Positions 1 through 64,000 of a stretch of 64,000 bases of DNA are shown piece by piece; within the stretch, counting starts at the first letter, position 1, and each line of letters opens with the position of its first letter. The notes beneath the pieces are model-generated. The model had not been told where the DNA came from. It searched no databases and saw only the letters and a program-made list of their open reading frames with translations. The translations under genes were made by a program, and so were the position numbers. The stretch lies in assembly GCA_965243025.1 (NCBI GenBank), contig CBDETY010000003.1, positions 1,536,001 through 1,600,000 on the forward strand, in the 5' to 3' direction. Source of the stretch: Candidatus Latescibacterota bacterium (lineage in GTDB: Bacteria > Latescibacterota > UBA2968 > UBA8231).

Positions 1-314
1 GCCCCGGAGGATCCCATGCCGGTGCGGCCCGGGAGATCGGCCATGGCGCTGATCTCGATGCCGCCCCCCGCGCCGGTGTGGAGCAGCGACTCGCGCAGCA
101 GGGGATGCTCGATTTCGGAGGGGCGGTCGACCCTTTCGGTGCGCGAGTACTTGACGCGGATGAACCCCTCCACCTGCAGCTTGTTGAGCTGGATGTAGAC
201 GTACTTGTCGATTCCGACGCTGAGCACGAAGCCGCCGTGCTCGCGGTAGTAGGAAGGCAGGTCGGTGCCGCCTCCTCCCAGCGGGATGCGGAAGGGGGCC
301 CTGGTGGTGATCAA
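1..314 (-). CDS. hddA: GHMP kinase, D-glycero-alpha-D-manno-heptose-7-phosphate kinase-like (partial, runs off window start)
   Basis: Not in ORF track. Manual translation from TTG 314 gives MITTRAPFRIPLGGGGTDLPSYYREHGGFVLSVGIDKYVY...ADLPGRTGMGSSG, the HddA N-terminal signature plus the GHMP PxxxGxGSS motif. Confidence 0.85.
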   Translation of the reverse strand, partial: MITTRAPFRIPLGGGGTDLPSYYREHGGFVLSVGIDKYVYIQLNKLQVEGFIRVKYSRTERVDRPSEIEHPLLRESLLHTGAGGGIEISAMADLPGRTGMGSSG

Positions 315-393
315 TCCCGAGATCCGAGGGCGGTGCCGGTCGTCGCCAGCTGGCGGCCCGGCGATGGAAGGTGCAGGTCGAATCGAATAGAAG

Positions 394-1512
394 TCAGCCG
401 CGGGACGTGCGCAAGATTCCCCGACGGCGCATTTCCTCCGAGCTGCCGGCGTAGTAGTCGGCGCTTCCGGTCGCGCGCGCCCGCACCCAGTCGACGTACG
501 CCGAGAGGATCTCCTCGAGAGATTTCTCGGCGCGCCACCCCAGGCTGGAGAGCCTGGCCGCCGACGAGGCGGTGTGGCGGGTGTCGCCGAAGCGGTATTC
601 CCCAGACACCACCGGTTCGATCTGCTTGCCGCAGATGTTCCTCAGCAGCTCCGCCACTTCCGCCACGGTGTGGGCGCGCTGCCCGGCGACGTTGAAGGAC
701 TGGAAGTCGGCGCGTCCGTCCTCGTAGGCGAGCAGGTTGGCCCGGGCGACGTCGCCGACGTACACGTAGTCGCGCAGCTGCCTGCCGTCCTCGTAACAGA
801 TCGGCGGCTGGTCGTTGAGCAGCCTCAGGGTGAAGATGCGGGCGATGCCGGAATAGGCGTTGAAGAAGGAGTTGCGCGGTCCCTGGACGATGGAGTAGCG
901 CATGTTTGCGACCGGGATTCCGTACTTGCGGCCGAGGCTCAGGGCGGTCATCTCGAGGGCGTACTTCGAGATCCCGTACGCCGTATGCGGATTGACCACC
1001 GCTTCCTCGATCGGGCGCGGGGTGGCGGGCGCCCCGCATTCGGAGCAGTGGATCTCCCAGTCGCCGCGAGCCAGGGCCTCCGCGGTCCGCGCCCCCGGGT
1101 AGAAGATGCCGTGCTCGCCGCAGTGATAGGTTCCCTCGCCGTACACCGCCTGTGACGATGCCAGCACCACCTTGGAGACAGGCAGCTTCCTGGCGACGAT
1201 GATCTCGAACAGCAGCGCCGTGCTCACCGTGTTGACGCGGTAGAAGGTGCTGAAGTCGGGCATGTAGTCCTGGTAGGCGGCAAGGTGGAACACCCCGTCG
1301 ACCCCTTCGAGAGCCGTCTCGAGATCGGCCCTTTCGCAGACGTCCCCGCGCAGTTTCTCGACTGTCTCAGGAAGGTATTCGGGCCAGCCCCCGGGATGGA
1401 CCCGGGGCTGGAGGCAGTCGAGGACGCGCACCTGGTAGCCGCGTTCGACGAGCAGGTCGACCGTGTGGGAGCCGATGAATCCGGCTCCTCCCGTAACCAG
1501 GATCCTGCTCAC
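394..1512 (-). CDS. NAD-dependent NDP-sugar epimerase/dehydratase (extended SDR)
   Basis: ILVTGGAGFIGSH Rossmann motif, YGISK catalytic YxxxK, QLRDYVYVGDVA. Confidence 0.92.
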   Translation of the reverse strand: MSRILVTGGAGFIGSHTVDLLVERGYQVRVLDCLQPRVHPGGWPEYLPETVEKLRGDVCERADLETALEGVDGVFHLAAYQDYMPDFSTFYRVNTVSTALLFEIIVARKLPVSKVVLASSQAVYGEGTYHCGEHGIFYPGARTAEALARGDWEIHCSECGAPATPRPIEEAVVNPHTAYGISKYALEMTALSLGRKYGIPVANMRYSIVQGPRNSFFNAYSGIARIFTLRLLNDQPPICYEDGRQLRDYVYVGDVARANLLAYEDGRADFQSFNVAGQRAHTVAEVAELLRNICGKQIEPVVSGEYRFGDTRHTASSAARLSSLGWRAEKSLEEILSAYVDWVRARATGSADYYAGSSEEMRRRGILRTSRG

Positions 1513-1646
1513 GGCAAGTTGGTAGTCCGGGGGGAAAGGCGAGATTGGGAAGGGGGGGAATACACGCGTTGGAACCCAGCCGCTGAAATCGCTCTAACTT
1601 TAGCGTCAATATAGACATAGGTATGGTCCGCGGCAATGCGGAGACG

Positions 1647-1676
1647 TTGACAGGCCGGGCGGGAAGCGCCTAGTTT
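1647..1676 (+). promoter_or_regulatory. Candidate sigma70 promoter for SGNH-YfhO genes
   Basis: TTGACA (1647-1652), 18-nt spacer, TAGTTT (1671-1676) in the divergent intergenic region. Confidence 0.4.
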
Positions 1677-1783
1677 TCGCCCCCTTCCGGACAACCTTCA
1701 CGCCATCGGTCGAGGCCGCGATCACACCGGATTCCGCGCACAATCACCCCACCGGCGGAGACTCATCCGCGGTTCGACGGTGG

Positions 1784-2914
1784 GTGAAAATCGGGGCGCT
1801 CTCCCTCTTCGGGCTGCTCTGCGGCCTGCTTCTCGCCGAGGCCATCCTCGCCCTGGCGGTCCCGCAACTGCACCGCCGGCCGCGTGCCTGGCAGTTCGAC
1901 AGCGAGCTGGGCTGGCGCCACGTTCCCGGGGCCCTCGGGAGGCTGGTGAGCCCCGAGTTCGACGTCGAGTACCGGATCAACTCGCGCGGTCTCCGCGACA
2001 GCGAGACCGACCCCTCTGAGGCGCGGGGGAAGCGCCTGGTTCTCCTCGGGGACTCGTTTGCCGAAGGCTGGGGGGTGGAGATCGGTCAGGCGGTCAGCGA
2101 ACAGCTCGAGGAGCGGCTCTCTTCGGGAGGAGTCCCGGGGGAGGTGTTCAACTTCGGGGTGGCCGGGTACGGGACCGATCAGCAGCTGCTGCTGTTCGAG
2201 CGCCACCGGCGCGCCTACGCCCCCGATATCGTCCTGCTGCTGTTTTACGGAAACGACCTCTGGAACAACGCCCTCGACCGTGGAATCGGCATCGAGAGGG
2301 GGTTCAAGCCGCGATTCGTCCTCGGTCCGGGAAACAGCCTGAGGCTGACCGGGGTACCGGTGCGGCGCACCCGCTACTGGGACTTCGACGCGCAGCTTCC
2401 CCTCGACCGGCGCGTCTCGAGGTACGCGTTCGAGCACTGGCACCTCGCCGCCCTCCTTCACAAGGCCTTCTCGCAGGAGGTTCCCGCAGCCCAGCGGCGG
2501 GATTTCTATCTCGGCCTGTACGGTACCGGCGCGGACGCGGAGCGGTTCGAGAAAGCCTGGAGAACCACCGCGCGGCTGCTGCTCGAGCTCGACACCCGGG
2601 TTCGCGGCGCCGGCGCCAGGCTGCTTGTGGTGTACGTCCCGGCGATCGTCCAGATCGAGCCGGAGGACTGGCAGAACAAGATCTTCCGGTTCGGGCTGCT
2701 CGAGGAGGAGTACGCCCTAGACAAACCGAACCGGCGGCTGGCCGGGGCCGCGGCCGGGCACGGGATTCCCTTTCTCGACCTGTCGCCGGCGTTCCTCGCC
2801 TCCGCGGTCACCGAAACCCTCTTCCACAGGGACAGCCACTGGAACGCCGCCGGGCACGCCCTGGCTGCCGACACCATCGCCGGGTTCCTGTACGAACAGT
2901 CCTGGCTGCGGTGA
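1784..2914 (+). CDS. Membrane-anchored SGNH/GDSL hydrolase-family protein (AlgX/AlgJ-like, putative glycan O-acyl transferase/esterase)
   Basis: N-terminal TM anchor; INSRGLRD, LGDSF (Ser), NFGVAGYG, GND, DSHWN blocks. Confidence 0.85.
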   Translation: MKIGALSLFGLLCGLLLAEAILALAVPQLHRRPRAWQFDSELGWRHVPGALGRLVSPEFDVEYRINSRGLRDSETDPSEARGKRLVLLGDSFAEGWGVEIGQAVSEQLEERLSSGGVPGEVFNFGVAGYGTDQQLLLFERHRRAYAPDIVLLLFYGNDLWNNALDRGIGIERGFKPRFVLGPGNSLRLTGVPVRRTRYWDFDAQLPLDRRVSRYAFEHWHLAALLHKAFSQEVPAAQRRDFYLGLYGTGADAERFEKAWRTTARLLLELDTRVRGAGARLLVVYVPAIVQIEPEDWQNKIFRFGLLEEEYALDKPNRRLAGAAAGHGIPFLDLSPAFLASAVTETLFHRDSHWNAAGHALAADTIAGFLYEQSWLR

Positions 2915-2962
2915 AAGCGGTGTCCCCCGAACCCCTCCGCCGCTCCAGCCGCTGAAGACCCG

Positions 2963-5467
2963 ATGGCGAAATCCGCCGCCTCGATTCTGCTGCTCGCCCT
3001 CGCGGTGGCCCTGTATTTCCGGGAGGCGTTGACCCTTCAGGGGGCGTTCTTCGTCCAGGACGTCATGGTCCAGAACTACCCCTTCCGCCATTTCTGTTCC
3101 GAGGCGCTGAGGCAGCTCGAGCTGCCTCTCTGGCACCCGGGAATCAATGGCGGCTTCCCCCTGTTCGCCGAGGGCCAGGCGGGAGTCCTGTATCCGTTCA
3201 ATCTGCTGACCGCGCTGCTGCTTTCCACCTGGGTGGGCATCAGCTGCAACGTGGTCTTTCACCTCTGGCTCGGGGGGGCGGGGACCTTCGCCTACCTGCG
3301 TCTGATCGGCGCCGGCAGGGCGGGGGCGCTGACCGGGGGACTGACCTTCGCCCTCAGCGGTTACGCCGTGGTTCGCGCCATGTCGCAGAACTTCGTCGAC
3401 GTCATGGCCTGGATGCCCTTCCTGTTCGCCGCCTTCGAGCTCGCGGCGCGCCGGCGCAGCCGCCGCTGGCTGGGTCTCGCCGCCGCGGTCTTGGCCCTGC
3501 AACTGCTGGCCGGCCACCCCCAGGCAGCGCTCTACAGCGCCGCGGCGGCCTTTCTCTACGCCCTGTACCGGGGTCTCGGGATGAGGAGCTCCGGAGACGG
3601 CCGCGGACCCGCTTCGCCGACCGCGGTCTGGGCCGCCGCGGTCGCCGGAACCTTCGCCCTCGGCGCCGGGATGGCCGCGGTGCAGCTGGTGCCGACCTGG
3701 GAGCTGGTGCAGCTTTCGGGGCGCTCCGAAGGCCTCGACTACAGGCAGTTCGCCAGTATGTCGCTGCCCCCCGAGCGCCTCGTCTGCCTGCTGCTGCCCG
3801 ACTTCTTCGGCAACTCGGCAACCGGTTCCTACTGGGGGAGGGATGCCGGTTTCTTCATCCAGCTGTGTCCCTACGTCGGGGTGCTGCCGCTGTTGCTCGC
3901 GGTCCTGGCCCTGCGCGGAAACCGCAACCGCCACGCCCCTTTCTTCGCCGCCCTCGCCGCCGCCGCCCTGCTGCTCTCCCTGGGCAGGTACACCGTCCTC
4001 TACGAGATCCTCTACGAGCTGCCCGGGCTGAGCTTCTTCAGGATCCCGACGCGCTTCCTGCTCTGGTGGGCGTTCGCCGCCGCGGTGCTTGCCGGCCTCG
4101 GCCTCGACCGGCTCTGCAGCGGCGGGCACCGGAGATGGTGGCTGGGTTCGCTGCTGGCGGCCGCCCTCGCCGCCGCCCTCGCCGCGGGCGTCAACCTCGA
4201 CTTCGCAGGTCCCTCCTCAGGCACCGAGGCGGCTGCCGCCGGCCGCTACCGGGAGGACCTCTCCTCCGACCTGACGCGCTGCGGCCTCGTTCTCGCCGCG
4301 GCGGTGCCGCTCGGTTTCCTGGCCGGTCCCGGGCGGCGCCGGCGCCAGGTGGGGTGGGTTGTGCCCATGGTGCTGTTCGTCGACCTCGCCGATTTCGGCC
4401 GGGACTTCAACGGCGTTATCGAACCGGCGGCGTACCTCGAGCCGCCGCGGACAGCGCAGCGCATCCTCGCCGCGGCCCCCCCGGATTCGGCGGAGGCCGG
4501 TCTTCCGCATGCGGGGCGCTTCCGCGTCGCCAGCTTCGTGACCGAACGAGGCAGCGGACTCGACTGGCACAACGGGTGGGTTCACGACCTCGGCTCTTAC
4601 CGATCCTACCCCGAGACCCTGCGGATGTACACCGGCTCGCTCTACGGCCTGGCCAACACCCTGCCGGGATGGAGTCCCCTGCACCTGTCCCGGCACTGGG
4701 AGTTCGCCAGGGGGTATCCCGGGTTCCTGTCCCTCGCCAATGTCCGCTTCGTCGTCAACCACTCCCCGCTCCGGCAGGAGGGATTGCGGCTGGTGCACGG
4801 GGAGAAGCTGTTCCTGTACGAAAACAGCCGCGTCCTGCCTCGGGCCTTCCTGGTCGGGGACGCCAGGGTGATTGCCAGGCCCGCGGAGCGCCTGCGCTAC
4901 CTGCGCGGGAACCGGTTCAGGCCGGAGCGCGAGGTCGTCCTGGAAACGGCCCCGGAATCCCGGCCGGACCAGGCAGGGCTTTCCACTTCCGGACAGTTCC
5001 CGTCCGGGCGGTTTCCCGCCGGGGAGGCGCGCGTCACCCGCTACCAGCCGCGCCGGGTCGAGGTCGCCGTTGCGCCTGTCCGGCCGGGATTTCTCGTTCT
5101 GAGCGACAGCCACTACCCGGGTTGGCGGGTGTCCGTCGACGGGGAGGAGAGGCCGCTGCTTCCCGCCAACCACGTCTTCCGCGCCGTCGAGGTAGGGCCC
5201 GGCGACCGCAATGTGGTCTTCAGTTTCGAGCCGGCCAGCTTCCGCATCGGCGCCGCGGTGAGCATCGCCGCCCTGCTCCTCTGGGCCGGTGTCGCCTTCG
5301 CCGGACGGGGCCGGGTTCCCTGGGCGGCGGGGGAGCCCCCGGAAGGGGGCCGCATTCTCTCCTGGACCTGGCAGATCCTGATGATCCTGCTGCTTCACGC
5401 GGCGGTCAGGCAGTGGCCCCTTTGGGCCGGGATGCTCGACCGCTGCCGCGCCCCTGCGGCTTTCTGA
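2963..5467 (+). CDS. YfhO-family polytopic membrane protein (GT-C glycosyltransferase-like)
   Basis: LPLWHPGINGGFPLFA, LLAGHPQ, FRIPTRF, LVLSDSHYPGWRVSVDG, ANHVFRAV; many TM helices. Confidence 0.85.
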   Translation: MAKSAASILLLALAVALYFREALTLQGAFFVQDVMVQNYPFRHFCSEALRQLELPLWHPGINGGFPLFAEGQAGVLYPFNLLTALLLSTWVGISCNVVFHLWLGGAGTFAYLRLIGAGRAGALTGGLTFALSGYAVVRAMSQNFVDVMAWMPFLFAAFELAARRRSRRWLGLAAAVLALQLLAGHPQAALYSAAAAFLYALYRGLGMRSSGDGRGPASPTAVWAAAVAGTFALGAGMAAVQLVPTWELVQLSGRSEGLDYRQFASMSLPPERLVCLLLPDFFGNSATGSYWGRDAGFFIQLCPYVGVLPLLLAVLALRGNRNRHAPFFAALAAAALLLSLGRYTVLYEILYELPGLSFFRIPTRFLLWWAFAAAVLAGLGLDRLCSGGHRRWWLGSLLAAALAAALAAGVNLDFAGPSSGTEAAAAGRYREDLSSDLTRCGLVLAAAVPLGFLAGPGRRRRQVGWVVPMVLFVDLADFGRDFNGVIEPAAYLEPPRTAQRILAAAPPDSAEAGLPHAGRFRVASFVTERGSGLDWHNGWVHDLGSYRSYPETLRMYTGSLYGLANTLPGWSPLHLSRHWEFARGYPGFLSLANVRFVVNHSPLRQEGLRLVHGEKLFLYENSRVLPRAFLVGDARVIARPAERLRYLRGNRFRPEREVVLETAPESRPDQAGLSTSGQFPSGRFPAGEARVTRYQPRRVEVAVAPVRPGFLVLSDSHYPGWRVSVDGEERPLLPANHVFRAVEVGPGDRNVVFSFEPASFRIGAAVSIAALLLWAGVAFAGRGRVPWAAGEPPEGGRILSWTWQILMILLLHAAVRQWPLWAGMLDRCRAPAAF

Positions 5468-5512
5468 CCGGATTTTCGGGTTTCGACAGCAGAGAGAGGC
5501 AGAGGCGGCCGG

Positions 5513-7504
5513 TCAGCCGTTGCCGGCCGCGGCGCCCGCTATGGCGGCGATCGCTTCGGGGTTCACCAGGCTGGAGGTGTCCCCGGGATCCTCGCCGAGC
5601 CAGGCGCTGCGGATGACGCGGCGCATCACCTTGGCGTTGCGGGTCTTCGGGAGGTCCGGCACGAACAGCAGATCCCCGGGCCGCATCGGTTTGCCCAGCT
5701 CCGCGGCGACCTCGTCGAGCAGCTCCTGTCTGAGCTCCGCGTCAGCGGCGATTCCCGGCACCGGAACGCAGAAGCAGACGACGTCGGTTCCCTTGACCGG
5801 GTGGGGGACCCCGACGGCTCCGGCCTCGACGACCGCGGGGTGGTCGACGAGGACCGACTCGTACTCGGCGGGGCCGAGGCGCTTGCCGGCGACGAGAATG
5901 ATGTCGTCGGAGCGGCCGAGGATGTACCAGGACCCGTCGCCGTCGACGGCGGCCCAGTCGCCGTGCACCCAGACGTCCGGCCAGCGCGACCAGTAGGTCT
6001 GCAGGTAGCGCTCCTCGTCGTTCCAGAAGCCGCGGGTCATGCCGATCCAGGGGGCGCGCACCACCAGCTCCCCGACTTCGCCGCGGAGCGGTTCGCCGTC
6101 GTCGCCGGCCACGTCGGCGGCCATGCCGGGACAGGGGCCGGAAAAAGCGGTCGGCTTGGACGGCTGCAGCAGGTTGCCCATGAGGATGCCGCCGCTGATC
6201 TCGGTGCCCCCCGAGTAGTTGACGATGGGCAGCCGGCTTTCCCCCGCGACTTCGAACAGCCAGTTCCAGGGGGCGGGGTTCCACGGCTCCCCGGTGGAGG
6301 CGAAGAGCCTCAGGGATGAGAGGTCGCGCTTTTTCACCGGCTCCTCCCCGTGCGGTATGAGGCTGCGCACGAGAGTGGGTGAGAGCCCGAGAATCCCGAT
6401 TCCCCGCGTTTCCACCAGCCTCCAGAGGCGGTCGGGCCCGGGATAGTCGGGGGCGCCGTCGTAGATGACGCAGGTCGCTCCCAGCAGGGCGGACCCGAAG
6501 ACCAGCCACGGTCCCATCATCCAGCCCATGTCCGTCACCCAGTGAACGACATCCCCGGGCCGCACGTCGGTTCCGAAGCACATGTCCTGCGCCGCCTTGA
6601 TCGGGAACCCGCAATGGGTGTGGACCGCCCCCTTGGGCCTTCCGGTGGTTCCCGAGGTGTAGATGAGCATCAGCACGTCCTCGGCCGCGGTCGGCTCCGG
6701 CGCGCATGCCTGCGGCCGGCCGGCGAGCAGCTCGTGCCACCAGTGATCGCGCCCCCCGGCCATTTCGACGCTCTCGCCGGGCAGGGAGAGGTGGCGGACG
6801 ACGACCACGTGGCGGACGCCGGGGGCATGTCTCAGGGCCTCGTCCGCGGTCTCTTTCAGCGGCACGGGCCTTCCCCGCCGGCGGGTGCCGTCGGCGGTTA
6901 TCAGGGCCCTGGCCCCGGCGTCGTTGAGGCGGTCGGCGACCGCCCCGGCTCCGAAGCCGGAGAACAGCGGCAGCAGGATCGCCCCGATGCGGGCGGCGGC
7001 GAACAGGGCGATGACGATCTCGGCCGACATCGGCAGGTACAGGCCGACGACGTCCCCCTTGCCCAGGCCCAGGGAGCGCAGCGCGTTGGCGCAGCGGCCG
7101 ACCTCGTCCGCCAGCTCGCCGTAGGTGAGGCTCGCCGCGGCCCCCTCCTCGTCCTCGGCGACCAGGGCGGTCCGCCGCGCCGTTTCGGGGTCGGCGAGCC
7201 ACTTGTCGAGGCAGCTTTCGACGATGTTGAGCTCGCCGCCGACACACCAGCGCGCAAAAGGCATTCCCCGGGAAAGGTCGAGGATCTGCGTCCAGGGCCT
7301 GGCGAAGCGGATGTCGAGGAACTCGATGACCCGCTCGGTGAACCAGCCGACGTCTTCGGTGGAGCGCCGCTGCAGCTCTTCGAGAGAGCCGGCGCCGGCG
7401 TCCTCCATGAAGGCCGCGAGGTTGCTGCCGGCGACCAGTTCCGGATCCGGACTCCAGACGAAATCGAAATTCTCCGGCCCCGGCGCGGGCGCGGTGTCGC
7501 TCAT
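5513..7504 (-). CDS. AMP-forming acyl-CoA synthetase (acetyl-CoA synthetase family)
   Basis: Start reset to ATG 7504 (MSDTAP). Motifs YTSGTTGRPKG, GRSDD, PKTRNAKVMRR. Confidence 0.9.
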   Translation of the reverse strand: MSDTAPAPGPENFDFVWSPDPELVAGSNLAAFMEDAGAGSLEELQRRSTEDVGWFTERVIEFLDIRFARPWTQILDLSRGMPFARWCVGGELNIVESCLDKWLADPETARRTALVAEDEEGAAASLTYGELADEVGRCANALRSLGLGKGDVVGLYLPMSAEIVIALFAAARIGAILLPLFSGFGAGAVADRLNDAGARALITADGTRRRGRPVPLKETADEALRHAPGVRHVVVVRHLSLPGESVEMAGGRDHWWHELLAGRPQACAPEPTAAEDVLMLIYTSGTTGRPKGAVHTHCGFPIKAAQDMCFGTDVRPGDVVHWVTDMGWMMGPWLVFGSALLGATCVIYDGAPDYPGPDRLWRLVETRGIGILGLSPTLVRSLIPHGEEPVKKRDLSSLRLFASTGEPWNPAPWNWLFEVAGESRLPIVNYSGGTEISGGILMGNLLQPSKPTAFSGPCPGMAADVAGDDGEPLRGEVGELVVRAPWIGMTRGFWNDEERYLQTYWSRWPDVWVHGDWAAVDGDGSWYILGRSDDIILVAGKRLGPAEYESVLVDHPAVVEAGAVGVPHPVKGTDVVCFCVPVPGIAADAELRQELLDEVAAELGKPMRPGDLLFVPDLPKTRNAKVMRRVIRSAWLGEDPGDTSSLVNPEAIAAIAGAAAGNG

Positions 7505-7518
7505 GGAATCACCGGGTG

Positions 7519-8643
7519 TCACACCGCGTAGGCGACCGAGCCGTCCTCGGAGATCGGGGTGGTTCCGGTGTTCATCGGAGAGAAGGATTCGGCTGCGGCC
7601 TTTTCGTCGAGTTCCACCCCGAGACCGGGAGCCTCCGGGACAGGTATGAAGCCCCCCTCGCGGCGGTGGGCGCAGCGGTAGATCGCGTTCTTCGGGTCCT
7701 CGTCCCCCGTGGTGTACTCCTGGGTGACGAAGTTGGGGATGCTGGCGTCGAGGTGGAGGGAGGCGGCGGTCGTCAGCGGCCCGAGGAAGTTGTGGGTGAC
7801 CACCGCGCAGTGATAGGACTCGGCGATGGCGGCGATCTTCCTGCAGTGGGTAAGCCCGCCGGCGAGGGCGACGTCCGGCCGCACGTACTGGGGTCCTCCC
7901 GCCTCGAGCAGCTCGCGGAACTCCCAGACCGTGGTCAGGCGCTCGCCGTTGGCGATGGGCACGCTGGTGCGGCGGGCGATCTCCGCCTGCGACTGGATGC
8001 TGTCGATCTGGATCGGGTCTTCGAGGAAGTAGAGGTTGAACTGGGCCAGGGCCTCGGCCACGGCCAGAGCGGTGAGGGGGGTCAGCTTGCGGTGCACCTC
8101 GACGACGAGATCGAGATCCGGGCCGCCGGCTTCGCGCGCCGCCCCTGTCAGGGCCACGGCGTTGCCGACGATGCGGTCGAGGCCGCTGTCGGGATGCAGC
8201 GAGAGAATCGGGTCGAACTTGAGGGCGGTGAACCCTTCCGCCACGGCGCTGCGGGCGGTCTCCGCCATCGCTTCCGGTGTCGGCCCTCCGGCCATCAGAC
8301 AGAGGCGGATCCTGTCGCGGCAGCGCCCTCCGAGCAGCTCCCAGACCGGGACATCGAAACGCTTTCCCTTGATGTCCCACAGGGCGATGTCGATGGCGCT
8401 GAGAGCCCCGGCCACGGCGTTGCCGCGAAACGGGCTCATGCGGTAGAGGTGCTGCCAGTGGTGCTCGATGCGCAGCGGGTCCTGGCCGACGAGGTAGCGG
8501 CCGAAGGCGTCGACGACCCGTTCGACCGCTTCCGGATACCCCCAGCACGCGGTCTGCCCGAGGCCGGTCAGCCCGGTGTCGGTGTGGACTCTCACCAGGT
8601 AGTTCCTGCCGATGTAGAGGGACTCGAGGCGATCGATTTTCAT
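7519..8643 (-). CDS. Enolase-superfamily acid-sugar dehydratase (galactonate dehydratase-like)
   Basis: ATG 8643 with GGAG RBS; SAIDIALWDIKGK, ALKFDP, EVH, FLEDP, NGERL, PGLGVELDE. Confidence 0.88.
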   Translation of the reverse strand: MKIDRLESLYIGRNYLVRVHTDTGLTGLGQTACWGYPEAVERVVDAFGRYLVGQDPLRIEHHWQHLYRMSPFRGNAVAGALSAIDIALWDIKGKRFDVPVWELLGGRCRDRIRLCLMAGGPTPEAMAETARSAVAEGFTALKFDPILSLHPDSGLDRIVGNAVALTGAAREAGGPDLDLVVEVHRKLTPLTALAVAEALAQFNLYFLEDPIQIDSIQSQAEIARRTSVPIANGERLTTVWEFRELLEAGGPQYVRPDVALAGGLTHCRKIAAIAESYHCAVVTHNFLGPLTTAASLHLDASIPNFVTQEYTTGDEDPKNAIYRCAHRREGGFIPVPEAPGLGVELDEKAAAESFSPMNTGTTPISEDGSVAYAV

Positions 8644-8700
8644 CTTTTCTCCACCGTATTTCCGGTCTGGAAAGGCCCCAAACGGGTCGGCCGCGGGCGG

Positions 8701-8730
8701 TTGAATGCCTGCGGGGAGGGCGGCTATATT
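8701..8730 (+). promoter_or_regulatory. Candidate sigma70 promoter for SDR-pabBC-degT operon
   Basis: TTGAAT-N18-TATATT in the divergent intergenic region. Confidence 0.3.
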
Positions 8731-8881
8731 ATCGTCCCTGTCAGCCGGCGGCAAATGCGGTCCGGGCCCCCACCCGTATCCACCGATCGCCCGGCTGGAC
8801 CCCGATGAGCGGCCTTCGACACCGGCCGATTCCGCAGCCCTTTCACATCCCAACCTTTCGGACCCGCAGACCGGAAACCCC

Positions 8882-9637
8882 GTGGCAGAGCTCAGGTTCG
8901 CCGCTCCCCAGGAGCGCCGCGTCGCCCTCGTGACCGGGGGGGCCAGGGGTATCGGCCGCGCCATCGCCCTGCGGCTGGCCGCCGACGGCCGCGACCTGGT
9001 CATTGCCGACATCCTCGAGGAGGAGGCGGCCGGGACCGTGGAGGCGGTCCGCGGTCGGGGTCGGGAGGCGGTTTTCGTGCGCACCGACGTCGCCGACGAG
9101 CCGGCGGTGCGCTCCTGCGTCGAGGCGGCGGCCGGGCATTTCGGCCGCCTCGACATCCTCGTCTGCTGCGCCGGCATCCTGGGACTGGAAGCCGATTTCC
9201 TCGAGCAGTCCCCGGCCCAGTTCGACAAGGTCCTGAAGATCAACCTCTACGGCGCATACTACGCGCACCAGGCCGCCATCCCCCACATGCTCGAGGGCGG
9301 CTGGGGACGCTGCCTGTCGATCACCTCGGGCGCCCGCAACGGGTCGCCCCGCCAGGTCCCGTACTGCGTATCGAAAGCGGCCCTGTTCTGCTTCGTGCGC
9401 TCCCTCGGCAACGCCTATCCCGGGCAGGGTGTCTTCGTCAACGGGCTGGAGCCGGGGCGCGCCCTGACCGAGATGGTCGTTCCGCGGTTTTCCGAGGAGC
9501 ATCTCGCCAACCCCGGAACCCCGGTGGGCCGCTACTCCGATCCCGAAGAGGTGGCCGAGGTCGCCGCCTTCCTCTGCTCGGAGCGCAACACCTACACCAC
9601 CGGGTCGATCTGGAGCGTCAAGGGAGGCAGCGGCTGA
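8882..9637 (+). CDS. Classical SDR oxidoreductase
   Basis: GTG 8882; ALVTGGARGIG, YCVSK (YxxxK). Confidence 0.88.
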   Translation: MAELRFAAPQERRVALVTGGARGIGRAIALRLAADGRDLVIADILEEEAAGTVEAVRGRGREAVFVRTDVADEPAVRSCVEAAAGHFGRLDILVCCAGILGLEADFLEQSPAQFDKVLKINLYGAYYAHQAAIPHMLEGGWGRCLSITSGARNGSPRQVPYCVSKAALFCFVRSLGNAYPGQGVFVNGLEPGRALTEMVVPRFSEEHLANPGTPVGRYSDPEEVAEVAAFLCSERNTYTTGSIWSVKGGSG

Positions 9638-9642
9638 CCGAA

Positions 9643-11529
9643 GTGGCCCCCCTTCCGACGGTGCTGTTCGATTCCCGTGACGGGGCGGGGGGCTGGGCTT
9701 CCCGCTTTTCCGGTTTTTGCGGGGAGGTCGAGGCCCGCTCCCAGGGCGAGGTTGCCACCGCTCTGGAAGAAGTGGAAGGGGCGGTTGCCGGGGGCCTTCA
9801 CGCCGCCGGGTTCGTTTCCTACGAAGCCGCCCCCGCCCTCGACGAGGCGATGCGCACCCGCTCCCCCGGGTCCCTGCCCCTGCTCTGGTTCGGCCTGTTC
9901 TCTGAACGCCGTGAGCCGGCCGGTGACCTGCCGTCCTCCCCCCCGGCAGGCGCATGTGCCGCCGGCTCCTGGGAGCCGTCGATGGAGCGGTCCGCCTACG
10001 CCGCCGCGGTTGCGGAGATCCACCGCTGCATCGTCGCCGGCGATACCTACCAGGTCAACTTCACAACCCGGCTGCGCGCCCCGGTCGCCGGGGATCTTCT
10101 CGCTCTCCACAGCGATATCTGCGCGGCCCAGGGCTCGGGTTACTGCGCCTTCATCGACATCGGTTCGCACGCGATTCTGTCCGCCTCTCCGGAGCTGTTC
10201 TTCTCCCTGGGAGAGGGACGGCTGCGGGCGCGGCCGATGAAGGGGACCCGCCCGCGCGGCCGCTGGCTCGAGGAGGACCGGGCCCTTGCCGGGGAGCTCG
10301 CCTCCGACCCCAAGGAACGGGCCGAGAACGTCATGATCGTCGACCTGCTGCGGAACGATCTCGGGCGCGTCTCCACGGCCGGCTCGGTCGCGGTCCCGGA
10401 CCTGTGGCAGGTGGAGCGGTATGAGACCGTTCATCAGCTCGTCTCCCGAATCGAATCGGAGATCGAGCCGGGCACGACCTTGCGGGAACTGTTCTCCGCC
10501 CTGTTCCCCAGCGGTTCGGTCACCGGGGCCCCCAAGGTCCGCACCATGGAGCTGATCGCCGAGCTCGAGACCTCGCCCCGCGGGATTTATACCGGTTGCA
10601 TCGGGTACCTCTCCCCGGGAGGAGGTACCCGCGGACCGGGGGCCTCCGGACGGGGAGTCGCGGCCATGGAAGCCTGCTTCAGCGTCGCCATCAGGACGGT
10701 CTGCGTCGACCGCGCCCGCGCCCGGGCCGAGTACGGCGTCGGCAGCGGGGTCACCCATTACTCCTCGGCGGCCGCCGAGTTCGAGGAGTGCCGGATCAAG
10801 GCCCGGGTTCTCATCGAACGCCGGCCCCCGTTCGATCTGTTCGAGACCCTGCGGCTCGACGCCGGTGCTGGCGCCTCCGCTCGGGAGGGCGGATACTTTC
10901 TCCGCGACCGCCACATTGCCCGGCTGCTGGACTCGGCGGCCTACTTCGGTTTCGCATGCGATGGGGAGCGGGTGCTCGCCGCCCTCGAAGGCCATGCCGG
11001 CGGCCTGCGCCGGTCAGAAGGCGTGCACCGGGTCCGGCTGGTGCTTTCGCGGACCGGACAGGTGACGGTCGAGAGCCGGCCGCTCGCCCCGGGACCCGAG
11101 GGTCCGCTGCCGGCGGGGATCGCCAGGGATCCGGTGTCGAGCGACGACGTGTTCCTCTACCACAAGACGACCAACCGGCAGGCCTACGAGGAACGCCGGT
11201 CCCTTTGCGGCGCCGAAGAGGTGCTGCTGTGGAACGAGCGCGGAGAGCTCACCGAGACATCCGTCGGGAACGTCGTCGTCGTCTCGGAAGGCAGGCGATG
11301 GACGCCCCCGCGCGAGTGCGGGCTGCTGGCCGGGACCTACCGGAACCTGCTTCTGGAGCAGGGGGAGATCGAGGAGCGGGTGATTGCCGTCGACGAGCTG
11401 AAAGAGGAGGTCTCCGAGCTGTTCATGGTCAACTCCGTGCGCGGTTGGGTTCCTCTCGAGCTCGCCGGCAGCGGGGCATCGGGCGAGGCGCGGGAACTCG
11501 AGCTCGCCGCAGACATGGGAGCAGGCTGA
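9643..11529 (+). CDS. pabB: Fused aminodeoxychorismate synthase component I / ADC lyase (PabB-PabC)
   Basis: YQVNFT, SASPELF, PMKGT, KERAENVMIVDLLRNDLG, FPSGSVTGAPK; C-terminal class-IV aminotransferase fold (LFETL, YHKTT, GLLAGT, NSVRG). Confidence 0.92.
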   Translation: MAPLPTVLFDSRDGAGGWASRFSGFCGEVEARSQGEVATALEEVEGAVAGGLHAAGFVSYEAAPALDEAMRTRSPGSLPLLWFGLFSERREPAGDLPSSPPAGACAAGSWEPSMERSAYAAAVAEIHRCIVAGDTYQVNFTTRLRAPVAGDLLALHSDICAAQGSGYCAFIDIGSHAILSASPELFFSLGEGRLRARPMKGTRPRGRWLEEDRALAGELASDPKERAENVMIVDLLRNDLGRVSTAGSVAVPDLWQVERYETVHQLVSRIESEIEPGTTLRELFSALFPSGSVTGAPKVRTMELIAELETSPRGIYTGCIGYLSPGGGTRGPGASGRGVAAMEACFSVAIRTVCVDRARARAEYGVGSGVTHYSSAAAEFEECRIKARVLIERRPPFDLFETLRLDAGAGASAREGGYFLRDRHIARLLDSAAYFGFACDGERVLAALEGHAGGLRRSEGVHRVRLVLSRTGQVTVESRPLAPGPEGPLPAGIARDPVSSDDVFLYHKTTNRQAYEERRSLCGAEEVLLWNERGELTETSVGNVVVVSEGRRWTPPRECGLLAGTYRNLLLEQGEIEERVIAVDELKEEVSELFMVNSVRGWVPLELAGSGASGEARELELAADMGAG

Positions 11530-12692
11530 TGTACAGAATGGGCGAAGCGGAGCTGAAGCGGCTGCGCAGGCTGATCGAAAGCGGCAAAATGTACCGCTAC
11601 GAAGGGGGGGAGTGCGATCTCTTCGAGGAACGGTGGGCGCGGCACGTCGGGGTCCGGTACGCGCGCATGACGCGCAGCGGCACCGCGGCGATCTACACGG
11701 CCCTGATCGGGCTCGGGGTCGGTCCCGGCGACCAGGTGATCGTGCCGGCCTACACCTACATGGCCACCGCCCTCGGGATCGTCAACGCCGGGGCGATTCC
11801 GGTGGTCGCCGACGTCGACGAGTCCCTCACCCTGTCGCCCCAGGATCTCGAGAGGAGAATCACCCCGCATACCCGCGCCGTGATTCCCGTGCACATGTGC
11901 GGCCTGTCCTGCGACATGAACGCGATCATGAAGATCGCCCGCAGCCGCGGCCTGCTCGTGCTCGAGGACGCCTGCCAGGCGGTGGGGGGCGGGTACCGGG
12001 GGCGCAAGCTCGGCTCCATCGGCCACGCCGGGGCCTTCAGCTTCAACTTCTTCAAGAACATCTCCTGCGGAGAGGGGGGAGCCTTCGTCGCCAAGACCAG
12101 GAAGGTGTTCGACCGCGCCTCGGTTGCGGCCGACTGCTGCGCCTACTACTGGAACCCGGAGATTCACAGCGACGACGTGCAGTTCGCCGGCCACAACTTC
12201 CGCGCCTCCGAGTTCGAGGGGGCGATCATGAACGTGCAGCTGCGCCGCATCGACGGCATCCTGTCGCGCATGCGGGAGCACAAGAAAGCGGTGACCGCCG
12301 CCGGAGAGGAGGCCGGCCTGCGCTCGATCCGCTGCAACAGCATCGACCACGAGTGCGGCTCCCACGCCGGGTTCCTGTTCGACGGCGAGGACCGGGCGCG
12401 CCGCTTCCGCGACCGCCTCGGGCAGGCCGGGGTCGGCTCGTTCCTGCCGATGGACACCGGGCGCCACGTGTACACCCGCTGGCATCCGATCCTGAGGGAG
12501 CAGGGATCGCACCACCCGGCGCTCGATCCCTTCAAGATTCCGGCCAACCGCCGCTGCAAGGTGAACTACTCCGAGGATATGTGCCGCGATTCCCTCGACA
12601 TCCTCGCGCGCGCCGTCCTCATCGGCATGCATCCCGACAACCCGCGCCCGCGGGTGCGCGCCATCTGCAAGGCCGTGGCCGCGGCCGCCTGA
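11529..12692 (+). CDS. DegT/DnrJ/EryC1/StrS PLP-dependent aminotransferase
   Basis: ATG overlaps pabBC stop (TGATG); SGTAA, PVHMCG, EDACQA, FSFNFFKNISCGEGG (PLP Lys). Confidence 0.9.
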   Translation: MYRMGEAELKRLRRLIESGKMYRYEGGECDLFEERWARHVGVRYARMTRSGTAAIYTALIGLGVGPGDQVIVPAYTYMATALGIVNAGAIPVVADVDESLTLSPQDLERRITPHTRAVIPVHMCGLSCDMNAIMKIARSRGLLVLEDACQAVGGGYRGRKLGSIGHAGAFSFNFFKNISCGEGGAFVAKTRKVFDRASVAADCCAYYWNPEIHSDDVQFAGHNFRASEFEGAIMNVQLRRIDGILSRMREHKKAVTAAGEEAGLRSIRCNSIDHECGSHAGFLFDGEDRARRFRDRLGQAGVGSFLPMDTGRHVYTRWHPILREQGSHHPALDPFKIPANRRCKVNYSEDMCRDSLDILARAVLIGMHPDNPRPRVRAICKAVAAAA

Positions 12693-12728
12693 GAAACCGA
12701 CAACCAAATACTGTATCCGAGGCCCGAA

Positions 12729-14039
12729 ATGCACGCGACAGCCCGAACCCTGACCATCCTCGTTTTCTCCGCATTTGTCTGGTGCCCTCCCGCCGGTTCC
12801 GAGGCCGGAAAATCGATCACCATCTGGTGGGCGCAGTGGGACCCCGCGGTGGGACTGCAGAAGCTGGGTGACGAGTTCGCCGCCGAGACCGGCATCGCGG
12901 TCGAGGTGCACCAGATTCCCTGGGCTTCATACCAGGACCAGGTGTTCCTCAACTTCGGCAACAGGCAGACCGACTTCGACATCGTCGTCGGCGACAGCCA
13001 GTGGATCGGCCGCGGCGCCACCCGGGGCCTCTACCTCGAGCTTACCGACTGGTTGCCGCAGCACGTCGACATCGAGGCCATTCACCCCCTCGCGCGCCGT
13101 TTCCTGATGGAGTATCCCCCGGGAAGCGGCAGGTATTTCGCCGCCCCCTGCGAGACCGACGCCCTCGGCTTCGTGTACCGCAGGGACTGGTTCGAGGACC
13201 CTGCCGAGCAGGCGGCGTTCGCGGCGAAGTACGGCCGCCCCCTTCAGCCCCCCGACACCTGGCAGGAGTTCGGCGAGGTCGCCGGGTTCTTCCACCGCCC
13301 GGATGAGAAGCGCTACGGCTGCGCCCTGCTGACCGGCCGCGGCTACGACTCGCTGGTGATGGGCTTCCAGCCTTTCCTTGGGGCCTGGGGCGGTTCCTGG
13401 GGGAACCGGGAGACCTTCGAGGTCGCCGGCCACGTCAACAGCCCGGAGGCGGCCGCCGGGCTGCAGTACCTGATCGAACTGCTGCAGTTCGCTCCCCCGG
13501 GAGGGGTCAGCGCCGATTACATGCAGGTTCTCGACGCCTTCATGAACGGGTCGACGGCGATGGTCCTCGACTACTTTCCGTTCTACCCGGGGATCGTCGA
13601 CGCCATGGGAGACAAGGCCGGGTTCTTCCTGGTACCCCGCAACGGCGACCGCCGCGTCATCAGCCTCGGGGGCCAGGGGTTCAGCATTTCGACCAAGGTT
13701 CCCGCCGGACAGCAGGAGCTCGCAAGGCAGTTCATCGCCTGGTTCTCGCGCACCGAGGTAAAGGAGCGCTGGATCACCCACCCGGGCTGCTTCACCGCCA
13801 ACACCGAGCTGCTCGCCAGCGAGGCGTTCGCCGGGGCCTACCCGTTCAACGCCGTGTTCGCCCAGTCGCTCGACTACCTGATCGACTTCTGGAACGTGCC
13901 GGTGTACAACGAGCTGCTGGCGGCCGCGCAGCGCAATCTCGGAGAGGCCCTCGACGGGGCGAAGGAGCCGCAGGCCGCCCTCGACCAGCTCGCCGCCGAG
14001 CACGAGATGATCATGCGCCAGGCCGGCCTGCTCGAATAG
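12729..14039 (+). CDS. Carbohydrate ABC transporter substrate-binding protein
   Basis: Signal peptide; YRRDWF, PPDTWQEF, LGGQGFSI; upstream of CUT1 permeases. Confidence 0.9.
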   Translation: MHATARTLTILVFSAFVWCPPAGSEAGKSITIWWAQWDPAVGLQKLGDEFAAETGIAVEVHQIPWASYQDQVFLNFGNRQTDFDIVVGDSQWIGRGATRGLYLELTDWLPQHVDIEAIHPLARRFLMEYPPGSGRYFAAPCETDALGFVYRRDWFEDPAEQAAFAAKYGRPLQPPDTWQEFGEVAGFFHRPDEKRYGCALLTGRGYDSLVMGFQPFLGAWGGSWGNRETFEVAGHVNSPEAAAGLQYLIELLQFAPPGGVSADYMQVLDAFMNGSTAMVLDYFPFYPGIVDAMGDKAGFFLVPRNGDRRVISLGGQGFSISTKVPAGQQELARQFIAWFSRTEVKERWITHPGCFTANTELLASEAFAGAYPFNAVFAQSLDYLIDFWNVPVYNELLAAAQRNLGEALDGAKEPQAALDQLAAEHEMIMRQAGLLE

Positions 14040-14055
14040 CGGCCTCCCCGCCTGA

Positions 14056-14277
14056 CAGCCCGTTGATGAAGTTGCTCTGCAGGCGAGGCCGAGTCATGGC
14101 GGTCGAAGACTTGGGGCAGAAAAATCACGAAATCGGATCCGACTCCCACCTGGATTTTTCTGCCCCAACAAGGGCGCGCGACCGGGTCGAATCGCAGGGG
14201 ATTCGGGGAGGGAGCGCAACGATGTATTTCGACCGCCAGGGCCGGCCGCAGCCCGGACGGACTTTTTCAACGGGCCG
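14056..14277. mobile_element. 222-bp MITE-like element
   Basis: TIRs CAGCCCGTTGATGAAGT / ACTTTTTCAACGGGCCG (14/17 match), flanked by CTGA direct repeats (14052-14055, 14278-14281); internal perfect 16-bp and 11-bp stems; no transposase. Confidence 0.75.
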
Positions 14278-14283
14278 CTGAGA

Positions 14284-15228
14284 GTGCCTGCCGCATCCGC
14301 ACCCGGCAGGGCCCCGGGCGCCGCCCGGCGCGGGCGGGAGGGAGGGAGGTGGCTGGCGTACGGATTCGTCGCCCCCGCCCTGGTCGTCCTCATCGGCGTC
14401 AACGTATTCCCCCTCCTCTACAGCCTCGTTCTCAGCTTCTCGAACGCCGAGCTGACCGGCGGCGGCTACCGGATGATCGGCACCCTCAACTACAGCTTCG
14501 TCTTCCTCGACCCGAAGTACGCCGCCGCCTTCCGCACCACCGCCCTGTTCGTCGCCGCCGCGGTTTCCGTCGAGCTGCTGCTCGGGTACGGCCTCGCCCT
14601 GGGGCTGCGCGGGGACTTTCGCGGCAAGGCGGCGGTTCTGACCCTGCTCCTGGTCCCGATGATGCTGCCGCCGGCGGTGATCGGGCTGTTCTGGAAGCTG
14701 ATCCTCAACGGCAGCTACGGCGTCCTCAACCAGGCGCTGGGAACGCTGGGCCTGCCGCAGCCGCAGTGGATAACCGATCCCGGCCTCAAGCTGTTCTCGG
14801 TGCTGGTGATCGACATCTGGATGTGGACTCCTTTCATGCTGCTGATCTCGCTTGCCGCCCTCAACTCGATTCCCGCCGCGGTCTACGAGGCCGCCGCGAT
14901 CGATCGCGCCTCGCCCTGGAAGCTGTTCCGCCGCATCACCCTGCCCATGTCGGCGCCGCTGGTCGGCCTCGCGGTGCTGCTGCGGGCCACCGACGCGATC
15001 AAGCAGTTCGACCTCGTGATGGCGATCACCGGGCCCAACGACGGCTCCACGCAGACCCTGAGCGCCCTGCTCTACCAGGTGATGTTCCGCGACGGCAAGG
15101 TGGGCTTGAGCTCGGCGTACTCCTACGTCGTCCTGGTGGTCGTCATCGCCCTGGCCACGGTCTTCATCCGCTACCTGCACGGCCAGCAGGGCCGCAGCCT
15201 GCAGGGCGGCCGCGGGGAGGCGGCGTGA
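14284..15228 (+). CDS. Carbohydrate ABC transporter permease
   Basis: Six TM helices; DIWMWTPF, YEAAAIDRAS EAA loop, ITLP. Confidence 0.9.
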   Translation: MPAASAPGRAPGAARRGREGGRWLAYGFVAPALVVLIGVNVFPLLYSLVLSFSNAELTGGGYRMIGTLNYSFVFLDPKYAAAFRTTALFVAAAVSVELLLGYGLALGLRGDFRGKAAVLTLLLVPMMLPPAVIGLFWKLILNGSYGVLNQALGTLGLPQPQWITDPGLKLFSVLVIDIWMWTPFMLLISLAALNSIPAAVYEAAAIDRASPWKLFRRITLPMSAPLVGLAVLLRATDAIKQFDLVMAITGPNDGSTQTLSALLYQVMFRDGKVGLSSAYSYVVLVVVIALATVFIRYLHGQQGRSLQGGRGEAA

Positions 15229-16082
15229 CCCCCCTGAGGATCCTTTTCATCGCCGCGTACGGGGCGGTCTCCCTGATGCCGCTCGCCTGGCTCGGGCTCA
15301 CCTCGTTCAAGTCCAAGGCGGACAGCATCAGCACGACAGCGAAGTTCCTGCCCGCGGCGGCCGGGACCGCCGAAGGCATCCGCTTCAAACCCACCCTCGA
15401 CGGCTACCGGCGCCTCGGCGAGCGCTACGCCGGGGCCCGGCACGACTACTTCCACCACCTGCTCAACACCGTCCTCATCGGGCTCGCGAGCACGGCAGCG
15501 GCCGTTTCGCTGGGCACGACCTGCGCCTACGGATTCAGCCGCTTCCGCATCCCCGGTTCCCGGGACTGGCTGTTCTTCATCCTCTCGACCCGCTTCCTGC
15601 CGCCGCTCGCCGTGGTGATCCCGGTGCTGATGATGTACCGGCAGTTCGACCTGCAGAACACCCACGCCGGGCTGGTCCTCCTCTACACCGCCTTCAACCT
15701 GTCGCTGGCGGTCTGGCTGATGAAGGGGTTCATCGACGAGGTGCCTGCCGCATTCGAGGAGGCCGCCCTGGTCGACGGGTACTCGCGCCTGCAGGCCTTC
15801 CGGCTCGTCGTAGTGCCGCGCGTGCTTCCCGGGATGGCGGTGACCGCGGTGTTCTGCATGATCTCGGCCTGGAACGAGTACGGTTTCGCCATGACCCTGA
15901 ACAACCGGGAAGCGGTAACCGTGCCCGTCTACTTCGCCGGGCTTCAGGGTAACGTTCAGGGCCTTCCGTGGTCGCAGATCGGGGCGGGGGTGCTGCTGTT
16001 CGTGCTGCCGATCATCCTGTTCACGGTGCTGGTGCGCCGCCACCTCCTCAGGGGGGTGACCCTGGGGACGGTCAAGCGATGA
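15225..16082 (+). CDS. Carbohydrate ABC transporter permease 2
   Basis: GTGA overlap start; AYGFSRF, FEEAALVDGYS, WNEY, GVTLGTVK. Confidence 0.9.
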   Translation: MTPLRILFIAAYGAVSLMPLAWLGLTSFKSKADSISTTAKFLPAAAGTAEGIRFKPTLDGYRRLGERYAGARHDYFHHLLNTVLIGLASTAAAVSLGTTCAYGFSRFRIPGSRDWLFFILSTRFLPPLAVVIPVLMMYRQFDLQNTHAGLVLLYTAFNLSLAVWLMKGFIDEVPAAFEEAALVDGYSRLQAFRLVVVPRVLPGMAVTAVFCMISAWNEYGFAMTLNNREAVTVPVYFAGLQGNVQGLPWSQIGAGVLLFVLPIILFTVLVRRHLLRGVTLGTVKR

Positions 16083-16279
16083 TCCGCGGCCTCGACCTCC
16101 TGGCGCGGGCCGGCCTGGCGGCGGGAATCGCGATGATGCTGCAGCCGTGGTGGGCGGCGGGTTTCCGTTGGGGCTTCTTCGTCACCGCCGCCTTCACCCT
16201 CCTCCACATCGCGACCAGCCGCCTGCAGTTCCGGGGCCCGGACCGCGAGAGCCCGTCCCTGCCCGGGAGCGGCGAATGA
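16079..16279 (+). CDS. 66-aa two-TM small protein within ABC operon
   Basis: ATGA overlaps at both ends; MIRGLDLLARAGLAAGIAMMLQPWWAAGFRWGFFVTAAFTLLHIATS. Confidence 0.7.
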   Translation: MIRGLDLLARAGLAAGIAMMLQPWWAAGFRWGFFVTAAFTLLHIATSRLQFRGPDRESPSLPGSGE

Positions 16280-17352
16280 GCTTTCTCGAGATCGAGGGGC
16301 TGACCAGGATCTTCCCCGGCGGCGTCGAGGCGGTCGCCGGCATCGACCTCGCCTGCGAGGAGGGGGAGTTCGTCGTCCTGCTGGGGCCTTCCGGATGCGG
16401 CAAGACCACCACCCTGAGAATGCTCGCCGGCCTGGAGACCCCGACCAGCGGGCAGATACGGATCGCAGGGGAACCTGTGGAGGGCCTCCCGCCCCCCCGG
16501 CGCAACGTCGGCTTCGTCTTCCAGTTCTACGCCCTGTACCCGCACATGACCGTCGCGGAGAACGTCGGTTTCCCCCTCGAATGCGACGGCGTCGGCCGCG
16601 GCGAGCGCGGCGAACGGGTCGGCGCCCTGCTCGAGCAGATGCAGCTCTCCCACCTTGCCCGGCGCCGCCCAGGCCAGCTCGCCGGCGGCGATCAGCAGCG
16701 GGTCGCCCTCGCCAGGGCACTGGTTCGGCGGCCGCAGCTCTGGCTGATGGACGAGCCCCTGGGCACGCTCGACGCCGGCATGAGGGCGGAGATGCGCGAG
16801 CTGATCCGTGAGCGGCAGCTCGCCTCGGGGATCACCACCGTGTACGTGACCCACGACCAGGAGGAGGCGATGAGCCTGGCGGATCGCGTGGTGGTCATGG
16901 ACGCCGGCGAGATCTGCCAGGCCGGACCGCCCGCGGAGGTGTACGACGACCCCGGGAACCTGTTCGTCGCCAGCTTCATCGGCAGCCCGGGGATGAATTT
17001 CGCCGAAGGGGAGATCGGAGGAGAACCACCTGTGTTCACCGGCGCCCTCGACGGTGACGGCAGCGGCCGCTTCCCGGTGGAAGGGGGCAGGCCCGGCCCC
17101 GTCACCCTCGGTGTCCGCCCCGAGTTCCTGCGCCCCGACCTCTCCGGACCGCTGCCGGCCACCGTGGTCGTCGACGAGCTGCTCGGCCGCCATCGCAACC
17201 TCCACCTCGACACTCCGATCGGCAGGCTGATCATGCGCCTGGGCGGGGAATTCGCCGAAACGCCGGAGTACCGTCCGGGGGAGGGGCTCGGCGTCGCCCT
17301 CGACCGGGGGCATCTGCGCTTCTTCGATCGCGGCACCGGCCGCAGGATCTGA
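16276..17352 (+). CDS. ABC transporter ATP-binding protein (MalK-like)
   Basis: GPSGCGKTT, LAGGDQQR signature variant, LMDEP, VTHDQ, C-terminal TOBE-like region. Confidence 0.92.
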   Translation: MSFLEIEGLTRIFPGGVEAVAGIDLACEEGEFVVLLGPSGCGKTTTLRMLAGLETPTSGQIRIAGEPVEGLPPPRRNVGFVFQFYALYPHMTVAENVGFPLECDGVGRGERGERVGALLEQMQLSHLARRRPGQLAGGDQQRVALARALVRRPQLWLMDEPLGTLDAGMRAEMRELIRERQLASGITTVYVTHDQEEAMSLADRVVVMDAGEICQAGPPAEVYDDPGNLFVASFIGSPGMNFAEGEIGGEPPVFTGALDGDGSGRFPVEGGRPGPVTLGVRPEFLRPDLSGPLPATVVVDELLGRHRNLHLDTPIGRLIMRLGGEFAETPEYRPGEGLGVALDRGHLRFFDRGTGRRI

Positions 17353-17354
17353 CC

Positions 17355-18413
17355 GTGGCGGTGCTGCAGATCGACGACCTCCACAAGCGGTTCGGCACTG
17401 CCGCCGCCCTGCAGGGGGTCGACCTGGCGCTCGGCGCCGACGAGACCGGGGTGGTTCTCGGGCCCACGGGTGCGGGAAAGACCACCCTGCTGCGCACCGT
17501 GGCCGGGCTGGAGACCCCGGACGCCGGCTCGATTCTCCTGGGCGGGGAGGAGGTCGCCGGCTGGTCCCCGGCGGAACGGGACGTCGCCCTGGTGTTCGAG
17601 AACTTCTCCCTCTACCCCGGCTGGACGGTGCGGCGCAACCTCGAGTTTCCCCTGCGCGCTCCGGGCCGGCGGGAGACTTCAAGGGAGATCGACGAGCGCG
17701 TGCGCTGGGCTGCGGGCATGCTGCGGATCGGGGACCTGCTCGACCGGAACGCGGAAAAGCTTTCGGGCGGGGAGATGCAGCGGGTTGCGATCGGCCGGGC
17801 GGTCGTGCGCCGGCCGCGGCTGTTCCTGCTGGACGAGCCGCTGACCAATCTCGACGCCAGGCTGCGCGAGGAACTGCGCGTCGAACTCGTGCTCCTGCGG
17901 CGCGAGATCGGCCTGCCGATGGTCTACGTCACCCACGACTGGAGCGAGGCCCTGGCGATGGGGGACCGGCTCTTCGTCCTCTCGGAGGGGAAGGTGCTGC
18001 AGCGGGGCACACCCCGGGAGGTGTACGAGCGGCCCGCCTCCCCCGCGGTGGCGCGGCAGCTGGGGCTGGCGGCGACCAACATCTTCCCCGTAGCGGTCGC
18101 CGAAGGCGCAGTGCGCCGCGCCGGGGCCGGGGATGCCCAGGGACTCGAGATCGGACAGGTCGATCCGGAGTCTCCTCCCGCCGCGGCGGAAGCGGTCCTG
18201 GGTATCCGGCCGGATGACATCGACCCGGCGGGTGGAAAACAGCCGGCGCGGGTGCTCGTCGTCGAGGATGCCGGGCCCCTGGTGAGGGTGCTGGCGGAAT
18301 GGGGGGGAGAGCCGATTCACCTCGCCCTCGAACGCGCCGCGCACCGTCCCTCGCCGGGAGAGACCATATACCCGCGGGCGCGCATGGACCGCGCCATCTG
18401 GTGGCCGCGGTAA
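17355..18413 (+). CDS. ABC transporter ATP-binding protein 2 (MalK-like)
   Basis: GPTGAGKTT, LSGGEMQR, LLDEP, VTHD. Confidence 0.92.
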   Translation: MAVLQIDDLHKRFGTAAALQGVDLALGADETGVVLGPTGAGKTTLLRTVAGLETPDAGSILLGGEEVAGWSPAERDVALVFENFSLYPGWTVRRNLEFPLRAPGRRETSREIDERVRWAAGMLRIGDLLDRNAEKLSGGEMQRVAIGRAVVRRPRLFLLDEPLTNLDARLREELRVELVLLRREIGLPMVYVTHDWSEALAMGDRLFVLSEGKVLQRGTPREVYERPASPAVARQLGLAATNIFPVAVAEGAVRRAGAGDAQGLEIGQVDPESPPAAAEAVLGIRPDDIDPAGGKQPARVLVVEDAGPLVRVLAEWGGEPIHLALERAAHRPSPGETIYPRARMDRAIWWPR

Positions 18414-18484
18414 CCTGGGGAAATCGAACCTCGGGGGTCCTTTCCGCCCCGAATGGCGGGAGACCAGGAGGGCGTCACCGGTAC

Positions 18485-19834
18485 CTATGAATCCATCCGA
18501 CACGGCATGAGCAGGGCGGCGCGGGACTCTTGCCCTGCCTCGAAGTGAAGGGGAGGATGCTTGTATATCTCCATTGCCCCGAAATGGATCCGTATCTCTT
18601 CCGCGGCGTCCTTCAGCGCCTCCACGATCGTTCTGAGGAAGTCGTGATTGAAGCCGGCCAGGAATGATCCGCCATTCCCGATATCGGCCGCATCCGCCGG
18701 GCAACTCACCGAATGCTCCCAGTTCGGCCGGTCCTCCTGCGGTTCTCCTGACTCTTCCGCGGTCCGGCTGAACCCCAGGTCCCGTGTCGTTCGCAGCCTC
18801 AGGTTCCCCTCGGCGCTCGACACCCGCATCTCCACCAGCGGCATGTATTTCCATCCGCCGTTCACCGGCTCGTGCCGGTCCCGGAGGAACGGCTCGATCT
18901 CCTTCACGCAGGCCATCAGGTGCTCGCTGCGCACCACCGCCAGGACCGGACGGGGAGTGCCGAAAACCTCCTGGTACTTGACGTAAGGTCCGGGAGTAAG
19001 CCGCAGGAAAACCTCGTCTCCCTCAGGGCTCCGCAGGACGGCGGATTCCCCTTCGAGCACCAGGGTTGCCGCCTCCGCCTCCGGGACCATTTCGGATTGC
19101 AGCGAATCGAGGATCACCGGGGCGGGAAGCGAGGCCAGTCCCTTGCTCGGCCAGTCGAGCATCATGGCCCCGTTGGTCGCGACGATCCTGCCCCCGGCGT
19201 CGAGACAGATCCCTTGCAGAACGGGCCTGCCCGGGTCGTCGCTTCGAAAGCGGGCTGCGTGTCTCAGTCCCGCCAGGTCCTCAGGTCCGAGATCGAATGT
19301 CTGTGCGGTGCTGGATTCGGCCATCGTCGCAATCTCCTCGTGCAGGCGTTTCCGGGCTTTCTGCAGCCGGCTCTTCACCGTGTCCGTGCGCAGCTGCAGC
19401 AGGTCGGCGGTCTGCCGGTAGGAGTAGCCCTTGAGGTAGTGGTGGACGATCACGTCCCGGTGGGGCTCGCTCAGCTTTGCCATCGCCTTGCGCACCAGCC
19501 CTGCGATCTCCTTCTCCCCGGTCTCGGGCGGGGTCTCCGGTTCGAGCTGATCGAGAAGGTTGAGCTGGGTGAGGCGGCGCCGCTGCCACATGCGCGCCTT
19601 GTTGTCGGCGATCGAGCACAACCAGGCGCCGAAGCGCTCCGGGGAACGCAGCGCCGCCAGCTGCTGGTACGCGGCGAGCAAAGCCTCCTGCAGGATGTCT
19701 TCGGCCGCCTCTCTCGACCCCAGCCTGCGGACGAGCCGCCCCAGCAGCCACGGAGTGTGCTCCTCGACCAGCATCTCGAAGGCCTTCGAATCTCCGGCCA
19801 GAGCTCTCTTCACCCGGTCGCCGTTCCGGTCCAT
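18485..19834 (-). CDS. ECF sigma factor fused to DNA polymerase III beta-clamp-like C-terminal module
   Basis: sigma2 (AEDILQEALL, FGAWLCSIADN) and sigma4 (GYSYRQTADLLQLRTDTVKSRLQKAR), followed by DnaN-like motifs RPVLQGI, IVATNG, GPYVKYQEVF, GFNHDFL, LLMPCR. Start may be GTG 19840. Confidence 0.85.
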   Translation of the reverse strand: MDRNGDRVKRALAGDSKAFEMLVEEHTPWLLGRLVRRLGSREAAEDILQEALLAAYQQLAALRSPERFGAWLCSIADNKARMWQRRRLTQLNLLDQLEPETPPETGEKEIAGLVRKAMAKLSEPHRDVIVHHYLKGYSYRQTADLLQLRTDTVKSRLQKARKRLHEEIATMAESSTAQTFDLGPEDLAGLRHAARFRSDDPGRPVLQGICLDAGGRIVATNGAMMLDWPSKGLASLPAPVILDSLQSEMVPEAEAATLVLEGESAVLRSPEGDEVFLRLTPGPYVKYQEVFGTPRPVLAVVRSEHLMACVKEIEPFLRDRHEPVNGGWKYMPLVEMRVSSAEGNLRLRTTRDLGFSRTAEESGEPQEDRPNWEHSVSCPADAADIGNGGSFLAGFNHDFLRTIVEALKDAAEEIRIHFGAMEIYKHPPLHFEAGQESRAALLMPCRMDS

Positions 19835-19844
19835 GATCACCCTG

Positions 19845-19872
19845 TAGTTGCCCGCCGGCGGCAAAGGTATCC
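19845..19872 (-). promoter_or_regulatory. Possible autoregulatory ECF promoter (leaderless or short leader)
   Basis: GGATAC-N16-CAACTA ending 4 nt before the in-frame GTG 19840; no SD visible. ECF-like geometry only. Confidence 0.25.
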
Positions 19873-20040
19873 GAAACGGGGCGCCGGTGGGAAAACCCGG
19901 GCGACCCTCCAGGCGCGTGTCGGAAGGGGGGATCCCGTCGCCGGGACGGGATCGATGTTGCCGCCCTCAAGCTGTTGTCGCCGGGGGGATTTGCGTTTTT
20001 TGACTCGAGCGCCCGGTGTGGACCCCGATCCCTGGCAAAC

Positions 20041-20124
20041 TGACGATCCGGCCTTGTTCCTTGACGGGATACACCGTCGAAGCAACGATTCCCAAGGGCA
20101 GATTGACGATTCTCAATGGCAGTA
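20041..20124 (+). repeat. Degenerate 21-bp tandem array (about 4 units)
   Basis: TGACG/TGACG/CAACG/TGACG at 20041, 20062, 20083, 20104; last two units share a 15/17 core ACGATTC(C/T)CAA(G/T)GGCAG. Confidence 0.55.
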
Positions 20125-21344
20125 TGATGATCGATAGACTTGCGTGTGTGTTGCTCCTGCTGGCCCTGGCCTGCGGGGAGGAGGACAAGGGTACGGGGCC
20201 GGTCGCCGGACCAGGTCCGGACACGGTCCCGGAACCCGCTCCCGGGGCTGCGCTTTTCGCTGCGGAGGTGGCGGCTGTTCGTCAAGGGTGTGAAGACGGC
20301 TGCATTCTCGCGGTTGCAACCGGCGAATCCGACGACTACGGGGCGTGCTTTGTTTCCTGTGTGTGGGAAGGTGAGAAGGCGTTGTGGAAGGCCGGGATGT
20401 TGGAGGTCGCCGCCGAGCTGAACGATCAGGGGATCGAGGTCGGGGGCTCATTTTCAGACCTTTCAGACAGGTACTTCCCCGAGATCATCGGCTCCGGGGA
20501 CACTCCTCGCACCTGGGCTTTGAGGCTGGCCTTGAGGATAGCCGCCATGGCGGGTGATGGGGAGTTGGTGCGCTCGGTGTTGGAACAAGGGGCGGGTTTG
20601 CCGGGCAATACAGAAGTTTTTTTCCTGCCTGGCGGGGTGCCGATGGAGTTTGTGAGGATCGAGGGGGGGACGTTCCTGATGGGCTCACCCTCTTCGGAGG
20701 AGGGTCGGGGGAATCATGAAGGTCCGGTGCATGAGGTGGAGATCAGCACGGGCTTCTGGATGGGCAAGTACGAGGTGACGCAGGGGCAGTGGGCGGCGGT
20801 GATGGGGCTGCGACCGTGGACTGGAAGAAACAACGTGGTTGAGGACCCTCTTTATCCGGCGGTGTATGTTTCCTGGGAAGATGCGCAGGCGTTGATCGAG
20901 ATGTTGAACAGTGCCGCGGGTGAGGCACGGTATCGTCTGCCGAGTGAGGCGGAGTGGGAATACGCCTGCCGTGCGGGCACCGGGTCGCCGTGGTCGTTCG
21001 GGGATGACCGGAGTCGGCTTGTCGATTATGGCTGGTACCATGTCAATACGGTGGATGCAGGTGAGGGGTACGCTCATGCGGTAGGTCTGAAGGGTCCGAA
21101 CCCGTGGGGGTTGCACGATATGCACGGGAACGTCTGGGAGTGGGTGCAGGACTGGTTTGACGGGGGCTATTACGAACGATCGCCCCGGGTGGACCCCCAG
21201 GGGCCTGAAACCGGCACATCCCGCGTCCTCCGGGGCGGCCGCTTCGACGATTCCCCCTGGCTGTTGCGGTCAGCCAATCGCCACAACGTCGCGCCGGGCC
21301 TTCGCGGCGAGGGCCTGGGCCTGCGCCTTCTGCTGGTTCCCTGA
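20124..21344 (+). CDS. Lipoprotein with formylglycine-generating-enzyme (FGE-sulfatase/SUMF1) domain
   Basis: Lipobox LALAC; FLMGS, YEVTQGQW, VSWEDA, RLPSEAEWEYACRAG, PNPWGLHDMHGNVWEW, RVLRGG. Confidence 0.88.
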   Translation: MMIDRLACVLLLLALACGEEDKGTGPVAGPGPDTVPEPAPGAALFAAEVAAVRQGCEDGCILAVATGESDDYGACFVSCVWEGEKALWKAGMLEVAAELNDQGIEVGGSFSDLSDRYFPEIIGSGDTPRTWALRLALRIAAMAGDGELVRSVLEQGAGLPGNTEVFFLPGGVPMEFVRIEGGTFLMGSPSSEEGRGNHEGPVHEVEISTGFWMGKYEVTQGQWAAVMGLRPWTGRNNVVEDPLYPAVYVSWEDAQALIEMLNSAAGEARYRLPSEAEWEYACRAGTGSPWSFGDDRSRLVDYGWYHVNTVDAGEGYAHAVGLKGPNPWGLHDMHGNVWEWVQDWFDGGYYERSPRVDPQGPETGTSRVLRGGRFDDSPWLLRSANRHNVAPGLRGEGLGLRLLLVP

Positions 21345-21388
21345 CCTATGTGCTCTTCTTCCCTTGACCGGGAGACCCTTCGCGGTGT

Positions 21389-23398
21389 TTGGCCTCAACA
21401 GGATCTGGCGTGGGAACTCCGATCACATCCCTGACAGCCTGCGGCGCGAACCTCCGGCCTGATCTTCGGGCCGGCGCCGTCACCCTGGACACTCCCCGGA
21501 CCCTGACTCCGGCCCGCAGCCGCGCCGAGTGGCGGGCGCGCGCCGCGTACATCCGCGACCACATCCTCGCCTGCGCCGGACTTCTTCCCCTTCCGGAGAG
21601 GACGCCGCTCAATCCCGAAATCTTCGAGCCGCTTCGAAGGGAGGGGTACTCGGTCGAGAAGGTGTTCTTCGAGAGCTTTCCGGGTTACCTGGTCTGCGGC
21701 AACCTCTACCGGCCGCTGCGGCCGGGGAAGACCCGCTTTCCAGGGATCGCGCATCCGCACGGACACTGGTCGGGGGGCCGCCTCGAAAACGGGGGTGCCT
21801 GCTCGGTCCCGGGCCGCTGCATCGAGCTGGCGAGGCGGGGGTTCGTAAGCTTCTCCTGGGACATGGCCGGGTACGTCGACAGCTGCCAGATCGCCCACCG
21901 CGCCTTCGGCGGCTCCCGCGAGGACCTGTGGGGGATCGGCGCCCTCGGCATCCAGCTCTGGAACAGCATCCGCGCCCTCGACTTCCTGCAGAGCCTTCCC
22001 GACGTCGACGGCAGCCGCATCGGCTGCACCGGCGCCTCGGGAGGCGGCACCCAGACTTTCCTGCTGACTGCGGTGGACGACCGGGTTACCGCGTCGGCGC
22101 CGGTCAACATGGTCTCCGCTCACATGCAGGGGGGCTGCGTGTGCGAGAACCAGAGCCACCTTCGCGTCGACATCGACAACGTCGAGATCGCCGCCGCGGC
22201 CGCCCCGAGGCCGCAGCTCCTCGTCGCCGCCACCGGCGACTGGACCGCCAACACCCTGGAGCACGAGTACCCTTTCGTGCGCTCGGTGTACCGGCTCTTC
22301 GGCGCCGCCGCGAAAGTGAGCGCGGTGCGCTTCGACGCCCCCCACAACTACCACCGGGGAAGCCGCGAGGCGGTGTACGCCTTCTTCGAGCGCTGGCTGC
22401 TCGGGTCGCGCCGCCGCAGCCGTCCGGAAGCGCCCCTGCAGGTCGAGGCCGAGGAGGACCTTCGGGTTTTCTCCCGCCGCCCCCGGCCGCGGTCGACGCT
22501 GCGCCGCAACGAGGTCGTCCCCGCCCTGGTGGGGCGGGCGGAGAGCCGGATGGGCTCGTTCGAGATCCGCACTCCGAAGGATCTGGACAGGTTCCGCCAG
22601 GCCATGGGCCCGGCCCTTGAGCACGCCCTCGCCGCGCACCTTCCCGATGAGGTCGCCGCCCGCGACTGCGGCCGCTCGAGAATCGAGGGCGGGTACCTGG
22701 AGCGCTTCGCTCTCGGCCGTCCGGGAACGGGCGACTCGGTTCCGGCGATCCTGGTCTCGCCCCTGCCCCTGCGGGACCGGGGCCCGGTCACCCTGCTGCT
22801 GCACCCGGCGGGGAAGGCGGCCGGGTGGCGCGGGGAGCGCCTGCCGCGGCTGGTCGCCGCACTCCTGGGGAGGGGGCAGCAGGTGCTCGCCGTCGATCTG
22901 TTCGGAACCGGTGAGGCCGGACCCCCGGAAAAGGTGGCAGCCGGGGAGATCCACCATTTCTTCACCTACAACCGGACCCCGGCCGCCAACCAGGTTCAGG
23001 ACATCCTGACGGCGCTGGCGTTCGCCCGGCAAACCGGCGGCGGGCCCGTCAACCTGCTGGCCCTGAAGGGAACCGGCGTCGCCGCCCTGCTGGGGCGAGC
23101 CCTGGCTCCCCGGGTGGGCAGCGCCTGCCTTTCGCTGGCCTCCTTCGCCTTCGAGGACCGCAGCTGGCTCCGGCACTGTTTCGTCCCCGGGGTGCGCAGC
23201 GCCGGGGACGTGCGCACCGCCCTGGCCCTGGCGGCTCCCGGCCGCCTGTTCCTTCACGGGGCGGGTCGCGGTTTTCCCGCGGCCTGGGCCCGGAAGGCGT
23301 ACCGGGCCGCGGGCCGGCCGCGTTCGCTGCGTCTGTCGCCGCGGCCGGCCCCGTTGGCAGAGATGGTCCGATGGACAGCGGCGGTTTCGCGGGGTTGA
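21389..23398 (+). CDS. Two-domain alpha/beta hydrolase (acetyl xylan esterase-like); start uncertain
   Basis: HPHGHW, NSIRALDFL, IGCTGASGGGTQT nucleophile elbow, APRPQL, HNY; second degenerate hydrolase fold. Confidence 0.8.
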   Translation: MASTGSGVGTPITSLTACGANLRPDLRAGAVTLDTPRTLTPARSRAEWRARAAYIRDHILACAGLLPLPERTPLNPEIFEPLRREGYSVEKVFFESFPGYLVCGNLYRPLRPGKTRFPGIAHPHGHWSGGRLENGGACSVPGRCIELARRGFVSFSWDMAGYVDSCQIAHRAFGGSREDLWGIGALGIQLWNSIRALDFLQSLPDVDGSRIGCTGASGGGTQTFLLTAVDDRVTASAPVNMVSAHMQGGCVCENQSHLRVDIDNVEIAAAAAPRPQLLVAATGDWTANTLEHEYPFVRSVYRLFGAAAKVSAVRFDAPHNYHRGSREAVYAFFERWLLGSRRRSRPEAPLQVEAEEDLRVFSRRPRPRSTLRRNEVVPALVGRAESRMGSFEIRTPKDLDRFRQAMGPALEHALAAHLPDEVAARDCGRSRIEGGYLERFALGRPGTGDSVPAILVSPLPLRDRGPVTLLLHPAGKAAGWRGERLPRLVAALLGRGQQVLAVDLFGTGEAGPPEKVAAGEIHHFFTYNRTPAANQVQDILTALAFARQTGGGPVNLLALKGTGVAALLGRALAPRVGSACLSLASFAFEDRSWLRHCFVPGVRSAGDVRTALALAAPGRLFLHGAGRGFPAAWARKAYRAAGRPRSLRLSPRPAPLAEMVRWTAAVSRG

Positions 23399-23476
23399 TC
23401 GGGACCTGCGCGGCGCCCGGTGTGAATCGCTGACCGGAATGGCGAGTTTGTGGGAAAGGAGGCAAGGAAGAGGACG

Positions 23477-24733
23477 ATGAGCAGCGGGGACCGCAACGAC
23501 GTGCTGGTGATCGGCGGGGGGGCAATCGGTGTGGCCAGCGCCTACTACCTGGCGCGCCGGGGGGCCGCGGTCGCCCTGGTGGAGAAGGGGGAGGTCTGCT
23601 CCGGCTGCTCCTACGGCAACGCCGGTCTGCTGGTTCCCAGCCACAGCATTCCCCTTGCGGCCCCGGGGGTGGTTGCCCAGGGGTTGAAGTGGATGGGGCG
23701 CCCGGACAGCCCCTTCTACATCCGTCCCCGCGTCGACGCGCAGCTGATCCGCTGGCTGTGGCGGTTCTACCGCTCCGCCAACCACCGCCACGTGCGCCGC
23801 TCCGTGCCCCTGCTGCGCGACCTGAGCTTCGCCAGCCTCGAGCTCTACGACGAGCTCGACCGCATCGAGGGGTTCGACTTCGACCTTGTCCGCAACGGCT
23901 ATCTGCAGGTGGGGAAGGAGGGGTACAGCAACGAGGACGCCGAGGTCCGGATACTCAACGAGGCCGGGGTCGTCGCTGAGGTCCTGACCCGGGAGGAAGC
24001 CCAGGAGCTGGTGCCGGAGACCGGGCTGGAGATCGGCGGAGCCATCCACTTTCCCCAGGACTGGAACCTTTCGCCGCACCGTTTCGTCACCGGGCTCGCC
24101 GCCCAGGCGGCCGCCCTCGGGGCCGACATCCGCACCGGCACCGAGGTGCTCGGGTTCGAGCGCAACGGCTCCCGGGTCTCCCTGGTGAAGACAACGCGCG
24201 GCGACTTCAGCCCCGGCGAGATCGTGCTGGCCGCCGGTTCCTGGTCTCCCGTGGTGGCGCGCGACCTCTCCCTGTCCCTGCCGATCCAGGCTGGCAAGGG
24301 GTACAGCGTCACCTGCAAACGCCCGCCCCAGGCGCCGTCGGTCCCGATCTCCCTGGCCGAGGCCAGGGTGGGGGTTTCCGCGATGGGGGATTTCCTGCGG
24401 TTCGCCGGCACCCTCGAGCTGTCCGGGCTCACCCTCTACCTCGATCCGGTGCGGGTAGCCGCCATCCTGAAGGCGGTTCCCGAATACATGCCGGGCCTCG
24501 ACCCCGGAAAGCTGGAGATGGTCGAGATCTGGCGCGGCATGCGGCCCTGCACTCCGGACGGCCTGCCCCTGCTCGGACGCCCCGAAAGCCTCGCCAACCT
24601 CACCGTGGCCGCCGGCCACGCCATGATCGGGATCTCCCTGGCACCGGTCACCGGCAAGCTCGTCAGCGAGATCGTCTGCGGCGAGGAGCCGGGGATCGAC
24701 CTCGCCCTGACCCGGCCGGAGCGGTTCGGCTGA
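23477..24733 (+). CDS. FAD-dependent D-amino acid dehydrogenase (DadA family)
   Basis: VIGGGAIG, CSYGNAG, GKGYS, GMRPCTPDGLP, GHAMIGISLAPVTG. Confidence 0.88.
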   Translation: MSSGDRNDVLVIGGGAIGVASAYYLARRGAAVALVEKGEVCSGCSYGNAGLLVPSHSIPLAAPGVVAQGLKWMGRPDSPFYIRPRVDAQLIRWLWRFYRSANHRHVRRSVPLLRDLSFASLELYDELDRIEGFDFDLVRNGYLQVGKEGYSNEDAEVRILNEAGVVAEVLTREEAQELVPETGLEIGGAIHFPQDWNLSPHRFVTGLAAQAAALGADIRTGTEVLGFERNGSRVSLVKTTRGDFSPGEIVLAAGSWSPVVARDLSLSLPIQAGKGYSVTCKRPPQAPSVPISLAEARVGVSAMGDFLRFAGTLELSGLTLYLDPVRVAAILKAVPEYMPGLDPGKLEMVEIWRGMRPCTPDGLPLLGRPESLANLTVAAGHAMIGISLAPVTGKLVSEIVCGEEPGIDLALTRPERFG

Positions 24734-25557
24734 TGGCGGACAAGGCCGGGCTCCGGGAGATGAAGCGGGCGGGGCGGAAAATCACCGTGCTCACCTGCTA
24801 CGACTACCCTACCGCCCTGTGGGAGGAGGAGGCCGGGGTCGACGTCGTCTTCGTCGGTGACAGCGTCGGCACCAACGTCCTCGGATACGCCAGCGAAACC
24901 GAGGTGACCATGGAGGACATGGCTCACCATCTGAAGGCGGTGCGCCGGGGGGTCGGGGAAGCCTACCTGCTGGCCGACCTGCCATTCGGCTCGGCCGACA
25001 CTCCGGGGCAGGCGGTGGAGAACGGCCTGCGCCTGGCTTCGCTGGGGGCGGACGGGGTCAAGCTCGAGGGGTTCAAGCCGGAAGCGGTCCGCGCCCTGAT
25101 CGCAGAGGGCCTCGACGTGTGGGGGCACCTCGGCCTTACTCCCCAGTTCCACAGGGAGCGGGCCCTGCAGGCGAAGACCGCGGAAGGCGCCGCGGAGCTG
25201 GTCTCCCGGAGTATGGAACTGGAGCGGGCGGGAGCGGATTTCCTCGTTCTGGAGGCGGTGCCGGAGGAGGTGGCCGCCGCCGTTACCCGGCGCCTGGCCA
25301 TCCCGACCATCGGCATTGCCGCGGGCCGCGGCACCGACGGCCAGGTGATCGTCGTCTCCGACCTGCTCGGCGCCTCCGCACTCGAGCTGCGCCACGTCGA
25401 CCGCCTCGCCGACAGCAGGGCGGAAGGGGTGCGGGCAATCAGGGCCTTTGTCGAAGGGGTGCGGGAAGGGAGCTTTCCCGCCGAAAGGCACGTGCGCCAC
25501 ATGAGCCGGGGCGAGCTCGGGAAGTTCGAGGCGGGTGCCCGGCCGAAGGGCAGCTAG
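24733..25557 (+). CDS. panB: 3-methyl-2-oxobutanoate hydroxymethyltransferase
   Basis: LTCYDY, VGDS, ADLPFGS, VKLEG, GHLGLTPQ, PTIGIAAG, DGQVIV. Confidence 0.93.
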   Translation: MADKAGLREMKRAGRKITVLTCYDYPTALWEEEAGVDVVFVGDSVGTNVLGYASETEVTMEDMAHHLKAVRRGVGEAYLLADLPFGSADTPGQAVENGLRLASLGADGVKLEGFKPEAVRALIAEGLDVWGHLGLTPQFHRERALQAKTAEGAAELVSRSMELERAGADFLVLEAVPEEVAAAVTRRLAIPTIGIAAGRGTDGQVIVVSDLLGASALELRHVDRLADSRAEGVRAIRAFVEGVREGSFPAERHVRHMSRGELGKFEAGARPKGS

Positions 25558-27464
25558 CCGGAACCGCCCCTGCCGGCCAGGTCGAAGCGGGCATCCAGCC
25601 TGGGGAGATCGACGCTCGCCAGCCGCACCTGAACCACCTCGTTCAAGTCCAGCCCGCTGCCCCCCTGAAGGTCGATCTCCAGGGCGAGATCGGGGATCAC
25701 CGCCACGGCCCGCGAACCGCGGTGATCGACGATAACCGCTTCTCCCTGCCATCCGGACCGTTGCCCCAGCCAGGCGAGGGTCCAGTGGCGGCGGCTCATC
25801 CGCTCCGCCCTTCTCACGGACAAAGCCGGGGATTCTGCAGCACCCATCCTTTCGACGATCTCCGCTTCGCTCAGGGTCGGCTCGCCGCGCAGGTGCAAAC
25901 GCAGCTGCTGGTGGGCGACGAGGTCGAGGTAGCGGCGCAGCGGGCTGGTGACCCTGCTGTAGGCGTCCAGCCCCAGCCCGGCGTGCCGGCCTTTGAAGGC
26001 GGAGGGCCGGGACGGCCGCTGGCGCCTGCGAAGCGCCAGGGCTCCCGCAAGTCCCCACCCGACTCCGGAATCCTCCGAGGTTTCAGCAGGCTCCTGGAGG
26101 ACGAACGGGAACGGCAGCCCGTTGTCGGCGGCGTGCTTCGCAGCCCCCTCTCCGGCGAGAATCATCAGCTCGGCGACAAGCCCGCGGCTGGCCCGGCGGA
26201 TCAGCGGGAAAATGTCGATCGCCGCGGGGCTGGCCCCGGCGTCGGCGCGGATGTCGACTTCCGGCCAGTCGATGGCGACCGCGCCTGCGGCGAGCCTGCG
26301 CCTGGCGGAGCGGTCGGCGATCTCCTTGAGGGCGGCGAGCCCGCCGTTGCCGGTTTCCAGCTGCAGTTCCGCCTCCCCGTAGGTCAGACGGGTGACCCTT
26401 ACGGTGCTCGCGGCGATATCGATCAGGGCGGACTCGCCCGACGGTTCCGTACGCAAGTGAAAGGATAGTGCGGGGGAGCGCTCCTCCAGACCGAGGCCGA
26501 GCCGCTGAATCAGCGTCCCGGGCAGCATCGGAACGGTGAGGTGGGGCATGTACAGGGTTTCCCCGCGGGCGCGCGCCTCCATGTCGAGCTCGCTTCCGCC
26601 GGCAACGGCCGCGGCGACGTCGGCGACATGCACCCAGACGGTGCCGTCGGCCGCGTCGAGGCTGACGGCGTCGTCTGGATGGTCGTTCCCCTCGTCGTCG
26701 ATCGCCCAGGCCTGGAGGTGGGTCAGATCGAGCCGCTGCTCCTCCGGAAGCCGCACCGGGCCCGGATCCGGGGGAGGGGAGAGCAGGGCTCCGCAGCGCT
26801 CCGGACAGGGGAGATCTCCCTCCGTCCAGAAGCCGATCTCCAGCAGCAGGGCATGGGCGTTCTCCGGAGTCTCGCTCCTCTTCAGGGCCCGAAGGGCGCG
26901 GCTGTCGCCGCGGCCGCCCCTGGCCATGCGCACGATTTCAGAGAGGAACCGCTCGTCCTCCTCGATCCAGGTGCGGCCGCCCAGGCGCTCGAGGAATCCC
27001 CCCCAGGCCAGCCGCTCCCGCTCGGCCTCGCGGCGCCGCCGGGTTCCTTCGGCCACCGCCTCTGCCGAACGCGCGCGGATCCGCCGCGGCGTCCCCTCGA
27101 ACCACAGCCCGTCGCTGAGAATCCGCCACGCCGCCCAGGCAGCCGGCGGGGTGAAGCAGCCGTACAGCAGTTCGCAGAGGGTGCGCAGATCGGCTTCTTC
27201 TCCGCTGTCTTCCAGGAGCTCCCGGGCGGTATCGATATCCACGTCCTCGGATTCTCCGCTGGTGTCGAGGGCGGCGAGGCCGCTCGCCGACAGCGGCCCT
27301 GGGTGCAGCTCGGTCACGTCCTTGGGGCGCACCGGGCGGGAACCGCCGTCGACTTCGATCTCGATGCGGTCGCCGGCGGTCTTCTTGACCCTCGCCGGGC
27401 GGTTTCTATACAGTACGAGCGCGTCGAGCGCGGGCTTGTCCGCGGAGGGCTTGACGTCAGGCAT
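25554..27464 (-). CDS. RNB-domain exoribonuclease (RNase II family)
   Basis: AIDDEGNDHPDDAVS catalytic Asp motif, VHVADV, HAGLGLDAYSRVTSPLRRYLDLVAHQQL. Confidence 0.9.
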   Translation of the reverse strand: MPDVKPSADKPALDALVLYRNRPARVKKTAGDRIEIEVDGGSRPVRPKDVTELHPGPLSASGLAALDTSGESEDVDIDTARELLEDSGEEADLRTLCELLYGCFTPPAAWAAWRILSDGLWFEGTPRRIRARSAEAVAEGTRRRREAERERLAWGGFLERLGGRTWIEEDERFLSEIVRMARGGRGDSRALRALKRSETPENAHALLLEIGFWTEGDLPCPERCGALLSPPPDPGPVRLPEEQRLDLTHLQAWAIDDEGNDHPDDAVSLDAADGTVWVHVADVAAAVAGGSELDMEARARGETLYMPHLTVPMLPGTLIQRLGLGLEERSPALSFHLRTEPSGESALIDIAASTVRVTRLTYGEAELQLETGNGGLAALKEIADRSARRRLAAGAVAIDWPEVDIRADAGASPAAIDIFPLIRRASRGLVAELMILAGEGAAKHAADNGLPFPFVLQEPAETSEDSGVGWGLAGALALRRRQRPSRPSAFKGRHAGLGLDAYSRVTSPLRRYLDLVAHQQLRLHLRGEPTLSEAEIVERMGAAESPALSVRRAERMSRRHWTLAWLGQRSGWQGEAVIVDHRGSRAVAVIPDLALEIDLQGGSGLDLNEVVQVRLASVDLPRLDARFDLAGRGGSG

Positions 27465-27528
27465 GGGCAGGGTGGCGGCAGAAGGTAACCTCCGGGCAGC
27501 GAACTCGAAACGATCACGTATCCCGAAA

Positions 27529-29010
27529 ATGGCTACGGTACTGGGAATCGATCAGGGGACCAGCAGCGTCAAGGTCGTCCTCATCGACGAGAGCGGGCGC
27601 GAGCTGGGAAAGCAGAACGCCGGGTATCCCCTGCACAAACCGCGGCCCGGATGGGTCGAGCAGGACCCGGAAGACTGGTGGCGGGCGGCCTGCTCTGCCG
27701 TGCGGTCGCTGCTCGCAGAAACCGGGGCCGATCCGGGCGACGTCGCCGGCGTTGCGCTGTCGGGCCAGATCAACGGCGCCGTGGTTTCGGACGCGTCCGG
27801 GGCCTGCCTGCGCAACTCCCTGATCTGGCTCGACCACCGTTCCGGCGAGGAGTGCCGGTGGGCCGAGGAGCGCGCCGGCGACCTGCTGCGGGACCGCGCC
27901 TTCAGCCGCGTGACCCCGGTCAACTTCCTCGCCAAGCTGTTGTGGCTGCACCGCCACGAGGCCGGCCTCCTGCGCCGGGCTCCCTGCATCCTGCTGCCCA
28001 AGGACTGGCTGCGCCTGCGTCTGACCGGCGTCGCCGCGAGCGAAATCTCCGACGCCTCGGTGACGGCGGCCTTCGACCTGCGGCGCCGGCAGTGGTCGGG
28101 GGAGATCCTCGATGCCCTCGAACTCGACGCCGCCAGGCTTCCGGCCGCGGTCGAATCCACGGATGTGGTCGGCGCCGTCACGCCGCGGGCGGCCGCCGAG
28201 ATCGGCCTGCGCCCGGGCACCCCGGTCTGCGCCGGGGGAGGAGACATACCCTGCATGGTCCTCGGCAGCGGCCTCGTCAGTCCCGGGATCGCGGGGCTGG
28301 GTATCGGGACCGCCGCCCACGCCGTCACCTGCGTCGAGGAGCTGGACCCCGGGGGCGTTGACAAGCTCTGGCCGATGTGCCATCCGGTCCCGGGACTGTA
28401 CGCCTGGCTCGGCTGTTCCTACACCGGAGGGGCCTCTTTCACCTGGGCGAAGGAGGCCCTCGGGATGTCCTCGTACGAGGAGATGACCGCGGCCGCCGAG
28501 ACCGTTCCGGTCGCTTCCGAGGGGCTGTTCTTCATGCCCTGGCTCGAAGGTTCGGCCACCCCGTGCCCCGACCCGGAAGCGCGGGGCGGCTTCATCGGGC
28601 TGACATTGAGCCACGGCCGGCCCGAGATGATCCGCGCCGTGATGGAGGGGGTCGTCTTCGAGCTGCGCAACGTCCTCGAATGCTTTGCCGGAATCGGCAT
28701 TTCCCTGCAGGAGCTGCGCATCGGCGAAGGGGGCTCGCGCTCGGCCTTGTGGAGGCAGATCCAGGCGGATGTCTTCGGACGCGAGCTTCAGGTGATCGAC
28801 ACCGAGGACCTCTCGGCGGTCGGAGCCGCCCTGATCGCCGGAGTCGGCTGCGGCCTTTTCGAGGACTTCGACGACGCCTGCGGGAGAGTAGTGAAGCTGG
28901 GAGAGACGGTCCGTCCGGGAGAGCCGGAAGCTCGTGCCTACGCCGCGGCATTCGCCCGCTACGAGCGCCTGTACCCGACTATGAAGGACTGGTTCCACGG
29001 CGCGCAATGA
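27529..29010 (+). CDS. xylB: FGGY carbohydrate kinase, xylulokinase-like
   Basis: ATG 27529; LGIDQGTSSVK, EQDPEDWW, GGGD, RAVMEGV, GGSRSALWRQIQADV. Confidence 0.85.
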   Translation: MATVLGIDQGTSSVKVVLIDESGRELGKQNAGYPLHKPRPGWVEQDPEDWWRAACSAVRSLLAETGADPGDVAGVALSGQINGAVVSDASGACLRNSLIWLDHRSGEECRWAEERAGDLLRDRAFSRVTPVNFLAKLLWLHRHEAGLLRRAPCILLPKDWLRLRLTGVAASEISDASVTAAFDLRRRQWSGEILDALELDAARLPAAVESTDVVGAVTPRAAAEIGLRPGTPVCAGGGDIPCMVLGSGLVSPGIAGLGIGTAAHAVTCVEELDPGGVDKLWPMCHPVPGLYAWLGCSYTGGASFTWAKEALGMSSYEEMTAAAETVPVASEGLFFMPWLEGSATPCPDPEARGGFIGLTLSHGRPEMIRAVMEGVVFELRNVLECFAGIGISLQELRIGEGGSRSALWRQIQADVFGRELQVIDTEDLSAVGAALIAGVGCGLFEDFDDACGRVVKLGETVRPGEPEARAYAAAFARYERLYPTMKDWFHGAQ

Positions 29011-29017
29011 GGCGGAC

Positions 29018-29275
29018 GTGAACGACAGGGAGAACCGCCCGGACCCACTGGCGCCGGCCGGACTCCTGGCGGAGCCGCGGCGGAAACTACGGGTCTGGCT
29101 GGTGTACGCCCTGCTGCTGGCCCTCGCGATTCCCTGGTACTGGCCGGCGGGGTACCGCGGACCGCTGCTTCTGGGGTTCCCGCTGTGGGTTGCGGCGACG
29201 GTCCTGAGCGTCATCCTCCTGGCGGGCTGGACCTGCTGGGTGATCGCCGCCTGCTGGCGGGACGAGGGGGAGTGA
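29018..29275 (+). CDS. Small two-TM accessory protein of sodium:solute symporter
   Basis: AIPWYWP...LLGFPLWV; sits directly before the SSS gene, as YhdT/DUF3311-type partners do. Confidence 0.75.
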   Translation: MNDRENRPDPLAPAGLLAEPRRKLRVWLVYALLLALAIPWYWPAGYRGPLLLGFPLWVAATVLSVILLAGWTCWVIAACWRDEGE

Positions 29276-29278
29276 AGG

Positions 29279-30751
29279 ATGGTTCCGGCGGATCCGCCCG
29301 TTTTCGGCCCGGGGGCCCTCGCCGCGGTCGCCCTCTACCTGCTGTCGATGATCGGCATCGGCTGGTGGGGCAGGCGGCAGCGCCGCGGCGACAGTCTCGC
29401 CGACTTCTACCTCGCCGGCCGCTCCCTCGGGTTCGCCGTGCTGTTCCTCACCTTGTACGCGACCCAGTACAGCGGCAACACCCTGTTCGGGTATCCGGGC
29501 AAGTCGTACCGCATCGGCTTCGACTGGACCGTCTCGCTCCTTTTCATGTTCGCCATCATCCCGGGGTACCTGCTGTTCGCGCCCCGTCTCGTCGCCCTGG
29601 CGCGCCGACGGGATTTCATCACCCCGGGAGATTACATCTCCTTCCGCTTCGGTTCCCGCTCCCTGACCCTGCTCAGCACCCTGATGATGGTCTACGCCCT
29701 CGCCAACTACACCCTGGCGCAGCTCAAGGCGATGGGAGCGGCGGTCGAAGGGCTGACCGACGGCGCCGTCCCTTCCGCGTACGGGATCGTCGCCCTGGCC
29801 CTGATCATGGTGGTGTACGAGACCCTCGGGGGCATGCGCAGCGTCGCCTGGACCGACGTCATCCAGGGGATCGTGCTGCTGACCGGGTTCGCGGTCCTGC
29901 TCTTCATGGTTCCCGGACTCGGGGGCGGGTTCTCCGCCGTTGTGGAACGGCTGTCCGCCGCCGACCCCGCCAAGGTCGAGGCCCCGCCCCTGCGCCAGTG
30001 CGCCACCTGGCTCAGCTACGTCCTGCTGGTCGGCGCCGGCGCCGCCATCTACCCGCAGGCGATCCAGCGCCTCTACTCCGCCGGATCGGTCGCCGGGCTC
30101 AAGCGCGCCCTGTCGCTGATGGCCTTCATGCCCCTGACCACCACCCTGATCGCCCTGGTCTGCGGGGTCACCGGGGCGGTCGTCCTGCCCGGCCTCGAAG
30201 GGGCCGCCGCCGACCAGCTGCTGCCGCGGCTCTGCGCCGTCATCATGAGTCAGTCCGCCTTCGGGTACTGGCTGGTCGCCCTGGTGTTCGCCGCGGCCCT
30301 GGCCGCCCTGATGTCGACCGCGGACTCGGCGCTGCTGTCGATCTCGTCGATCTTCACCCGCAACGTCTACCAGGCCCATATCCGCCCCGGCGCCGGCCAG
30401 GCCGAGCTCACCCGGGTCGGCAAGCTCTGCTCCTGGGCGATCGTGGCGATTCTCGTGGTCGTCGCCATCGGCACCGAGAAAACCCTGATCCGGCTGCTGG
30501 AGCTGAAGTTCGAAGTGCTGATCCAGATCGCCCCCTGCTTCTTCCTCGGCCTCTACTGGCCGCGGCTCGGCGCGTCCACTGTTCTGGCCGGAATGATCGC
30601 CGGACTCGGGTTCGGACTGGGGGCGACCCTGCTCGGCCACGCCCGTATCCTGGGATTTCACGCCGGGGTAGTCGGCCTCGGGGTGAACCTCATCGTCTGC
30701 GCCGCCGGCTGCGCCGGCTCGCGCCTGTCCGAAAGGAGAATTGCCGCGTGA
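29279..30751 (+). CDS. Sodium:solute symporter (PanF-like)
   Basis: DFYLAGRSLG, ATQYSGNT, GGMRSVAWTDVIQG, AALMSTADS; about 13 TM. Confidence 0.9.
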   Translation: MVPADPPVFGPGALAAVALYLLSMIGIGWWGRRQRRGDSLADFYLAGRSLGFAVLFLTLYATQYSGNTLFGYPGKSYRIGFDWTVSLLFMFAIIPGYLLFAPRLVALARRRDFITPGDYISFRFGSRSLTLLSTLMMVYALANYTLAQLKAMGAAVEGLTDGAVPSAYGIVALALIMVVYETLGGMRSVAWTDVIQGIVLLTGFAVLLFMVPGLGGGFSAVVERLSAADPAKVEAPPLRQCATWLSYVLLVGAGAAIYPQAIQRLYSAGSVAGLKRALSLMAFMPLTTTLIALVCGVTGAVVLPGLEGAAADQLLPRLCAVIMSQSAFGYWLVALVFAAALAALMSTADSALLSISSIFTRNVYQAHIRPGAGQAELTRVGKLCSWAIVAILVVVAIGTEKTLIRLLELKFEVLIQIAPCFFLGLYWPRLGASTVLAGMIAGLGFGLGATLLGHARILGFHAGVVGLGVNLIVCAAGCAGSRLSERRIAA

Positions 30752-31857
30752 AGATCACCTCGGTCGACATCTGGACGGTGGTGGTGCCGACGATCCCCGG
30801 CAGGGTGCACAGCCCGGAGTGGGTGCCCGAGACCGGCTGGGACCGGGTTCCAAAGCAGATCCTGCGGATCAACACCGGCACCGAGCTCGCCGGCATCGGG
30901 GAGACCGGCCGCGGCACGGAAGCGGCAACCGTCGTTGCCGGAGCCGCCCGGCTCGTCGGCCGCGACCCGGAGTCGCTCACGCTGCGGGACATCTTCGGCG
31001 AACCCGCAGACGGTTCCGAGGAGATGCTGGAGACCGCCGCCGGGGAGGCGTACGAGGCCTTCGAGACGGCGGTGCTCGATCTGGTCGGCCGCATGCGCGG
31101 GCTGCCGCTGCACGCCCTGCTCGGAGGCGCCGTGCGCGGGCGTGTGCGCGCCGACTACTGGATGGGCCACCAGACCCCCGAGGACGGCCGGCGGACGGTC
31201 GAGCGCGCCCTCGAGCACGGGTTCAGGGGCGTCAAGATCAAGTGCCGCATCGAGGAGCCGATGGTCGAGCGGCTGCGGGCGATGCTCGAGGTCGCAGGTC
31301 CGGAGTTCAAGGTGACCGTCGATCCGAACGAGCGCTTCCACACCGCCGAACAGACGATCGCCCTCGCCGGGGAGCTGGCCCCGCTGGGCAACGTCGAGGT
31401 CTTCGAGGATCCGATCCCCAAGGCCGATACCGAGGGGTACGCCCGGATCCACGAGGAGATCGGCCTGCCGCTGGCGATGCACCTCGGAGACCCGGGGCAG
31501 GTGCTGGCGGCCCTGAAGGGGGATCTCGTCGACTGCTTCAACCTCAACGGCGGCCCCGTCGGATTCATGCGCAACGCCGCGGTGGCCGAGGCCGGCGGCA
31601 TGCGCTGCTGGCACGGGTCGGGGAACGACCTCGGCATCGTCGACACCTGCTACGTCCACTGCGCGGCGCTGGCCCCGAACTGCACAATGGCATCCGATTT
31701 CGTCGGCTCCTGGACGCGGGAGGACGACCTTATTCTCGAGCCGATCCCCTTCCGGGACGGTTTCGTTCCGGTGCCGTCGCAACCGGGGCTCGGGTGCGAC
31801 CTCGACCTGGCGGCCCTCGAGCGCTACTGCCTGGCTCACCAGGTGGTGACTCCGTAG
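30748..31857 (+). CDS. Mandelate racemase/muconate lactonizing enzyme family protein
   Basis: GTGA overlap with AAGGAG RBS; KIK, VDPN, FEDP, PGLGCDLD. Confidence 0.85.
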   Translation: MKITSVDIWTVVVPTIPGRVHSPEWVPETGWDRVPKQILRINTGTELAGIGETGRGTEAATVVAGAARLVGRDPESLTLRDIFGEPADGSEEMLETAAGEAYEAFETAVLDLVGRMRGLPLHALLGGAVRGRVRADYWMGHQTPEDGRRTVERALEHGFRGVKIKCRIEEPMVERLRAMLEVAGPEFKVTVDPNERFHTAEQTIALAGELAPLGNVEVFEDPIPKADTEGYARIHEEIGLPLAMHLGDPGQVLAALKGDLVDCFNLNGGPVGFMRNAAVAEAGGMRCWHGSGNDLGIVDTCYVHCAALAPNCTMASDFVGSWTREDDLILEPIPFRDGFVPVPSQPGLGCDLDLAALERYCLAHQVVTP

Positions 31858-31875
31858 GCAGGGAAGAGCACGCAG

Positions 31876-32448
31876 ATGGCGGGAACATCGGATCGGGACG
31901 GCTTGCGGGCCTGCGGTTTGCGGGTCCTGGCAGCGGGCGCGGCGATCGCCGCCTGCCTCGCAGCCCCGGCCTGCGACCGCGGCCTCGAAGCCGAACCTCC
32001 CCTCACCGGCATCTCCGGCACCGTGACGTTCCGGGGGGAGTGGACGGAGGATATCGGCGAGGTAGCCGTAGCCGTGTACCGCGACCTGCCCGAGGAGCCG
32101 GCGGACCTGTTCGGTCTCAGCGGCACCGACCAGGACGTCCCCCTCGGAAGCCGCAGCTACGAGTACTTCGTGCCCCTCGAAAGGGAAGGGGTGTACAGCT
32201 GGATCATCGTCGCCTGGCGGCGGCCCGACGCCTTCTGGGACTTCACCTCTCTCCTCGGGTGCTACCACGTGGAAGGGGATTCGCTTCCCGGGGCGGTCGA
32301 AGTTTCTCCCGGCCGCGTCACCAGCGGCATCGACTTCACCGTCGACCTCGGCCTGGTCGCCGATCCTCCGGAGCTCGGTTCCACTGTCTGCTCGGCGGTG
32401 CTGCCCCGGGCCCTGATCGAGGCCGTCCGGGAAGGATCGCAGGGATGA
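31876..32448 (+). CDS. Hypothetical lipoprotein coupled to TonB-dependent receptor
   Basis: Signal peptide ending APAC; beta-rich mature part; ATGA overlap with the receptor gene. Confidence 0.7.
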   Translation: MAGTSDRDGLRACGLRVLAAGAAIAACLAAPACDRGLEAEPPLTGISGTVTFRGEWTEDIGEVAVAVYRDLPEEPADLFGLSGTDQDVPLGSRSYEYFVPLEREGVYSWIIVAWRRPDAFWDFTSLLGCYHVEGDSLPGAVEVSPGRVTSGIDFTVDLGLVADPPELGSTVCSAVLPRALIEAVREGSQG

Positions 32449-34724
32449 CCCCCCGTCTCCTTCTACAGGCGCTGCTGGCGAGCAGCCTGCTTGCGTCCGC
32501 CTTTGCGGCCCCGGGGACCGGCGCCGAGATCAGCGGGCGGGTTGCGGCGGCAGGCGACAGCACCGCCCTCGCCGGGGCGACCGTGTACCTGGAAAGGACC
32601 GGGCAGGGTTCACTTGCAGGGGAGGGAGGCAGCTTCCGGTTCGCGGCCGAGCCGGGGAGGCAGCTTCTCATCGTCTCTTTTGTCGGCTACTTCACCCGCA
32701 CCGTTTCCATCGAGATCGGGGAAGGGGAATCACTCGATCTCGGCAGCATTCTCCTCGAGGAGTCGGCGGTGGAGCTGCCCGGAGTCGTGGTTACCGCGAC
32801 CCGGAGGCCGCAGCCGTTCGCCGAGGCGCCGGTCAGCATGTCGGTGACCGGCCGCCGCGAGCTTTCCGGTTTCAACTCCTTCAGCCTGTCCGGGCCGCTG
32901 CGCCATCTGCCCGGTGTCACCCAGGTCGGAAGCCAGGTCAGCATTCGCGGGTCGAGCGGGTACAGCCGCGGCACCGGCAGCCGCGTGCTGCTGCTTTTCG
33001 ACGGGGTCCCGGCGCTTTCCGCCGATCAGGGGGACATCAAGTGGGACATCATCCCGGTCACCGAGGTGGAGCGGGTCGAGCTGATCAAGGGGGCGGGCTC
33101 GGCCATGTACGGGACCGGCGCCCTCGGCGGCGTCATAAACGTGCTGACCCGCTCCCCCTCGGAGCTTCCCGAGACCCGCTTCCGCCTCGTCAGCGGCCTC
33201 CACGACCAGCCGGCGCACCCCTCCTGGAAGTGGCGGGACCTGATGTACCTCGGCGGCGTCGACGTCAGCCGTTCCGGCACGACCGCCGCCGGCGGCTACC
33301 TCGTCTCGGCGGGCCACAAGCGCGGCACCGGGTACCGCGAGAACAGCGAGTCGACCCGCTACAACCTGTTCGCCAAGGGGACGCGCCAGCTCGGCAGGCA
33401 TACCCGCTGGACCGGCCTGGCCAACTGGGCCCGGGACGATCACGAGGTCTTCCTCCAGTGGAAGGACCGCGCCGCCCCGCTGCTGGTGCCGGAAGGGGAC
33501 CGCGGGGCCGCCACGGTCTCCTGGAAGCTCAACCTCAACACCGAGGTGACCCACCTGGTGAACCCGGGGACCAACCTGCGGTGGCGGGGGTTCTACTTCC
33601 GCACCGACTTCGACAACACCCGGGCCGCCGGCGGCCTGGCCTCGGCGGGCCACAAGATCGGCACCGAGCTGCAGCTCGACCTCGGAGAACGGCTCGGCAG
33701 CCGCGGGGTCATCGTCGGCGCCACCGGGATCTACGACCTGGCGCGGTCCCCCGGCGATTTCCTCGGCGAGCGCACCGTGCTCAACACGGCGCTGTACGCC
33801 CAGAACGCGGTGGACTTCCGGGACCTCGAGCTCACCCTCGGCATGCGCGCCGACCTTCACCGCCGCGGGGCGGGAAAGGCCCCGGAAGCAGGGGGACCGT
33901 GCGGGTCCGCAACCGGCAACGGCCGCATCCCCGCCCACACGGAAGCCCAGTTCAGCCCCCAGGCAGGGCTGTCCTGGAAAACGGCCCCCGGCGCCATCCG
34001 GCTCTCGGCCGGCCGCGGCTTCCGGGCCCCCTCGGTCACCGAGATCCACGTCCAGGCCGACGCCTCCGGAATCCTCGTCTGCCCGAACCCCGACCTCGCC
34101 TCGGAGCACAGCTGGTCGTACGAGGCGGGAATCAGGCGGGTTATCGGAGGGGCACTGGCCATCGACGCCGCCCTGTTCTGGAACGAGTTCGAAGGCCTGA
34201 TCGAAGCCAGGCCCGAACCGACCTCCTCGGTCGTCCCGAGGGCCAGCTTCCGCAACATCTCCAGGGCCCGCATTCGCGGGCTGGAGCTCGAGCAGCAGCT
34301 GGCGCTTCCGTTCGGGGCGCTATGGAAGGGCTCCTACACCTGGGTCGACGCGGTGGAGTTCCTCGCCGAGGGGGTACCGCTGCCGCCGTACTGCCACGAC
34401 GACCTGCATCCGGGCGAGACCGCGCCGCTTCCGTACCGGTCCCGGCATTCCGTCAACTCGAGCCTGGGCATGGCCAGGGGGGCGAGCCGCGGCGGTCTCA
34501 GCTTCCGCTACATGAGCCGCTTCGAGCGGGTCTCGGGCCTGTTCGCCGAGTGCCGCCGCGACCACCTGCCGGTATACCTCGTCGACGCCTTCGTCGAGCG
34601 CCGGATCGGGCCGGCGACCCTCACCCTCCGCGTCGACAACCTGTTGCGCTACCACTACATCCTGTCCGAGCGCGAGATGCGCCCCATGCGCCGGGTGACG
34701 GCGGCGATCTCGGGGACCCTGTAG
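32445..34724 (+). CDS. TonB-dependent receptor with N-terminal carboxypeptidase-regulatory-like domain
   Basis: Signal peptide; VVVTATR TonB box, SIRG, VERVELIKGAGSAMYGTGALGGVINV plug, GFRAPS, NPDLASE. Confidence 0.92.
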   Translation: MTPRLLLQALLASSLLASAFAAPGTGAEISGRVAAAGDSTALAGATVYLERTGQGSLAGEGGSFRFAAEPGRQLLIVSFVGYFTRTVSIEIGEGESLDLGSILLEESAVELPGVVVTATRRPQPFAEAPVSMSVTGRRELSGFNSFSLSGPLRHLPGVTQVGSQVSIRGSSGYSRGTGSRVLLLFDGVPALSADQGDIKWDIIPVTEVERVELIKGAGSAMYGTGALGGVINVLTRSPSELPETRFRLVSGLHDQPAHPSWKWRDLMYLGGVDVSRSGTTAAGGYLVSAGHKRGTGYRENSESTRYNLFAKGTRQLGRHTRWTGLANWARDDHEVFLQWKDRAAPLLVPEGDRGAATVSWKLNLNTEVTHLVNPGTNLRWRGFYFRTDFDNTRAAGGLASAGHKIGTELQLDLGERLGSRGVIVGATGIYDLARSPGDFLGERTVLNTALYAQNAVDFRDLELTLGMRADLHRRGAGKAPEAGGPCGSATGNGRIPAHTEAQFSPQAGLSWKTAPGAIRLSAGRGFRAPSVTEIHVQADASGILVCPNPDLASEHSWSYEAGIRRVIGGALAIDAALFWNEFEGLIEARPEPTSSVVPRASFRNISRARIRGLELEQQLALPFGALWKGSYTWVDAVEFLAEGVPLPPYCHDDLHPGETAPLPYRSRHSVNSSLGMARGASRGGLSFRYMSRFERVSGLFAECRRDHLPVYLVDAFVERRIGPATLTLRVDNLLRYHYILSEREMRPMRRVTAAISGTL

Positions 34725-34738
34725 GGCCTGACGCCCGC

Positions 34739-36466
34739 ATGGCACGCCACACGTGTTCCTGGGAGGCCTGGAGGACGGCCCTGGACCGGGGCGCCTTCCG
34801 GGATGAGTTCGCCCGCCTCCACGGGACCGGCGAAGCCCCCCTCTGGGAGCGGCGGTACGCCGGCGCCCTCGACGCCTATGCCGAATCGTACGGACGGGCC
34901 TCCCGGGTCGCGGTGGCGCGCTGCCCCGCGCAGATGAACCTCATGGGGATGCACCTCGACTACGGCGGCATGCCGTCGCTGCGCATGGCGGTCAGGGGCG
35001 CCGACGTCATCACCGTGGCCGGCCTGCCGGAAGGCTCCTTCCGGGAGACCCGGGTCCGCCTGCGCTCCATCGGCGACCGGGACGGGTGCGCCGATCGCTT
35101 CCCACCGGTCGAGCTCGACATGCGGGACATTGACCCCGGGGGGGACCTTCGTTCCCGCGAGGCGTTCATCGATTTCGCCAGCCGCGTCTGCGCCCGCCGC
35201 GAGCAGGAGACCGGGAGCAGCCTGGCCGGAGACTGGGAGGTCCTTCCCCGAGGTCAGCTCACCTACCTCTCCAGCCGCTTCCGCGGCCGCATCAGCGGAT
35301 TCGACGGGGTGCTGTGGAGCAACGTCCCGTCCGCCGGAGGGATGTCCTCCTCCTCGGCGGTGGTGGTGTCGACCGCCTTCGCCGCCATGGCCGTCAGCGG
35401 CCTGACCCCCTGGGAGGAGATGTCACGCGAGGATCTCGCCGACGGCATCGGCATCTCCGAGTGGCTGCGCGGTACCCGCGGCGGCTGCGCCGACCACGGC
35501 GGCATGATCATGGGAAGGGTTGGAGAGCTGGTGGCGGTAGGAGCGCTGCCGACCAGCGACGAAGGACGGGTCAGCCTGCCGCCGGAATACGCCGCAGTCA
35601 GCTTCGACACAGGCGTGCGGCGGCGCTACGACGAGGCCGCAAAGGACGAGACCGTGATCTCCTATCCGCTCGCCGTGTTCGCGCTGCGGGAGCTGATCCT
35701 GCCGGCCCTGGCCAGGCGAGCCGGTTTTTCCGGTCTCGCCCGCGGGGAGCGCCTGGGGCTGCTGCGGGACCTCACCCCCGAAAAACTCGGTCTTTCCCCG
35801 GCGCAGATCTTCGAGCTGCTGCGGGCGCTGCCGCGGCGCACCTCGTTGAGGGAGATGGAGCGCTGGTCCGCAAACGCCGGCAGGGAGGCCCGGTTCTCCC
35901 GCTTTCGCGGCAGCGAGGTCGGCGACCGCTATCCGCACCTGTCGGCGGACTATCCCATCCTTTTGCGCCGGCGCGCAGCTTTCGCCCTGGCCGAGCAGGA
36001 CCGGGTGCACATGATGCGGAGCTTCCTCCACCGCGGCGACATGGCCAACGCGCTGCGGTTGATCCGCCTTTCCCACTCCGGAGACCGCGACCGGGAGGTA
36101 GACGGCGAGCTGCTCGCCCGTCACGCCGCCGGGGTCGCCGCCGGGGTCGCCGCAGGAGAGGATGGCTGGCGCCTCTGCTTCCTTGCGGGAGGGTACGGGC
36201 GCATGACCCCGGAGTACGACCGGGTGGTGGGGGCGGTCAACCGCTGTCTCGTGGAGGCGGGCGGAGAGGAGGCCGGGGCGGTGCAGCGGCTCGGAGCCGG
36301 CTGGGGGGGAAGGGCCGGGGGCCTGGTGCGACGCGACTGCTTCGAGGGGAAACCGGCGGGGCAGCTGGCGGCCGCGGTCGGCGAGCGCACGGGAATCGAG
36401 CTGGAGCTGCAGTCGAGCGTCGTCGCTCCCGGAGAAGGGGCTTCGCTTCTGCAGGCCCCGTCCTGA
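34739..36466 (+). CDS. Divergent galactokinase-like GHMP kinase
   Basis: RCPAQMNLMGMHLDYGG (cf. GalK RAPGRVNLIGEHTDY), PSAGGMSSSSA, GGCADH, GAGWGG. Confidence 0.75.
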   Translation: MARHTCSWEAWRTALDRGAFRDEFARLHGTGEAPLWERRYAGALDAYAESYGRASRVAVARCPAQMNLMGMHLDYGGMPSLRMAVRGADVITVAGLPEGSFRETRVRLRSIGDRDGCADRFPPVELDMRDIDPGGDLRSREAFIDFASRVCARREQETGSSLAGDWEVLPRGQLTYLSSRFRGRISGFDGVLWSNVPSAGGMSSSSAVVVSTAFAAMAVSGLTPWEEMSREDLADGIGISEWLRGTRGGCADHGGMIMGRVGELVAVGALPTSDEGRVSLPPEYAAVSFDTGVRRRYDEAAKDETVISYPLAVFALRELILPALARRAGFSGLARGERLGLLRDLTPEKLGLSPAQIFELLRALPRRTSLREMERWSANAGREARFSRFRGSEVGDRYPHLSADYPILLRRRAAFALAEQDRVHMMRSFLHRGDMANALRLIRLSHSGDRDREVDGELLARHAAGVAAGVAAGEDGWRLCFLAGGYGRMTPEYDRVVGAVNRCLVEAGGEEAGAVQRLGAGWGGRAGGLVRRDCFEGKPAGQLAAAVGERTGIELELQSSVVAPGEGASLLQAPS

Positions 36467-36475
36467 GGAGGAGAG

Positions 36476-37684
36476 ATGGAACAGGAAAAGACAGGTTTGC
36501 TGCAGGGCGTCCGCGTCCTCGACCTGACCCGCGTTCTCGCCGGCCCGTTCGCCTCGATGATCCTCGCCGATTTCGGCGCCGAGGTGGTCAAGGTCGAGCT
36601 CCCCGGGGGCGGGGACGAGGCGCGCGGGTTCGGGCCTTTCGTCAACGGCGAGAGCGCCTACTTCGCCAGCGTCAACCGCGGCAAGAAGAGCGTCGCCGTC
36701 GACCTGCGCAGCGAGCGCGGGCAGGAGCTGGCGCGCGCCCTGGCCGGCAGGTGCGACCTGCTTCTCGAAAACTTCCGCCCGGGAAGCATGGCGCGCTTCG
36801 GGCTCGACTACGACAGGCTGCACGCCGAGCATCCCCGGCTGGTGTACGCCTCGATATCCGGCTTCGGGCAGACAGGTCCCTACGCCCGCCGGCCGGCATA
36901 CGACGTCATAATCCAGGCGATGAGCGGCATCGCCAGCATCACCGGTATCGACGGCCAGCCCCCGGTCAGGGTCGGCTCTTCCATAGCGGATCTCAGCGCG
37001 GCGCTCTACGGGGTAATCGGCATGGTCGCCGCCTTGACCCGGGCCCGGGAGACCGGCAAGGGGCAGCACCTCGACGTCTCCATGCTCGACTGCCAGATCG
37101 CCCTGCTCGAGAACGCCGTCGCCCGCTACGACGTCACCGGCGAGGTGCCGGCGCCCCTCGGCAGCCGCCACCCGGCGATCACGCCGTTCCAGTTCTTCCG
37201 GGCCGCGGACGGGTACCTGGTGATCGCCGCCGGCAACAACCGCCTGTGGCGGTCGCTGTGCGAGACCGTCGGCACGCCGGAGTTGTGCGGGGACGAGCGC
37301 TTCGCGACCAACGAGCTGCGCACCCGCAACCACGCCGAGATGGAAAAGCTGCTGGCGGCCCCGCTGGCGCGGCGTCCGGTGGAGGAATGGTGCGACCTTC
37401 TCGGGCAGGCGGGGGTCCCTTGCGGGCCCATCCACGACATAGGGGAGGTGGTGGCCGATCCCCACGTAGCCGCCCGCGGCGTGATCAGGCGGCAGGAGGT
37501 GCCGGCCGCGGGAGCCTCGGTCGCCGTCCCGGCCTCACCGCTGCGGTTCTCGCAGGCCGGCTGCGTGCTCGAACCGCGTCCGGCTCCGGACCTCGGGCAG
37601 CACACCGATGAAATCCTCGGGGAGATGGCCGGGGTTTCCCCGGACGAGCTCGCCCGCCTGCGGACCGAGGGCGTCATCGGTTGA
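36476..37684 (+). CDS. Class III CoA-transferase (CaiB/BaiF family)
   Basis: VLDLTRVLAGP, NRGKKS, ENFRPG, SISGFGQTGP, YD, APDLGQHT. Confidence 0.93.
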   Translation: MEQEKTGLLQGVRVLDLTRVLAGPFASMILADFGAEVVKVELPGGGDEARGFGPFVNGESAYFASVNRGKKSVAVDLRSERGQELARALAGRCDLLLENFRPGSMARFGLDYDRLHAEHPRLVYASISGFGQTGPYARRPAYDVIIQAMSGIASITGIDGQPPVRVGSSIADLSAALYGVIGMVAALTRARETGKGQHLDVSMLDCQIALLENAVARYDVTGEVPAPLGSRHPAITPFQFFRAADGYLVIAAGNNRLWRSLCETVGTPELCGDERFATNELRTRNHAEMEKLLAAPLARRPVEEWCDLLGQAGVPCGPIHDIGEVVADPHVAARGVIRRQEVPAAGASVAVPASPLRFSQAGCVLEPRPAPDLGQHTDEILGEMAGVSPDELARLRTEGVIG

Positions 37685-38108
37685 GGCGACCCCCGGAGCG
37701 GGTTCCGGTGGATGGGTCCCCCGCACCGAAGCCGCCGTCAGGGCGGCGGGCGGATAGGCTTGAAAGTCGTCGAGAAGGCCGTGTCGGGTGTTCAGCCGGA
37801 GGATGCGGCGCGGCACTCGTCTCACGTCTTGGCCGGACAACGGCGGGGCGGGAACGAAAACGGGGGCCTCCACCCCATCGAAATGCTTGAAGTGGCGAGA
37901 CTTTCGAGTTGCGCTTACAGGCACAGCGACAGGGTCAGAGCTGAACGAAGATACAGCCCCGCCCGGAGGATTGCCGACGGCGGGACGAACCAGACAAAGG
38001 CAATCGCCGCCGCGCATCATGCGCGGAAAACAGTACCCATGCTTCGACATGGAGGGCACCAGAGCCAACATCCGCAACGCGGGGTAGGGCACTCGCTGCA
38101 CTTCGGGA

Positions 38109-39326
38109 CTATGCCTGCTTGCCCCCCGGCCTGCTGACGATCTTGCGCAGCGCCGATCTCGCGGACGAAACGGTTCCCGAAACAATGTCCTTCTCCGTAA
38201 TGCGCGCGAACAAAATTTCGCCGTCCTCGGCGCGATTTCGATCGTACTGAATGTAGAGGTACCCGTCCGGAGACAGGGCCACGTCCGGGTAGGAGATCCG
38301 GTGCCGCTCATCGAGCAGAAATCCGGGGCACCAGGTGGCGCCGTCGTCATCCGAAAGATAGGCGGTGAGATGCGAGCGCCTGTCGCTCCCCCGGTGAATC
38401 CCGGTACCGTGTTTGACCAGCAGCAGCCGGCCGGAGTGCAGGCGGCGAAGGTGAAACCTGCTCGACGCGGAGCGCGTTACCGACGCGATTTCGCCCTGGT
38501 TTCGGGAGGCGTTCGAAGTCAGATGTCCGATGCTCGAAGGCCTCGGTTTGCTCCAGGTGCGGCCGAAATCGGTGGAGAAACTCTCTCCGATACCGTACCT
38601 GGTGCGAGACAGCATCCAGATCGCGTTGTCGGTCCTCTCCACTACCATGTGTTCGTTGAATTCGCTGTCCGGAAAGATCACGCATCCACGCCATCCCCAG
38701 GTCCTTCCCTGGTCCGGTGAAACGAACACGCTCGCTCCTCGAACAGGATCCAGTTCGTGAAAGCAGTGTCGAAACGGTTCCGATACGTGCCACCGTTCCC
38801 ACAGCGAAACCGGAAGCATCCAGTCCCCGTTCGACAAAACGACGGGCTTGTTTATGGAGGCTCCAATGCCCACGTAGGCGGGTTCGGTCCAGATCGGTTC
38901 GCCGGCGTCCGGGTTGTCACAACGGATGTACCAGTTGCTGGCGCATCCGTCGAACATTTCAAAGGTCTGCTGGAAAAAGAACCACAGCCGGCCGATCGGA
39001 TCGCACCACAGCATGCCGACCCGCGAGCAGCGCTCACAGGGCAGATCCTTGCGGTGGGGATCGACGACGAAATCAGGCTCGGTCCAGTGTTCACCGTCGT
39101 CGTCGCTATGGGCGACGACCAGGAACGCCGCGGGGCTGTCGCCGCCGCCGACCCGGCAGGACCACAATCGTCCTCCCTGAGTCCGTTCAATGCCCTGCGC
39201 CATACCGTAATCGAGATGATCACAGCCATACTCGGGCAACGGCGAATGGTTGATGACCGGTTGCTCGCGGATCCTCTCCAGCAGCTCCCGGGTGACCATC
39301 GACTTATCCTGCATTTTCTCCGACAT
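38109..39326 (-). CDS. Sialidase-family BNR/Asp-box beta-propeller protein
   Basis: Asp boxes SDDDGEHW, SPDQGRTW, STDFGRTW, SDDDGATW; ISYPD, YDRNR. Confidence 0.85.
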   Translation of the reverse strand: MSEKMQDKSMVTRELLERIREQPVINHSPLPEYGCDHLDYGMAQGIERTQGGRLWSCRVGGGDSPAAFLVVAHSDDDGEHWTEPDFVVDPHRKDLPCERCSRVGMLWCDPIGRLWFFFQQTFEMFDGCASNWYIRCDNPDAGEPIWTEPAYVGIGASINKPVVLSNGDWMLPVSLWERWHVSEPFRHCFHELDPVRGASVFVSPDQGRTWGWRGCVIFPDSEFNEHMVVERTDNAIWMLSRTRYGIGESFSTDFGRTWSKPRPSSIGHLTSNASRNQGEIASVTRSASSRFHLRRLHSGRLLLVKHGTGIHRGSDRRSHLTAYLSDDDGATWCPGFLLDERHRISYPDVALSPDGYLYIQYDRNRAEDGEILFARITEKDIVSGTVSSARSALRKIVSRPGGKQA

Positions 39327-39352
39327 CTACCGCCTTGCCGCAGGAGAACCGG

Positions 39353-40351
39353 CTACATCCAGTCGATCGCGACCCCGGTCTCCCCGGCCAGCACGTCGAG
39401 GCGCCCGGCATCCTCCGTGCCTATGCGGATGCCGCTCTCCCGCTGATCCTTCTCAAGGCGGTCCTCGACGGCTCCCGGCAGGGTCGTCTCGCCGTATCCC
39501 GGCAGCGGAACCATCTGCTCGCGGGCGAGGCGGACCATCTCGTCGATGCCGTGCCGGAATTCTTCCGGCGGGCAGAAGAGGCCGATGTCCATGACCCAGA
39601 CCATGCCTCCGAGCCTGGCGGACGGGTATCTCCGCCTGGTCTCCCGGCAGGCCTCGCCGGCGAGGCCGACGAAAACACCTCCGAGGGCTGAGGCGACCGC
39701 GGTGTACCCCATCGACTTGAAGAAAGCTGCCGGGATGAGGGTTCCCAGGGCATCGTACTGCGGTCCGCGCCAGTCGTCGGCCATGATGCAGGTGGCGCAG
39801 TCGAGGACGACGGGGGACTCCGAGGCGCTCGGGAGGCCGAAGCTGAGCGGCGGGTTGCCGTAGTACATCGCCCGTTTTCCCTCGTTCGATTCGTAGTACT
39901 GCGGGTAGGCCCCCTGCACCGAGAAGGCGGTGCAGCCCTCCTCCATGGCGCGGCGGACGTAATGCCCGGCCGAGCCGTAGTGGCCGATGTTGCAGGCGGC
40001 TCCGACCGCGACCCCCCTGTCGCGGGCCTTCCGGACCGCGGCCTCGGTCGCCATCATCATCGGGGAGTACCCCAGGCCGCCTCCGCCGTCGATATGGATC
40101 GCCGCGTCCGTCTCCTTGAGGACGCGGATCTCCGGGTCTGTGTTGACCGCCCCGCCCCGAAGGGCGCCGCAGTACCCGCCGAGGGCGCGGGTCCCGTGGG
40201 AGCGCACCCCGCGCAGGTCGGAGTTGACGAGGCAGCGGGCCAGCAGCGAGGCCTGGTCGCCCGGCATGCCCGCATGCTGCAGGCAGGCGGTTGCGAAGAT
40301 CAGCAGTTCTCTTTCGGCGATGCGTCTGAATTCATCCGGGGGTCGGTTCAT
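39353..40351 (-). CDS. Ldh_2 family oxidoreductase (malate/L-lactate/sulfolactate dehydrogenase type 2)
   Basis: DLRGVRSHG, IDGGGGLG, HYGSAGHY, GNPPLSFG, LDCAT, LPG. Confidence 0.87.
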   Translation of the reverse strand: MNRPPDEFRRIAERELLIFATACLQHAGMPGDQASLLARCLVNSDLRGVRSHGTRALGGYCGALRGGAVNTDPEIRVLKETDAAIHIDGGGGLGYSPMMMATEAAVRKARDRGVAVGAACNIGHYGSAGHYVRRAMEEGCTAFSVQGAYPQYYESNEGKRAMYYGNPPLSFGLPSASESPVVLDCATCIMADDWRGPQYDALGTLIPAAFFKSMGYTAVASALGGVFVGLAGEACRETRRRYPSARLGGMVWVMDIGLFCPPEEFRHGIDEMVRLAREQMVPLPGYGETTLPGAVEDRLEKDQRESGIRIGTEDAGRLDVLAGETGVAIDWM

Positions 40352-40361
40352 CGCGGCCCTT

Positions 40362-41924
40362 TCAGGAGTGGTACTTCAGCGCCCTGCCCGGCAGCACCTC
40401 CGGCAGGGGATCGACCGCCGTTCCCCCGGAAATCACCTGCACGCCGTTGACGATCACCGTGTCGATCCCGGTCGGGAGCTGGTGCGGATCCTCGTAGGTG
40501 GCGCGGTCGGCGACGGTATCGGCATCGAAGAGGACGACGTCGGCGTGGTATCCCTCGGCGATGCGGCCTCGCCGGGTAAGCCCGAAGCGCTCGGCCGGGC
40601 GCCCGCTCAGCTTGTGCACCGCCTCCTCCAGGGAGAACAGCTTCTGGTCGCGCACGCAGGGTCCCAGCAGGCGGGGGGCCGACCCGTACACCCTGGGGTG
40701 CACCTGTCCGTCGGGGAAGTAGATCCCGTCGGACCCCATCATGTAGAGGTCGTGTGAGAGAAAGGGGGAGACCAGCGAGTCGTCGCCGTGGTGGAAGACC
40801 AGCAGCACGGCCAGGCCCTCCTCGATCAGCAGGTCGCAGAGGGCGTCGGCGGGCGCCTTGCCGACCGCTTCGATGTACTCCGCGACCGAGCTGCCGATAT
40901 GGCAGGCGTTCCCGGCGCTCTGCAGCCAGGCGATGTGGGTGTGGGGGAAGCGGGCCGGCTCGAGATCGGCGGCGAACTGCCTCCGCAGGGCGGGGTCCTT
41001 GAGCTTTGCCATCGCCGCGAGCGGTCCGTCCTCCCAGATCTCGTACGGCAGCAGGAAGTTCAGCATCGTGCTCCCCGGGAGGTAGGGGTACACGTCGAAC
41101 GAGAAGTCGACCTCGTGGCGCGCGGTTCTGTCGACGTACTCGAGAACTTGCTCGATGGTTGCGGGATCGGCCGCTTTAAGGTGCGAAACGTGCACGGGGA
41201 TTCTGGCGCGCCTGCCGATCTCGACCGCCTCTTCCAGGGCGGGGACGATCCCCTTCCGGTAACGCATGTGAGTGACGTACAGACCGCGCTGCTCCGCCAT
41301 GACCTCGCACGCTTCCACCAGCTCGTCGGTGGTGGCGAAGCACTGGGAGATGTAGTCGAGGCCGGTGGAGACGCCGACCGCTCCTTCGGCCATGCCGCGC
41401 TCGATCTCCCGCCGGATCACCGTCATCTGGAAGTCGTCGGGGACGGCGCGTCCGAAGCCGCAGGCCATGCTGCGGACGTTGGCGTACGGGATGTGGGCAA
41501 CGGCGTTCTGCACGTTGGCTGCGTCGACCCGGTCCATGTATTCGCCCAGAGTTTTCCATCCGTCGTACTCGCTGTACGACAGCGCGTTGAGTGATTTCAT
41601 ATAAAATATCCACTCAGGTGCGGTGTCCGGGTCGACGGGGGCGTAGGAGATGCCGTCGGCCATGATGACCTCGGTGGTGAACCCCTGGGAGGTCTTGGCG
41701 AGCAGGTTGGGGGTCTTCAGCAGCCAGGCGTCGGTGTGGTTGTGGGTGTCGACGAATCCCGGCGCGACGATCATTCCCGAAGCGTCGATGCGTCGGGCGC
41801 TCGCGTCGGCGGAAAGGTCCCCGACCGAGGTGATGCGGTCCCCGGAAACGAGGACATCGGCCTTGAAGCGTCCGGCGCCCGTCCCGTCTATGACGGTGCC
41901 GTTGAGTATGGCGGTTTCTGTCAT
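40362..41924 (-). CDS. N-acyl-D-amino-acid deacylase-family amidohydrolase
   Basis: APGFVDTHNHTD, STGLDY, THMR, VSHLK, GSDG, HPRVYG, ADVVLFD. Confidence 0.9.
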   Translation of the reverse strand: MTETAILNGTVIDGTGAGRFKADVLVSGDRITSVGDLSADASARRIDASGMIVAPGFVDTHNHTDAWLLKTPNLLAKTSQGFTTEVIMADGISYAPVDPDTAPEWIFYMKSLNALSYSEYDGWKTLGEYMDRVDAANVQNAVAHIPYANVRSMACGFGRAVPDDFQMTVIRREIERGMAEGAVGVSTGLDYISQCFATTDELVEACEVMAEQRGLYVTHMRYRKGIVPALEEAVEIGRRARIPVHVSHLKAADPATIEQVLEYVDRTARHEVDFSFDVYPYLPGSTMLNFLLPYEIWEDGPLAAMAKLKDPALRRQFAADLEPARFPHTHIAWLQSAGNACHIGSSVAEYIEAVGKAPADALCDLLIEEGLAVLLVFHHGDDSLVSPFLSHDLYMMGSDGIYFPDGQVHPRVYGSAPRLLGPCVRDQKLFSLEEAVHKLSGRPAERFGLTRRGRIAEGYHADVVLFDADTVADRATYEDPHQLPTGIDTVIVNGVQVISGGTAVDPLPEVLPGRALKYHS

Positions 41925-42299
41925 GGGTTCAGTGGGTTTGCAGACCGGCTGCGACAGGGGTTGGTACCCGCAGTGGTCGAACCAGGAGGTCCGAACTGAT
42001 CGGCTTCCTCCCCGACCGGAATCTGGAACCGGTCGAAACGCGCCATTTCGGCACGTACATTTTTTTTAATTCCCGATTCATGGACTTGCTCGAAGGGCCC
42101 GGCGGGTTTGAGGTTGGGATCGAAATAACGTAGAATCTGCTCCCGTTTCTCGATTGGGCAGGTCGGCGGCCTGCTTTCTTCAGGTTGCGTTTCTGCCCTG
42201 GCGGGCGGTCGAAGATATCGCCGCGCCGGACCGGGAGCAACCGCGCCCACAAGCCGCTTTTTTTCAATTCGCAGCGGTTCCAGATGACGAGGTGACGAC

Positions 42300-43115
42300 T
42301 TGATTGTCGACCCCCATACACATGTATGGATCAACGATCCGGAGTTCCCCTGGCCGGCGGAGACCCCCGACCCGCCGCAGGAGGACAGAACCGCGGAGAT
42401 GCTTCTCCGGGAGATGGCCGCCCACGGCGTCGACAGGACGGTGCTGGTCCAGGTCATCCATTACCGCTGGGACAACCGCTACGTCGCCGACGCGGTGCGC
42501 CGCTACCCGGAAAAGTTCATGGCAGTCGGCAGGATCGACCCGGAAGACCCGGGTTCTCCCGATCACCTCAGCATGTGGACGGAGGAGCACGGGCTTCACG
42601 GGGTGCGGCTCTCTCCCTCGGTCGACGCCGCCGGGGACTGGTTCGGCGGGCCCCTGATGCCGCCGGTTTTCGCCCGCGCCCAGGATCTCGGAGTGCCGTT
42701 GCTGCTGTTGACCAGGCCGCCCCGCCTCCGGGAGCTGGTCCCCCTGCTGGAGGAGCACGGCGACCTCGACGTCGTCATCGATCACATGGCCGACGTCCAT
42801 CCGGATGACGGCGAAGGCAGGAGAATCCTGATGGACCTGGCGCGCTTTCCGGGGGTGTACGTCAAGATCTCCCACACCTGGAGCATTTCCCGCGAGGCCT
42901 ACCCCTGGGCGGACACCCACGGTCTCGTGGAAGAGGTGTACCAGTCCTTCGGCCCCCGGCGCATCATGTGGGGCACCGATTGGCCGGTCTGCCTTGGCAA
43001 GGCGGAGTACGGACAGACCCTCAGCGTCGTCAGGGAGGGGATGAAGTTCATTTCGCCCGGGGACCTGGAATGGGTGCTCGGGAAGACGGCTCTGCGGCTG
43101 TGGCCGTTCTCGTGA
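42300..43115 (+). CDS. Amidohydrolase_2 family protein (sugar lactonase-like)
   Basis: IVDPHTHVW, GVR, VIDHMA, YVKIS, MWGTDWP. Confidence 0.88.
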   Translation: MIVDPHTHVWINDPEFPWPAETPDPPQEDRTAEMLLREMAAHGVDRTVLVQVIHYRWDNRYVADAVRRYPEKFMAVGRIDPEDPGSPDHLSMWTEEHGLHGVRLSPSVDAAGDWFGGPLMPPVFARAQDLGVPLLLLTRPPRLRELVPLLEEHGDLDVVIDHMADVHPDDGEGRRILMDLARFPGVYVKISHTWSISREAYPWADTHGLVEEVYQSFGPRRIMWGTDWPVCLGKAEYGQTLSVVREGMKFISPGDLEWVLGKTALRLWPFS

Positions 43116-43149
43116 CCGCCCCGCGAGCGCTCCTTCCGGAGGGCTGAAA

Positions 43150-44019
43150 GTGATCCGCATCGGCATCGTCGGGGCCGAGAACAGCCACACCGCGGCGATC
43201 GCCAAGGTCCTGAACGTCGACAGGAGAGTGGCCGGCGCGCGCGTGACCCACGTCTGGGGGGAGACCCCGGAGTACGCGCGCGCAGCGGCCGGGACGGGGC
43301 GCATACCCGCCATAGTCCGGCAGCCGGAGGAGATGATCGGCGAGGTCGACGGCGTCGTGGTCGACCACCGCCACGGGGCGGAGCATCTGCCCGCGGCGCG
43401 GCCGTTCCTCGAAGAGGGGCTGCCCCTGTTCGTCGACAAGCCGTTCTGCTGCCGGACCGCGGAGGGGCGGCGGTTCCTGAAGCGGGCGCGGACCCTCGGG
43501 GTGCCGGTGTGTTCCTTCTCGGTGCTCCCCAAACAGGCCAGTTTCCGGTCGCTGCAGGAGAAGGCCGCCCGCCTCGGGGCCCTGCACGCGGTGACGACCA
43601 CCGGGCCGTGCGACGTCAGGTCGAAGTGGGGGGGCATCTTCTTCTACGGCATCCACCAGGTAGACATGCTGGTGCGGCTTTTGGGGTACGACTTCTACCG
43701 CGGCAGCGTAACCAGGGGCCGGGGCCGCAACCACACCGCCTCGGTCCTGTATCGCGGCGGCGCCGTGGGAACGATGAACCTCATCGGCGCGGGCACACCC
43801 GCCTTTCACGTATCCGCGATCGGGGAAAAGGGCCGCCTGGACTCGGTGATAACCTGGGACAGGAGCATGTACCTGGCCGGGGTGCGGGAGTTCGTGCACA
43901 TGTTCGCGACCGGGGAGACCTCCGAGACCGACGAGACCATGCTGGGCCCGGTCGCGGTTCTCGAAGGTCTCGAGAAGTCCCTCGCCCACCCGCACGCGCG
44001 GGTAGGAATCAGACTGTAA
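43150..44019 (+). CDS. Gfo/Idh/MocA family oxidoreductase
   Basis: IRIGIVG, FVDKP, FYGIHQVD. Confidence 0.85.
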   Translation: MIRIGIVGAENSHTAAIAKVLNVDRRVAGARVTHVWGETPEYARAAAGTGRIPAIVRQPEEMIGEVDGVVVDHRHGAEHLPAARPFLEEGLPLFVDKPFCCRTAEGRRFLKRARTLGVPVCSFSVLPKQASFRSLQEKAARLGALHAVTTTGPCDVRSKWGGIFFYGIHQVDMLVRLLGYDFYRGSVTRGRGRNHTASVLYRGGAVGTMNLIGAGTPAFHVSAIGEKGRLDSVITWDRSMYLAGVREFVHMFATGETSETDETMLGPVAVLEGLEKSLAHPHARVGIRL

Positions 44020-44036
44020 ACTCCTCAGGAGGAGCA

Positions 44037-45170
44037 ATGGCTGCGATGCAACTGAAGACCGCCGGGGAGACGCGCTACGACGCCGTCTCCCTGGGGGAGG
44101 TGCTGCTGAGAGTCGATCCGGGAGACGTGCCGACCGCAAGGGCGAGGACGGCGCGTATCTGGCAGGGAGGAGGAGAGACCAACGTCACCGTCGGCCTGAG
44201 CTACACCTTCGGGCTGAGGGCCGCGGTCCTGACCGCCCTGGTCGATGACGGCGTCGGCCGCAACATCGAGAACCAGCTCAGGGAGGTGGGTCTCGACACC
44301 AGCCGCGTCATCTGGTTCAACAACTCTGGCAAGGGGAAGTACAGCACCGACGCCAAGGGGACGCTGCACAACGGCGTCAACTTCACCTGGGCGGGGAAGG
44401 GTCTGCTGCCCTCGGTGACCGAGTACTACCGCGCCCATACCCCGATCCGGGAGATCGGTCCGGGGGACATCGACTGGGATCACCTCTTCGGCGAGGTCGG
44501 AACGCGCTGGTTCAGCACCGGCGGCATCTACACGCTGCTGTCTCCGAAGACCGCTGCTCTGGCCGAAGAGGGGATGAGGAAAGCAGGGGAGCACGGCGTC
44601 GGCCGGTCGTTCGACCTCAACTACCGCTCCAAGGTCGAGCCGGACAAGGAGCGGGCCCGCCAGATCAACCGCGGCATCGTCCCCCACGTCGACTTCCTGG
44701 TCGGCAACCACGACGACTTCGACGACGCTCTCGGGTACGAAACCGACCCGCTGCCGAAGGACGCCCCCTTCGAGGCGTGGCTCGACGCCTACACCGGGAT
44801 GCTGCGGAAGGTGGCCGGCGACTACCCCGACATCAGGCTGATCGGCACCCAGCTGCGGGGAGCCCTGAGCGCCGACCGCATCGACTGGGGGGCGGTGCTC
44901 TACGACGTCGCAAACGACGCCGTCCACCAGGCGGTGGTGCGCGACAACGTCGAGATCGCCGACCGCACCGGGGGAGGAGACTCCTTCGCGTCAGGTGTGG
45001 TCGCCGCCACGCTGAACGGCAAGGGGCCGGAAGAGGCGGTCCAGTGGGGGGCGGCCCACGGCATCCTGGTGCAGGAGACCCCCGGCGACATCACCTTCGT
45101 AAAGCAGGGCGACGTCGAGAAGGAGATCGCACGGGCCCTCGCCGGCGGAGGGGTATCGGCCCTGCGCTGA
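44037..45170 (+). CDS. kdgK: PfkB sugar kinase, 2-dehydro-3-deoxygluconokinase-like
   Basis: AGGAGG RBS; LGEVLLR, GGGETNV, FDLNYR, DRTGGGDSF, TPGD. Confidence 0.85.
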   Translation: MAAMQLKTAGETRYDAVSLGEVLLRVDPGDVPTARARTARIWQGGGETNVTVGLSYTFGLRAAVLTALVDDGVGRNIENQLREVGLDTSRVIWFNNSGKGKYSTDAKGTLHNGVNFTWAGKGLLPSVTEYYRAHTPIREIGPGDIDWDHLFGEVGTRWFSTGGIYTLLSPKTAALAEEGMRKAGEHGVGRSFDLNYRSKVEPDKERARQINRGIVPHVDFLVGNHDDFDDALGYETDPLPKDAPFEAWLDAYTGMLRKVAGDYPDIRLIGTQLRGALSADRIDWGAVLYDVANDAVHQAVVRDNVEIADRTGGGDSFASGVVAATLNGKGPEEAVQWGAAHGILVQETPGDITFVKQGDVEKEIARALAGGGVSALR

Positions 45171-45353
45171 CCGCCCATCGGGGCTGACCCCTTTGCATCC
45201 CCTGATGAGAGGGGCCCCTCAGCCGCCGGGTATTGAGTGGGGAGCGGGGTATATGCCATTCTTTCGCCGGACATGCCCGTGGGCCAGGACCTGGGCATCT
45301 GTTTTCCGGAAATAGCCCTTTCCACAAGCCATTCCCTGGATTTTCGCCGCTGA

Positions 45354-46925
45354 TCAGCGGGGTTCGCGCAGTTCACCCCGCAGCCCCGTCCAGACGCAGA
45401 CCGCCATTCCCAGCAGGACCACGGCGAACGGGAAGCCGGATACGAGCGAGGCTGCCTGCAGCGAGTTCAGCCCTCCTCCGAGCAGAAGGGCTATGGCGAC
45501 CAGTCCCTCGATCGTGCACCAGAAGACGCGTTGGGCCACCGGGGCGTCTACCCTGCCGCCCGCGGCGATTGTGTCCAGGATCAGCGATCCCGAATCCGAA
45601 GAGGTGACGAAGAACAGGACGGTCAGGAGAATTGCGAACGACGAAAGCAGCTTCCCCAGGGGGAGCTCGTCGAACATCTTGAACAGGGCGATCTCCAGCT
45701 TCCAGGCCTCGACGTTTTCGGTTACGCCGGTATACCCCTCGACGATATGCTGGTGCAGGGCAGCGCCGCCGAAGGCACCGAACCACAGCAGGCAGGCGGC
45801 CACCGGCAGTATGAGCACGAAAACCACGAATTCGCGCACCGTGCGTCCCCTGGAAATGCGCGCAATGAAGGTGCCGACAAAGGGGGCCCAGGCGAGCCAC
45901 CATGCCCAGTAGAAGGTCGTCCAGCCGTGCAGGAAGTCGGTGTCCTCGCGTCCTGCCCAGTTGCTCAGGGGGACGATCCTGGCGAGATAGCTGCCGAGGG
46001 CGTCGAACATGCCCCGGAAGATGTACAGGGTCGGTCCGAGTCCGATGACGGCGGCCAGCAGCAGAAAACCGAGGACCATGTTCCACTGGCTGAGCCGCTT
46101 GATACCGGAGTCGAGGCCAGCCAGCACCGATGCGAGGGCGATGCAGGTTATCACCACGATCAGCCCCACCATGGTGGTGCCGGTGGCGGGGACACCGAAC
46201 AGGTAGTTGAGACCCGAGGTCAGCTGCTTGACCCCCAGGCCGAGGGAGGTGGCGAGGCCGAACAGCCCGGCGAAGATCGCGAACGTATCGATGATGTGGC
46301 CGGGCCAGCCCCAGACGCGGTCGCCGAAAAGAGGGTGAAACGCCGAGCGGATGGTGAAGGGGAGTCCGCGGTTGTAGGAGAAGTATCCGAGGGCGAGCCC
46401 GACGAGGCCGTATATGCCCCAGCCGTGCAGCCCCCAGTGGAAAACCGTGGCGGCTATGCCGACGGCTGCCGCCTCCTCGGTTCCGGGGGCGATTCCCAGC
46501 GGCGGGTGCATGTAGTAGTAGACCGGCTCCGCCACCCCGTAGAACAGCAGGCCAATTCCCACGCCCGCGGAAAACAGCATGGAGAACCAGGTCTTGTTGG
46601 AGTACTGCGGTTTTTCATCCATCCCCCCGAGGCGCACCCTGCCGAGAGGGGAGAACGCCACGCACAGGCAAAAGAGCAGGATGAGGTTGGCGGTCAACAT
46701 GAAGAACCAGTCGAACCTCGTGGTGAGCCACTCGCGGGTATTCCCGAAGACCACCGTCGCCGCTTCCAGGAACAGCAGCGTCCCGACGACGAACAGGACG
46801 ATGGTGATTCCGGAGATCACGAACACCGGCGTCAGGTGGATCTCCAGGCCGAACAGCCTGCGGTAGCGTACGTCGTCAGCCAGCAACGGTTGTTTCGCCA
46901 CTCGGGGGATTTCCAGTCGGGGCAT
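45354..46925 (-). CDS. BCCT family (betaine/carnitine/choline) transporter
   Basis: WFSMLFSAGVGIG, FHWGLHGW, WTTFYWAWWLAWAPFVGTFIARISRGRTVREF, FFVTSSDSG. Confidence 0.93.
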   Translation of the reverse strand: MPRLEIPRVAKQPLLADDVRYRRLFGLEIHLTPVFVISGITIVLFVVGTLLFLEAATVVFGNTREWLTTRFDWFFMLTANLILLFCLCVAFSPLGRVRLGGMDEKPQYSNKTWFSMLFSAGVGIGLLFYGVAEPVYYYMHPPLGIAPGTEEAAAVGIAATVFHWGLHGWGIYGLVGLALGYFSYNRGLPFTIRSAFHPLFGDRVWGWPGHIIDTFAIFAGLFGLATSLGLGVKQLTSGLNYLFGVPATGTTMVGLIVVITCIALASVLAGLDSGIKRLSQWNMVLGFLLLAAVIGLGPTLYIFRGMFDALGSYLARIVPLSNWAGREDTDFLHGWTTFYWAWWLAWAPFVGTFIARISRGRTVREFVVFVLILPVAACLLWFGAFGGAALHQHIVEGYTGVTENVEAWKLEIALFKMFDELPLGKLLSSFAILLTVLFFVTSSDSGSLILDTIAAGGRVDAPVAQRVFWCTIEGLVAIALLLGGGLNSLQAASLVSGFPFAVVLLGMAVCVWTGLRGELREPR

Positions 46926-47408
46926 TTTTCCGGTGTTCCGGCTCCCCAACGGTGCCGGAAAACGGTTTGTTGTCGCCCCCGAAACTTCGAGGTGGGGGAA
47001 TGGGCAGGGGCTGTCCCGCCCGGGGTTGATCGAAGGCTGCGGCCCCGAGGGCTCAGCCGGTCGCCGCGGCCGGCCCTTCAGGCTGGAGCACGCGAACTGC
47101 GCGGGGCACTGGTGTTGCGTCCCGCGGACCTGGGAGGATTCCCGCGCTGAGGCGTCCGTCCCGCAGGGCGCTCGAGCGATTCGTCCCGGGGTTGTACGGC
47201 GAGCGAAGGCAACGTGGGCGAGACGAGATGGATGGCCCCGGACACTGCAAAGGATTCCCGGGACCCGACTTCAGGACGAAGCGAGACCCGGCTCCTCTCC
47301 GGGTTCCCGGGCAGGCTGCTGCCAAAGTGGGTGCCGGAGTGGGCCGGGCGGCGCGAAGGGAACCGCTCGCAATCCTTTTCCCGATTCCTGAAACAGGTTC
47401 CCGCTTCC

Positions 47409-50400
47409 TTACCGAAGTTGATATGTGACCGCCAGCTTCACCCGCCGGCCCTTGGGGTCGTGGGTGAAACCGTCGTACGCCTGCTCGATGTTGACCAGGG
47501 GCGGCCTGGTGTCGAGAAGGTTCATCCCCGACAGCACGAGGTTGACGCCCCCGGTCATGTTCCACAGGAAGCTCACGTCCAAGGTGACGAAGGGGTCGAT
47601 GGTACCGAACAGGTCCTTGATGGCTGCGTTGTCCGAGGACATCGATCCCCGGTCCTCGTACGAGGAGATGTAGTTCAGGTAGCTGACGAGGTTGTAGGTG
47701 TTCCAGCGATAGCCTGCCGATGCCCGCCCCTTCAATTTGGGAAGGGAGGTCGCAATCGGATTGCCGAAGTTCAGGTACCCGGCAGCGTCGGCCGCCTCCT
47801 GCAGCACGAGATCGCCCAGCATCAACGCCTTTGTCTCGTACTCGAGGATGTAGCTGCCGTCCAGACTGGCGGCGACCTGCCCCGAGCCTGCGGGCATCCG
47901 CGTGCCCAGGTGCATGTCGATCCCCGAGGTCTTCACCCCCGGCCAGTTGACGATATCGACCTGCACCCGCTCGAGCTCCGAGGCCGCGCAGGTGCCGGTT
48001 CCTACCCCGTCCGGGCAGACGATGAACTGCTTCAGGGCGTCCTTGTTGTCTTCATCGGCATACAAGGCGGTAATGGCCCCGTGGGGCATGGCCCCGATTA
48101 CATCGCTGAAATCGTAGCTCCAGTAGTCGAAGGTCGCTTCATGGCCCGCCTCGGTGACCAGGGCGAAGCCCGCATTGTAGGTGAATGCCCGTTCGGGTTT
48201 GAGATCCTTGCTGCCGAAGCGGTCCACCGTCTGGTAGGCGCCCGTCTCGTTGATCCACTCCAGGGTCGAGAGCGGGCTCTCGTTCACGTCGTCCAGCGAC
48301 GGCGTGCGGAACGTCGTCTGCACCGAGCCGCGCAGAAAGAGCGATTGGGTTGAGGACTCGGCGATCTGGTAGCGCCACCCGAACTTGGGATCGAAACTGC
48401 TCGCCACGTCGTGGGACTCGAAGTTGGCGGCGAGCTGGGTGTCGAAGCGCGATCCCAGGCTCAGGGGAATCTCGGCGAAGAGGCGATGTACCGTCTGCGA
48501 TTCATCGTAGGGCCGATTCACGTTGGTGAACGCATAAGGCCCGAACCTGTCTTCCTCTGTGCACCCGTCATCTCCCACCACCGGGCAGGGGTTGATGGTC
48601 ACGTCCCCTGCGTCGTTGGGGTCGCCGCTGGCATTGAGCAGGCGGAACTGGTACCCGGCCGCGTAGCTGGCGACGTTCTCGATCCAGGTCCCGGTCAGCG
48701 TGGCATCGGCAACCAGCATGTCCGCCGTGCTCTGCAAGTCGACTTCATTATCTGCCAGCCAGTTCCGCAGCTCGGGGCTGTTTTTGAGGTTGGCCCGGTA
48801 ACCGGGGTTCGGTCGGGTTGCATAATCCGAACCGTGTTGATCGGTGAGCTCGATGGCGTTGCCGAACGGGTTGTAGTACTGGCAGCCGCCCTGACCCGCT
48901 TCTTGGCCGTTGAGCGGACCGAGCTTCATCCCGGCAAGAGAGTTGGGATCCGCCTCGACGCCGACGCCGCAGTCGGGTCCCCCGAACCCGCGGAAGCCGA
49001 GGAAGAGGCGCTCGATGTACACCCCCGGCAGGTTGTAGTTCCCCTCGGTGCGGGACCAGGAGAGGCCCAGGTCGAAATGGGTCTCCCGGCCGCCGATCGA
49101 CATGAAGTCCCCATTCGCCGAGGCCGCCAGGCGCATGGTGCTGGAGTCGCGGCCCAGCGTGCGGCCTGGGCCCGAGTTGCCGAAGGGGCGGCCGTTGAAA
49201 TACCAGTTATCGCCGTCCTGGCATTCGTCGTAGTACAGGTCGCCGTCCTCGGCGCCGTAGTCTTCGCAGAAGGCCTGCCTGCCCGGGTGACTGGGGGCGA
49301 CCTCCTGGATACTCGTGTCCGTCAGTGGGAAAGGAGGGTACGAAGGGGTGGTGTACCAATTTGGGATCTCGGCCGCCGCCCACAGGCCTTCGAAGTGATA
49401 CTCCGTGCCATTGTCCAGCGCGCCGTTGACCTCGGAAAAAAGACGGAGATGGCTCATGTCCTCGACCAGGTTCTCGTACTGCTGGTAGCGGAAGCGGCAG
49501 GTCCAGGATTCCCGGTAGCCGCCGAACGCCTCGCAGTCGGGGGCGTGGATGGCGGCCGTCCAGGGGGCGGGGGCGCCGACGGCGAAGGTGCCCGGGTTCC
49601 CGATGCTCGACCATCCGAAACGCTGCCCGCCGCCGTGCCACGGCTGCAGCAGGTAGTCCCTGTCGGTGGCCGGCAGCTCCCGGCGCTTTCTCCACTCGCC
49701 GGCGACAATCGCATGGGCGCCCCCGAGTCTGCCGCCCCATATGGCGCCGAGGTCGGTGTCCCCGGCACCGGCGATATACTCGTGGTTGGCCGAGACTTCA
49801 AGCCCCGTGAAGTCGGAACGGGTCAGAAAGTTGGCGACCCCGGCCACCGCATCCGACCCGTAGATGGCCGCGGCCCCTTCCTTGAGCACCTCGACGCGGT
49901 CCAGGGCGATGGAAGGGATGGCGTTCACGTCGACGAAGCGGCCGCCGATGAGGCGCGCCGGCACGTAGGTCTGGCGGCGGCCGTTGAACAGCACCAGGGT
50001 CCGCGAGGCTCCCAGGCCGCGCAGGTTTACGTTGGCGATGCTTTCGGAAAGGGTAGCGGCCTGGTTGGCGTTGTACCAACTGCTTCGCTCCCCGATCACC
50101 CCATGGCTGGCACTGAGGTTCTTGAAGAAATCGACGGGCTGGGGCGAGCCCTGCTCCTTCAGCGTTTCCCGGTTCGCCGTGGTCACCGCATAGGGAAGGT
50201 TGATAGGGGATTCCTTGAAGGCGGTGCCGGTCACCGCGGTCTCCTCGAAGAGAATCGCCGCCGGTTCCAGGCGCAGCTCGACTGCGGCGGAGGTGCCTGC
50301 CTCGACCACGACGGTCGCGGTTGCAGGGGAGTAGCCGATCAATTCGACGGTCACTTCATGCTCTCCCACCGGGACCTCGAGGAGGGTGAGGCGCCCCTGT

Positions 50401-50582
50401 TCGTCCGAAGATCCTCGCAGGTCGAGAGCCGGCAAGTGGATCAGGGCCGCTTCCAGAGCATGTCCACTTGCGGCGTCGACGACGGTGAAGGCGACCGCAC
50501 CGGTGGTTTGCGCGTGCACCGGAGCGATTCCGAGGAAGGCCGCACCTGCCACTGTCGAAATACACCTTTTCCAGGCATTCAT
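47409..50582 (-). CDS. Large TonB-dependent receptor (1057 aa)
   Basis: AAGGAG RBS, signal peptide, NLRGLGASRTLVLFNGRR, RVEVLKEGAAAIYGSDAVAGVANF, FRTPSL, LKPE. Confidence 0.93.
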   Translation of the reverse strand: MNAWKRCISTVAGAAFLGIAPVHAQTTGAVAFTVVDAASGHALEAALIHLPALDLRGSSDEQGRLTLLEVPVGEHEVTVELIGYSPATATVVVEAGTSAAVELRLEPAAILFEETAVTGTAFKESPINLPYAVTTANRETLKEQGSPQPVDFFKNLSASHGVIGERSSWYNANQAATLSESIANVNLRGLGASRTLVLFNGRRQTYVPARLIGGRFVDVNAIPSIALDRVEVLKEGAAAIYGSDAVAGVANFLTRSDFTGLEVSANHEYIAGAGDTDLGAIWGGRLGGAHAIVAGEWRKRRELPATDRDYLLQPWHGGGQRFGWSSIGNPGTFAVGAPAPWTAAIHAPDCEAFGGYRESWTCRFRYQQYENLVEDMSHLRLFSEVNGALDNGTEYHFEGLWAAAEIPNWYTTPSYPPFPLTDTSIQEVAPSHPGRQAFCEDYGAEDGDLYYDECQDGDNWYFNGRPFGNSGPGRTLGRDSSTMRLAASANGDFMSIGGRETHFDLGLSWSRTEGNYNLPGVYIERLFLGFRGFGGPDCGVGVEADPNSLAGMKLGPLNGQEAGQGGCQYYNPFGNAIELTDQHGSDYATRPNPGYRANLKNSPELRNWLADNEVDLQSTADMLVADATLTGTWIENVASYAAGYQFRLLNASGDPNDAGDVTINPCPVVGDDGCTEEDRFGPYAFTNVNRPYDESQTVHRLFAEIPLSLGSRFDTQLAANFESHDVASSFDPKFGWRYQIAESSTQSLFLRGSVQTTFRTPSLDDVNESPLSTLEWINETGAYQTVDRFGSKDLKPERAFTYNAGFALVTEAGHEATFDYWSYDFSDVIGAMPHGAITALYADEDNKDALKQFIVCPDGVGTGTCAASELERVQVDIVNWPGVKTSGIDMHLGTRMPAGSGQVAASLDGSYILEYETKALMLGDLVLQEAADAAGYLNFGNPIATSLPKLKGRASAGYRWNTYNLVSYLNYISSYEDRGSMSSDNAAIKDLFGTIDPFVTLDVSFLWNMTGGVNLVLSGMNLLDTRPPLVNIEQAYDGFTHDPKGRRVKLAVTYQLR

Positions 50583-50722
50583 CAGTGTTTCTCCTTGATT
50601 GATCGTTACGGCCCCAACGGGCGGGACGTTGTCAGATTTCCAACCCTGTCACGATGGGGATTTACAGGAAACCGGATGGGCTGCTCCGGTTGGCGGGAAG
50701 ATCTCCCGGCGCCGGAACGAGC

Positions 50723-51643
50723 CTACCCCTTCTTCTTCCGCGTTCCCGCGCGGCCCGGGAAAGTGAGCTCCGCCACACCCGACTTGTCGAGCTCTCCCTT
50801 GCCGATCTTGATCATGCGGTCGAACTGGCGTTTGGTGGTACGCGCCAACGGCAGATCGAGGCCGGCCTGCCGCGCCACGGACAGGGCGATTCCGGAGTCC
50901 TTGGCGGCGTGGGCGGCGGAGAAGTAGCACTCGTGATCCCGTGCCACCATGTCTTCTCCATCGGTCTCGAGCACCCTCGAGTTGGCCCCGGTCTGAGCGA
51001 AGACCTCCATGAGCATCTCGAGGTCGAGACCGAGCGCCTTGCCGAGGCCCAGACCTTCGGCCAGGCCGGCGGTGTTGATGTTCATCACCATGTTGACCAG
51101 GGCCTTGACTTCGGCCGCCTTGCCCGTTGGTCCGACGTAGCGCAGGGCCTTGCTCATCGATTTCAGCACCGGCAGGACTCTGTCGAACACCTCGCGCTCC
51201 CCTCCGCACATCAGGTAGAGGGTCCCGTCGCGGGCCTGCGTGATGCTGCTCGCCATGCATCCCTCGAGGGTGGAGGCACCGGCTTTGGCCGCCCGTTTCT
51301 CGACCTCGCGATGGACGTCGGGGGTAATGGTGGCGCAATTGATGAAGGTCCTGTTTTCCGCCCCGGCCAGAAGGCTGTCGCCGCTTTGCGAGAAGATCGT
51401 GCGCATCGCCTTGTCGTCGGTAACAACGGTGATGATCGTGTTGGCGGCCGCGGTGACACCGGCCAGCTTTCTCACCGCCTTCGCATCCAGCTCCTTGGCG
51501 AGCCTGGTTGCCAGCGACGGCTTGACGTCGTACAGGACAGTGACCGGAAAACCGGAGTCCTTGAGGTGCCTGGCGATGTTGGCGCCCATACGGCCCACTC
51601 CGACGACGCCGACCTGGAATTTCGATTTGTTTACTCGAGGCAT
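50723..51643 (-). CDS. Beta-hydroxyacid dehydrogenase (3-hydroxyisobutyrate dehydrogenase family)
   Basis: VGVGRMGANIA, KALVN catalytic Lys, AKD. Confidence 0.88.
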   Translation of the reverse strand: MPRVNKSKFQVGVVGVGRMGANIARHLKDSGFPVTVLYDVKPSLATRLAKELDAKAVRKLAGVTAAANTIITVVTDDKAMRTIFSQSGDSLLAGAENRTFINCATITPDVHREVEKRAAKAGASTLEGCMASSITQARDGTLYLMCGGEREVFDRVLPVLKSMSKALRYVGPTGKAAEVKALVNMVMNINTAGLAEGLGLGKALGLDLEMLMEVFAQTGANSRVLETDGEDMVARDHECYFSAAHAAKDSGIALSVARQAGLDLPLARTTKRQFDRMIKIGKGELDKSGVAELTFPGRAGTRKKKG

Positions 51644-51808
51644 GTGCCGATCTCCTTTTGCTCGTCTGGAACTTCAACATTCCTTCTGATTGTTCAATAG
51701 GGTAAAGCCGCGTGAAGATAGGGCGATGGCAAAGGGGCGACAAGCAGTTGTCTTCGCTCACAGACCACGTCCTGCAACCGTTTCAGTGCAGGTTTAGGGA
51801 GGAATCCG

Positions 51809-51840
51809 GCATGTTTTCTGCTTCGCATGTTTTCTGCTTC
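51809..51840 (+). repeat. Perfect 16-bp tandem duplication GCATGTTTTCTGCTTC x2
   Basis: Read directly; degenerate third unit at 51841-51853. Confidence 0.85.
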
Positions 51841-52043
51841 ATTGTTTCGGCTCCATGGTCCGCCAACAGGTTTTACTACTGTTCAGGGAGCAAGAAACAC
51901 CGTGACAAGGGTAAAATGTTTCAACGGGATATCACCGGACGGATCGGCCCGGAACGGTACGGATTGTCCAAAGGGTTGCCGCCTGGGGGTTTTGCCATTT
52001 GCTTGCTTCCTGTCCTGAAGTTTGCGATTGGAGTGAACCGCGG

Positions 52044-52835
52044 ATGAAAATCGGTGTAACGCAGATCGTTCTTGGCCGGATGAGTCTGGACGACACGCTC
52101 GAGCTCTGCCAGGAGGCCGGGTACGACGCGCTCGAACTCGTCTTCGGTCCCGGAAAGGACCTGGAGGCAGGCATGAGCGGGGCAGAACTCGGGCAGGTGG
52201 CAAAGCGGTGTGAAGGCGCGGGTGTCGAGATCACGAGCGTGATCGCCAACCTCCCCGAGCGGGGCAACCTGCTGAGCCGGGACGCCGGGGAGAGGGAGCA
52301 GTGCTGCCGTTGCGTATCGCGGTCCCTGGAGATCGCCGGCGCCCTCGGGGCCGGGGCGACGCTCCTTCACCCGGGGCAGCTGGCGGTCGAGGGTACGTAC
52401 CGGGAAGCCTGGAACGATCTGACGGAGGCGCTGGGGCGCCTCGCCATAGAGGCGGAGGCACACCGGGTCGCCATCGGACTGGAGAACGTGTGGAACAAGT
52501 TCCTGCTCAGTCCGGACGAGGCAGTCAGGCTGGTCGAGGCAGTGGGAAGCGAGTGGGTCGGGATCTATCTCGATACTGCAAACATGATGGCGTACGGGTA
52601 CCCCGAGCACTGGATCCGCGCCCTGGGATCGAAAATCGTCCGCGTGCACTTGAAGGACTTCGACCGGGCCGGGCACAAGTTCGTCAACCTCGGGGAAGGG
52701 GACACCGACTGGCCCACCGTCATGGCGGAGCTCCGCGCAGTGGGGTACGCCTCCTCGCTGATTCACGAAGTCGGTGGAGACCGGTCTCTTCTCGTCGACC
52801 TCGGTGAGCGCATGCGGCGCATCGCCTCCCAGTAA
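52044..52835 (+). CDS. Sugar phosphate isomerase/epimerase (TIM barrel, AP endonuclease 2 family)
   Basis: LENVWNKFLLSP, YLDTAN, VHLKDF, GEGDTDW, HE. Confidence 0.88.
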   Translation: MKIGVTQIVLGRMSLDDTLELCQEAGYDALELVFGPGKDLEAGMSGAELGQVAKRCEGAGVEITSVIANLPERGNLLSRDAGEREQCCRCVSRSLEIAGALGAGATLLHPGQLAVEGTYREAWNDLTEALGRLAIEAEAHRVAIGLENVWNKFLLSPDEAVRLVEAVGSEWVGIYLDTANMMAYGYPEHWIRALGSKIVRVHLKDFDRAGHKFVNLGEGDTDWPTVMAELRAVGYASSLIHEVGGDRSLLVDLGERMRRIASQ

Positions 52836-52853
52836 TGGAAAGGAAGCAATGAC

Positions 52854-53576
52854 TTGCCTTACGTGAAGAACTGGAGAGACGTCCAGCCCGACATCTCGCA
52901 CCTGAGCGCCGTTCACTGGGGCGGGCTGCGGCCGCGAGACGGGAGCGATCCGGATGACGACCGCAATCGCCTGGCCAGACTGGGCGGGTTCGCCCGCCAC
53001 GCCCTGCAGGGCCGCAAGACCTCGGACCATCACAGGCATGATTGCAAGGAGCAGGTGTACTACATCCTCAGCGGGTCCGGGGAGGTGCTGTTCGACGGCA
53101 GGCGGTTCCCCGTCGAGAGCGGGGATGCCGTCTATTTGCCCTCGGGTCTGTACCATCAGATGTTCAACGACATGAACGAAAGCTGGCTCGAGCACCACGT
53201 GATCAGCATGCCTGTGGAGGAGGACGGCGGCGAAATCTCCATCCGCAACTGGCGCCACGCGAGCCCGCAGGGGGACGGCGCCGGAGCCATCCGCTGGCAC
53301 CAGCTGGGACCTCTCGGAGAGGAGGACTCCGGATGTCTTCGCGGCATGGCGTTCATCGATCGCGAAGCGGTGCAGCCGCAAGGCCGGTCGGCGCCGCGCA
53401 GGCACGAGGATCTCGAGCAGGTCTACTACGGGCTCGAAAACTCGGGGGTGATAACCGTCGGCGGGGAAGAGGTCCCTTTCACCGAGGGGGACATGATCCA
53501 CCTTCCTCCCGGCTGCGAGTACAGCATCGCCAACCCCAACCGCGACTGGGTCAGCTACCTGATCATGGCGGCCTAG
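52854..53576 (+). CDS. Bicupin protein
   Basis: Internal duplication: HRHDCKEQVYY...HQMFN / RRHEDLEQVYY...YSIAN. Confidence 0.82.
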   Translation: MPYVKNWRDVQPDISHLSAVHWGGLRPRDGSDPDDDRNRLARLGGFARHALQGRKTSDHHRHDCKEQVYYILSGSGEVLFDGRRFPVESGDAVYLPSGLYHQMFNDMNESWLEHHVISMPVEEDGGEISIRNWRHASPQGDGAGAIRWHQLGPLGEEDSGCLRGMAFIDREAVQPQGRSAPRRHEDLEQVYYGLENSGVITVGGEEVPFTEGDMIHLPPGCEYSIANPNRDWVSYLIMAA

Positions 53577-53664
53577 AACCTGTCCGCATGCCCGGTCGGA
53601 TCGGGCGTTGCGTCGGCAGGCAGGGATCCGGCAGGATTCGGAAACAGCACGGGAGAACAGAAGA

Positions 53665-53904
53665 ATGGCTTCTTTGCAGGAGCTTCACGCGGTCCTGAAC
53701 GATATGATGGCGTCGATCGCCGGGGACGGGAAGGAAGGGGAAGTGGATATCGCCGGGAAGCTGGCCAGAATCGACGCCCTGGGCCGGGAGCTCGGTACCG
53801 AGGCCCCTCCGATGCTCCGGCATTTCCTCGAAAAGCGCAGCTACGCAAAGGCGCTCGACTTCCTCGAGGGAATCGACCAATCGAAGGCCCCGAACTGCCG
53901 CTAG
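53665..53904 (+). CDS. 79-aa helical hypothetical protein
   Basis: GGAG upstream, host-like codon usage, LRHFLEKRSYAKALDFL; 3 nt before atl. Confidence 0.7.
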   Translation: MASLQELHAVLNDMMASIAGDGKEGEVDIAGKLARIDALGRELGTEAPPMLRHFLEKRSYAKALDFLEGIDQSKAPNCR

Positions 53905-53907
53905 GGG

Positions 53908-54231
53908 ATGCACCCCAACCGCCTCGCAATCTACGCCGTTGTCGCCGATATCCCCCATGGACGCGTCGCCACTTACGGCCAGGTAGCCGCTCTCGCCGGA
54001 TTGAGGGGACAGGCCCGGCAGGTGGGGTACGCCCTCGCCGCAATACCGGAGTCGCTCGAACTGCCCTGGCACCGCGTGATCAACGCCAGGGGCGGGGTGT
54101 CTGCGAGGAAACGTACCATGCTGCACATGCTGCAGAGGCAGCTCCTCGAAGCGGAGGGGATCGAATTCCAGGGCGGCAGGGTCGACCTCGGGAGGTTCCG
54201 CTGGGACCCCGGTCCTGCTCCCATCCATTGA
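53908..54231 (+). CDS. atl: Alkyltransferase-like protein (ATL, YbaZ type)
   Basis: IPHGRVATYGQVA, ARQVGYAL, PWHRV (Trp in place of the MGMT Cys), QRQLLEAEG. Confidence 0.92.
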   Translation: MHPNRLAIYAVVADIPHGRVATYGQVAALAGLRGQARQVGYALAAIPESLELPWHRVINARGGVSARKRTMLHMLQRQLLEAEGIEFQGGRVDLGRFRWDPGPAPIH

Positions 54232-54376
54232 ATCACACCGCCCGTCCGCCAGTTGCCTTCCCTCTTCCGGTCCCGGCCCACACGCCGGAGTCGGGAGACA
54301 CGGTCCGTCCGTCTGTTGCCCTGCCCATGCCGGTCCCCGCATCTGCCCGGAAACCGGGCGGGTCGGAGCGCCGTTT

Positions 54377-55723
54377 ATGACAGGGCCCCTTACCCTGAAC
54401 CGGCGCATCCTCAGACTGGCGATTCCCAACCTGCTCGCCTCGGTATCGGTGCCTCTGATAGGCATTGCGGATACGGCGATGATAGGGCACCTCGACCAGG
54501 TCGCCTTTCTCGGGGCGGTCGCAACGGCGAGCGTGATTCTCGATGTCATCTTCTGGGGCGCCGGTTTCCTGCGCATGGGGACGACCTCGATCGTCGCCCA
54601 GTACCACGGCGCCGGCGACAGGCGCGCCTGCGCCCGGAGTCTGTACCGCGGCCTGCTGCTGGCCCTGGTCATCGGTGCGGGCATCCTGCTGCTGCGGCAG
54701 CCGATCGCCTGGATCGGTTTCGAGCTCGCCGGGGGCAGCGAAGAGGTCCGGTACTGGGGACAGCGGTACATCGACGTGCGCATCTGGAGCGTGCCGTTGA
54801 ACCTTTCGGTTCTCGTCCTCATCGGGTTCTTCCTCGGCACCGCCAACGTCCTCGTTCCGATGTACATCACGTTCGCCACCAACCTGGTGAACGTGGCCGC
54901 CGACTACGCCCTGATCTTCGGCAACTGGGGTGCGCCGGAAATGGGTGTCGTCGGAGCCGCCTGGGCGGCCCTGCTGTCGAGCGCGGTCGGGCTGGCCGTC
55001 GGGCTCCTGGGCCTGGCGGCGAGATACCGCGATTACCTGCGGCAGCCGGCCGGGCAGCTGTTCGACCGCGGCGCAATGCGGCACCTGATGTCGACCAACA
55101 CCTACCTGCTGGCCCGTACTGTCTGCCTCCTGTTTTCCCAGTTCTTCCTGCTCGCCGTCGTGTCGCGCCTGGGGGAGGTTCCACTCGCGGCCCACGCCAT
55201 TGTCTGGCAGATCTGGGGACTGGTCAGTTTCGCGGTGGACGGCTTTGCCCACGCCGCCGAGACCCTGGTCGGCAACAGCCTCGGGGCAGGTGATTTCACC
55301 GGAACCCGCCGGTTCTGCAGGCGAATCATGGGGTGGGGAATCGGTACAGGATTCTGTTTTGCGGCGGCCTTCGGCATGGGCATGAACGAGCTGGCGTCCG
55401 CGTTTACCGAACACCGGGAAGTCGTCGCAGCCATCCTTCCGCTCACCCCCATGCTCGCCCTGGCGCAGCCCATGAACGCCGCGGTTTTCGTGTTCGACGG
55501 GATATTCATCGGGGCCAACGACGTCGCCTACCTGTCGGGGGCCATGCTTGTCACGGCGCTGCTCTTCTTTCTCCCGGCGATAGGGGTGCTCGTTTTCCTG
55601 CTCGACGGGGGGCTGCTGGAGGCCTGGCTGGCGTACATTGTCCTGATGTTCGGGAGACTGGTGACACTGTGGAAACGCTACCGCAGCGACGCCTGGCTGC
55701 GGACCTTCGTCAGCTCCCGGTGA
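54377..55723 (+). CDS. dinF: MATE efflux transporter, DinF subfamily
   Basis: VPLIGIADTAMIGHL, FLRMGTT, VDGFAHAAETLVG, FDGIFIG. Confidence 0.88.
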   Translation: MTGPLTLNRRILRLAIPNLLASVSVPLIGIADTAMIGHLDQVAFLGAVATASVILDVIFWGAGFLRMGTTSIVAQYHGAGDRRACARSLYRGLLLALVIGAGILLLRQPIAWIGFELAGGSEEVRYWGQRYIDVRIWSVPLNLSVLVLIGFFLGTANVLVPMYITFATNLVNVAADYALIFGNWGAPEMGVVGAAWAALLSSAVGLAVGLLGLAARYRDYLRQPAGQLFDRGAMRHLMSTNTYLLARTVCLLFSQFFLLAVVSRLGEVPLAAHAIVWQIWGLVSFAVDGFAHAAETLVGNSLGAGDFTGTRRFCRRIMGWGIGTGFCFAAAFGMGMNELASAFTEHREVVAAILPLTPMLALAQPMNAAVFVFDGIFIGANDVAYLSGAMLVTALLFFLPAIGVLVFLLDGGLLEAWLAYIVLMFGRLVTLWKRYRSDAWLRTFVSSR

Positions 55724-55758
55724 ATCCGCATCATCCTCCTGACCACGGACAAGGACAC

Positions 55759-56130
55759 ATGCCTTTCATCAATGAAGAGGAACTGCCCAAACTGGAGCTG
55801 TTTCCCAAGGCGTTCAGCGGCATCGTTGCCGGGGAACGGATCATGTTTTCGTTCCTCGATCTCCAGCCGGGCTGCGAGATACCCGAGCACAGTCATCCTC
55901 ACGAGCAGGCCGGCCTCGTCCTCCAGGGGAGCTTCCGCTTCCGCATCGGTTCCGAGGAGCGCCTGACCGGCCCCGGCGACGCCTTCATCGTCCCACCCGA
56001 GGTCGTGCATTCCGGAGAGGTCGTGGAAGGGCCGGTGAAGATCGTCGACATTTTCTCGCCCCCCAGGGAGGATTATCTCGAGAAGTACAATCGCTACAAG
56101 GAAACTTCCGCCGCGACCCGGTGGGAGTAG
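55759..56130 (+). CDS. Cupin domain protein
   Basis: AAGGA RBS; PEHSHPHEQ, VVHSG, DIFSPPREDY. Confidence 0.88.
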   Translation: MPFINEEELPKLELFPKAFSGIVAGERIMFSFLDLQPGCEIPEHSHPHEQAGLVLQGSFRFRIGSEERLTGPGDAFIVPPEVVHSGEVVEGPVKIVDIFSPPREDYLEKYNRYKETSAATRWE

Positions 56131-56140
56131 GGAGAACGGC

Positions 56141-57097
56141 ATGCCAGATACCGGAATCACAGCCGCGGATTGCGCCACTGTCCTGGTCGTCGCCATTACT
56201 CCGCGGCTGGAAGATGGGCGCGTCGACGTCGAAGGTGTGCGCCGCAACGCGGAGTTCCTGATCGCGAGCGGCGCTGATTTCCTGATGCCGATGTGCGGAA
56301 CCGGACTGGTGTACGACGCCAGCCTGGAGGAGTACGAAACCGCAGTCGGGGCGGTGGTCGACCAGGCCGGCAGCCGCGCCTTCGTCGTGCCCGGCATCGG
56401 TCCCGGGTACGGCCGCTCGCTGGAAATGGCCGCCGTCGCCCGCTCCGCGGGGGCGGCCGGGGTCATGATCATGCCGATCGTCGGTCCCGCTTCGGACAAC
56501 GGGGCGAAAGCGGGCCTTGAGGGGATTGCCCGGTCGGGTGGATTGCCGGTCATCCTGTACCAGAGACGGCTCGACATCATGCCCGTGGACCACGTCGTCG
56601 AGCTCTGCCGTCTGGACGAGGTTGCCGGGCTCAAGTACGCGGTCGACGATTTGTCCGCGTTTTCGAGGATAGTCGAGAGGGCGGGGCAGCACGCTGCCAT
56701 GATCTGCGGGATGGCTGAAGACCCCTGCATCGACTACCTCGAGGCCGGAGCGGCCGGGTTCAGCTCCGGGATGGCCAACTTCGTCCCCAGGATGAGCCTC
56801 GAGCTGTTGCGCTCGTTTCGCGAGGGGGATGCCGGGGCCGCGGCGCGCCTGCGCGAGGAAATGGTGCCGTTCGAGGATCTTCGCGGCGAGGACTCGGCAC
56901 GCTACAGCTCCTCCGCCCTTCACGCGGCGATGGAGTACGCCGGCCTGGCGGGGGGGCCGGTGGTCCCGTTTGCCGAGCCTGTCGCCGTTTCTGACCTGCC
57001 CCGACTGCACGACATGATGGACCGGCTGCTCGGCAGGGAGGCGGAGCTCCGCGAAATGGCGACCGCGGCGGTGGTGGCAGAAGAGGAAGCTCCATGA
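56141..57097 (+). CDS. DapA/class I aldolase family (5-dehydro-4-deoxyglucarate dehydratase-like)
   Basis: ITP, CGTG, VILYQR, GLKYAVDD Schiff-base Lys, FSSGMANF. Confidence 0.85.
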   Translation: MPDTGITAADCATVLVVAITPRLEDGRVDVEGVRRNAEFLIASGADFLMPMCGTGLVYDASLEEYETAVGAVVDQAGSRAFVVPGIGPGYGRSLEMAAVARSAGAAGVMIMPIVGPASDNGAKAGLEGIARSGGLPVILYQRRLDIMPVDHVVELCRLDEVAGLKYAVDDLSAFSRIVERAGQHAAMICGMAEDPCIDYLEAGAAGFSSGMANFVPRMSLELLRSFREGDAGAAARLREEMVPFEDLRGEDSARYSSSALHAAMEYAGLAGGPVVPFAEPVAVSDLPRLHDMMDRLLGREAELREMATAAVVAEEEAP

Positions 57098-58215
57098 CCG
57101 CAGCTGGCGCCAGGTTGCTGCGCGTCGGCCTGGTGGGGACGGGAGGGGTCTGCGAGCAGGTGCATTTTCCCGGGTTTTCCCGCATTCCCGGAGTGGAGGT
57201 GGCCGCCCTGGTCGAAGCTGATTCCGGCCTGCTCCAAAGCAGGTTGCGGGAATGGCAGGTTGCCGAAGGGTACTCCGATCTGTCCGAGGCGCTCCGGCAG
57301 GCGGAGCTCGACGCAGTCGCCATTGCGACCCCCAACCACCTGCACCGGGATCTCATCGAGGAAGCTCTGGAAGCGGGGTGCCATGTCCTGTGCGAAAAGC
57401 CTCTCGGCATGGACTACGAAGAGACCCGCGAAATCCACGAGGAGGCAGCCCGCTCCGGCCTGCGGCACATGACCGCCTTCAGCTACCGGTTCGTTCCGGG
57501 AATGACCTACCTCAAGCACCTCGTCGACGCGGGCGAGCTGGGCGAAATCAGGCACGCCCGTTTTCAACGCCTTCAGGACTGGGGAGAGCATGCCATCGGC
57601 TGGCGGCAGTACAAGGACCGGGCCGGATCGGGTGAGCTCGGCGACATGGGCATCCACCGCATCGATTTCGCCGAGCATCTGCTCGGTCCGATCCGCTCGG
57701 TCTGCGCGCACATGAAACAGCTTGCGCCGCGGGACCGAACCGAATCCGGGCAGGCTTGTCCACCTCAGGACGTCGAGGATTGGGTCGCCTGGATCGCCGA
57801 GTTCGAATCCGGGACCACGGCGGTGTTCGAGATGGGAAAACTGACCAAGGGACACGGGCCGCAGGGAGACCACGACCTGGCAGAGCTCAACGGCACCAGG
57901 GCGTCCGGGGCCTACCGCCTGCACACACCGCACGAGATCCAGCTCGGTGAACGCCGCTGCCCCTACAGGACCGTTCCGGTCCCCGAGCGATTCCTCAAGC
58001 GTCCCGGTTCTCCGCGCAATCCCCGCGACGGAGTCGCGACGACGGTATTCCGCTACGACCAGGCGTGGGAGTTCGTCTCCGCCATCAGGGAAGGCCGCGA
58101 GTGCGTTCCGTCCTTCTATCACGGGATGCGGGCTCAGCTCGTTGCCGACATGGTGGTGAAGGCGGCGGCGGAGCGGCGCTGGGTGGACGTTCCCGCAATC
58201 GAGTCGGCCGCCTAG
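57094..58215 (+). CDS. Gfo/Idh/MocA family oxidoreductase
   Basis: VGLVGTG, TPNHLH, CEKP, GDMGIHRID. Confidence 0.9.
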   Translation: MTAAGARLLRVGLVGTGGVCEQVHFPGFSRIPGVEVAALVEADSGLLQSRLREWQVAEGYSDLSEALRQAELDAVAIATPNHLHRDLIEEALEAGCHVLCEKPLGMDYEETREIHEEAARSGLRHMTAFSYRFVPGMTYLKHLVDAGELGEIRHARFQRLQDWGEHAIGWRQYKDRAGSGELGDMGIHRIDFAEHLLGPIRSVCAHMKQLAPRDRTESGQACPPQDVEDWVAWIAEFESGTTAVFEMGKLTKGHGPQGDHDLAELNGTRASGAYRLHTPHEIQLGERRCPYRTVPVPERFLKRPGSPRNPRDGVATTVFRYDQAWEFVSAIREGRECVPSFYHGMRAQLVADMVVKAAAERRWVDVPAIESAA

Positions 58216-58255
58216 GCAAGAGCGGAAGAAGTCGCCGAAACCGCACGGCGATATC

Positions 58256-58396
58256 TCGGGAGCAGTCCGCCTGCAGGGGGTGTTCCGGACTGCGTGGACC
58301 GCACCCCGGGACGGGACAGCCAGGAACACCCGGCAGCCAACCGTCACCGCCTGCAGGTGGATCCCGACCCGGGCGCGGGGAAGAGTATCTCTTCCC
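58256..58396. repeat. Intergenic inverted-repeat structure plus terminator-like hairpin between convergent genes
   Basis: 17-bp IR (15/17) at 58266-58282/58345-58361, each arm with CCTGCAGG; GGGAAGAG-TAT-CTCTTCCC hairpin at 58378-58396. Confidence 0.5.
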
Positions 58397-58469
58397 TTAC
58401 CCCTCCAGTTGGTTTCTGCTGGTCCAGCCAACCCGGCCCTGACCCGTCCCCGGCGTCGCTGTAAAAACT

Positions 58470-60686
58470 TCAGGTCAGCTGCCCACGCAGGGCGGCCACG
58501 ATGTCTCTCATCACCCGGGGGTCGGAAAGCACGGACCGGTGGCGCTGGGGCAACCACAGCTCCCAGCCACCGGAATAGGCCTTGTACCGGCTCCCTGCGA
58601 TCTTTGCCGAAGCGGGGGAAACCACCGGATCCCCATCGATCCGGAAGCAGGTGGCGCGATCGGCCATTGCGTGGAATCCGGGGTTTTCGAAGAAGCCGCT
58701 GCCGGGAGCGAGGTCGGCCAGGAGCCGTGGAAACCGGCAGCCCGGCCATTTCGATGCAACCGCCACCCACGTTCCCCGAAACGGAGTCGCCAGCGCAAAT
58801 ACCCGGTTCCGGCAGTTCTCGCGGGCGTGCTGAACCGCGACCAGGCCTCCGAGGCTGTGCCCGACGTAATCGGCTTCCGCACCGGGGGGAACCGGTACAT
58901 GCGCAAGGAGCTCTGCCAGCGGTCTGTCCTGGTTCAAATCCGAAAAAACAACCTGGGTCTCGGCGTTGGTGAAGCAGCGCCCCAGTGTATCGAGGAACGG
59001 TTTCCAGCTCTCGGCGCTGCTGTCATAACCGGGCAGGAGAACGAGGGGCCGGGAAAGGGGTCGGGGGTCGGCGGCGAACCGAGCCAGGTCCTTCCGGGCC
59101 CGGTCCCGGTCCGCCCCGTGTCTTCGACGGGCGATTGCGGCAGCAACGGCCAGTCCCAGCGCGCACAGGAGCAACAGGACGTTCCCGTGGCGTACGTAGA
59201 AGGTCGCCGGAGCCGGTGACGGAAGGGTGACGTCAATGGCCGTTGTTTGAAACAGTTCCGTAGCCGCCAGAATCCTTCCATCGGGGGCGACCGCCCCGGA
59301 GATCCCGGTGTTTGCAGCACGCACCAGAGGTAGCCCGCTCTCCACGGCGCGGACGGCAGCCATTGCCATGTGCTGGTACGGTGCGGAGGTGTAACCGAAC
59401 CATGCGTCGTTGGTGGTGTTGATCAGCAGGTTGGCCCCGTCAAGCGCAAGGGTTCGGGTAATCCCGGGGAAAATCGATTCGTAGCAGATGAATATGCCGA
59501 GGCGGAGATCCCCTTCCGGCAGTGCCAGTGCCCGATGCGAGTCCCCGTGTGTGAACCGCCCGCTTTCGGCGGTGAGCTGATCGAGGTAGGAGAACAGCTG
59601 CGGGAGGGGCAGGTACTCGCCGAATGGAACCAGGTGTACCTTGTCGGCGAAATCGATGAGCTCTCCCCTCCGATCCATCAGGAAGGCCCGGTTGTAGATC
59701 GGGTGGCCGGGATCTCCTCTTCGGCCTTCGAGGCTGCCTACCAGGATGGGAGTATCCAGTTGGCGCGCCAATCCCGAAACCCGCTCCCGGTACTCTTCGA
59801 AGAACGGGTCGGTCAGGTAGTAGGGGAGGGCGGTCTCGGGGAAAACGATCAGGTCGTAGCGTTCACCGGGGTTTTCCGCCAGGAAGTTCCGCGTCAGTTC
59901 GATGTAGTGGTCGGTGGTACGCCGCTGACGGTCCTCCTTCCACTTTGCGTCCTGGGGAATACTCCCCTGGATAACAGCCACCCGAGCGTGGGAGGCGGAT
60001 GGTTCGCCCGGGATCGTCGCCAACCGATGATTGCCATAAGCAACGAGGCCCACCATCCCTATCAGAACCGGACCGGCGCAGAACGACAGGCGTCGCGGTA
60101 CCAGGATCGCCTGGGTTACAGCGGAATTCACCAGGACCACGGCGAAACTCAGGCCGTAGATTCCGGCGACGGATGCGAACTGCAGCACGGGGAGGTTCCC
60201 ATGCTGGGAATACCCGATCTGCTGCCAGGGGAAACCGGTGAGGATCCAGGACTGGGCCCAATCGAGCAGAACCCATACCGACGCGGCCAGCCAGCTGAAG
60301 AAGGGACTTCCCGACGGCAGGGACCGGCATATGAGAAAGAAGAGGGCCGGATAAAGGGCCAGATAGAGAACGAGCGCGACGGTCGATGCCAACGCCTGGA
60401 TCTGGTTGAGTCCGCCGTAGTTTTCCAGCGTCTCCGCAATCCAGTAGATGCGGCCCGCACCTGCTGCGATCCCGCATACGAGGCCGGTCAGGAACATCCT
60501 GCCTGCCGCGAGTGGAATGCCCTGTCTCAAGCCGCACAGAAGTGCGGGCACGAGACAGACCCATGCGAGGAGACCGATGTCGATCGCTGGGATGCTCAGG
60601 GAGTAAAGCGTCCCTGAACACCCCCCTGCAACGAGAAGAATCAGGAGTCTCGGGACGCGTCGCTCCCCGAAGCCCTCCCTCCTCAC
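58470..60686 (-). CDS. lnt: Apolipoprotein N-acyltransferase with C-terminal alpha/beta-hydrolase (lipase-like) domain
   Basis: GTG overlaps upstream TGA; TGFPW, FPETA, DKVHLVPFGEY, ICYES, TNDAWFG, RAANTGIS; then VLLPGY, GHSLGG, ATPFRGT, DPVV, HRSV. Confidence 0.9.
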   Translation of the reverse strand: MRREGFGERRVPRLLILLVAGGCSGTLYSLSIPAIDIGLLAWVCLVPALLCGLRQGIPLAAGRMFLTGLVCGIAAGAGRIYWIAETLENYGGLNQIQALASTVALVLYLALYPALFFLICRSLPSGSPFFSWLAASVWVLLDWAQSWILTGFPWQQIGYSQHGNLPVLQFASVAGIYGLSFAVVLVNSAVTQAILVPRRLSFCAGPVLIGMVGLVAYGNHRLATIPGEPSASHARVAVIQGSIPQDAKWKEDRQRRTTDHYIELTRNFLAENPGERYDLIVFPETALPYYLTDPFFEEYRERVSGLARQLDTPILVGSLEGRRGDPGHPIYNRAFLMDRRGELIDFADKVHLVPFGEYLPLPQLFSYLDQLTAESGRFTHGDSHRALALPEGDLRLGIFICYESIFPGITRTLALDGANLLINTTNDAWFGYTSAPYQHMAMAAVRAVESGLPLVRAANTGISGAVAPDGRILAATELFQTTAIDVTLPSPAPATFYVRHGNVLLLLCALGLAVAAAIARRRHGADRDRARKDLARFAADPRPLSRPLVLLPGYDSSAESWKPFLDTLGRCFTNAETQVVFSDLNQDRPLAELLAHVPVPPGAEADYVGHSLGGLVAVQHARENCRNRVFALATPFRGTWVAVASKWPGCRFPRLLADLAPGSGFFENPGFHAMADRATCFRIDGDPVVSPASAKIAGSRYKAYSGGWELWLPQRHRSVLSDPRVMRDIVAALRGQLT

Positions 60687-61009
60687 GACTCGAGGTAGTC
60701 GGCGATTGGAGTACGGATTTTTTCCAGCGCGGAGCGCTCCAGAGCGGCAACGACTTTTCTGTCCATTTGCAGCTTGGAGGCGACCTGCCCAGGGGACTTC
60801 TTGTGCTGAAAGCGCAGCTCGACGACATGAAGCTCGTCTCGAGTGAGCTTGCCGAGTGCCTCCATTACCTGCTGTCGCAATTCCTGGCTTTCGACACGGT
60901 CGAGAGGGGTCTCGGGAAGAAATTGGGCCAGAAAACGTTCGTCCAGACCGACGCGTTTGGGCTTCCCCACACCGGCTGGATGGTCGCTGATGCGGCGGAA
61001 TGGACTCAT
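60683..61009 (-). CDS. Stand-alone sigma-70 region 4 HTH protein (108 aa)
   Basis: ALGKLTRDELHVVELRF...QVASKLQMDRKVVAALERSALEKIR; no region 2. Confidence 0.78.
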   Translation of the reverse strand: MSPFRRISDHPAGVGKPKRVGLDERFLAQFLPETPLDRVESQELRQQVMEALGKLTRDELHVVELRFQHKKSPGQVASKLQMDRKVVAALERSALEKIRTPIADYLES

Positions 61010-61078
61010 GTGCTACTGGAGGGGGAGAGCGAAAAGCTCTCTCGTGCAATCGGTTGGAGGGATGGCTTCAAATAGATA

Positions 61079-61107
61079 GGGAGTCGAAGGCAGAGCCGAC
61101 GACTCCC
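61079..61107 (-). terminator. Hairpin immediately 3' of tRNA-fMet
   Basis: GGGAGTCG/CGACTCCC 8-bp stem plus inner GGC/GCC, followed on the minus strand by TATCTATTT. Confidence 0.5.
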
Positions 61108-61113
61108 GAAAAA

Positions 61114-61190
<77 letters not shown>

Positions 61191-61254
61191 ACACACTTCC
61201 AAATATACTCGACGGAGAACCCGGATGCAACACGCCTCTGGCGGACACCCATTG

Positions 61255-62589
61255 CTACCTGTGGGCTGGAACCTCCTCCTGCCCGCCGACCTCACTGGCA
61301 ACTGGCACTCGTTTCATTTGCACTCGGGCAATTCGCTGTCCCTCGACCTTGAGGATCTCTATGTCCAGCCCGGGAATCTGCAGGATCTGTCCCTCATCCG
61401 GAACTTCCCCGAGGTGATCGTAAATGAACCCCCCGAGGGTGTCGAAACCGTCGCTGGGAAGATCGCTCTCGAGGATCTCGTTCAACTCGTCGATGTTGAT
61501 CCTCGGGTTGACGATGAGGATATCTCCCGAACGCCACTCGAACAGCGCTTCTTCCGCATCGTATTCGTCCTGGAGTTCACCCACGATTTCTTCGACGAGG
61601 TCTTCAGTGGTGACCAATCCGGCCGTGCCGCCATATTCGTCAACGACGATTGCCAGGCGGGTTCGCGCGACGCGCAGGTCGCGGAGCAGCTCGTCGATCT
61701 TCTTTGTTTCGGGGATGTAGTACGGCTCATGTGCGAAGGGCAACGGCTCAGACCCGCCCCCTTGTTCTTCCATCAGCTGGGCAACCGACATTTTCATGCC
61801 GATATCCCGGCGGTGAACGAGCATTCTCAGGAGGTCCTTTGCATAGACGATTCCCCGGATTTTGTCCAGCGACTCTTCGAATACCGGCACCCGCGAGTGG
61901 CCCTTCTCCTCGATCAAGCGAAGCAAATCCCCCAGCGATGAGGAGATCTCTATCGAGGTGACATCGACCCGGGGAACCATTACCTCCCGGACCACGCGAT
62001 CGTGGAAGCCGAAAACCCCCTGGATCATGTCGCGCTCGGTTTCCTCCAGTACGCCCGTTTCCTGTTCGGAGTCGACTATGTTTCTCAATTCCGCCTCGCG
62101 CGCTTCCTTGAATTCCTCCCCCGAAGCATCGCTGCGTGAAACCCTTTCTACGAGACGGGCCGGAACGCAGAGAAGCAGGTGAATGGGTGCGAAAAGCAAC
62201 GCCAGGCCAGGAATCCTCGCCTCCTCGCCATCCTCTTCGAAACGAACCCTCCGGGCCAAACCGGCGACCAACGCAAGAAATACCGATGCGACTCCCGCCG
62301 CCGGGACGGTAACGGGTTCAGGAAGTGAGAAGGACAACAGGAAGTGGGTGATTGACACTGAAAGAATGACGACGCCGAGGGTCTGGCCGATCCTTGCCAT
62401 GATGTGGAGCAGGTGCCTGGGCTCGTGGATGCGGAGCATGATGGCCGCCCGCCGTACGCCGCTCTCGAGCATGCGCTCGAGGGATGATCTGGAGAGGGAA
62501 GTGAAGGTCGCCTCGTAGGATGACAACGCGAAAAGGCCGATAAAGGCCAGCACGACCAGTACTGAAGCAGCTATTTGTGGGGGTTCCAA
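61255..62589 (-). CDS. HlyC/CorC (CNNM-CBS-CorC) hemolysin-family protein
   Basis: N-terminal TMs, VREVMVPR, GHSRVPV, IVVDEYGGTAGLVTTEDLVEEIVGELQDEYD, DTLGGF. Confidence 0.92.
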   Translation of the reverse strand: MEPPQIAASVLVVLAFIGLFALSSYEATFTSLSRSSLERMLESGVRRAAIMLRIHEPRHLLHIMARIGQTLGVVILSVSITHFLLSFSLPEPVTVPAAGVASVFLALVAGLARRVRFEEDGEEARIPGLALLFAPIHLLLCVPARLVERVSRSDASGEEFKEAREAELRNIVDSEQETGVLEETERDMIQGVFGFHDRVVREVMVPRVDVTSIEISSSLGDLLRLIEEKGHSRVPVFEESLDKIRGIVYAKDLLRMLVHRRDIGMKMSVAQLMEEQGGGSEPLPFAHEPYYIPETKKIDELLRDLRVARTRLAIVVDEYGGTAGLVTTEDLVEEIVGELQDEYDAEEALFEWRSGDILIVNPRINIDELNEILESDLPSDGFDTLGGFIYDHLGEVPDEGQILQIPGLDIEILKVEGQRIARVQMKRVPVASEVGGQEEVPAHR

Positions 62590-62598
62590 AAAGGCGGA

Positions 62599-63081
62599 CT
62601 ACTCCTTTCGCGCAACACTGCCGGCCAGGACAGTCTGGGGGGTTTGGCTTGTCAACACATCGGTCTCCGACTCCATGAAAACCAGCTTTTCCGGGGTATC
62701 GTGATCGAAACCGGCAATATGGAGGAGGGCGTGAACCATCAGGCGACCGATTTCCTCAAGCTCGCCAATTTTCATTTCCGCAGCCTGGGAGGACGCACGG
62801 TCTCTCGAAATGTAGATTTCACCGCGCACTCCTTCAATCGCAGCCAGGTTCTGGGGAGGGGTATCGCTTTCAGCGTAATTGAAAGACAACACGTCGGTTG
62901 TGCGGTCTATTCCCCGAAACGTCGAATTGAGCCGGCGAAGCTGACTGTCATCGGACAGTATCAGGTTGATGTCGCCATCGATTCGGTGGCGTTCCATCAC
63001 CCGCTCCGCCAGCTGTTCGAGGTAGGGACGAACCGAAGGAATGAATTCAGGTTCGTCGAATTGGCACAGGATTCTCAGCAT
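62599..63081 (-). CDS. ybeY: rRNA maturation endoribonuclease YbeY
   Basis: LNSTFRGIDRTTDVLSF, GEIYIS, HALLHIAGFDH. Confidence 0.93.
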   Translation of the reverse strand: MLRILCQFDEPEFIPSVRPYLEQLAERVMERHRIDGDINLILSDDSQLRRLNSTFRGIDRTTDVLSFNYAESDTPPQNLAAIEGVRGEIYISRDRASSQAAEMKIGELEEIGRLMVHALLHIAGFDHDTPEKLVFMESETDVLTSQTPQTVLAGSVARKE

Positions 63082-64000
63082 TCCTCGCTTCCTTGCGGTC
63101 CCCTTTTTTCTGCCACGGATACTCAAGACGCCCGTGCAGGGTTCCCATCAGAACCGGAATGAAACTCTCCTCAATTCGGTGAAGGTCTCTCAGGGTAAGG
63201 GGACATTCATCCAGTTCCCCGCTGGTGAATTTCTGTTGAACTATCTGGCGAACGAGTTGCCTGACGCGGTCCGGGGTGCGTTCGCTCAAAGTCCGGGCAG
63301 CGGATTCGACCGAGTCGGCCAGCATCAGAATGCCCGCTTCCCTGGTCTGGGGTTTCGGCCCGTCGTAGCGAAAATCGTCGCGGCGGACATCCCCGACTCC
63401 GAGCTCTACGGCGCGGGTGTAGAAGAACTCATGAACCGTGGTTCCGTGGTGTTGAGGAATCAGATCGATCAGTGCTTTGGGAAGCCCGTGTTCCTCCGCC
63501 AGCTCGATCCCGTCTTTCACATGTGAGTCGATGATCAGCATGCTCATACTGGGGGTCAATTGATCGTGGGGATTGCGGCCACCTTGCAGGCTTTGATTCT
63601 CGGTGAAGTATTCCGGTTTCAGCATCTTGCCGATGTCGTGGTAGTAACATCCTACTCGCGCCAGCAGGGGATTGGCGCCGATCGCCTGCCCGGCAGCTTC
63701 GGACAGGTTGGCCATTATCAGGCTGTGGGTATACGTGCCCGGCGCTCGGATGGCCAGCTCCCGCAGCAGGGGGCGATTGAGGTCCGACAGCTCGAGAAGG
63801 GTAATGTCTGTGGTGATGTGGAACAGGCTCTCGAAGATTGGGAGGAGACCCTGAATGACGATTGGCGCCGCCAAGCCTGTGAAAACACCGGGAAGCACAT
63901 GACCGTAGATCTCCTCGTTCGGAATGAACCTCAACAGGTCGCTGCCTGCAATCAGAAGGCAGTACGAGGCCGGAAGCAAAATCATGGCCCGATAGAACTG
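63047..64000 (-). CDS. 7TM-HD (HDIG) phosphohydrolase, PgpH-like (5' end beyond window)
   Basis: LLELSDLNRPLL, APGTYTHS, YYHDIGK, QHHGT, YDGPKPQ, MLADSVE; position next to ybeY is typical. Confidence 0.9.
   Translation of the reverse strand, partial: QFYRAMILLPASYCLLIAGSDLLRFIPNEEIYGHVLPGVFTGLAAPIVIQGLLPIFESLFHITTDITLLELSDLNRPLLRELAIRAPGTYTHSLIMANLSEAAGQAIGANPLLARVGCYYHDIGKMLKPEYFTENQSLQGGRNPHDQLTPSMSMLIIDSHVKDGIELAEEHGLPKALIDLIPQHHGTTVHEFFYTRAVELGVGDVRRDDFRYDGPKPQTREAGILMLADSVESAARTLSERTPDRVRQLVRQIVQQKFTSGELDECPLTLRDLHRIEESFIPVLMGTLHGRLEYPWQKKGDRKEARNAENPVPIRRT

What the first reader, a model, noticed from the sequence alone, without database searches (positions are those of the whole stretch)
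19553..19567. Clamp-binding-motif-like QLNLL in the sigma2-sigma4 linker of the same protein
Seen: residues 90-94 read QLNLL, just after sigma2. Known: the beta-clamp binding consensus is QL[S/D]LF and the E. coli UmuC motif is QLNLF. By eye, several pocket residues are retained in the fused module (equivalents of R152, L155, T172, G174, V247, M362, P363, R365), while H175/R176/P242 are changed. Inference: the clamp module may bind its own linker as a built-in anti-sigma and be released by competing clamp-binding ligands. Alternatively the motif docks the sigma on the cellular DnaN. A 5-mer can arise by chance.
Basis: partly seen in the sequence, partly recalled or inferred. Interest (0 to 1): 0.72.

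Follow-up and report, generated by a model that had tools for sequence, protein, structure and literature searches.

The report
Clamp-type peptide motif in sigma linker
A bacterial stress-type sigma factor is fused to two-thirds of a DNA sliding clamp, and its own linker carries the kind of short peptide that such clamps normally grip, so the protein probably holds and regulates itself.

Summary
Window 19553..19567 (minus strand) encodes QLNLL, residues 90-94 of a 449-aa ECF sigma factor, just after the sigma2 domain.

The C-terminal 274 aa are a homologue of DnaN domains II and III. Domain I is missing. Most residues of the clamp's peptide-binding pocket are kept.

In 72 sigma-clamp fusions (sigma parts 29-94% identical to this one), 71 have Gln at this column and 71 have a hydrophobic residue three positions later. 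Gln90 ranks 7th of 449 columns for conservation. None of 79 non-fused ECFs has Gln there.

The strict clamp-binding motif is present in only 19 of 72 (one more has the six-residue form). The family-wide feature is Q-x-x-hydrophobic.

A complex model places residues 88-94 in the canonical pocket: score 0.78, best control 0.02. This may reflect the model's memory of solved clamp-peptide structures. Against it, two full-length AlphaFold2 models keep the motif at the frayed end of a helix at low confidence.

Best reading (about 0.55): the linker motif is the ligand of the fused half-clamp, a new version of the ECF41-style contact between a C-terminal extension and the linker. Autoinhibition and release by competing ligands remain inference.

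The parts
18485..19834 (-). Gene for the 449-aa ECF sigma / half-clamp fusion (ATG start at 19834; stop codon 18485-18487)
   Evidence: ORF list and translation. The 449-aa database form is P0002. The TTG at 19864 lies inside the promoter-like element.
19574..19771 (-). Sigma-70 region 2 domain (residues 22-87)
   Evidence: Pfam PF04542, E 2.7e-13, 50 bits against a cut-off of 24.
19499..19573 (-). Sigma2-sigma4 linker (residues 88-112): L-T-QLNLL followed by a variable acidic, Pro-rich spacer
   Evidence: Lies between the two Pfam domains. pLDDT is below 50 for 96-107 and for 94-108 in the two AF2 models. Sequence and length vary among relatives after residue 97.
19553..19567 (-). QLNLL (residues 90-94), a clamp-binding-motif-like pentapeptide
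   Evidence: Fits Q-phi-x-[L/M]-[F/L] as defined in review PMC11139829 (passages). Q is kept in 71 of 72 and a hydrophobic residue at +3 in 71 of 72 fusions.
19343..19498 (-). Sigma-70 region 4 domain (residues 113-164)
   Evidence: Pfam PF08281, E 5.4e-13, 48.8 bits against a cut-off of 25.7.
18488..19309 (-). C-terminal module (residues 176-449), a homologue of DnaN domains II and III
   Evidence: hhalign against the genome's own DnaN: probability 95.1%, E 3.1e-8, residues 197-449 aligned to DnaN 155-384. Module profile against PDB: 52 beta-clamp sequences at E<=1, best 3.6e-13. Foldseek: the top listed hits are all beta clamps, best E 3.4e-11.
19157..19180 (-). ATNGAMML (residues 219-226), equivalent to E. 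coli beta 171-178 (ATDGHRLA), the pocket strand
   Evidence: Alignment to 3pwe_A. G222 is kept in 61 of 72 and T220 in 54 of 72. Residues 220 and 222-225 touch the peptide in the complex model.
18488..18514 (-). LLMPCRMDS (residues 441-449), equivalent to E. coli beta V360-L366 (VVMPMRL), the C-terminal pocket wall
   Evidence: Alignment to 3pwe_A. M443 is kept in 64 of 72, P444 in 68 of 72 and R446 in 55 of 72. Residues 441 and 443-449 touch the peptide in the model.
19846..19872 (-). ECF-type promoter-like element GGATAC-N15-GCAACT, 12 bases upstream of the ATG
   Evidence: GGATAC / GCA[AT]C boxes with 15-16 bp spacing lie upstream of the orthologous gene in most of the 39 relatives examined. 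The strict form occurs once in the 6.8-Mb genome.

Best explanation
The protein is an ECF sigma factor (sigma2, linker, sigma4) fused directly to a two-domain derivative of the beta sliding clamp (DnaN domains II and III, no domain I). The derivative has kept the clamp's hydrophobic peptide-binding cleft. The first residues of the sigma2-sigma4 linker (L88-T89-Q90-L91-N92-L93-L94) are a clamp-binding-motif-type peptide and are the ligand of that cleft. Gln90 and Leu91 sit in the subsite-II equivalent (N396, M443-R446). Leu93 and Leu94 sit in the subsite-I equivalent (T220, G222-M225, V285/V290, L441, M443). Binding may occur within one chain or between chains of an oligomer. In ECF holoenzymes the connector must thread through RNA polymerase, so a 30-kDa domain gripping its first residues should keep the sigma factor off the core, or in an inactive shape, until the grip is released. 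This parallels the inhibitory contact between C-terminal extension and linker described for ECF41. Shown here: the homology, the conservation of pocket and motif, and the modelled pose. Inferred: that binding happens in the full-length protein, that it is inhibitory, and what releases it.
For: (1) The module is DnaN II-III. hhalign against own DnaN gives probability 95.1%, E 3.1e-8. The module profile hits beta clamps in PDB down to E 3.6e-13, aligned to E. coli 127-267 and 313-366. Foldseek's top listed hits are all beta clamps.
(2) Pocket residues as listed in review PMC11139829 (passages) are kept across 72 fusions whose modules are only 20-83% (median 32%) identical to this one: R152 equivalent 61/72, T172 54/72, G174 61/72, R176 55/72, L177 54/72, N320 67/72, Y323 as Y or F 62/72, M362 64/72, P363 68/72, R365 55/72.
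(3) Motif: Gln at the aligned column in 71 of 72 and a hydrophobic residue at +3 in 71 of 72. Gln90 ranks 7th of 449 columns and is the only strongly conserved linker residue.
(4) Specificity: 0 of 79 non-fused ECFs have Gln at that column. The nearest shorter relatives are broken copies of the family; identity then drops to <=34%, and the 9 such ECFs I read (of 11 listed) lack the motif.
(5) Eleven of 72 have Pro within the motif (QPPLF, QPLLL, QPALL, QETLPL, QLHLPF). This argues for an extended peptide rather than a helix.
(6) Complex model of module 176-449 with peptide 80-112: score 0.78 in the median run, best of 3 controls 0.02. That mark was reached by 58 of 80 solved complexes and 2 of 110 mismatched pairs. 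Runs agree in at least 56% of contacts and partner pLDDT is at least 51. Lowest-error pairs are G222-L93, M443-L91, C445-L91, M443-L93, C445-Q90 and N396-Q90.
(7) There is no gene downstream on the same strand and no neighbour conserved across the family, as is usual for ECFs regulated by their own extension (PMC7826278 passage).
(8) Precedent: ECF41 extensions inhibit by contacting a linker motif (PMC8999054 passage). The ECF connector follows the sigma-70 path through RNAP (PMC6372665 abstract).
Against: Two full-length AlphaFold2 models (pLDDT 72.8 / pTM 0.46, and 82.4 / 0.71) both keep residues 90-94 as the end of helix 65-96. The 91-100 block has mean pLDDT 45 and 47, so the motif is not confidently docked within the chain.
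The strict motif Q-phi-x-[L/M]-[F/L/I] is present in only 19 of 72, and the six-residue form in 1 of 72. Whole branches of the same phylum read QLRLE, QIRFE or QLRWE, with Glu or Gly where a clamp ligand needs its second anchor.
The complex score may come from the model's memory of the many solved clamp-peptide structures. It was obtained with my own alignment and with a peptide excised from its sigma2 context.
The contrast between fused and non-fused ECFs is one family against distant outgroups (<=36% identity), so Gln90 could serve another family-specific role.
No experiment exists, and inhibition versus activation is untested.
Confidence: 0.55

Rival explanations
1. The linker motif docks the sigma factor onto the cell's own DnaN ring, so that transcription from its promoters is coupled to loaded clamps. 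Phage T4 gp55/gp33 with gp45 and phage Mu late transcription work this way. The fused module's pocket would then bind something else.
For: QLNLL fits the published motif (PMC11139829 passages). The genome has one canonical dnaN whose pocket strand and tail resemble the module's. Clamp-dependent transcription exists in phages (PMC7892883 and PMC12867686, search listing and abstract starts only).
Against: Only 19 of 72 family members keep a motif that a canonical clamp should accept, while cellular DnaN pockets are highly conserved. This reading leaves the conserved pocket of the fused module without a ligand.
Confidence: 0.12
2. The pocket of the fused module binds clamp-binding motifs of other cellular proteins (polymerases, repair proteins or a dedicated partner). 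Gln90 and the following hydrophobic residues serve a different, family-specific role in the sigma factor, for example contacts with RNA polymerase or with sigma4.
For: The pocket is conserved. The residue at the H175 position equals that of the same genome's DnaN in 6 of 10 genomes compared (S/S, H/H, A/A), which could mean shared ligands. The AF2 full-length models leave the motif undocked.
Against: It needs two separate explanations for two family-specific conserved features that fit each other in the model. No conserved partner gene lies nearby. The 6 of 10 agreement covers about three lineages and may be slow divergence.
Confidence: 0.15
3. The match is incidental. Residues 90-97 are just the amphipathic end of the last sigma2 helix (Q90, L93/L94, L97 on one face), as hydrophobic residues early in the linker are common in ECFs.
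For: AF2 draws helix 65-96. Many non-fused ECFs have hydrophobic residues at the same columns, for example LELVDIE and SELVPMD. The i, i+3/4, i+7 spacing of Q90, L93/L94 and L97 is kept in relatives.
Against: Gln is kept in 71 of 72 fusions and in 0 of 79 non-fused ECFs at this column. Eleven of 72 have Pro inside the motif, which breaks a helix. pLDDT is low here. Chance expectation in the linker window is 0.17%.
Confidence: 0.13

Closest known systems
ECF sigma factors with regulatory C-terminal extensions, above all group ECF41 (SigJ type, SnoaL-like extension)
   Same: Sigma2-linker-sigma4 core with a fused C-terminal domain of more than 50 aa and no cognate anti-sigma gene. In ECF41 the extension contacts a motif in the sigma2-sigma4 linker and inhibits core binding (PMC8999054 passage; PMC7826278 passages).
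   Different: The extension here is a DnaN domain II-III derivative, not SnoaL, TPR or Cys-rich. The linker motif is of the clamp-binding type. 'Clamp' and 'polymerase III' occur nowhere in the main text of the ECF classification paper or the ECF evolution paper. Their supplements could not be seen.
Bacterial beta sliding clamp (DnaN) with clamp-binding motifs of its partners
   Same: Homologous domains II and III. The pocket residues of subsites I and II are largely kept. The ligand has Gln at position 1 and Leu at positions 2, 4 and 5. The modelled pose has Gln in the subsite-II equivalent and Leu93/Leu94 in the subsite-I equivalent.
   Different: Domain I is absent, so the head-to-tail dimeric ring cannot form as in DnaN. 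The module scores far below the dnaN family cut-off. The ligand is in the same polypeptide. In most relatives only positions 1 and 4 of the motif are kept.
Sliding-clamp-dependent transcription in phages (T4 gp45 with gp55 and gp33; phage Mu late genes)
   Same: A sigma-type specificity factor and a clamp pocket are functionally linked (PMC7892883, PMC12867686; search listing and abstract starts only).
   Different: In the phages a complete, DNA-loaded ring acts in trans as an activator. Here a two-domain fragment is fused to the sigma factor and probably binds the sigma factor's own linker.

Membership tests
ECF (group IV) sigma-70 family | Sigma-70 region 2 and region 4 domains present | tested here: met
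   PF04542 scores 50 bits (cut-off 24) and PF08281 scores 48.8 bits (cut-off 25.7). TIGR02937 scores 85.2 bits (cut-off 42.9).
ECF (group IV) sigma-70 family | No region 1.1 or region 3; a short connector between regions 2 and 4 | tested here: met
   About 25 residues lie between the two Pfam domains. No region 3 or 1.1 family appears among the hits at E<=1.
Beta sliding clamp DnaN | Three homologous domains (I, II, III) in one chain of about 370 aa | tested here: not met
   The module is 274 aa. It aligns only to own DnaN 155-384 and to E. coli beta 127-267 plus 313-366.
Beta sliding clamp DnaN | Scores above the curated family thresholds (TIGR00663; Pfam DNA_pol3_beta_2/_3) | tested here: not met
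   The window's module has no Pfam hit at E<=10. Modules of relatives score 21-28 bits against TIGR00663, whose cut-off is 137.65. Three of 10 distant fusions have sub-threshold PF02767 or PF02768 hits.
Beta sliding clamp DnaN | Peptide-binding pocket between domains II and III (subsites I and II) | tested here: met
   Of 17 mapped pocket positions, 9 are identical to E. coli in this protein and 12 in the family consensus. Conservation across the 72 fusions is given.
Beta sliding clamp DnaN | Forms a closed ring around DNA | not testable with these tools
   No oligomer was modelled. Absence of domain I rules out the DnaN-type dimer ring. A different assembly cannot be excluded.
Clamp-binding motif (CBM) | Sequence Q-phi-x-[L/M]-[F/L] or Q-phi-x-[L/M]-x-[F/L] (PMC11139829) | tested here: met
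   QLNLL in this protein. Across the family it is met in only 19 of 72 (five-residue form, with Ile and Ala also allowed) plus 1 of 72 (six-residue form).
Clamp-binding motif (CBM) | Lies in an accessible, extended or disordered stretch | tested here: inconclusive
   It lies just beyond the Pfam sigma2 boundary. AF2 draws it as the low-confidence end of a helix. Eleven of 72 relatives have Pro in the motif.
Clamp-binding motif (CBM) | Binds the clamp pocket | tested here: inconclusive
   Only modelled: score 0.78 against best control 0.02, a mark reached by 58 of 80 solved and 2 of 110 mismatched pairs. The score may reflect memory of solved complexes. There is no binding measurement.
ECF with regulatory C-terminal extension (ECF41-like mechanism) | C-terminal extension longer than 50 aa and no cognate anti-sigma gene | tested here: met
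   The extension is 274 aa. The downstream gene is a convergent ABC ATPase. No neighbour is conserved across the family.
ECF with regulatory C-terminal extension (ECF41-like mechanism) | SnoaL-like fold of the extension (defines ECF41 itself) | tested here: not met
   The extension is clamp-like, so this is not a member of ECF41. Only the mechanism is analogous.

The most novel reading that the evidence does not exclude
The fused half-clamp is a decoy clamp pocket that makes the sigma factor a sensor of replication and repair status. The linker motif occupies the pocket and holds the sigma factor inactive. Release would come either from free clamp-binding proteins (polymerases, repair factors) competing for the pocket, or from free cellular DnaN competing for the motif. 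Transcription would then respond to the balance between clamps and their clients. The agreement of the module's H175-position residue with the same genome's DnaN in 6 of 10 genomes would fit a pocket tuned to the host's own clamp ligands.
Probability: 0.15. Interest if true: 0.9.

Novelty: new variant of a known kind. Interest (0 to 1): 0.72.

Why it matters
ECF sigma factors regulated by their own C-terminal extension are known, but how the extensions work is understood for only a few types. This family's extension derives from a replication protein, and its ligand-binding chemistry is among the best characterised in bacteria. That gives a residue-level, directly testable hypothesis for regulation: Q90, L93 and L94 on one side, and M443, P444, R446, G222 and N396 on the other. 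If confirmed, it would be an example of a sliding-clamp peptide pocket reused outside DNA replication as an intramolecular switch. It would also raise the possibility that transcription is wired to the pool of clamp-binding proteins. The family is widespread: the module was found in 69 of 168 genomes scanned in this phylum (one related record is titled Candidatus Latescibacterota), and there are many more divergent metagenomic representatives.

Tried and rejected
Single-sequence searches of the module found nothing (Pfam at E<=10; PDB by phmmer at E<=10). Homology appeared only with profiles.

Conserved neighbours: tblastn of four window neighbours against 20 distant loci found only generic ABC ATPase matches in 2 loci. 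Clustering of flanking ORFs gave only within-lineage synteny. There is no partner or anti-sigma candidate.

Regulon: the strict promoter pattern hits only the gene's own upstream region, and a looser pattern gives 12 unconvincing sites. I derived no regulon.

Covariation leads were not counted as evidence because each rests on one or two lineages. These are L94 with W228 versus E/G94 with R228, and Q-P motifs with a T-M-P-M-Q tail.

The H175-position agreement with host DnaN (6 of 10) is kept only as a lead.

ESM Atlas: the best score was 0.83, to short DnaN-like clusters. That is below the 0.9 lead threshold.

Earlier findings of this scan: two look-ups returned nothing.

Literature: searches for ECF plus sliding clamp, DnaN or clamp-like domain found no description of this fusion, and neither did word finds in PMC7826278 and PMC7671368. 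Supplementary tables were closed and might list such a group as an unnamed extension.

The scan of genome contigs was dominated by generic ECFs because one search pattern was generic. Only 1 of 80 loci (L002) was a true fusion.

Rows left out: P0012 (linker reads INATQSV..., probably a local frameshift) and the truncated or frameshifted short forms P0049-P0060 are not in the 72-sequence counts. About a dozen 260-290-aa module-only proteins were also left out because I could not tell stand-alone genes from fragments.
Full report
THE OBSERVATION

The reverse complement of window 19553..19567 is CAG CTC AAC CTT CTC, which translates to QLNLL. The ORF runs 18485..19864 on the minus strand and is 459 aa from a TTG. 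The form held in the protein database (P0002) is 449 aa and starts at the ATG at 19834. The TTG lies inside a conserved promoter-like element.

Pfam finds Sigma70_r2 at residues 22-87 and Sigma70_r4_2 at 113-164 in that numbering. NCBIfam's general ECF model TIGR02937 is passed, at 85.2 bits against a cut-off of 42.9. The motif is therefore the first stretch of the sigma2-sigma4 linker.

In 100,000 shuffles of the protein, QLxL[LF] appears somewhere in 2.9% and inside a 28-residue linker window in 0.17%.

WHAT THE C-TERMINAL HALF IS

Residues 176-449 give no Pfam hit at E<=10 and no PDB hit with a single sequence. Profiles do find relatives.
- The family alignment against the genome's own DnaN (385 aa, found with TIGR00663) gives hhalign probability 95.1%, E 3.1e-8. 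Residues 197-449 align to DnaN 155-384.
- A 28-sequence profile of the module hits 52 distinct beta-clamp sequences in the PDB at E<=1, the best at 3.6e-13. It aligns in two stretches, to E. coli beta 127-267 and 313-366.
- Foldseek with the AlphaFold2 model returns beta clamps as its top listed hits. The best is 3q4l_A at E 3.4e-11, with about 290 aligned columns.

The module is a homologue of domains II and III. Domain I is absent, and the module is not a DnaN by the curated thresholds.

THE POCKET

Review PMC11139829 (passages read) defines the pocket as follows.
- Subsite I: R152, L155, T172, G174, H175, R176, L177, P242, R246, V247, V360, M362.
- Subsite II: H175, N320, Y323, V344, M362, P363, M364, R365.

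Using the printed alignment to 3pwe_A, the equivalents in this protein are:
- R203, L206, T220, G222, A223, M224, M225
- V285, E289, V290
- N396, F399
- L441, M443, P444, C445, R446

Across 72 fusions the same positions are kept as follows: R 61/72, T 54/72, G 61/72, R(176) 55/72, L(177) 54/72, N 67/72, Y or F 62/72, M(362) 64/72, P 68/72, R(365) 55/72. The more distant members even carry His at the 175 position (19/72) and Pro at the 242 position (22/72), as E. coli does. Module identity to this protein is only 20-83%, median 32%. The peptide cleft is therefore under selection.

HOW WIDE THE FAMILY IS

- A word-indexed search found 47 relatives, nearly all about 450 aa with both sigma Pfam domains.
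- A scan of 168 genomes of the same phylum found the module in 69, always in open frames of about 370-510 aa. One of these contigs carries a record title naming Candidatus Latescibacterota.
- A profile search of 1.84 billion representatives gave 47 hits at E<=1e-30 and 625 at E<=1e-10. Beyond roughly 1e-15 the hits are ordinary DnaN-length proteins.
- Ten of ten distant 400-500-aa hits that I scanned have Sigma70_r2 and r4_2 above cut-off. Three have sub-threshold DNA_pol3_beta_2 or _3 hits.

THE MOTIF ACROSS THE FAMILY

In the close alignment, Q90, L91 and L94 are at least 90% conserved. In other lineages of the same phylum the stretch reads QLRLE, QLRLG, QIRFE, QVRFE or QQRWL.

I aligned 72 fusions: 38 from alignment A3 plus 34 representatives. 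Sigma parts are 29-94% identical to this one, median 42%. The counts are:
- Gln at the aligned column: 71 of 72. The exception, P0100, has AQEQETL and may be shifted by one residue.
- A hydrophobic residue at +3: 71 of 72.
- A hydrophobic residue at +4: 34 of 72.
- The published five-residue motif (with Ile and Ala also allowed): 19 of 72.
- The six-residue form: 1 of 72.
- A relaxed form: 36 of 72.
- Pro within +1 to +5: 11 of 72 (QPPLF, QPLLL, QPALL, QPVLL, QETLPL, QLHLPF and others).

Gln90 ranks 7th of 449 columns for conservation and is the only strongly conserved linker column. No alternative canonical motif appears at another conserved position in members that lack it at position 90.

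CONTROLS FOR SPECIFICITY

In 79 non-fused ECFs from the genome collection, none has Gln at this column, although many have hydrophobic residues there. This sample was retrieved by a generic sigma2 pattern, and its members are at most 36% identical to the query.

A search for shorter relatives of the sigma part found only truncated or frameshifted copies of the family (54-85% identity), which keep the motif. Identity then drops to <=34%, and the 9 such ECFs I read (of 11 listed) lack it.

The motif is therefore confined to the clamp-fused family. However, there are no intermediate relatives, so this is one family against outgroups.

STRUCTURE PREDICTIONS

The first full-length AlphaFold2 model used alignment A1 and gave mean pLDDT 72.8 and pTM 0.46. 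The second used the wider A3 and gave 82.4 and 0.71. In both, helix 65-96 runs through the motif. The 91-100 block has mean pLDDT 45 and 47, and residues 96-107 (first model) or 94-108 (second model) are below 50. Neither model docks the motif with confidence. This counts against self-binding, or at least does not support it.

The one complex job paired the module (176-449) with the peptide 80-112, both with A3 rows.
- The verdict was that the model supports binding but does not show it.
- Scores were 0.78, 0.78 and 0.79, and the best of three controls was 0.02.
- The mark was reached by 58 of 80 solved complexes and 2 of 110 mismatched pairs. These counts hold only roughly because my own alignment was used.
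- Runs agree in at least 56% of contacts, and partner pLDDT is at least 51.
- Confident interface residues in the module are 220, 222-225, 285-286, 289-290, 331, 333, 354-357, 396, 424, 426, 428, 441 and 443-449. In the peptide they are 84-94 and 96-97.
- The lowest-error pairs are G222-L93, M443-L91, C445-L91, M443-L93, C445-Q90, P444-L91 and N396-Q90.

This is the canonical pose described in the review: Gln and position 2 in subsite II, and positions 4 and 5 in subsite I. Dozens of clamp-peptide complexes are solved, so the pass may be memory. It shows that pocket and peptide look like a clamp-ligand pair. It does not show that they bind in the intact protein.

CONTEXT

The gene stands alone. 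Downstream lies a convergent ABC ATPase, and upstream a divergent FGE-sulfatase-domain protein. Neither is conserved next to the gene in distant relatives, and no neighbour is shared family-wide. This fits the rule that ECFs with C-terminal extensions usually lack anti-sigma genes (PMC7826278 passage).

MECHANISM

For ECF41, the C-terminal extension contacts a linker motif and prevents core binding, while part of the extension is also needed for activity (PMC8999054 passage). In ECF holoenzymes the sigma2-sigma4 connector follows the same path through RNA polymerase as in primary sigma factors (PMC6372665 abstract).

From this I infer that a module gripping residues 88-94 would block the connector's entry. 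The sigma factor would then be inactive until released. This step, the direction of the effect, and the releasing signal are all inference. Whether the contact is within one chain or between chains is open.

RIVALS

- The motif docks on cellular DnaN, as phage T4 and Mu systems use clamps for transcription (listings only).
- The pocket binds other proteins' motifs, and Gln90 has another role.
- The stretch is an ordinary amphipathic helix end.

Their weights and the evidence for each are given in the Rival explanations section.

NOVELTY

Searches for ECF with sliding clamp, DnaN or clamp-like domain found nothing describing this fusion. The words 'clamp' and 'polymerase III' are absent from the main texts of the ECF reclassification and ECF evolution papers. 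Supplements were closed, so an unnamed extension group there cannot be excluded.

I rate this a new variant of a known kind. The known kind is an ECF sigma factor with a regulatory C-terminal extension that contacts the linker. What is new is a domain derived from the replication clamp paired with a clamp-type peptide ligand.

Noticed in passing
window 19846..19872 (-); upstream regions of L083-L121: A conserved ECF-type promoter-like element, GGATAC-N15/16-GCA[AT]C(T), sits just upstream of the sigma gene in most of the 39 relatives examined. One lineage has a variant, GACAC-N16-CGTC. This suggests autoregulation. The strict form occurs only once in the 6.8-Mb genome, so no regulon could be read off.
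   Followed up: partly
window 19157..19180 (-) versus own dnaN (L001:1489-2643:-) and nine other genome pairs (L122-L125, L127-L131): The residue at the position of E. coli H175 in the fused module equals that of the same genome's DnaN in 6 of 10 genomes (S/S twice, H/H once, A/A three times). Mismatches are A/S twice, M/S and S/T. This could mean shared ligands, gene conversion or merely slow divergence. It covers about three lineages only.
   Followed up: partly
proteins P0075, P0086, P0089, P0101, P0102, P0104, P0106, P0144, P0151, P0169, P0124, P0128: These are proteins of 260-290 aa that consist of the two-domain clamp-like module alone, with a short N-terminal leader. They may be stand-alone half-clamps or products of broken gene calls. 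P0109 clearly starts inside sigma4. Their genomic context could not be fetched.
   Followed up: no
window 19426..19447 (-), residues 130-136 (VHHYLKG; the same-length stretch before Y139), and relatives: Sigma4 carries a family-specific block, V-H-H-Y-L-K-G-Y-S-Y. Y133 and Y139 are invariant in 72 of 72 and H132 is kept in 68 of 72. These are as conserved as the core sigma residues, and their role is unknown.
   Followed up: no
window 18872..18874 (-), residue H321 in the module (RDRHEP) and relatives: An R-H-P / R-H-E motif (H321 invariant in the 38-sequence alignment), together with W372, is conserved in the domain III-like half. The HMM alignments to solved clamps did not cover this part, so these may be features the module gained after leaving DnaN.
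   Followed up: no
window 20016..21344 (+): The divergently transcribed neighbour is a 442-aa protein with an FGE-sulfatase domain (PF03781, E 9.4e-48) and, by eye, a lipoprotein-like N-terminus. It is not conserved next to the sigma gene in distant relatives.
   Followed up: partly
protein P0012 (relative), linker region: One close relative reads INATQSVGSARLGGT where the others read LTQLNLLDQL..., and returns to the family sequence afterwards. This looks like a local frameshift in that assembly rather than true loss of the motif.
   Followed up: no
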